Part shown: positions 1 through 18,601 of the stretch, piece after piece | How the letters are laid out: each line of letters begins with the position of its first letter | Position numbering within the stretch: position 1 is the first letter of the stretch | Source of the DNA: a virus | Lineage: Duplodnaviria > Heunggongvirae > Uroviricota > Caudoviricetes | Strand: one strand, 5' to 3' | Length of the DNA stretch: 18,601 nucleotides | Virus record (IMG/VR): IMGVR_UViG_2711768044_000003 | Made by a program: the position numbers and the translations under genes | The notes under the pieces: model-generated | Database searches by the model: none | What the model saw: the letters and a program-made list of their open reading frames with translations, nothing else | What the model was told of the DNA's origin: nothing

Positions 1-1314
1 CTAACTTACTGATTTTAATAAGCCTCTTGTGTCACCTTGGTGACCATGGGACATCATTGGGACATAATCTGCCAGCTTCTGATTCAGCATTGCGATCTGT
101 TCTGCATTGCTGTCAGTCATCCATGCTCCGTATACATTGAACACCATCTGGGCACTTGCATGACCCATCTGGCTGGCAATGAAGCTTGGATTTGCTCCGG
201 CAGATAATGACCAGCACGCATAAGTGTGTCGTGACTGGTATGCCTTTCGGTGCCTGATGCCCGCACGCTTAATGGCTGTTTCCCATGAGTCGCCAATGGA
301 ATCTACTTTGTAGATAAAACCGACCTGTTTGCTTTTTCTAACCACCTGGGGGTTAAATACGAAAGTACATTCATGATTCACTGAACGTCCATATTCGCGT
401 AGTTGCACTTTGATGTGGTGCTGCTTACCCAGTCTTGTCATTTCAGCCTGATTTTTCAGGACACTGATAGCGGGCTGGATAAGATGCACAACCCTGTTTG
501 TACTTGCCTCAGTTTTAGGTAGAGTGAACTCGCCGAGTTTCGTATAATTGCGTCTGATAGTAATTGTTCCTGCTTTCAGATCGATATCTTCCCAGGCCAG
601 GGAGACCAGTTCACCGTGACGCATTCCTGTGTACACTGCTAATGACCACAGGTTTTTCGTCTGCTGATGCCGACAGGCGTCTATCAGGCGAATAAATTCG
701 TCACGAGTTAGCGGATCTGGTTCTGCCCTGGCTTTTTTAAGAGGCTTAATTCCCTCGAAGGGATTTGCCTCTAAGTAACCGTGATCTGCAGCAAACTGAA
801 ACATTCCAGCGATTGTCGTCATGTAATAATTTACAGTAACGACACTCCGTCCTCTTGCTGGTGCTTTGTCTTTCGTTGAATTCTGATATCCGGTCAGTAA
901 ATCTTTCCTGATATACAGCAATTCCTCTTTGGTCACCGTCGACACCAGTCTGCTACCTCCAATTTTCGGGACCATCGTTCTTGCAACGGATTCATAACGA
1001 TTGAATGCATTTGCAGAGATTTCCATTCGTTTCAGATCCAGCCACTTTTCTTCAAGTTCTTTCACCGTAATTTCTTTTTTACTTACCCCAAAAGCCTGAA
1101 GGTTAGGGGAGTCAGGGAACTGTGCAGCATAATCAAAGCTTCCTGTGCGGATGGCAAAACATACCGATGTCCGCAGTTCCCCAGCGATCTTCCTGTTCCT
1201 GGCCGTGTCAGGGACACCAAGATTTTCCCTGACACGTTTACCTTTAAAATTAAACCAGATGCGCAATGTGCCACCGTGGTTTTCGACGCCTGTTGGATAT
1301 TTGACTTTATCCAT
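1..1314 (-). CDS. int: Phage integrase, tyrosine recombinase family
   Basis: 437-aa ORF with ATG at 1314 preceded by GGAGG, stop at 1-3. C-terminal half has the catalytic residue pattern of tyrosine recombinases (R...H..R...Y: RHGELVSL, HRKAYQSRHTYACW, VYGAWM). Sits next to an xis-like gene at the prophage end. Confidence 0.88.
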   Translation of the reverse strand: MDKVKYPTGVENHGGTLRIWFNFKGKRVRENLGVPDTARNRKIAGELRTSVCFAIRTGSFDYAAQFPDSPNLQAFGVSKKEITVKELEEKWLDLKRMEISANAFNRYESVARTMVPKIGGSRLVSTVTKEELLYIRKDLLTGYQNSTKDKAPARGRSVVTVNYYMTTIAGMFQFAADHGYLEANPFEGIKPLKKARAEPDPLTRDEFIRLIDACRHQQTKNLWSLAVYTGMRHGELVSLAWEDIDLKAGTITIRRNYTKLGEFTLPKTEASTNRVVHLIQPAISVLKNQAEMTRLGKQHHIKVQLREYGRSVNHECTFVFNPQVVRKSKQVGFIYKVDSIGDSWETAIKRAGIRHRKAYQSRHTYACWSLSAGANPSFIASQMGHASAQMVFNVYGAWMTDSNAEQIAMLNQKLADYVPMMSHGHQGDTRGLLKSVS

Positions 1315-1369
1315 TGATACCTCCAGACGCCCAAGAGCGATACGAGCTTACATATTTCATGGCATTAAA

Positions 1370-1606
1370 TCACCTAGGTTGTTTGTTTTTCATTGAAGAG
1401 ACCCAGGCATCTATTGCTTTTCTGTTATACATACATTCGCTGGAAGGCTTTGGATTACCGTCTGGTGATACGTGAATATACTCTTTTCCAACCATCCAGC
1501 ATTCTTTCCGGGCCCGGAGAATTGTGCCAGGTTTGAGCCCGGTAATCGCGATAAGAACGCTTTCACAAACCCATTCATTGGGAGCCAGTTGAATCACATT
1601 GCCCAT
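1370..1606 (-). CDS. xis: Excisionase-like small DNA-binding protein
   Basis: 78-aa ORF directly upstream of int on the same strand. The pattern W..E....I...G.KPGTILR...E.W..GKEYIHV resembles lambda Xis-family proteins. ATG at 1606. Confidence 0.6.
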   Translation of the reverse strand: MGNVIQLAPNEWVCESVLIAITGLKPGTILRARKECWMVGKEYIHVSPDGNPKPSSECMYNRKAIDAWVSSMKNKQPR

Positions 1607-1614
1607 GCATCACC

Positions 1615-1761
1615 TCACACAACATTCAGCCCACGGCAGTGGCACCACACTTCAAACATTCGTTTCACAATTTCACGGCAGTAGAAGCCGTAAGCATCGC
1701 GGGTCAGGTCATAGCGATTGCCGTAACGCTGGCGTACCCATAGCTCAAACGCTTTATTCAT
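1615..1761 (-). CDS. Small hypothetical protein (48 aa)
   Basis: ORF not in the supplied track, translated by hand: MNKAFELWVRQRYGNRYDLTRDAYGFYCREIVKRMFEVWCHCRGLNVV. ATG at 1761 is preceded by AAGGAAG; packed between the upstream gene and xis. Confidence 0.35.
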   Translation of the reverse strand: MNKAFELWVRQRYGNRYDLTRDAYGFYCREIVKRMFEVWCHCRGLNVV

Positions 1762-1764
1762 TTT

Positions 1765-2007
1765 TTACTTCCTTTGCATTGCGCGTAATTTCTTCAGGTG
1801 CTTTTCTTGTTCTGTTTCAGCCAGAATCTTGTGATATTCCAGGTGGTCAATATGCTCGAACAGGCTACTGAATTCACCAATGCGTACTCGCCCGGTACGT
1901 CCGTCCATCCTCCGAAAGAACACTGAGTGCTCAGTACTGCGAGTAATTTCTACTGGGTATCCGGCTCTGTCTGTGTATATCTGCCCGCGTTGAATCAAAG
2001 CGAACAT
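1765..2007 (-). CDS. Hypothetical early-left protein (80 aa from ATG)
   Basis: Track ORF 1765..2043 begins at a TTG; the first ATG is at 2007 (MFALIQRGQIYTDRAG...). No recognisable motif. Confidence 0.5.
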   Translation of the reverse strand: MFALIQRGQIYTDRAGYPVEITRSTEHSVFFRRMDGRTGRVRIGEFSSLFEHIDHLEYHKILAETEQEKHLKKLRAMQRK

Positions 2008-2091
2008 GTGGTTATCCCCATCGACAAATCGAGTACACAACAAACGCTACTGCGAATACCATCCCCAGAGTTACGATTGCATCAGGCCAGC

Positions 2092-2796
2092 TCATTGATT
2101 CACCTCCTGCGGCGGTTCCGGTAGCGGCATCCAGTGTGTGACCCGCTCAATGCCATTACCCGGCTTAATCGTTGCATCTCCTCGCCGGAATGTGCTCCCT
2201 GTGTAGAGTGCGGAACATATTAGCGGTTCAACCAGAGAACTATCGAAATTCACAGAAATAAGCACGCTCTGGCTCTTTTCTGGCATTCGCTCACTACAGC
2301 TTATCCAACCATCCGGAGTTACCGGAGAGTTGCCAGCCTCGTACGCGAGCCTCATCCAGTGCATAAGCGTTTCGATGCTTACACATCCGCAATCAATGTC
2401 TATTTTTTCTTTTTGTTCGGACAACCATTCTAGGAACGCCAGCTTGTAAGTCTGGCTTACAGGTTCGGCTTCTGGTTCTGCTATGTACTTCTCTGATGCT
2501 TCAGGTAACGCCTGTTTATCGCGTAGCGCTTCTTTCAGTACAGCGACATGGCATTCAGAATCAGGCAGGTTGCTTTCCGCAGCGGAGAGGGCTTGTTTCA
2601 GTCGCTTGATCTCCGCAGTCATGTAGTAACCGGTTTTACTCCAGGTATCGATGCTGTCACCCGTCATGTCTGGCTCCATGGTCGCCATCAGAACGGCGTC
2701 GCGATAGTCCTGGCTGCCGCTGGTGATCGCAACGGCGTAGGTATCACTGTTTTCGCGCTTATAGATAAGCACGACAGGGTTCTGAATTTTGCTCAT
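2092..2796 (-). CDS. Hypothetical protein with DUF551-like C-terminal domain
   Basis: 234-aa ORF, ATG at 2796. C-terminal segment GWISCSERMPE...VTHWMPLPEPP resembles the DUF551 domain common in lambdoid early regions (recalled, not searched). Confidence 0.65.
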   Translation of the reverse strand: MSKIQNPVVLIYKRENSDTYAVAITSGSQDYRDAVLMATMEPDMTGDSIDTWSKTGYYMTAEIKRLKQALSAAESNLPDSECHVAVLKEALRDKQALPEASEKYIAEPEAEPVSQTYKLAFLEWLSEQKEKIDIDCGCVSIETLMHWMRLAYEAGNSPVTPDGWISCSERMPEKSQSVLISVNFDSSLVEPLICSALYTGSTFRRGDATIKPGNGIERVTHWMPLPEPPQEVNQ

Positions 2797-3005
2797 TCCG
2801 CTGTCTCCCGCTCAGCTTCGATGATGGCATCTACAGCCATCACCAGAGTTCTGGCTAGGTCGTCGTAATCCTGCCATGCATCATTGCTAAAAAAATTCGT
2901 GAGCATTACCGGCGCTATCTGCACAATGAGGTGCTGGCGATAGGTCATGCCACGGGGAGTATCGATGCGCAGGCATGGGTAAGCTGAATGCTGGCATTTG
3001 CTCAT
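2793..3005 (-). CDS. Hypothetical protein (70 aa)
   Basis: ATG at 3005 overlaps the upstream gene stop as ATGA; its own stop overlaps the next start as ATGA. Part of a translationally coupled chain. Confidence 0.5.
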   Translation of the reverse strand: MSKCQHSAYPCLRIDTPRGMTYRQHLIVQIAPVMLTNFFSNDAWQDYDDLARTLVMAVDAIIEAERETAE

Positions 3006-3226
3006 CGTGTCGCCTCTCGTTGAATTGTCTTGTAGGCTCGCAACATATCGCGAGATTTTCCGGACAAAACCGTCTTCATGAAGAACATTCCACTGCGGTT
3101 TGCAACTATGCCTGGAGTGCAGAGCAACGTGGCGTCTACCACACGGTTATGTTTACGGAACTCAAATACTGTACTGGTGATAACGATGTTCGCTACGGTG
3201 CCATAGTCCTGATATTCGATTTTCAT
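3002..3226 (-). CDS. Hypothetical protein (74 aa)
   Basis: ATG at 3226 forms an ATGA overlap with the stop of the clamp-like gene. Confidence 0.5.
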   Translation of the reverse strand: MKIEYQDYGTVANIVITSTVFEFRKHNRVVDATLLCTPGIVANRSGMFFMKTVLSGKSRDMLRAYKTIQREATR

Positions 3227-3789
3227 GCCAGATGCTCCTCAATAATTTTGAAAGCATCATCACGGCATGGCATCACGACGAACTCAGGATTACCGTATGC
3301 AGTGTTGATCACTGGATCGAACTGAATGCGAACCGCTCCAGCCTCACCGGAAGGTCGTAACTGGATGGGAATAAACTTCCGCTCGCGACCAAACATCTTT
3401 TCCGGATAGCTGAGGTATTCAGTCTGGATAACCGGATTGATACTGAAATCCACTTTTTTCGGGATGATGCGTTCCATATCAGGAAAACGACCATCAACAA
3501 GTTTGATGCCAGTGATCGAGATTCGACGCTCGAACGTGTCGCGGTGAATGGCAAAGGCTTCTTTGTTGAATACCAGTTCAGTGGTTTCCGCTTTCGCCGG
3601 AACCGGTCCTTCAAACTGGACGATGATGTTTTTCTTCGTCCGGATGCCGTGCTCCATGCGCAGTGCTACATGCCCGTTAGTTGACTCGATATATTTCGGA
3701 GTGATGTGCACACCATTCAGGTAGTAACGGACATCATTTTTTGCAGCGCATACCAGAGCTGCGCGAATGAGTTTTGACTGGATGATCAT
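3223..3789 (-). CDS. Truncated DNA polymerase III beta sliding-clamp (DnaN) homologue
   Basis: 188-aa ORF. Three segments match recalled E. coli DnaN in order: NDVRYYLNGVHI...NGHVALRM vs DnaN HQDVRYYLNGMLFETEG...TDGHRLAV; KLVDGRFPDMERIIPKK vs KLVDGRFPDYRRVLPK; FVVMPCR vs YVVMPMRL at the C-terminus. Covers roughly the C-terminal two-thirds of the clamp with deletions. Confidence 0.7.
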   Translation of the reverse strand: MIIQSKLIRAALVCAAKNDVRYYLNGVHITPKYIESTNGHVALRMEHGIRTKKNIIVQFEGPVPAKAETTELVFNKEAFAIHRDTFERRISITGIKLVDGRFPDMERIIPKKVDFSINPVIQTEYLSYPEKMFGRERKFIPIQLRPSGEAGAVRIQFDPVINTAYGNPEFVVMPCRDDAFKIIEEHLA

Positions 3790-4535
3790 GCTTTATTCTC
3801 CCATCCGATTACCTGGAAAAGCCCCATCTTCGGGTGATACCAGCGTGTGCCGCGCGGTTTAGCTTCTGACATCATCTGGCGGAATGCGGCCATAAACGGC
3901 TCCAGTTCTACGATAGCCCTGCGTGACAAAAGCCCGTCCGTAGTCATAAATTCGTGTGTGTCGGTAGGGATGTGGTAGGCGTTGACCAGGTTCCGACACT
4001 TGGCGTCACTCATTCCGCTTTTTGCTACCACCTGGCGGTAACCGACATATCCGGCGCGCATGGTCCCGCGTTTGATGTTCTCCACAGCTTCGGTGACCGT
4101 TTCGATCTTCTTTTCAACATGATTCAGGCGCTTCTGCTGGCGAACGGCATCGGCGGCCATTGCGGCGATCATCTCGATTTCAGTAAGAGGTGCGCGAGTG
4201 CGGAAGTAGCTGTTAACCAGCTCGCGCTGAACCTGCCAGGCCAGATCGTCGGTGAAGGATTTCACCAACATCAAATAACCGGATTCGACCAGTACAATTC
4301 CTGCTGCTGCAAATTTTGAGAAAGTACCGTCAGGGAGGTGTCGACGAATTTCGTCGGAACCTAATTCGAAGTAGTCTTCCCCTTCAATAAGACGAGATTT
4401 GTTTTCGCGGAAATTGCGTCCCGCTGTTCCGTCTGGGCGTTGGTGCACTTCATCAATCATCGCCAGCGTCACAACACGCTGACCGCGATATTCGACTGCC
4501 GGAAGCTGTTTGTTATTGATGGTTACTGTATTCAT
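3786..4535 (-). CDS. Phage antirepressor/regulatory-like protein (tentative)
   Basis: 249-aa ORF, ATG at 4535 preceded by GGAG. N-terminal segment (AVEYRGQRVVTLAMIDEVHQRPDG...EGEDYFEL) resembles N-terminal DNA-binding domains of phage antirepressor families (ORF6N/KilA-N type). Domain assignment is from memory only. Confidence 0.5.
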   Translation of the reverse strand: MNTVTINNKQLPAVEYRGQRVVTLAMIDEVHQRPDGTAGRNFRENKSRLIEGEDYFELGSDEIRRHLPDGTFSKFAAAGIVLVESGYLMLVKSFTDDLAWQVQRELVNSYFRTRAPLTEIEMIAAMAADAVRQQKRLNHVEKKIETVTEAVENIKRGTMRAGYVGYRQVVAKSGMSDAKCRNLVNAYHIPTDTHEFMTTDGLLSRRAIVELEPFMAAFRQMMSEAKPRGTRWYHPKMGLFQVIGWENKA

Positions 4536-4577
4536 TTTTATCTCCAGACAGCCCGGTTGTAATACCGGGCATATGTA

Positions 4578-5405
4578 TTACTTAACCTGAATAAATGGTG
4601 TGTTGGCACCGCTGGTCATGTATTGCGGCAGTGTACCGTTCCACTTGTTGATGGCTTCCAGCTCCATAACGTTTGGGTTCTGGCGCAGTGCTTCGCCGCG
4701 TAAACGAATGGCGTCGGATTCGGCCTGGGCTTTTGTGCGAATCGCATCAGCCTGTCCGGCAGCTTCCGCGCGCAACATATTGGCCTCTGCCTCGCGTTGC
4801 TTGACTTCCTGCTCGCGTTGCAGGGTTTTCTGGTTTGCCGTGACTTTGGCGTTAATGCTGTCAATAACGGTTGGCGGGTATTCCGGCTTACCTACATAAG
4901 AGAGACTCATCACCTGAATACCCACAGGCCCCATCTCTGCCTGAATTTCTTTCAGGGAGTTTTCCAGTAACTCGCCCTTGCCACCATCGATGAATTTGTC
5001 AGTACTCATTTGGCTGGCGAGACGATTGAGGGCGTCAGCAATTTTCTGGCGCAGGTCAGTGTCGGTAATGTCATCCACGCCTTTGCGGTAGGTCTGAAAA
5101 ACCGTGGTTACTTTGGTCGGGTCTACTTTGTAGGCCACGCCGATGTGATAGCCGATGGTTGTACCGTCACTCATCTGGAAGCTGAATGGCTCATCGTAGG
5201 TCTTCATTTGTTTGAAGGTCGGGAAGATGTAAACCTCAGTGTTCCATCCCGTCCAGTAGCGCCCAACACCGACCACCTCTCCGACGCCTTTATCGTCGCC
5301 CAGTTTGTTTACTTTGATGCCCACATTACCAGGCTCAACGCGATCGCAACCGACAAGTCCGGTGGTCAGCAGAACAAGGGCTAAAGCAGGAATAATTTTT
5401 TTCAT
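4578..5405 (-). CDS. SPFH (band-7/prohibitin-like) lipoprotein, predicted inner-membrane anchored
   Basis: 275-aa ORF. Signal peptide with lipobox LVGC followed by Asp at +2 (CDRV). Central region and an Ala/Glu/Arg-rich coiled-coil tail (REQEVKQREAEANMLRAEAAGQADAIRTKAQAESDAIRLRGEALRQNP..LEL..I) are typical of SPFH/HflKC/prohibitin family proteins. ATG at 5405 overlaps the upstream stop (ATGA). Confidence 0.8.
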   Translation of the reverse strand: MKKIIPALALVLLTTGLVGCDRVEPGNVGIKVNKLGDDKGVGEVVGVGRYWTGWNTEVYIFPTFKQMKTYDEPFSFQMSDGTTIGYHIGVAYKVDPTKVTTVFQTYRKGVDDITDTDLRQKIADALNRLASQMSTDKFIDGGKGELLENSLKEIQAEMGPVGIQVMSLSYVGKPEYPPTVIDSINAKVTANQKTLQREQEVKQREAEANMLRAEAAGQADAIRTKAQAESDAIRLRGEALRQNPNVMELEAINKWNGTLPQYMTSGANTPFIQVK

Positions 5406-5590
5406 CTTTTATCCTTAGAAAAAGAAAGACCCTTATAAATGGCATAAATGCAGGGCGGGGTCAGACACGCCAGAGCAAAGCCAGAAATCACTGCTACCGT
5501 ATCCTTCATTGATATGAGGGTCGGAACGATTAATCCGTAAATACATGCGATAATTACCAGTGATATAACTATTCTGAAATAAATGTTCAT
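5402..5590 (-). CDS. Small two-helix membrane protein coupled to the SPFH lipoprotein
   Basis: 62-aa ORF, ATG at 5590 preceded by AGGAGG. Two hydrophobic stretches (IVISLVIIACIYGLIVPTLI and VAVISGFALACLTPPCIYAIY). Stop overlaps the SPFH start. Confidence 0.7.
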   Translation of the reverse strand: MNIYFRIVISLVIIACIYGLIVPTLISMKDTVAVISGFALACLTPPCIYAIYKGLSFSKDKR

Positions 5591-5650
5591 GGTCCTCCTG
5601 ATGTATTAGGCTTGCCTTATTTAATTGCGTCATGGTTAATTTCGTTTACG

Positions 5651-6043
5651 TCAGAATGGTTTTGTTGCCATCAGTTTGTAATATCCGGCGCTCCATGTGT
5701 CATATTTTCTGAACCATTTTTCTGTATACTGTTTCCTGGCGATGAGTCTGCGTAGTCGTCTGATTGTTCGCTGGTGTGCGCGGGTATACTCTGTGGTTGA
5801 TTCTCCCCGTTTCCATGTCTCGTTCCCGTTGAATATAAAACGCATGTCAGGATAGCGCTGTCGGAAACCTGAACGTTCAAAAGCGCGGGTGGTCATAAAG
5901 AATGCTAGGTAACGAATTGCTGTTTTTCGGGTGAGGCATTTTTTTGTTCTCCCGTGGCGTGTTACAAAAAATAACGGACCGACGGGTGTATCATGTTTCT
6001 GTAGTGCCTGGTCAATGGCGCTTGTGATGCGGTTGTCGATCAT
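5651..6043 (-). CDS. Hypothetical basic protein (130 aa)
   Basis: ATG at 6043 preceded by GGGAG. Lys/Arg-rich, no recognisable motif. Confidence 0.5.
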   Translation of the reverse strand: MIDNRITSAIDQALQKHDTPVGPLFFVTRHGRTKKCLTRKTAIRYLAFFMTTRAFERSGFRQRYPDMRFIFNGNETWKRGESTTEYTRAHQRTIRRLRRLIARKQYTEKWFRKYDTWSAGYYKLMATKPF

Positions 6044-6258
6044 TTCTTTATTTCTCCCGAATAACGTTCATGACTCATTACTTCCCAGTTCCGGCCGTCG
6101 TCTTTCGATAACAACCGCCAGCGACGGTTAACCTTCAGACTGAGATATCCGGTGCGCTGTATCCGATGCGGAAATATCCGTTGGCATCTGTACCGCCTCA
6201 GGACCAGCAACGCCTGCTGGTGGACCCACTCAGGAATGCGTGTTGCTGTTAATGTCAC
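6040..6258 (-). CDS. Hypothetical protein (72 aa)
   Basis: GTG start at 6258 preceded by AGGAGG at 5-nt spacing; stop overlaps the next start as ATGA. Confidence 0.5.
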   Translation of the reverse strand: MTLTATRIPEWVHQQALLVLRRYRCQRIFPHRIQRTGYLSLKVNRRWRLLSKDDGRNWEVMSHERYSGEIKK

Positions 6259-6445
6259 CGGTTTCCTCCTGAGCAGGTGCTGTTATCTGATATCCCGCTC
6301 TTTCTGACAGCCGTATGAAAGTATCCATGCTGGCAATCAGCTCGTTATCGCGGACCTTGCAGACACCTGTTACCTGGCCATTTTCAATTGTCATAACGAT
6401 CTGCACTTTTTCGTGCACAACAGATACAGGGGATAAATTAGCCAT
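6230..6445 (-). CDS. Hypothetical protein (71 aa)
   Basis: ATG at 6445 preceded by GGAGG; overlaps the upstream stop by 1 nt (TGATG). Confidence 0.5.
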   Translation of the reverse strand: MANLSPVSVVHEKVQIVMTIENGQVTGVCKVRDNELIASMDTFIRLSERAGYQITAPAQEETGDINSNTHS

Positions 6446-6804
6446 CAGTTAATTCCTCCGCTGATATATTTTTCTTTCGCGTAATCAATAACCTCTTGTA
6501 AAAGGTTGTCTATAATTAACTTTCCGGTTTCAGTCAGGTATTCAGTATGTTGATTAATCCCGATGGCATTCTGGTATGCGGTACGGATTGTTGCTTCTCC
6601 TTCCGCCCGTCCATATTCACCACGGAAAACACCTTCAAATCGTAATAACAACTGGTTCATGAACTGTTCAGTTATTTCTATCGTTGTTATTTCTCCGTCC
6701 GGAAGGTTAACGACGAGCAGATTACTACCTGTTTTACGTTGCATCCGCCGGAGTGCCGCTGTTACCATGCGGCGACGATCTTTATCAATGGTTGCACATG
6801 CCAT
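6445..6804 (-). CDS. Hypothetical protein with N-terminal arginine-rich motif
   Basis: 119-aa ORF, ATG at 6804. N-terminus DKDRRRMVTAALRRMQRK is arginine-rich. Confidence 0.5.
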   Translation of the reverse strand: MACATIDKDRRRMVTAALRRMQRKTGSNLLVVNLPDGEITTIEITEQFMNQLLLRFEGVFRGEYGRAEGEATIRTAYQNAIGINQHTEYLTETGKLIIDNLLQEVIDYAKEKYISGGIN

Positions 6805-6988
6805 TTGTTATTTCCCGTATGCTTTTCTGAGAAACAGTATTGCAACTGACCAGTATCCGGCACTGGCCATTAATAAAGCAGTTTTATAAGCACTTTTATT
6901 TTTCATGCATCATCTCTGTTTTCAGATTGTGAAAATCCCCGGCCAGAGGTCGTCATGTTTCTGTGTGTGATTTTTTATTGAGAATTCT

Positions 6989-7180
6989 TTATTCGTTACG
7001 CAGTGTATCGATATATTCGTAAGCCATTTCGCAGGTTTTATTCATGGACCTGATGAGGCAACATAAATAATCGTCCGTCTCTCCTGAGTCGGGAGAATTC
7101 TTAAATATAAATTCAAGCATTGATGTATTCTCTTTTATTTGTGCCGCCACTTCCTCAAGAATATTTAATGGAGTTTTCAT
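6989..7180 (-). CDS. Small acidic protein, possible third paralogue of the 7177..7368 family
   Basis: 63-aa ORF, ATG at 7180 overlapping the upstream stop (ATGA). Weak similarity to the two upstream domains. Confidence 0.5.
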   Translation of the reverse strand: MKTPLNILEEVAAQIKENTSMLEFIFKNSPDSGETDDYLCCLIRSMNKTCEMAYEYIDTLRNE

Positions 7181-7368
7181 GTTCTTTGCTCCTTAAATGC
7201 ATCGCATGCGCTTCTGGCGTATTGTTGTGCAAGTAAAAAGATGTCATCCGAAAGTTCATCACATTCTTCATCACCGGAAGCCGAAATGATTAACCCCGCT
7301 TCAAGCAGTACGGCAATGTGATGAAAAGCTGTTTCCGGTTCGTTGGTAAGGCCTTTGAACATTTTCAT
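7177..7368 (-). CDS. Small acidic protein, paralogue of the N-terminal domain of the 7370..7816 gene
   Basis: 63 aa from the ATG at 7368 (track ORF extends to 7401), preceded by AGGAAG. AFHHIAVLLEAGLIISASGDEECDELSDDIFLLAQQYARSA aligns with ALKNTAVLFEAGYLLATSNNHEYSEIGDTIVALATDYAFKV of the neighbouring gene. Confidence 0.55.
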   Translation of the reverse strand: MKMFKGLTNEPETAFHHIAVLLEAGLIISASGDEECDELSDDIFLLAQQYARSACDAFKEQRT

Positions 7369-7369
7369 C

Positions 7370-7816
7370 TTATGCTTCCTCCTGATTTTGTTTATAAGCA
7401 CCAGTCAGTAACCACATTGGATCACAGCCAAGAACATTTGCCAGAGGGATAAGCATGCTGATGGTTGGTTCGTACTCTCCGCTCTCCCACTGGATGATAA
7501 TTTCTTCATCGAGATCGAGCAGCCTGGCGAGTTCGGCAGTTGTTAAGCCGCAGGCTTCGCGTTGGGTGCGAAGGTTAACCATGTATTCAGGCTGTTTTTC
7601 AGAAGAAATATTTTGCCTTGAATAAAAAATTGCGTTTTTTACTTTGAAGGCGTAATCAGTGGCCAAAGCAACTATGGTATCGCCAATTTCACTGTATTCA
7701 TGGTTATTTGATGTGGCTAATAAATATCCAGCTTCAAAAAGAACGGCGGTATTTTTTAGCGCATCCAGTGGGTGCATGGAAAAGCCATTAAAAGTCAGAG
7801 TCGGTTGTGCCCTCAT
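7370..7816 (-). CDS. Two-domain protein: paralogous N-terminal domain plus C-terminal XRE-type HTH
   Basis: 148 aa from the ATG at 7816 (GGAG upstream); track ORF extends to a TTG at 7882. C-terminal LRTQREACGLTTAELARLLDLDEEIIIQWESGEYEPTISMLIPLANVLGCDPMWLL is a Cro/C1-type helix-turn-helix. First gene downstream of the putative oL/pL. Confidence 0.6.
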   Translation of the reverse strand: MRAQPTLTFNGFSMHPLDALKNTAVLFEAGYLLATSNNHEYSEIGDTIVALATDYAFKVKNAIFYSRQNISSEKQPEYMVNLRTQREACGLTTAELARLLDLDEEIIIQWESGEYEPTISMLIPLANVLGCDPMWLLTGAYKQNQEEA

Positions 7817-7849
7817 CTCATTAACTCCATCTACTTTGAATGAGAGCAT

Positions 7850-18601: not shown

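What the first reader, a model, noticed from the sequence alone, without database searches (positions are those of the whole stretch)
3223..3789. Prophage-encoded truncated beta sliding clamp (DnaN domains II-III)
The 188-aa protein carries three DnaN signature segments in the correct order, including the C-terminal FVVMP motif, but lacks domain I and is shorter than the corresponding host region. A clamp fragment cannot form a normal head-to-tail dimer ring. It could titrate clamp-binding proteins, form mixed or alternative rings, or redirect host replication or repair during early lytic development. A shorter internal-start form of the host clamp has been described in E. coli, which makes a phage copy of a similar fragment intriguing.
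Basis: partly seen in the sequence, partly recalled or inferred. Interest (0 to 1): 0.65.

Follow-up and report, generated by a model that had tools for sequence, protein, structure and literature searches.

The report
Phage mini beta-clamp keeping only the binding pocket
A prophage gene encodes a 188-residue cut-down relative of the bacterial DNA sliding clamp that keeps the pocket where polymerases and repair proteins dock but has lost every part needed to close a ring; it belongs to a widespread phage family that databases already annotate and nobody appears to have studied.

Summary

The interpretation needs correction. The protein is not domains II-III. It is domain II (beta 133-253) fused to the second half of domain III only (beta 313-366). 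Domain I and the first half of domain III are missing, so both sides of the canonical dimer interface are gone.

All 18 residues of the clamp-binding-motif pocket have counterparts, and 12 are identical. Ten of the 18 most conserved family positions are pocket residues (p about 1e-7).

The gene is under strong purifying selection (dN/dS 0.06). It belongs to a large phage family:
- PHROG 3007, mislabelled "RusA-like".
- PGAP name "beta clamp domain-containing protein".
- Short phage polIII-beta homologues were already noted by Kazlauskas and Venclovas in 2011.

In virulent phages the gene sits as an isolated, opposite-strand gene among structural genes, so it seems to act without a phage partner.

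My best reading is a non-ring, pocket-only module that binds host proteins carrying clamp-binding motifs, as a decoy or adaptor. That function is inferred, not shown. I rate it a new member of a known but uncharacterised family, of moderate interest.

The parts
3223..3789 (-). Complete CDS of the mini beta-clamp (188 aa plus TGA stop).
   Evidence: ORF list and translation. phrog_3007 full-length match, E 4.2e-64. dN/dS median 0.063 over 459 pairs of homologous genes.
3457..3789 (-). Residues 1-111, the equivalent of DnaN domain II (beta about 133-250). It includes the pocket residues R21, L24, T37, G39, H40, P103, R107 and I108. The model shows no second inner helix; a loop around P64 takes its place.
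   Evidence: Alignments to beta 136-256. DSSP of the AlphaFold2 model shows coil at 60-68. Family conservation table.
3442..3456 (-). Residues 112-116, a variable linker that replaces beta about 251-314 (the first half of domain III).
   Evidence: Low conservation and gaps in the family alignment. The C-terminal profile matches only beta 316-366.
3259..3441 (-). Residues 117-177, the equivalent of the second half of DnaN domain III (beta 315-366). It has a helix carrying Q122 and Y125 (= N320, Y323), three strands, and the terminal VVMPCR strand (= V360-R365).
   Evidence: hmmsearch of the C-terminal family profile against E. coli beta: 316-366, 21 bits, E 1.2e-8. PSSM scan z 4.9 and 6.0. DSSP elements H123-133, E142-146, E153-157, E169-172.
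3226..3258 (-). Residues 178-188, a C-terminal helix found only in this enterobacterial subfamily. Most family members end right after MPxR, as DnaN does.
   Evidence: Over 80% gaps in these columns across 155 family representatives. H179-187 in the model, with pLDDT falling to about 58.
3798..3802 (-). Shine-Dalgarno-like GGGAG, 8 nt upstream of the ATG and inside the 3' end of the upstream gene.
   Evidence: Sequence read directly.
3786..4535 (-). Upstream ORF6N-domain antirepressor-like gene. Its TGA overlaps the clamp ATG (ATGA), so the two are probably translationally coupled. Context only, not shown to be a partner.
   Evidence: Pfam ORF6N, E 6.8e-15. phrog_1726 anti-repressor. In about 80 related prophage loci the upstream gene is a mosaic of ORF6N or Bro-N type proteins.
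3002..3226 (-). Downstream orf74 (phrog_1001, unknown function). Its ATG overlaps the clamp stop (ATGA). It is the most constant neighbour in enterobacterial prophages but is absent around distant family members.
   Evidence: The structure prediction was uninformative, pLDDT 48.

Best explanation
The gene encodes a non-ring, pocket-only derivative of the bacterial beta sliding clamp. It keeps the three adjoining beta-alpha-beta-beta-beta motifs that build the hydrophobic pocket between domains II and III. Pol III alpha, the clamp-loader delta subunit, Pol II/IV/V, MutS/MutL and Hda insert their clamp-binding motifs (CBMs) into that pocket. Domain I and the first half of domain III are gone, and in the model one DNA-facing helix is gone too, so the canonical dimer interface is missing on both sides.

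I propose that the protein is made early in lytic growth from the early-left operon. It would bind CBM-bearing host proteins off the ring, acting as a decoy that pulls competitors away from the host clamp or as an adaptor that captures a host polymerase or loader subunit.

What is shown: the homology, the fold, which parts were kept and which deleted, the conservation of the pocket, purifying selection, and the lack of any conserved phage partner. What is inferred: that the pocket still binds CBM peptides, which ligand it prefers, and what this does for the phage.

For: 2. Architecture: residues 1-111 match beta 136-250. Residues 117-177 match beta 315-366 and nothing else.

3. Pocket: all 18 pocket residues listed in PMC11139829 have counterparts.
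- Identical (12): R21, L24, T37, G39, H40, P103, R107, Y125, V171, M173, P174, R176.
- Conservative (4): I108, Q122, C175, A42.
- Across 155 representatives at 50% identity, 10 of the 18 positions conserved at 80% or more are pocket residues (hypergeometric 1.1e-7).

4. The ring-closing residues I78/F106 and I272/L273/E298-E304 (PMC11139829) lie in the deleted parts.

5. It is a real, selected gene: dN/dS 0.063. About 2,900 clusters at 50% identity score E<=1e-10 against the family profile (full-length DnaN genes may be among the weaker ones); the best 150 are mostly 170-215 aa.

6. It is self-contained. In Skatevirus, Dhillonvirus, Kagunavirus and Gorganvirus it is an isolated opposite-strand gene, alone or with a few small ORFs, among head and tail genes. 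Distant temperate relatives sit in nin-like regions with different neighbours. The family occurs in phages with their own DNA polymerase; this prophage window shows only a helicase and a primase, and no polymerase is annotated in the first half of the Pu29 genome.

7. Precedents for phages manipulating clamp use: the lambda sRNA LPR1 (PreS) raises dnaN translation (bioRxiv 10.1101/2024.10.31.621285), and Mu MuC engages the clamp through CBMs (PMC12867686).
Against: - No binding data exist, and I could not run complex or oligomer predictions or inspect model coordinates.
- Pocket residues are also among the most conserved positions of DnaN in general. I had no DnaN family alignment as a control, so part of the enrichment could reflect structural constraint.
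- Two subsite I residues differ (R176 to V41, L177 to A42). Some pocket positions are only moderately conserved family-wide (R107 51%, V171 36%).
- An indiscriminate decoy would also trap Pol III alpha and delta, which lambdoid phages need, so some specificity must be assumed.
- The family is basic (median pI 8.3, this protein 9.05, against 5.25 for beta), which could point to nucleic-acid binding instead.
- No CBM-bearing phage partner was found. A regex scan of the window's proteins gave 3 matches against about 2.8 expected.
Confidence: 0.5

Rival explanations
1. It is a loader-independent DNA tether in the manner of herpesvirus UL42 or UL44. The protein binds DNA directly through a basic surface without encircling it, and holds a CBM-bearing polymerase (host Pol III or a phage polymerase) through the retained pocket, raising processivity on phage DNA.
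Against: The gene is not linked to polymerase or replication genes in any context examined. In the model one of the DNA-facing helices of domain II is lost. Basic charge may only complement the acidic flanks of CBM ligands (PMC11139829). No DNA-binding test was possible.
Confidence: 0.15
2. It is a true sliding clamp that oligomerises into a closed ring, for example through symmetric pairing of the orphan half-domains (a dimer giving a three-domain arc, a tetramer giving a six-domain ring). It would serve as a processivity factor, much as the two-domain E. coli beta* was reported to do.
For: Database labels say "DNA polymerase III beta subunit" or "processivity factor". Four copies of 1.5 domains make six domains. 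The half-domain presumably exposes the surface that normally packs against its missing partner motif (inference). The beta* precedent is from my own recollection of Skaliter, Paz-Elizur and Livneh 1996; I could not retrieve it.
Against: Both canonical interface halves are deleted (PMC11139829). The model lacks one inner helix. No clamp loader and no consistent polymerase co-occur. The TIGR00663 score of 24 bits is far below the 137.65 cut-off. In virulent phages the gene lies among structural genes as an isolated unit, not in replication modules.
Confidence: 0.12
3. It is a poison of the host clamp system. As a monomeric pocket module it traps the clamp-loader delta subunit, which binds monomeric beta about 50-fold more tightly than the dimer, or it associates with host beta. 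Either way it blocks clamp loading or unloading and shuts off host replication.
Against: This is really a special case of the main explanation. Lambdoid phages depend on host clamp loading themselves. The canonical surfaces for binding host beta are deleted. No toxicity data exist.
Confidence: 0.1
4. It is a decaying remnant of a captured dnaN gene with no function, or a RusA-like Holliday junction resolvase as PHROG 3007 and many GenBank records say.
For: The PHROG 3007 description and copied GenBank product names. Fels-1 carries only a partial copy, residues 75-188.
Against: dN/dS is 0.063 and 64 distinct intact alleles were recovered. Length is conserved across thousands of clusters. Every strong structural match is a sliding clamp and no resolvase appears. 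No RusA family hit was found in Pfam or NCBIfam.
Confidence: 0.02

Closest known systems
Bacterial beta sliding clamp (DnaN, Pol III beta; TIGR00663; Pfam PF00712/PF02767/PF02768)
   Same: Homologous sequence and the same beta-alpha-beta-beta-beta fold. The signature motifs DVRYYLNG, TxGH, DGRFPD, IGFNxxY and VVMPxR are present. The CBM pocket residues are largely identical. The C-terminus falls at the same point.
   Different: It has 188 aa against 366. It lacks domain I and the first half of domain III, so the canonical dimer interface is absent. The model shows no second inner helix in domain II. It is basic rather than acidic. It is 28% identical to host beta. It scores below the TIGR00663 and PF02767 thresholds and does not match PF02768.
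Short phage polIII-beta homologues (PHROG 3007; PGAP "beta clamp domain-containing protein"; Kazlauskas and Venclovas 2011, PMC3201878)
   Same: This gene is a full-length member (phrog_3007 E 4e-64). It has the same length class, the same motifs and the same phage or prophage location.
   Different: Nothing essential. This enterobacterial prophage subfamily adds a short C-terminal helix. [quoted passage not shown]
E. coli beta* (UV-inducible internal-start product of dnaN; from my own knowledge, not retrieved here)
   Same: A clamp derivative without domain I.
   Different: beta* is translated from dnaN itself and keeps a complete domain III. This protein comes from a separate, distantly related gene and lacks half of domain III, including the interface residues.
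Herpesvirus non-ring processivity factors (UL42, UL44, PF-8, BMRF1)
   Different: No detectable sequence relationship. The herpesvirus proteins have two complete domains and a documented DNA-binding face, and they are genetically tied to their polymerase. None of this is shown here.
Phage factors that act on the host clamp (Mu MuC, PMC12867686; lambda LPR1/PreS sRNA, bioRxiv 10.1101/2024.10.31.621285; Gp168 in PDB 7evp)
   Same: They show that phages tune access to or supply of the beta clamp during lytic growth.
   Different: Those factors bind or regulate the host clamp. This protein is itself a clamp derivative and would act from the other side, by mimicking the clamp's docking site.

Membership tests
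Beta sliding clamp DnaN (TIGR00663 equivalog) | Whole-protein score above the curated cut-off (137.65 bits). | tested here: not met
   24.3 bits, E 1.4e-5, covering residues 6-114 only.
Beta sliding clamp DnaN | Three-domain architecture (PF00712 N-terminal, PF02767 central, PF02768 C-terminal). | tested here: not met
   Only PF02767 matches, at 18.9 bits, below the gathering score of 27. Of 54 distant family members, 15 hit PF02767 and none hits PF00712 or PF02768.
Beta sliding clamp DnaN | Clamp fold made of repeated beta-alpha-beta-beta-beta motifs. | tested here: met
Beta sliding clamp DnaN | Head-to-tail dimer interface (I78, F106 and basic residues of domain I; I272, L273 and E298-E304 of domain III). 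| tested here: not met
   The protein matches beta 136-250 and 315-366 only. Both interface regions fall in the missing parts. The residue list is from PMC11139829.
Beta sliding clamp DnaN | Conserved clamp-binding-motif pocket (subsites I and II). | tested here: met
   12 of 18 residues are identical and 4 conservative. Ten of the 18 most conserved family positions are pocket residues, p 1.1e-7. This is sequence-level evidence only; binding was not tested.
Beta sliding clamp DnaN | Forms a closed ring around DNA and needs a clamp loader. | not testable with these tools
Short phage polIII-beta homologues (PHROG 3007) | Full-length match to the family profile. | tested here: met
   E 4.2e-64; residues 1-179 against profile positions 3-188 of 190.
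Short phage polIII-beta homologues (PHROG 3007) | Length about 170-215 aa, ending at the DnaN-type MPxR C-terminus, encoded in phages or prophages. | tested here: met
   Family median length 190 aa; M173, P174 and R176 conserved at 96, 92 and 82%. 256 phage records carry a homologue. Prophage context shown.
RusA-like Holliday junction resolvase (the label on PHROG 3007) | RusA fold or sequence family. | tested here: not met
   No RusA hit in Pfam or NCBIfam. The structural matches are clamps only.
E. coli beta* type internal-start clamp | In-frame product of dnaN containing complete domains II and III. | tested here: not met
   It is a separate prophage gene, 28% identical to beta over domain II, and lacks beta 254-314.
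Non-ring clamp-fold processivity factors (UL42/UL44 type) | Direct DNA binding through a basic face, plus a dedicated polymerase partner. | tested here: inconclusive
   The family is basic, median pI 8.27. There is no linkage to polymerase genes. DNA binding could not be tested.

The most novel reading that the evidence does not exclude
The family is a widespread, previously unrecognised class of phage host-takeover factor: a free-standing mimic of the clamp's docking site. It would either soak up selected CBM-bearing host proteins (translesion polymerases, MutS/L, Hda, the delta subunit) or tether a polymerase to phage DNA without a ring or loader. It might work as a symmetric dimer formed through the orphan half-domain.
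Probability: 0.4. Interest if true: 0.7.

Novelty: new member of a known kind. Interest (0 to 1): 0.45.

Why it matters
The beta clamp's docking pocket is the hub through which bacterial replication, repair, mutagenesis and initiation control are coordinated, and it is also an antibiotic target. Evolution has pared this phage protein down to little more than that pocket. If it does bind clamp-binding motifs, three things follow:
- It would reveal a new way for phages to rewire host DNA metabolism.
- It would provide a small, soluble, non-ring reagent for studying or blocking CBM interactions.
- It would define experimentally the minimal structural unit that supports the pocket.

The work also corrects a wrong label that has spread through many phage genome records ("RusA-like Holliday junction resolvase"). 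It warns against reading "DNA polymerase III beta subunit" in these phages as a working sliding clamp.

Tried and rejected
- Literature: seven full-text searches for any study of short phage clamp homologues. Only the one-sentence note in PMC3201878 turned up, and its supplement is not held. The beta* papers could not be retrieved.
- Defence-system models (PADLOC): no hit for the clamp gene or for seven of eight other window genes scanned. orf285 gave one weak PbeC match, E 0.0036.
- Phage partner carrying a clamp-binding motif: a regex scan of 23 window proteins gave 3 matches against about 2.8 expected. A shared C-terminal HPxxGxF in upstream antirepressor-like proteins looked suggestive. 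It is the end of a shuffled C-terminal domain also found on Bro-N proteins two genes away, so it is not a CBM.
A homologue search listed only sequences at 89% identity or more among its best 120 of 588 hits. The AlphaFold2 model had pLDDT 48 and is uninterpretable.
- Natural fusion proteins as stand-ins for a complex: the longer homologues P0009 and P0036 are frameshift or mis-start artefacts, not informative fusions.
I used annotated phage records and contig look-ups instead.
- The afdb50 fold library was not available.
- My first mapping placed the C-terminal part on the first half of domain III, following HMMER's contiguous alignment. I rejected that after the dedicated C-terminal profile and the PSSM scans.

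Full report
**1. The observation**

The coordinates 3223-3789 hold one ORF of 188 codons plus a stop codon, on the minus strand. The finding did not state the strand.
- The ORF starts with ATG, with a GGGAG Shine-Dalgarno-like element 8 nt upstream.
- Its start overlaps the stop of the upstream gene (ATGA), and its own stop overlaps the start of the next gene (ATGA).
Family columns 14-27, 95-111 and 166-177 find their unique best gapless matches at E. coli beta 145-158, 234-250 and 355-366, with z = 7.3, 7.4 and 6.0.
- Two further segments match beta 169-179 (TDGH) and 315-333 (IGFNxxY), both z 4.9.

Residues 257-366 are identical, and residues 136-256 agree with the printed PDB alignments.

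**2. Homology and fold**

Single-sequence searches are weak but consistent:
- Pfam DNA_pol3_beta_2: E 0.0019, below the gathering score.
- TIGR00663: 1.4e-5.
- phmmer against PDB: about 1e-4 to many beta clamps.
- BLASTP to E. coli beta: 28% identity over residues 6-114, E 1e-08 pairwise.

**3. What was kept and what was lost**

Residues 1-111 correspond to domain II, beta about 133-250. HMMER's contiguous alignment at first suggested that the rest continued into the first half of domain III. A profile built from family columns 112-178 alone matches only beta 316-366 (21 bits, E 1.2e-8). The PSSM scan agrees.

The protein is therefore domain II fused by a short variable linker to the second beta-alpha-beta-beta-beta motif of domain III. 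It ends where DnaN ends. An 11-residue helix follows in this enterobacterial subfamily only.

Missing parts:
- Domain I.
- Beta about 251-314, the first half of domain III.
- In the model, the second inner helix of domain II, where residues 60-68 are coil around the 95%-conserved P64.

According to the 2024 review PMC11139829, the ring-closing dimer interface is made by I78, F106 and basic residues of domain I packing against I272, L273 and E298-E304 of domain III. Both sides lie in the deleted parts.

The interface residues show that, within the ring, the first half of domain III faces the neighbouring protomer. From that I infer that the second half of domain III lies next to domain II. The retained pieces would then form one contiguous arc of three motifs centred on the domain II/III junction.

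**4. The pocket**

The same review lists 18 residues forming the two subsites of the clamp-binding-motif pocket. All 18 have counterparts here.

| Class | Residue in beta = residue in this protein |
|---|---|
| Identical (12) | R152=R21, L155=L24, T172=T37, G174=G39, H175=H40, P242=P103, R246=R107, Y323=Y125, V360=V171, M362=M173, P363=P174, R365=R176 |
| Conservative (4) | V247=I108, N320=Q122 (N in 66% of the family), M364=C175, L177=A42 |
| Changed (2) | R176=V41, V344=A150 (V344 is variable in true clamps too) |

In an alignment of 155 diverse family representatives, 18 positions are conserved at 80% or more, and 10 of them are pocket residues (hypergeometric 1.1e-7).

One caveat applies. 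Pocket residues are also highly conserved in DnaN generally, and I had no DnaN alignment with which to separate functional from structural constraint.

**5. The family**

- The protein is a full-length member of PHROG 3007 (E 4e-64). That family's description, "RusA-like Holliday junction resolvase", has no support and has been copied into many GenBank records.
- An exhaustive profile search found 2,947 clusters at 50% identity with E<=1e-10. Full-length DnaN genes may be among the weaker of these. The best 150 are mostly 170-215 aa.
- tblastn found homologues in 256 phage records from Salmonella, Escherichia, Klebsiella, Vibrio, Acinetobacter, Proteus, Burkholderia and other hosts. They are mostly labelled "DNA polymerase III beta subunit".
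- BFVD holds many predicted viral structures of the same size and fold.
- PGAP now names the 78%-identical E. coli version "beta clamp domain-containing protein".
- I found no experimental study.
- Purifying selection is strong. Median dN/dS is 0.063, with a maximum of 0.30, over 459 pairs drawn from 64 distinct alleles.

**6. Genomic context**

The window is a lambdoid prophage. Its genes include an integrase, DUF4222 and DUF551 proteins, an SPFH protein, an HTH protein, a cI-like S24 repressor, Cro-like and cII-like genes, an SF2 helicase, a toprim primase, a Q antiterminator, a DNA methylase and a TolA-like protein. The clamp gene lies in the early-left operon.

In 80 related IMG/VR prophage loci the gene is preceded, nearly always with an ATGA overlap, by a mosaic set of ORF6N or Bro-N antirepressor-like genes. 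It is usually followed by orf74, phrog_1001.

More distant relatives have different neighbours:
- In Pantoea the upstream gene is a small acidic ORF and a KilA-N gene follows.
- In ~42-kb phages with DnaB-type helicases the gene sits in nin-like regions.

In four genera of virulent siphoviruses (Skatevirus, Dhillonvirus, Kagunavirus, Gorganvirus) the gene is an isolated opposite-strand gene, alone or with a few small ORFs, inserted among head or tail genes. In the fBC-Eco01 (Kagunavirus) record the annotators also predicted a terminator at its 3' end.

The Dhillonvirus encodes its own DNA polymerase. This prophage window shows only a helicase and a primase.

So there is no conserved phage partner and no tie to a replication module. 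The protein most likely works alone on host components.

**7. Mechanism**

The best-supported reading is a non-ring docking-site module that binds proteins carrying clamp-binding motifs, as a decoy or an adaptor. I give this 0.5.

Phages are known to adjust clamp supply and use. The lambda sRNA LPR1 (PreS) enhances dnaN translation, and Mu MuC uses CBMs to recruit the clamp for late transcription.

The family's basic character (pI 9.05 for this protein, median 8.27 for the family, 5.25 for beta) keeps a UL42-like DNA-tether variant alive (0.15).

The remaining rivals:
- A novel oligomeric ring: 0.12.
- A delta or beta poison: 0.10.
- A non-functional remnant, or a resolvase as the PHROG label says: 0.02 together. 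The data contradict both.

**8. Limits**

- I could not run multimer predictions or inspect model coordinates.
- The afdb50 fold library was not available.
- The structure prediction for orf74 failed (pLDDT 48).

**9. Verdict**

The gene is a new member of a known but uncharacterised phage family. The new contribution is the precise anatomy: domain II plus the second half of domain III, which retains the entire docking pocket and deletes both halves of the ring interface. That turns a vague "truncated clamp" label into a specific, testable mechanism.

Noticed in passing
window 3002-3226 (minus strand): orf74 (phrog_1001, unknown function) is translationally coupled to the clamp gene by an ATGA overlap. 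It is the most constant downstream neighbour in enterobacterial prophages (51-99% identity, also in Providencia and Limnobaculum) but is absent near distant family members. The AlphaFold2 model was uninformative (pLDDT 48).
   Followed up: partly
window 3786-4535 (minus strand) and loci L003-L082, L094-L096: The upstream antirepressor-like gene is a domain-shuffling mosaic. ORF6N or Bro-N N-terminal domains are combined with at least four different C-terminal regions. Two of these, plus a small 84-aa protein, end in a shared (W/F)xHPxxGxF motif just before the clamp start codon.
   Followed up: partly
PHROG 3007 and phage GenBank records: The PHROG 3007 description "RusA-like Holliday junction resolvase" appears to be wrong. 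It has been copied into many phage records (for example NC_054654, NC_054649, NC_013600), while sister records call the same protein "DNA polymerase III beta subunit".
   Followed up: yes
window 4578-5590 (minus strand): The early-left operon also carries an SPFH/Band 7 protein with a lipoprotein-like N-terminus (275 aa), coupled to a 62-aa membrane protein (phrog_1130, category "moron/host takeover"). The pair travels together in many related prophages. Its function is unknown; it could be an exclusion or membrane-remodelling module.
   Followed up: no
window 17280-17708 (plus strand): A prophage-encoded 142-aa protein with a TolA C-terminal domain (Pfam E 1.8e-23). It might mimic or interfere with the host Tol system, for example to exclude other phages or colicins.
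   Followed up: no
window 9792-13277 (plus strand): The replication module consists of an SF2 (ResIII/DEAD) helicase, a zinc-ribbon/toprim primase and a 285-aa protein of unknown function (phrog_6204). No DNA polymerase, clamp loader or lambda O/P-type initiator is seen in the window.
   Followed up: no
Salmonella phage Fels-1, NC_010391.1 2523-2864 (H21): Fels-1 carries only the C-terminal 61% of the gene (residues 75-188, 82% identity). This copy looks truncated or decayed.
   Followed up: no
L001, L090, L098, L100 (Skatevirus, Dhillonvirus, Kagunavirus, Gorganvirus): In four genera of virulent siphoviruses the mini-clamp gene is an isolated opposite-strand gene, alone or with a few small ORFs, between head or tail genes. 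This is a moron-like arrangement, unusual for something annotated as a replication protein.
   Followed up: partly
window 7949-8695 (minus strand), cI-like repressor, residues 5-9: The N-terminus reads QMSML, close to the MutS clamp-binding motif QMSLL. The total number of regex matches in the window was at chance level, so this is probably coincidence.
   Followed up: partly

Follow-up and report, generated by a model that had tools for sequence, protein, structure and literature searches.

The window analysed here, an 18,601-nt stretch of viral DNA, carries on its minus strand two overlapping genes within the early-left operon of a lambdoid, phiP27-like prophage, where they stand between unrelated early genes (Table 1). 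The first encodes a 62-aa two-helix membrane protein and ends in an ATGA overlap with the second, which encodes a 275-aa SPFH lipoprotein. An earlier note on this DNA had described the pair, the overlap and the lambdoid early-left setting, all of which are borne out, with the strand added as a correction. It had also remarked on a strong AGGAGG ahead of the small gene; the motif is present, but just 3 nt (ACC) lie between it and the ATG, a spacing that is rather short.

Table 1 Features of the two-gene locus, in window coordinates.
Feature	Position	Strand	Basis
GC-rich hairpin GCCCGG-N8-CCGGGC between SPFH stop and next gene	4551..4570	.	scan
275-aa SPFH lipoprotein gene (stop codon 4578..4580)	4578..5405	-	ORF list, Band_7, PHROG 200, AF2, Foldseek
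C-terminal motif KWNGxLP...G..PF[IV]x[VI]K, residues 254-275	4581..4646	-	conservation
Long C-terminal helix, residues 178-242	4680..4874	-	AF2, Foldseek, prohibitin-2 sequence match
SPFH/Band 7 domain, residues 22-208	4782..5342	-	Pfam envelope, AF2 secondary structure
Lipoprotein signal peptide, residues 1-19, with Cys20 (5346..5348) and Asp21 (5343..5345)	5343..5405	-	sequence
ATGA overlap: small-gene stop TGA (5404..5402) and SPFH ATG (5405..5403)	5402..5405	-	sequence
AAGGA ribosome-binding site of SPFH gene, within small-gene end, 6 nt 5' of ATG	5412..5416	-	sequence
62-aa two-helix membrane protein gene	5402..5590	-	ORF list, hydropathy, PHROG 1130, purifying selection, homology to fused N-termini
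Basic C-tail of small protein	5405..5434	-	sequence
TM2 of small protein, residues ~32-52	5435..5497	-	hydropathy
Periplasmic turn MKDT of small protein, 4 residues	5498..5509	-	hydropathy
TM1 of small protein, residues ~7-27	5510..5572	-	hydropathy
Shine-Dalgarno AGGAGG of small gene	5594..5599	-	read from sequence

Because its variable sites are distributed 21/13/44 over the three codon positions, its dN/dS is 0.10-0.46 against relatives with appreciable synonymous divergence (four near-identical pairs were uninformative) and its product matches PHROG 1130 ('membrane protein') at 1.1e-24, the small ORF is a genuine gene under purifying selection and not a chance ORF. The 66-aa ORF at 5433..5633, which overlaps it, is an artefact of an alternative frame. 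No Pfam family matches the small protein at E≤1 and, at 62 aa, it is too short for an OB fold, so an NfeD partner is rejected, as the earlier note had anticipated. Hydropathy and charge distribution predict that both termini lie in the cytoplasm and that the C-tail is charged, which gives the protein the look of a class II holin or pinholin, although the gene has a single Met start and lacks a dual-start motif. A holin identity is rejected because of the early-left context and the SPFH fusions described below.

The second protein begins with a canonical lipoprotein signal, MKKIIPALALVLLTTGLVG-C20-D21, in which Asp occupies position +2 and Arg position +3. The signal comprises a basic n-region (MKK), an h-region (IIPALALVLLTTG) and the lipobox LVGC20, which fits the pattern [LVI][ASTVI][GAS]C. 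The SPFH assignment of the earlier note was confirmed by profile search, which placed Pfam Band_7 (PF01145) on residues 22-208 with 107.7 bits (cut-off 23.6) and E=9e-31, and the protein also matches PHROG 200 ('lipoprotein') at 4.8e-112. The label 'serine protease', found in phiP27 and Stx phage records, is rejected; no protease family was matched in Pfam or NCBIfam, and a weak PHROG 'protease' match (0.0012) covers only the coiled coil.

Conservation, fusion and mobility of the pair

The earlier note had set joint conservation beforehand as a test that could refute the pair, and the pair withstands it strongly. In 91 of 96 close loci the two-helix ORF lies directly 5' of the SPFH gene, mostly with the same 4-nt overlap. 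Of the five exceptions, two carry IS1 insertions, one lies at a contig end, one is a decayed copy from a symbiont and one is a pair with a 20-nt overlap that the scan window missed. The IS1 elements, in two Shigella/E. coli genomes, sit directly 5' of the SPFH gene, and no small ORF is left there. Among more distant loci, where the SPFH proteins are 33-55% identical, an HMM-detectable partner adjoins the SPFH gene in 64 of 72, and the partner HMM finds exactly one match per locus among 3706 ORF segments. All of the small-protein matches checked in phage records likewise adjoin an SPFH gene, whereas the partner was not detectable in Felix O1-like phages, in the phiCbK-like phage Karma or in L161/L162.

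In about 20 of the 150 best cluster representatives the two proteins are fused in frame, in the order hairpin, basic linker, lipobox signal and SPFH domain; one such fusion recurs in three contigs, which come from at least two sequencing runs. Fused and free small proteins align essentially without gaps across the conserved core, and an HMM built from free-standing small proteins only detects the fused N-termini with E values from 9e-11 to 1e-3. The small protein and the N-terminal domain of the fused forms are thus homologous. Left out of this evidence were a joint alignment of fused, unfused and small proteins, in which the small proteins were misplaced, and P0161, in which the small domain is joined at the C-terminus, the normal C-terminal motif is missing and a frameshift has probably joined the SPFH gene to a downstream small gene. 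As every fused homologue keeps the lipobox Cys, internal cleavage by signal peptidase II is possible, and the fused forms may be polytopic precursors that are cut into the same two products.

The two genes are one mobile phage module. A DNA match to phiP27 spans window positions 4565-5594, that is, the two genes only, and the downstream end of the cassette is marked by the GC-rich hairpin that follows the SPFH stop, ahead of the next gene; the phiP27 match ends within this hairpin.

The fusions also bear on an abortive-infection or toxin-antitoxin-like arrangement, in which a holin-like, depolarising hairpin would be restrained by the SPFH scaffold and freed upon infection by another phage. 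Such a role would suit the resemblance of the small protein to class II holins (two helices, N-in/C-in, charged C-tail), but natural fusion to the SPFH protein makes a freely acting toxin unlikely. Moreover, the IS1 genomes keep the SPFH gene without a small ORF, the opposite of what a dispensable antidote would lead one to expect, and the pair is common in virulent phages, lies outside the lysis cassette, lacks a dual-start motif and has no PADLOC match. We consider this arrangement most improbable.

Fold and predicted placement of the SPFH lipoprotein

An AF2 monomer model of the 275-aa protein (pLDDT 75) consists of an SPFH body followed by a single long helix of 65 residues (178-242) rich in Ala, Glu, Arg and Gln, which agrees with the Ala/Glu/Arg-rich coiled-coil tail reported by the earlier note. 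Foldseek aligns the model over its full length with HflC (7vhq_G, 2.7e-14) and PHB2 (8rrh_B, 3.5e-14), with erlin and HflK also at the top, and more weakly with stomatin (1e-11), flotillin (4e-9) and QmcA (8e-8); the probability is 1.00 for HflC, PHB2, erlin, HflK, stomatin and flotillin over ~260-300 columns. By sequence, the nearest solved relatives are prohibitin-2 (residues 198-254, E=0.0015) and HflK/C. Membership of the HflK or HflC families is rejected, as the weak NCBIfam matches to HflK (TIGR01933, 22.2 bits against 159.4) and HflC (TIGR01932, 21.8 against 134.4) score far below the equivalog cut-offs. The modelled fold thus matches the cage-forming SPFH class, and the long C-terminal helix would correspond to the coiled-coil 'wall' segment of such proteins.

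Beyond this helix, the protein ends in a conserved motif with five invariant residues (W255, G257, P260, P270 and F271), of which the W and G are also invariant among fused homologues. Residues 246-275 have a pLDDT below 50 in the monomer model, as would suit a protein that assembles into a large membrane-attached ring or cage; the motif is probably an inter-subunit 'cap' segment.

The SPFH domain is predicted to face the periplasm, because of the signal peptide and, independently, because a basic cytoplasmic linker precedes the signal helix in fused homologues, one of which was modelled by AF2 as three helices followed by an SPFH domain. The earlier note had made the same prediction but presented the orientation as odd; it is, however, the orientation of HflK/C, whose SPFH domains lie on the periplasmic side of the inner membrane.

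Under the Lol-avoidance rule of E. coli, Asp at +2 retains a lipoprotein in the inner membrane. The lipoprotein signal with Asp at +2 named by the earlier note is conserved, Cys-Asp being present in at least 98 of 120 close cluster representatives (93 scored by motif and 5 that failed the motif but visibly keep Cys-Asp) and Cys-Glu in 5 of the 120. We infer that the SPFH lipoprotein would be retained in the inner membrane through Asp21. The lipobox Cys itself hardly varies among close relatives and not at all among 19 fused homologues. In one widespread lineage (~109 kb contigs) it is replaced by Tyr and the partner is kept, so the lipid anchor is not indispensable.

The predicted sorting also weighs on a lysogenic-conversion role, in which a lysogen would make the lipoprotein as a surface or virulence factor that reaches the outer membrane or vesicles and acts as a TLR2 agonist, altering capsule or adhesion. 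The precedent is PM0222 of a Pasteurella multocida prophage, described as an HflK/C-like SPFH protein of 25-35 kDa found in outer-membrane vesicles, which is reported to be expressed in the lysogen, to signal through TLR1/2 and to attenuate virulence when deleted; it can be likened to the phage SPFH family by description only (PMC9872710). The pair is also carried by Stx-converting phages and is present in 722 of 5426 complete E. coli genomes (~13%). However, the Asp at +2 is conserved and, in Enterobacterales, predicts a protein that stays in the inner membrane; virulent phages, in which the family is abundant, form no lysogens; and bacterial lipoproteins in general activate TLR2. Such a role is therefore very unlikely.

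Early-region contexts and possible functions

The SPFH family occurs in at least 402 phage records, many of them virulent, with N4-like, rV5-like, Felix O1-like, LUZ24-like, phiCbK-like, jumbo, crAss-like and Lak phages among the virulent carriers; P1-like and other phage-plasmid-sized replicons carry it as well. Scans of viral contigs with P0155 and with P0187 gave two loci each, and a genome scan gave 11. These genes carry annotations in phiP27, Stx2 phages, P88, RCS47, Fraca, S6, 4MG, phi1026b, BcepF1 and phiCbK-like phages, with names such as 'putative serine protease', 'band 7 lipoprotein' and 'HflC/HflK family inner membrane lipoprotein', and distant homologues are named 'prohibitin family protein' in their sources. 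A literature search found no functional study of the SPFH/two-helix family, and a 2026 paper calls the reason for the presence of the SPFH gene in phage genomes unclear (PMC13239085).

In P88 the pair lies in a P2-like operon downstream of cox, in P1-like phages it lies in the C1-controlled ban operon, and in virulent phages it lies in early or replication regions; it is absent from lysis cassettes in the contexts examined (this prophage and the virulent phages). A scan detected no promoter-like site directly upstream of the pair, which is a weak negative, and no convincing terminator of its own, the hairpin at its downstream edge having no T-run on the transcribed strand. No CII- or CIII-type genes were recognised among the early genes nearby.

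Given this early lytic embedding and the lack of a detected promoter, the pair is probably silent in lysogens. The earlier note had suggested superinfection exclusion or abortive infection, and its second suggestion fares poorly. Placement inside early lytic operons, together with the lack of a promoter-like site immediately ahead of the pair, argues against abortive infection expressed from a lysogen and, given the abundance of the family in virulent phages, protection of a lysogen cannot be its general function there; no PADLOC match was found either.

Superinfection exclusion during lytic growth is possible, if on balance unlikely. The complex, made from a prophage or early in a lytic cycle, would block entry of a second phage's genome by sequestering an entry factor or by obstructing the periplasmic face. 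T4 Imm/Sp and HK97 gp15 block DNA entry at the inner membrane or periplasm, and the predicted placement on the periplasmic side of the inner membrane would put the pair at the site where known systems act. A patchy accessory cassette found in the early regions of many unrelated phages is consistent with such a role, early expression in virulent phages would fit the T4 imm/sp precedent, and the category assigned to PHROG 1130 is 'moron, auxiliary metabolic gene and host takeover'. On the other hand, neither protein matches a PADLOC-DB v2 family at E≤1, and the small protein, having no Pfam match, has none to the T4 Imm family. The pair has no detected promoter of its own, sits in an early lytic operon and is repressor-controlled where this is documented (the P1 ban operon). 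The 'superinfection exclusion protein' of Vi01 is not the partner but a soluble, acidic protein encoded two genes away from the SPFH gene. A link of the pair to T4 Imm or to this Vi01 protein is rejected; immediately upstream of the Vi01 SPFH gene lies a two-helix protein with no detectable relationship.

We tentatively favour, with a little less than even confidence, an SPFH scaffold that sits in the inner membrane facing the periplasm, contains the two-helix protein as a stoichiometric subunit and, while the phage grows lytically, fences or regulates some host component of that membrane. The 275-aa protein would be exported through its lipoprotein signal, lipidated at Cys20 and held in the inner membrane by Asp at +2, and would oligomerise into a ring or cage through its long C-terminal helix and C-terminal motif, like its structural relatives. 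The 62-aa hairpin, predicted to be N-in and C-in with a four-residue periplasmic turn, would be the stoichiometric membrane-spanning subunit and would supply the bilayer-spanning 'fence', a role played in HflK/C by their own N-terminal helices. Produced together with the early lytic genes, the module would enclose or regulate a host inner-membrane component, for which the foremost candidate, purely on analogy, is an FtsH-type protease, since there is a single SPFH gene and not a K/C pair.

We regard as doubtful, and as an argument from analogy, a phage-wide mimic of HflK/C, in which a fenced, lipid-anchored cage would, from the periplasm, trap host FtsH or some other machine of the inner membrane, so that the phage controls membrane proteolysis during infection. 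Such a mimic would be a structural counterpart of lambda CIII for temperate and virulent phages.

A scaffold could instead keep the inner membrane energised through the latent period, as a membrane stabiliser, lysis-timing or counter-defence factor acting against premature holin triggering, envelope damage from adsorbing phages or depolarising abortive-infection effectors (as rII acts against Rex). SPFH, flotillin and PspA-type scaffolds are tied to membrane integrity, and the span of the family over temperate and virulent phage types, jumbo phages included, would fit a requirement common to infected cells. The pair stands in P1-like phages where reference P1 has tciABC, genes annotated as tellurite or colicin resistance and related to envelope stress. 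This evidence is purely circumstantial, however; the pair is in no lysis cassette, and no assay or homologue ties the SPFH/two-helix family to membrane repair. We judge a stabilising role rather improbable.

SPFH cages, namely HflK/C, prohibitin, flotillin, erlin and stomatin, have been seen in atomic detail only recently, and what they contain is debated. The phage version is compact and mobile, and its distinctive features are a lipid anchor, a dedicated 62-aa membrane subunit and naturally fused forms. If the module does cage a host membrane machine or block DNA entry, it would represent a general phage strategy at the inner membrane and would offer a minimal two-protein system for how SPFH scaffolds choose their clients. 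If it is merely a generic membrane stabiliser, the analysis still corrects the 'serine protease' label of many records, which domain searches do not support.

Comparison with known systems

The exclusion proteins T4 Imm/Sp, HK97 gp15 and P22 SieA resemble the pair in being small accessory phage proteins of the inner membrane or periplasm, but no sequence or profile similarity to them was detected and none has an SPFH domain. A parallel arrangement is found in Vi01-like phages (Kuttervirus), where the lipobox SPFH protein Vi01_108c is preceded directly 5' by Vi01_109c, a 69-aa two-helix protein, with a 1-nt overlap. Vi01_108c is, however, only 24% identical to the SPFH lipoprotein (E=0.002), and Vi01_109c is missed by the partner HMM (E=0.12) and has a long basic loop that predicts the opposite topology.

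Both proteins are members of phage families whose genes are adjacent, PHROG 200 and PHROG 1130, the labels of which are annotation only. The family is thus already annotated in phages. The SPFH-NfeD operons (QmcA-YbbJ, 8z5g; YqiK-YqiJ) share the two-gene layout with a membrane partner beside the SPFH gene. They differ in that the phage partner is a 62-aa hairpin with no NfeD or OB domain and in that their SPFH domains are cytoplasmic, whereas that of the phage protein is predicted to be periplasmic.

The SPFH cages of HflK/C, prohibitin and erlin lie on the non-cytoplasmic side of the membrane and are partnered with proteases or ligases. Prohibitin-2 is the closest PDB entry by sequence, and prohibitin-1/2 and erlin-1/2 are both near the top by fold, but these proteins are eukaryotic or organellar, hetero-oligomeric and helix-anchored, with no lipobox or small partner gene. 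HflK/HflC (7vhp, 7vhq, 7wi3, 9cz2), historically tied to the lambda lysis-lysogeny decision through FtsH, share the periplasmic SPFH body, the long coiled-coil helix and, probably, the C-terminal cap segment. Where HflK/C are a paralogous pair, the phage module has one SPFH gene, a lipid anchor in place of the N-terminal helix, and a separate two-helix subunit.

Architecture and genomic setting of the module

The window is a prophage of lambdoid, phiP27-like type; its closest E. coli relative shares 92% DNA identity, with the integrase adjoining the DUF72 gene that follows yecN, and an IMG/VR contig encodes an SPFH protein 100% identical to that of the window. Within the leftward early block the SPFH pair sits about half-way along, in agreement with the early-left placement proposed in an earlier note on this DNA, and direct reading of the sequence confirms that note's description of paired, overlapping ORFs and a lipoprotein signal with Asp at +2.

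Coordinates of the module and neighbouring features in the window, and of a fused homologue
Feature	Position	Strand or direction	Remarks
Integrase	1..1314		
Small ORF	1370..1606		position matches excisionase of E. coli relative
188-aa early-left protein	3223-3789	minus	
ORF6N anti-repressor-like gene	3786-4535		downstream of pair
GC-rich hairpin GCCCGG-N8-CCGGGC	4551-4570		between SPFH stop and ORF6N gene
Large ORF (SPFH protein)	5405..4578	minus	275 aa
Small ORF (partner)	5590..5402	minus	62 aa
AGGAGG of partner ORF	5599..5594	minus	only ACC separates it from ATG
ParE-like toxin-domain gene	6040-6258	minus	72 aa
PHROG 340 ORF	6230-6445	minus	71 aa; upstream of and overlapping ParE-like gene
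Small genes		long leftward block	
S24/HTH repressor	7949..8695		
Replication genes (helicase, primase)		rightward	
Q antiterminator	13277-14107		
DNA methylase	15749-16807		
TolA C-terminal domain protein	17280-17708	plus	142 aa
Fused SPFH gene, locus L170	2643-3641		

The ATG of the large ORF (5405..5403) is overlapped by the TGA of the small ORF (5404..5402), and a separate AAGGA for the large ORF lies 6 nt before its ATG. Hydropathy analysis of the small protein places hydrophobic stretches at about residues 7-27 and 32-52, joined by a polar turn, M-K-D-T, and followed by a basic C-terminal tail, KGLSFSKDKR; by the positive-inside rule both termini are predicted to be cytoplasmic, with only about 4 residues in the periplasm. 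Judged by its sequence the small ORF is a real gene: 33 distinct 62-codon versions have 21/13/44 variable sites by codon position, and relatives whose synonymous divergence from the window copy is appreciable give dN/dS values of 0.10-0.46; four pairs are too nearly identical to be informative. A 66-aa ORF that overlaps it (5433..5633) is merely another reading frame. The large protein begins MKKIIPALALVLLTTGLVG-C20-D21, which reads as a textbook lipoprotein signal with Asp, the Lol-avoidance residue in E. coli, at +2. The Pfam search proposed in the earlier note assigned residues 22-208 to Band_7/SPFH (E=9e-31), scoring 107.7 bits where the cut-off is 23.6.

Upstream of the pair are a PHROG 1886 gene and a ParE-like pair, and a scan of the pair's coding strand from 5590 to 7848 found no sigma-70-like site. 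The GC-rich hairpin that follows the SPFH stop lacks a run of T on the transcribed strand, and on the downstream side the DNA shared with phiP27 ends at this hairpin. Other features of the prophage are of separate note. From sequence, the ParE-like protein just upstream of the module (PF24732, E=6.8e-18) and the 71-aa ORF are a candidate toxin-antitoxin pair of the early-left operon. The 188-aa early-left protein weakly resembles the DNA polymerase III beta clamp central domain (PF02767, E=0.0019) and matches PHROG 947, 'processivity factor' (6.5e-8), while PHROG 3007 labels it RusA-like. Downstream of the Q antiterminator and the DNA methylase lies a gene whose product matches the TolA C-terminal domain (PF06519, E=1.8e-23); as a phage-encoded TolA domain III it could decoy colicins or the g3p of filamentous phages.

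Conservation, mobility and natural fusion of the pair

Among 96 close loci drawn from phage records, E. coli genomes, IMG/VR and GTDB genomes, a two-helix ORF lies directly upstream of the SPFH gene in 91, nearly always with a 4-nt overlap. Two of the five exceptions, L086 (Shigella flexneri SFBU1023) and L087 (E. coli ECMA0423), retain an intact SPFH ORF and have lost the partner; what we take to be an IS1 terminal repeat abuts the SPFH gene upstream (~4650-5000), pointing to an IS1 insertion at that spot. The others are a contig end, Candidatus Symbiopectobacterium, in which both genes are decayed, and P1-like RCS47, whose partner is present with a 20-nt overlap, outside the scan window. In 72 distant loci, with SPFH proteins 33-55% identical to that of the window, we ran a profile of small-protein sequences against all plus-strand ORF segments: the match was immediately adjacent in 64, nearby in 2 and absent in 6, with exactly one match per locus among 3706 segments. 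The small protein matches 52 of 50,697 phage records by tblastn, and every record that could be cross-checked also has an SPFH gene close by. The expectation that the pair is conserved together in other genomes was thus borne out at both distances.

The pair is also mobile. The DNA match to phiP27 spans window positions 4565-5594, the two genes alone, between differing flanking genes, indicating that the pair moves as a cassette. It occurs in the lambdoid phiP27 and Stx2a/2d converting phages, HK97-like Fraca, P2-like P88, P1-like RCS47 and replicons of phage-plasmid size (~108 kb; Cyrano and Kluyvera and Yersinia contigs), and DNA matches are present in 722 of 5426 complete E. coli genomes.

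Several individual loci merit separate mention. In rV5-like 4MG (L097 2275-2439), a single 54-aa gene separates the two; its soluble product, called 'transcriptional regulator' in some records, also occurs in rV5-like KpS8, Mydo and GAP31. A contig binned as archaeal (L096, JANQNF010000027.1, 'MAG: archaeon') carries, after a terminator-like hairpin, the partner gene and the start of the SPFH lipoprotein gene (65% identity across residues 2-81), and is likely mis-binned bacterial or phage DNA. Salmonella phage Vi01 (L176 4022-5022, Vi01_108c/109c) encodes a distant SPFH lipoprotein (24% identity) preceded by an overlapping gene for a 69-aa two-helix protein, which has no detectable homology to the partner here and a long basic loop that predicts the opposite topology.

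A search run exhaustively over 1.84 billion cluster representatives returned 212 clusters at E<=1e-30, and about 20 of the best 150 have 55-105 additional N-terminal residues, always in the order two-helix domain, basic linker, hydrophobic segment with lipobox Cys, SPFH body. Free-standing and fused forms align essentially without gaps over a common core, Y..G...P.[LM][IV]S[AMS].[DS][ST]..[VL]..G, and a profile of the free-standing proteins alone matched ten fused N-termini (E 9e-11 to 1e-3, scaled to a notional database of one million sequences); at the sequence level, the small protein is homologous to the membrane domain of the fusions. One fusion, P0152, recurs on three contigs derived from two or more sequencing runs, where its surroundings resemble a phage early region, and its AlphaFold2 model (pLDDT 83) has helices at 2-27, 32-55 and 57-72 before the SPFH body. 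The fusions suggest that the two proteins act together, probably 1:1. Since the third helix can export what follows only if the linker is cytoplasmic, they also place the hairpin C-terminus in the cytoplasm and the SPFH body outside. The lipobox Cys after that helix is invariant in 19/19 aligned fused forms (e.g. P0152, P0157, P0158), raising the possibility that signal peptidase II processes one precursor internally into two products. That the small protein is instead a holin-like toxin is unlikely, as both the fusions and the gene context speak against it.

The fusions further argue that what counts is tethering to the inner membrane, which Asp at +2 would secure in the split enterobacterial forms. 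Cys-Asp is found in at least 98 of 120 close cluster representatives and Cys-Glu in 5. A widespread lineage, on contigs of ~109 kb, has Tyr in place of the lipobox Cys (P0110, MGIIGY-DRVEPG; loci L173-L175 lie on two NCBI-assembly contigs and an ENA metagenome contig, ~51-110 kb in length), so that its SPFH protein cannot be lipidated, and retains, 3 nt upstream, an intact partner gene of 66 aa; Trp or Phe at this position is rarer. In further distant relatives the N-terminus is a plain helix without Cys. Together with the Tyr lineage, these indicate that the anchor type is interchangeable.

Phage distribution and its bearing on function

The SPFH protein matches 402 phage records by tblastn, temperate and virulent, including N4-like (Erwinia S6, Klebsiella MY01, Pylas), rV5-like Vequintavirinae (4MG, GAP31, KpS8, Mydo), Felix O1-like (phiEa104, Salmonella ST-3) and LUZ24-like Pseudomonas (DL54) phages, phiCbK-like Caulobacter phages, jumbo phages, a crAss-like phage and Lak megaphages. 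The gene's neighbours in virulent phages are early, replication or nucleotide-metabolism genes, and it lies outside lysis cassettes; in temperate phages it falls within early lytic operons, including the window's leftward operon, and in P88 it sits between cox and the replication gene. The pair in RCS47 (L004 3967-4990) occupies the position of tciA-tciB-tciC in reference P1 (L169 12234-12930), genes of the C1-controlled ban operon annotated as tellurite or colicin resistance, and this position looks like an exchangeable accessory slot of P1-like phages.

Virulent carriers and early lytic operons make a lysogen-only function unlikely as the general one. Abortive infection protecting the clone, which the earlier note had considered plausible, is likewise improbable as a general function, given the many virulent carriers, the early lytic operons and the absence of a PADLOC match to either protein; constitutive prophage exclusion is also unlikely in that role. 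Exclusion of superinfecting DNA during lytic growth is a serious rival to the mechanism proposed below, as is protection of membrane integrity or energisation. Full-text literature searches yielded mentions of the domain and no functional study of the module family; according to one paper, why it is present in a phage genome 'remains unclear' (PMC13239085). The sole experimental report we found on a prophage SPFH protein concerns PM0222 of a Pasteurella multocida prophage, described as a 25-35 kDa 'HflK/C-like' protein present in vesicles and acting through TLR1/2 (PMC9872710), whose membership of this family is putative.

Fold, proposed mechanism and known SPFH systems

The AlphaFold2 monomer (pLDDT 75) consists of an SPFH body and a single 65-residue helix (178-242); the C-terminus, KWNGxLP...G..PF[IV], is highly conserved yet poorly predicted. 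The fold is of the cage type, as the whole chain aligns in Foldseek searches of the PDB to cage-forming SPFH proteins: HflC (7vhq_G, 2.7e-14), Prohibitin-2 (8rrh_B, 3.5e-14), Erlin (2.4e-13), HflK (2.7e-13), Stomatin (1e-11), Flotillin (4e-9) and QmcA (8e-8). By sequence, prohibitin-2 and HflK/C are the only solved relatives (E ~1e-3), NCBIfam matches to HflC and HflK are sub-threshold, and distant homologues are labelled 'prohibitin family protein' or 'regulator of protease activity HflC' in their sources. The protein is nearest to the HflK/C-prohibitin-erlin group, scaffolds of the non-cytoplasmic face whose partners are membrane proteases or ligases.

We propose that the large protein is lipidated and stays in the inner membrane, where it forms a ring- or cage-shaped oligomer on the periplasmic side, with the hairpin as membrane-spanning subunit. 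The most conserved part of the hairpin, its periplasmic turn, would be adjacent to C-D-R-V-E-P-G, the invariant lipidated N-terminus. Produced early in the lytic cycle, the complex would enclose or regulate a host inner-membrane component, for which FtsH is the leading candidate, purely by analogy with HflK/C and prohibitin. For an early-left gene of a lambdoid phage this analogy has appeal, since the same region of lambda holds cIII, an FtsH inhibitor; no CII- or CIII-like gene was recognised among the early genes of the window phage.

The module belongs to a large phage family pair already annotated as PHROG 200 and PHROG 1130. This analysis adds a tight and ancient coupling between the two genes, naturally occurring fusions that fix topology and stoichiometry, the HflK/C-prohibitin-type fold, and the spread into virulent phages, which turns the functional hypothesis away from lysogen defence. 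We rejected assignment as an HflK or HflC orthologue: equivalog cut-offs are missed widely, and whereas HflK/C comprises two SPFH genes, the phage module has one, with a different anchor.

Follow-up and report, generated by a model that had tools for sequence, protein, structure and literature searches.

The first three genes of the pL operon of a lambdoid Escherichia prophage occupy positions 6989-7816 of the window (the whole 18,601-nt stretch of DNA analysed here); they are translationally coupled, and each is predicted to encode one alpha-helical hairpin of ~55-60 residues. In gene 1 the hairpin is fused to an XRE-type helix-turn-helix (HTH) domain, gene 2 is a free-standing paralog of the gene 1 hairpin, and gene 3 is a free-standing hairpin of a second class. 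Our favoured interpretation, held tentatively and given somewhat less than an even chance, is that these genes constitute a SinI/SinR-like set in which free hairpins and hairpin-HTH proteins assemble into mixed helical bundles. The cassette recurs in many E. coli prophages, Shiga-toxin-converting phages included, as the most promoter-proximal part of the early operon, the position at which lambda has N. Its proteins are annotated solely as 'hypothetical' or 'helix-turn-helix domain-containing', and literature searches found neither a paper on the cassette nor a family name for it. The features of the cassette and its surroundings are:

6989..7180, minus strand: gene 3, 63 aa, free-standing two-helix hairpin of a second class; phrog_6882, E 9.2e-41
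7177..7368, minus strand: gene 2, 63 aa, free-standing hairpin; phrog_4587, E 1.6e-33
7370..7816, minus strand: gene 1, 148 aa, type A alpha-hairpin, linker and C-terminal XRE-type HTH
7397..7576, minus strand: Cro/C1-type HTH, gene 1 residues 81-140, hyper-conserved and acidic (pI 4.05, net charge -7)
7613..7816, minus strand: gene 1 hairpin domain, residues 1-68, phrog_4587 family; predicted beta-hairpin 7-14, helices 16-34 and 39-67
7848..7876, minus strand: pL-like sigma-70 promoter from a consensus scan; -35 TTGCTA at 7876-7871, 17-nt spacer, -10 TATTAT at 7853-7848
7850..7890: OL-like operator palindrome with three TTGCTAT half-sites, 7858-7864 on the plus strand, 7870-7876 and 7876-7882 on the minus strand
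7949..8695, minus strand: cI-like repressor, HTH and S24 peptidase, directly upstream of gene 1
8757..8794: OR-like operator patch and pR-like promoter, with TTGCTAT/ATAGCAA half-sites in common with the pL patch
8800-9042: YdaS-type Cro, occupying the Cro position
13277-14107: Q-like antiterminator of the same phage

The three minus-strand ORFs proposed in the first-pass annotation of this DNA were confirmed at 7370-7816, 7177-7368 and 6989-7180, and its placement of the cassette downstream of pL is supported by the TTGCTA-17-TATTAT element (7876..7848, minus strand) and by the TTGCTAT copies flanking cI. Across the whole 18.6-kb window, five of the six copies of TTGCTAT fall within the two cI-flanking patches. 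The OL-like patch contains an inverted repeat (I3) with 20-nt arms that are 85% complementary, and it has a 12-nt exact inverted match at 8763-8774 in the cI-cro region, where the pR-like promoter (8765-8793, plus strand) carries the same TTGCTA -35 hexamer as the pL-like promoter, inside an operator half-site. The cI-like repressor matches the Pfam families Peptidase_S24 (E 5.5e-15) and HTH_3 (E 7.9e-7). Other immunity types have strong promoters of their own at this place, some with a terminator between cI and the promoter. Searches of Pfam and PHROGs for a lambda N-type antiterminator at the equivalent map position returned no N-like match, and Rfam gave no match in or near the cassette. 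A ParE-like ORF (6040-6258), the sole toxin-like gene, lies farther down the operon. The stretch had also been described as AT-rich; the departure is modest (GC 41.9% versus 47.3% for the window), with gene 3 at 36.5%.

Gene 1 starts with ATG at 7816, behind a Shine-Dalgarno (SD) sequence GGAG at 7826-7829. Some genomes annotate a 159-aa form that begins at an in-frame ATG farther upstream (7849), but this codon overlaps the -10 hexamer and was therefore not accepted as the start. Translation of gene 2 begins at ATG 7368, not at GTG 7401, 1 nt past the gene 1 stop codon, and its SD AGGAGG (7378-7383) lies within gene 1. The start of gene 3 in turn overlaps the gene 2 stop codon in the sequence ATGA (7180-7177), with an SD AAGGAG at 7189-7194. 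The TAAgATG junction between genes 1 and 2 and the ATGA junction between genes 2 and 3, both with SD sites, indicate coupled expression of the three genes.

By PHROG profiles gene 1 is a member of phrog_4739 (E 1.6e-55) and phrog_4836 (E 1.3e-41), and its residues 8-56 match the phrog_4587 profile (E 1.3e-11). The AlphaFold2 model of gene 1 (mean pLDDT 72, pTM 0.42) predicts the two-helix hairpin confidently (block-mean pLDDT ~89-93 for residues 21-50) and joins it by a low-confidence linker to the HTH, on which the N-terminal domain is not packed. Pfam contained no family matching the N-terminal domain, and the fold search with gene 1 gave generic HTH matches alone. The paralogy claimed at first pass between the gene 1 N-terminus and gene 2 is borne out by a gapless BLASTP alignment (21/59 identical, 36%, E 2e-11), and comparison with shuffled controls yielded a Smith-Waterman z of 16.9 (500 shuffles). 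Gene 2 is closer to the N-domain of another protein, P0196 (49% identity, E 1e-15), than to that of its own neighbour gene 1 (36%). It evolves under constraint (dN/dS 0-0.13) and has no match in Pfam, NCBIfam, PADLOC or PDB sequences.

Gene 3 had been listed as a weaker possible member of the same family, an assignment that the comparisons did not uphold: BLASTP gave E values of 6.8 and 4.4, the shuffle z scores were -0.4 and -0.2, and hhalign was not significant. No profile match places gene 3 in phrog_4587, and hhalign of phrog_4587 against the gene 3 family gave E 0.37. Its match is P0097 (34% identity to the N-domain over 64 aa, E 2e-10), a sister regulator from other prophages that bears the HTH of gene 1 and a hairpin unlike that of gene 1, and AlphaFold2 predicts for gene 3 two helices (4-28 and 33-62, pLDDT 92). 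On account of the homology to the P0097 N-domain and of the predicted two-helix hairpin, we assign gene 3 to the functional module set of genes 1 and 2, without demonstrable paralogy to either. A weak link connects it to type D hairpins (z 4.4, hhalign E 0.013), and its dN/dS is 0.02-0.08. The nearest structural neighbours of the model are designed or other hairpins, assembling into helical bundles, none of them significant; Pfam gave a sub-threshold chance match alone (E up to 1), and NCBIfam, PADLOC and PDB sequences gave none. The description of all these domains as acidic holds for genes 2 and 3 (pI 4.45 and 4.42) and fails for the gene 1 hairpin, which is near neutral (net -1), the acidity of gene 1 residing in its HTH.

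The fusion of an HTH to the first copy was verified with Pfam HTH_3 (PF01381), which matches residues 82-136 (E 1.3e-11, 44.8 bits against a cut-off of 23). The modelled domain has the five-helix fold of the 434 and P22 c2 type (Foldseek TMt 0.8-0.9, rmsd 1.1 A), the Foldseek matches being P22 c2, 434 and C.AhdI (TMt 0.8-0.9). NCBIfam and PADLOC match gene 1 at the HTH level alone; its resemblance to antitoxin families, HipB and MqsA among them, is weak, with scores far short of the cut-offs. BLAST comparisons place the HTH on a DNA island common to relatives between mosaic breakpoints near 7412-7419 and 7570. The domain shows a dN/dS of 0.00-0.14 at dS up to 0.9 and a net charge of -7 to -9, with DLDEE at the presumptive recognition helix, whereas the HTH region of cI (+2) and Cro (+4) of the same phage are basic; reference DNA-binding HTHs carry net charges of +2 to +7. 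Because the HTH is so acidic, canonical DNA binding and a SinR-like output appear doubtful. A comparison of the regions upstream of gene 1 between immunity types revealed no conserved operator to which the invariant HTH might bind, because these regions are type-specific. A nearly invariant yet strongly acidic HTH joined to a hypervariable N-domain is evolutionarily unusual, and demands a target that is both specific and conserved.

We compared 91 related loci with this HTH, which are not independent samples, and found a gene-2-family hairpin ORF at most 2 kb downstream of the regulator in 88 of the 91; the cassette gene order is also kept in distant relatives. Many unrelated hairpin types are joined to the constant, nearly invariant HTH, and strong purifying selection within each type is accompanied by wholesale type replacement. 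All three defined hairpin classes occur both HTH-fused and free-standing, and the pattern of a regulator with an adjacent free hairpin-only homolog recurs in other lineages. Genes 2 and 3 are also found behind regulators whose hairpins are of type C, D or F, and types D and F have no similarity to gene 2 detectable by shuffled Smith-Waterman comparison or hhalign. Type B and type I N-domains at first appeared similar (z 6.9), but the signal lay in their common linker and not in the hairpin. The regulator gene occurs elsewhere with other downstream modules replacing genes 2 and 3, and some relatives carry HTHs in tandem, two to four of them. In every locus in which both were classified, the gene 1 hairpin type goes with the type of the upstream cI. 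An exhaustive profile search over 136 positions, HTH columns included, returned mostly HTH proteins, together with some remote relatives of hairpin-HTH architecture and a single free hairpin (P0262), and genome-contig scans added no confirmed relative except one distant Clostridia HTH.

The phrog_4587 profile also matches type C N-domains (7.4e-7) and the C-terminus of a 121-aa downstream protein (6.8e-28), in which the hairpin is fused to an unrelated N-domain. The N-domains of this protein are orthologous between two lineages (36-47% identity), and its C-terminal hairpin is nearer that of the neighbouring regulator (scores 98 and 132) than that of its own ortholog (score 62). The occurrence of three classes in fused and free form, the 88 of 91 loci and this co-variation in two lineages sustain the core of the first-pass proposal, a regulator with duplicated, diverging partner domains that might act by titration or as decoys; its toxin-antitoxin-like part was not sustained (see below).

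A lone two-helix hairpin would be expected to bury its hydrophobic face by pairing into a four-helix bundle, so that the N-terminal hairpin would set the oligomeric state of the HTH protein and its choice of partner. We infer that free hairpins made together with hairpin-HTH proteins could mix with them, whether their own or those of co-resident prophages, and that the mixed bundles might modulate or poison these proteins, as SinI acts on SinR and AimX on AimC. In the Bacillus subtilis pairs SinR/SinI and SlrR/SlrA, an XRE-type HTH protein has a two-helix oligomerisation domain, and an adjacent small gene encodes a paralog of that domain alone; the counterparts here are the XRE-type HTH, the predicted two-helix hairpin with its presumed oligomerising role, and the adjacent gene 2. 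SinI and the C-domain of SinR contribute two helices each, which are hooked into an intermolecular four-helix bundle (PMC3163267). The domain order of SinR is reversed here, with the hairpin N-terminal (1-68) and the HTH C-terminal (81-140), and the present set differs further in having two free hairpins of different classes and an acidic HTH, and in its place at the head of the early operon of an enterobacterial prophage; Pfam and PDB sequence searches found no homology to SinI or to the SinR multimerisation domain. In arbitrium Bacillus phages, the small helical protein AimX is proposed to bind AimC directly and to stop its oligomerisation, which the authors of the preprint compare to SinI/SinR (bioRxiv 10.1101/2025.11.23.689978). 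AimC/AimX resembles our set as a phage regulator with a small helical protein, but belongs to another phage group, is controlled by peptide signalling and has no sequence relationship to it, and the regulator here is a pL-encoded protein, not the prophage repressor.

Other systems offer partial likenesses. In TP901-1 and phi13 the lytic operon starts with the gene for Mor, a small protein of HTH fold that works by binding the CI N-terminal domain and not by acting on DNA alone (PMC11149083, PMC7250872). CI-Mor is a precedent for a protein-binding HTH such as the acidic one described here, but Mor sits in the Cro position, which the YdaS-type Cro fills in this phage, and has neither a hairpin domain nor free paralogs. 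Truncated H-NS paralogs of the H-NST type show that a horizontally acquired free oligomerisation domain can antagonise a full-length DNA-binding protein by mixed oligomers (PMC7074111). H-NST belongs to an unrelated fold family, however, and its target is the host protein, not a phage protein. AcrIIA1-type fusions join a constant HTH to small domains that can be exchanged, and the phage early locus in which they lie encodes stand-alone small proteins as well; the HTH of AcrIIA1 is N-terminal and autorepresses its own promoter. No homology links AcrIIA1 to gene 1, upstream of which we found no conserved operator.

Several observations weigh against pairing. The free hairpins often do not match the hairpin of the neighbouring regulator, gene 2 is itself nearer to the P0196 N-domain than to that of gene 1, alpha-hairpins are generic, and the fold searches gave no significant match, which we count against the bundle reading. 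Linkage to the 3' end of the conserved HTH, where recombination takes place, and not function could underlie the near-universal gene order; the co-variation of hairpins could result from gene conversion between adjacent paralogs; and the relatives with tandem HTHs may be able to dimerise without the hairpin.

Some of the same facts would suit independent early effectors, that is, host-takeover or anti-defence hairpins, each aimed at a separate host or defence target, produced first from pL and diversified by module swapping, gene 1 being, in the manner of AcrIIA1-type fusions, an effector fused to a conserved HTH regulator. We regard this as rather unlikely. Small acidic proteins (pI ~4.4) do open the early operon, the constant HTH carries many unrelated hairpin types, neighbouring N-domains are often unmatched to the free hairpins, the hairpin is also joined to an unrelated N-domain in the 121-aa protein, and purifying selection within types goes with wholesale type replacement, all as expected of effectors. 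However, no defence or anti-defence model was matched, PADLOC matches being limited to the HTH, and independent targets do not predict that the hairpin of the 121-aa protein co-varies with that of the neighbouring regulator; the acidity of the HTH and the lack of a conserved autoregulatory operator upstream of gene 1 across types also count against it. The strict association of hairpin type with cI type in every locus with both classified, and the position of gene 1 as the first pL gene adjoining cI, point in another direction, an immunity-specific antirepressor. Here the gene 1 hairpin would dock the cognate cI and the acidic HTH (net -7, against the basic cI HTH region at +2 and Cro at +4) would mask the basic DNA-binding surface of cI, producing positive feedback after pL fires; the free hairpins, for their part, would either target the repressors of their own or other prophages or compete for them. 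Mor binding to the CI N-terminal domain (PMC11149083) and the cross-prophage antirepressors of Salmonella (PMC3121763) are precedents, yet we judge this distinctly unlikely: adjacency fully explains the linkage of cI and hairpin, the two have no common homology for recombination between them, an antirepressor is unneeded for SOS induction because cI has an S24 autocleavage domain, and a single HTH that hardly varies would need to work on widely differing types of cI.

It is very unlikely that the hairpins bind the conserved HTH itself, the N-domain in cis and gene 2 in trans, and thereby gate its output. Such gating would agree with the translationally coupled expression and with the pairing of a gene-2-family hairpin with the HTH in 88 of the 91 loci, whatever the hairpin class of the regulator, but AlphaFold2 keeps the N-domain off the HTH (pTM 0.42, low-confidence linker), both partners are strongly acidic, and linkage to the HTH 3' end explains the gene order. 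The toxin-antitoxin-like set suggested in the first-pass annotation, in which gene 1 would be the HTH antitoxin and genes 2 and 3 the toxins or co-factors, we consider highly improbable. An HTH gene is indeed tightly coupled to small genes, and its HTH weakly resembles antitoxin families such as HipB and MqsA. These matches are far below the cut-offs, however, no toxin or antitoxin family in Pfam, NCBIfam or PADLOC matches genes 2 and 3, which are acidic helical hairpins homologous to a gene 1 domain, the regulator can sit with other modules in their place, and the ParE-like ORF is located further down the operon.

A more specific version of hairpin pairing, which we think quite improbable as a whole, casts the free hairpins as 'poison subunits' in prophage conflict, copies of the hairpin types of rival, heteroimmune prophages that would jam their early hairpin-HTH proteins in dead-end mixed bundles. 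Such pressure might drive diversification of the N-terminal hairpin in step with immunity type and leave the HTH unchanged. The scheme would explain why gene 2 is nearer to N-domains of other phages than to that of gene 1 (49% versus 36%), why the hairpin type that gene 3 matches is not the one in its own regulator, and why hairpins of several classes lie in one operon.

The four PHROG families concerned (phrog_4739, phrog_4836, phrog_4587 and phrog_6882) are computed clusters, three without known function and one labelled 'CII-like regulator'; cluster members are named solely 'hypothetical protein', and none of the four families records that the hairpins are common to fused and free forms. 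Since the hairpin families are absent from Pfam and NCBIfam, defining them would better annotate thousands of genomes. If hetero-association proves true, the free-domain antagonist logic of SinI/SinR would extend to enterobacterial prophage development and would give a handle on insulation and interference between co-resident prophages, with a bearing on the induction of Stx phages; phiP27 and Stx2a phages have the HTH segment in common with gene 1.

A 132-bp spacer separates the cI-like repressor gene from genes 1 to 3 downstream of it, the first three minus-strand genes past the putative pL, which are closely packed:

7949-8695, minus strand: cI-like repressor (HTH plus S24 peptidase)
7876..7848, minus strand: pL-like promoter, TTGCTA-17-TATTAT, in the spacer, within a 41-bp palindrome
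7370-7816, minus strand: gene 1, 148 aa
7177-7368, minus strand: gene 2, 63 aa
6989-7180, minus strand: gene 3, 63 aa

Because the gene 1 stop is separated from the gene 2 start by a single base (TAAgATG), with the gene 2 AGGAGG lying within gene 1, and the gene 3 start overlaps the gene 2 stop (ATGA), gene 3 having its own AAGGAG, the three genes are arranged for coupled translation. The first-pass annotation had placed this array directly downstream of a putative pL, and the sequence agrees: in addition to the promoter-like element and its palindrome, five of the six copies of the half-site TTGCTAT in the 18.6 kb window fall in the pL patch or the cI-cro patch (8765-8786), the pR-like promoter in the latter has the same -35 hexamer, and in other immunity types the pL position is taken by strong promoters of their own, in some with a terminator after cI. 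The putative pL, and with it the assignment of gene 1 as first gene of the pL operon, is therefore well supported. An in-frame ATG at 7849 was rejected as the gene 1 start since it overlaps the -10 hexamer, and ATG 7816 was taken instead. The stretch is AT-rich, as had been remarked, but only modestly so (41.9% GC versus 47.3% for the window).

Gene 1 consists of an N-terminal hairpin and, as annotated, a Cro/C1-type HTH (HTH_3, residues 82-136, E 1.3e-11). Its first 67 residues align without gaps to gene 2 (21 of 59 identical, BLASTP E 2e-11; Smith-Waterman z 16.9 over 500 shuffles), and the profile of the gene 2 family, phrog_4587, matches gene 1 residues 8-56 (E 1.3e-11). The common motif reported for these two proteins is thus genuine, and the case from sequence that they are paralogs is solid. 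Gene 3, listed as a weaker possible member of the array, fails as a paralog of either, its comparisons with the two being no better than shuffled controls (BLASTP E 6.8 and 4.4; Smith-Waterman z -0.4 and -0.2; E 0.37 by hhalign). The description of all three domains as acidic fits genes 2 and 3 (pI 4.45 and 4.42) but not the gene 1 hairpin, which is near neutral.

Comparison with gene 1 homologs, in which an almost invariant HTH is joined to at least nine N-terminal domain types (labelled A to I, the gene 1 hairpin being type A), gives gene 3 a different relative. The N-domain of P0097, which stands for a cluster of 193 sequences, and gene 3 are 34% identical over 64 aa (BLASTP E 2e-10; Smith-Waterman z 16.8), and this type of N-domain matches the gene 3 family, phrog_6882 (E 1.1e-12), so gene 3 is a free copy of an N-terminal module that other members of the gene 1 regulator family carry. 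For gene 2, too, there is a fused counterpart closer than gene 1, the P0196 N-domain (49% identical over 59 aa, E 1e-15), and phrog_4587 also matches the C-terminal half of a 121-aa protein (E 6.8e-28) as well as the type C N-domain (E 7.4e-7). In many loci the 121-aa protein takes the place of genes 2 and 3 behind the regulator. A P0097-type regulator is followed by a free 66-aa version of the hairpin. We distinguish three classes of hairpin: those of the gene 2 family, those of the gene 3 family, and types D/E/I. Each of the first two occurs in fused form, on HTH arrays, as well as in free form, as small genes of the same operon; for types D/E/I a free form is suggested by the by-eye, unscored likeness of a free 75-aa gene in a distant locus.

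Many gene 1 homologs have two HTHs, and in distant relatives the number rises to three or four (P0144). The single-HTH P0008, P0101 and window proteins look like deletion derivatives of the two-HTH P0005, P0015 and P0034: their C-terminal tail (CDPMWLLTGKPTxGDTCA) is that of the second HTH in two-HTH forms, which suggests recombination between tandem HTH repeats. A 176-aa deletion fusion at 3788-4318 of locus L081 joins a type D regulator to the final residues of the 121-aa hairpin protein. Behind distant regulators there are more small ORFs in tandem (64, 61 and 44 aa; L092 4092-4468, L096 3187-3321) that look like helical hairpins of yet other types, so the array may be able to hold three or more hairpin genes.

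AlphaFold2 models gene 1 as a short beta-hairpin (7-14), helices 16-34 and 39-67 (block-mean pLDDT about 89-93 for residues 21-50), a linker of low confidence and a five-helix HTH that superposes on P22 c2, 434 and C.AhdI; with an overall pTM of 0.42, the model fixes no orientation of the hairpin relative to the HTH. In gene 3, too, two helices (4-28 and 33-62, pLDDT 92) are predicted to form a hairpin, whose neighbours in a fold search were designed and natural bundle-forming hairpins, none significant (E above 0.5). A fold common to the gene 1 N-domain and gene 3 is thus predicted and fits the array idea, but since alpha-hairpins are common this generic likeness is weak evidence on its own.

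The survey covered 80 loci from IMG/VR together with the window, three annotated genomes and some further look-ups; the loci are phylogenetically non-independent. Wherever both could be classified, each of five cI types was paired with one N-domain type (52, 13, 11, 5 and 2 loci). The downstream module shuffles freely, genes 2 and 3 lying behind regulator types A, B, C, D and F and the 121-aa protein behind types A, C, D and F. BLAST breakpoints bracket the DNA that encodes the HTH, at about 7412-7419 on one side and about 7570 on the other; the conserved HTH therefore serves as a recombination anchor, and adjacency alone explains the linkage of cI and N-domain. A gene-2-family hairpin ORF lies within 2 kb downstream in 88 of the 91 loci with the gene 1 HTH, a gene-3-family ORF is present as well in 32, and the order cro, cI, hairpin-HTH, hairpin gene is kept in distant relatives, often with one-base gaps. 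Substitution patterns indicate strongly purifying selection on gene 2 (dN/dS 0-0.13), gene 3 (0.02-0.08) and the gene 1 HTH (7397-7576, minus strand; 0.00-0.14 across immunity types), and for the HTH, with dS up to 0.9, they point to genuine protein constraint and not to recent DNA exchange.

The N-domain of the 121-aa protein is orthologous in three lineages (36-47% identity), its C-terminal hairpin differing among them; in two, this hairpin scores higher against the N-domain of the adjacent upstream regulator (98 and 132; 43% and 42% identity) than against its own ortholog (62). Regulator hairpin and next-gene hairpin are paralogs at similar distance in three lineages, including the window pair (36%). 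Such co-variation is expected of matched interacting pairs, but gene conversion between neighbours would equally produce it.

Free proteins that are homologs of a regulator domain, co-translated with the regulator, kept adjacent and co-varying with it lead us to favour, tentatively, the reading that free and HTH-fused hairpins associate with each other; a 60-residue two-helix hairpin would have to bury its hydrophobic face and could do so by pairing with another hairpin. In SinI/SinR, two helix pairs interlock as a four-helix bundle between molecules, with the small protein altering the regulator's quaternary state (PMC3163267), and the same logic has been proposed for AimX/AimC of Bacillus phages (bioRxiv 10.1101/2025.11.23.689978). 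The cassette resembles SinI/SinR in that its free hairpins are homologs of the regulator domain, but its domain order is reversed, sequence similarity is absent and its HTH is atypical; it is not a member of that family. The arrangement would be of a known kind, a regulator plus free paralogs of its putative oligomerisation domain.

The main evidence against hairpin-hairpin association is that free hairpins are often mismatched to the neighbouring N-domain. This favours either effectors with independent roles, which we consider rather unlikely, or, as a special case of hairpin-hairpin association with only a slim chance of being correct, action on the regulators of other prophages. An immunity-specific antirepressor would fit the pairing of cI and N-domain types, but adjacency accounts for that linkage, and this reading is improbable; binding of the hairpin to the HTH is a still poorer prospect than any of these, and a toxin-antitoxin set seems very improbable indeed. 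No family in Pfam, NCBIfam or PADLOC covers the hairpins, which in PHROGs belong to families of unknown function and in databases are named 'hypothetical protein'; a literature search of incomplete coverage found no description of the cassette, and prior work is possible.

The gene 1 HTH (residues 81-140) is strongly acidic, with a pI of 4.05 and a net charge of -7, and its presumptive recognition helix begins with DLDEE; the charges of the cI HTH region and of Cro in the same phage are +2 and +4. Textbook XRE DNA binders carry +2 to +7, and the last HTH of multi-HTH relatives can be basic (+4). Such acidity is unusual for a DNA-binding XRE domain, and upstream of gene 1 we found no conserved site for it across immunity types; together these suggest that the single-HTH protein of the window may not bind DNA as usual. 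By analogy, it could be a protein-binding HTH, like Mor, which binds CI in TP901-1 (PMC11149083).

From its gene content the wider window is a lambdoid prophage, also encoding a YdaS-type Cro, helicase, primase, Q-like antiterminator (13277-14107, plus strand, in the rightward late-regulatory region) and Bro-N/ORF6N antirepressor; a 437-aa ORF (1-1314) occupies its left end, where related loci have an integrase, and identity to E. coli prophages is 91-96% across the cassette region. No gene like N could be recognised in this phage. The rightward late-regulatory region also holds two tRNA genes and two tandem STnc100 sRNA-family copies (16848-17004 and 17878-18341, plus strand). A run of about ten Gs (9043-9052, plus strand) lies directly after the cro stop, ahead of the next gene (9071-9379, phrog_852), and may be prone to slippage. 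A 72-aa ORF matching the ParE-like toxin domain PF24732 (6040-6258, minus strand, E 6.8e-18) overlaps the end of a 71-aa gene (6230-6445, minus strand, phrog_340) with a weak match to an antirepressor PHROG, and the two may form a toxin-antitoxin pair within the pL operon. The 184-bp 'gap' separating gene 3 from a 119-aa gene contains a conserved 32-aa micro-ORF, MKNKSAYKTALLMASAGYWSVAILFLRKAYGK (6808-6906, minus strand), directly preceded by a conserved CGCCGGGGAT motif; related peptides ending in LRKAYG[KR] abut the next gene at the same position in L033, L079, L085, L089 and L094.
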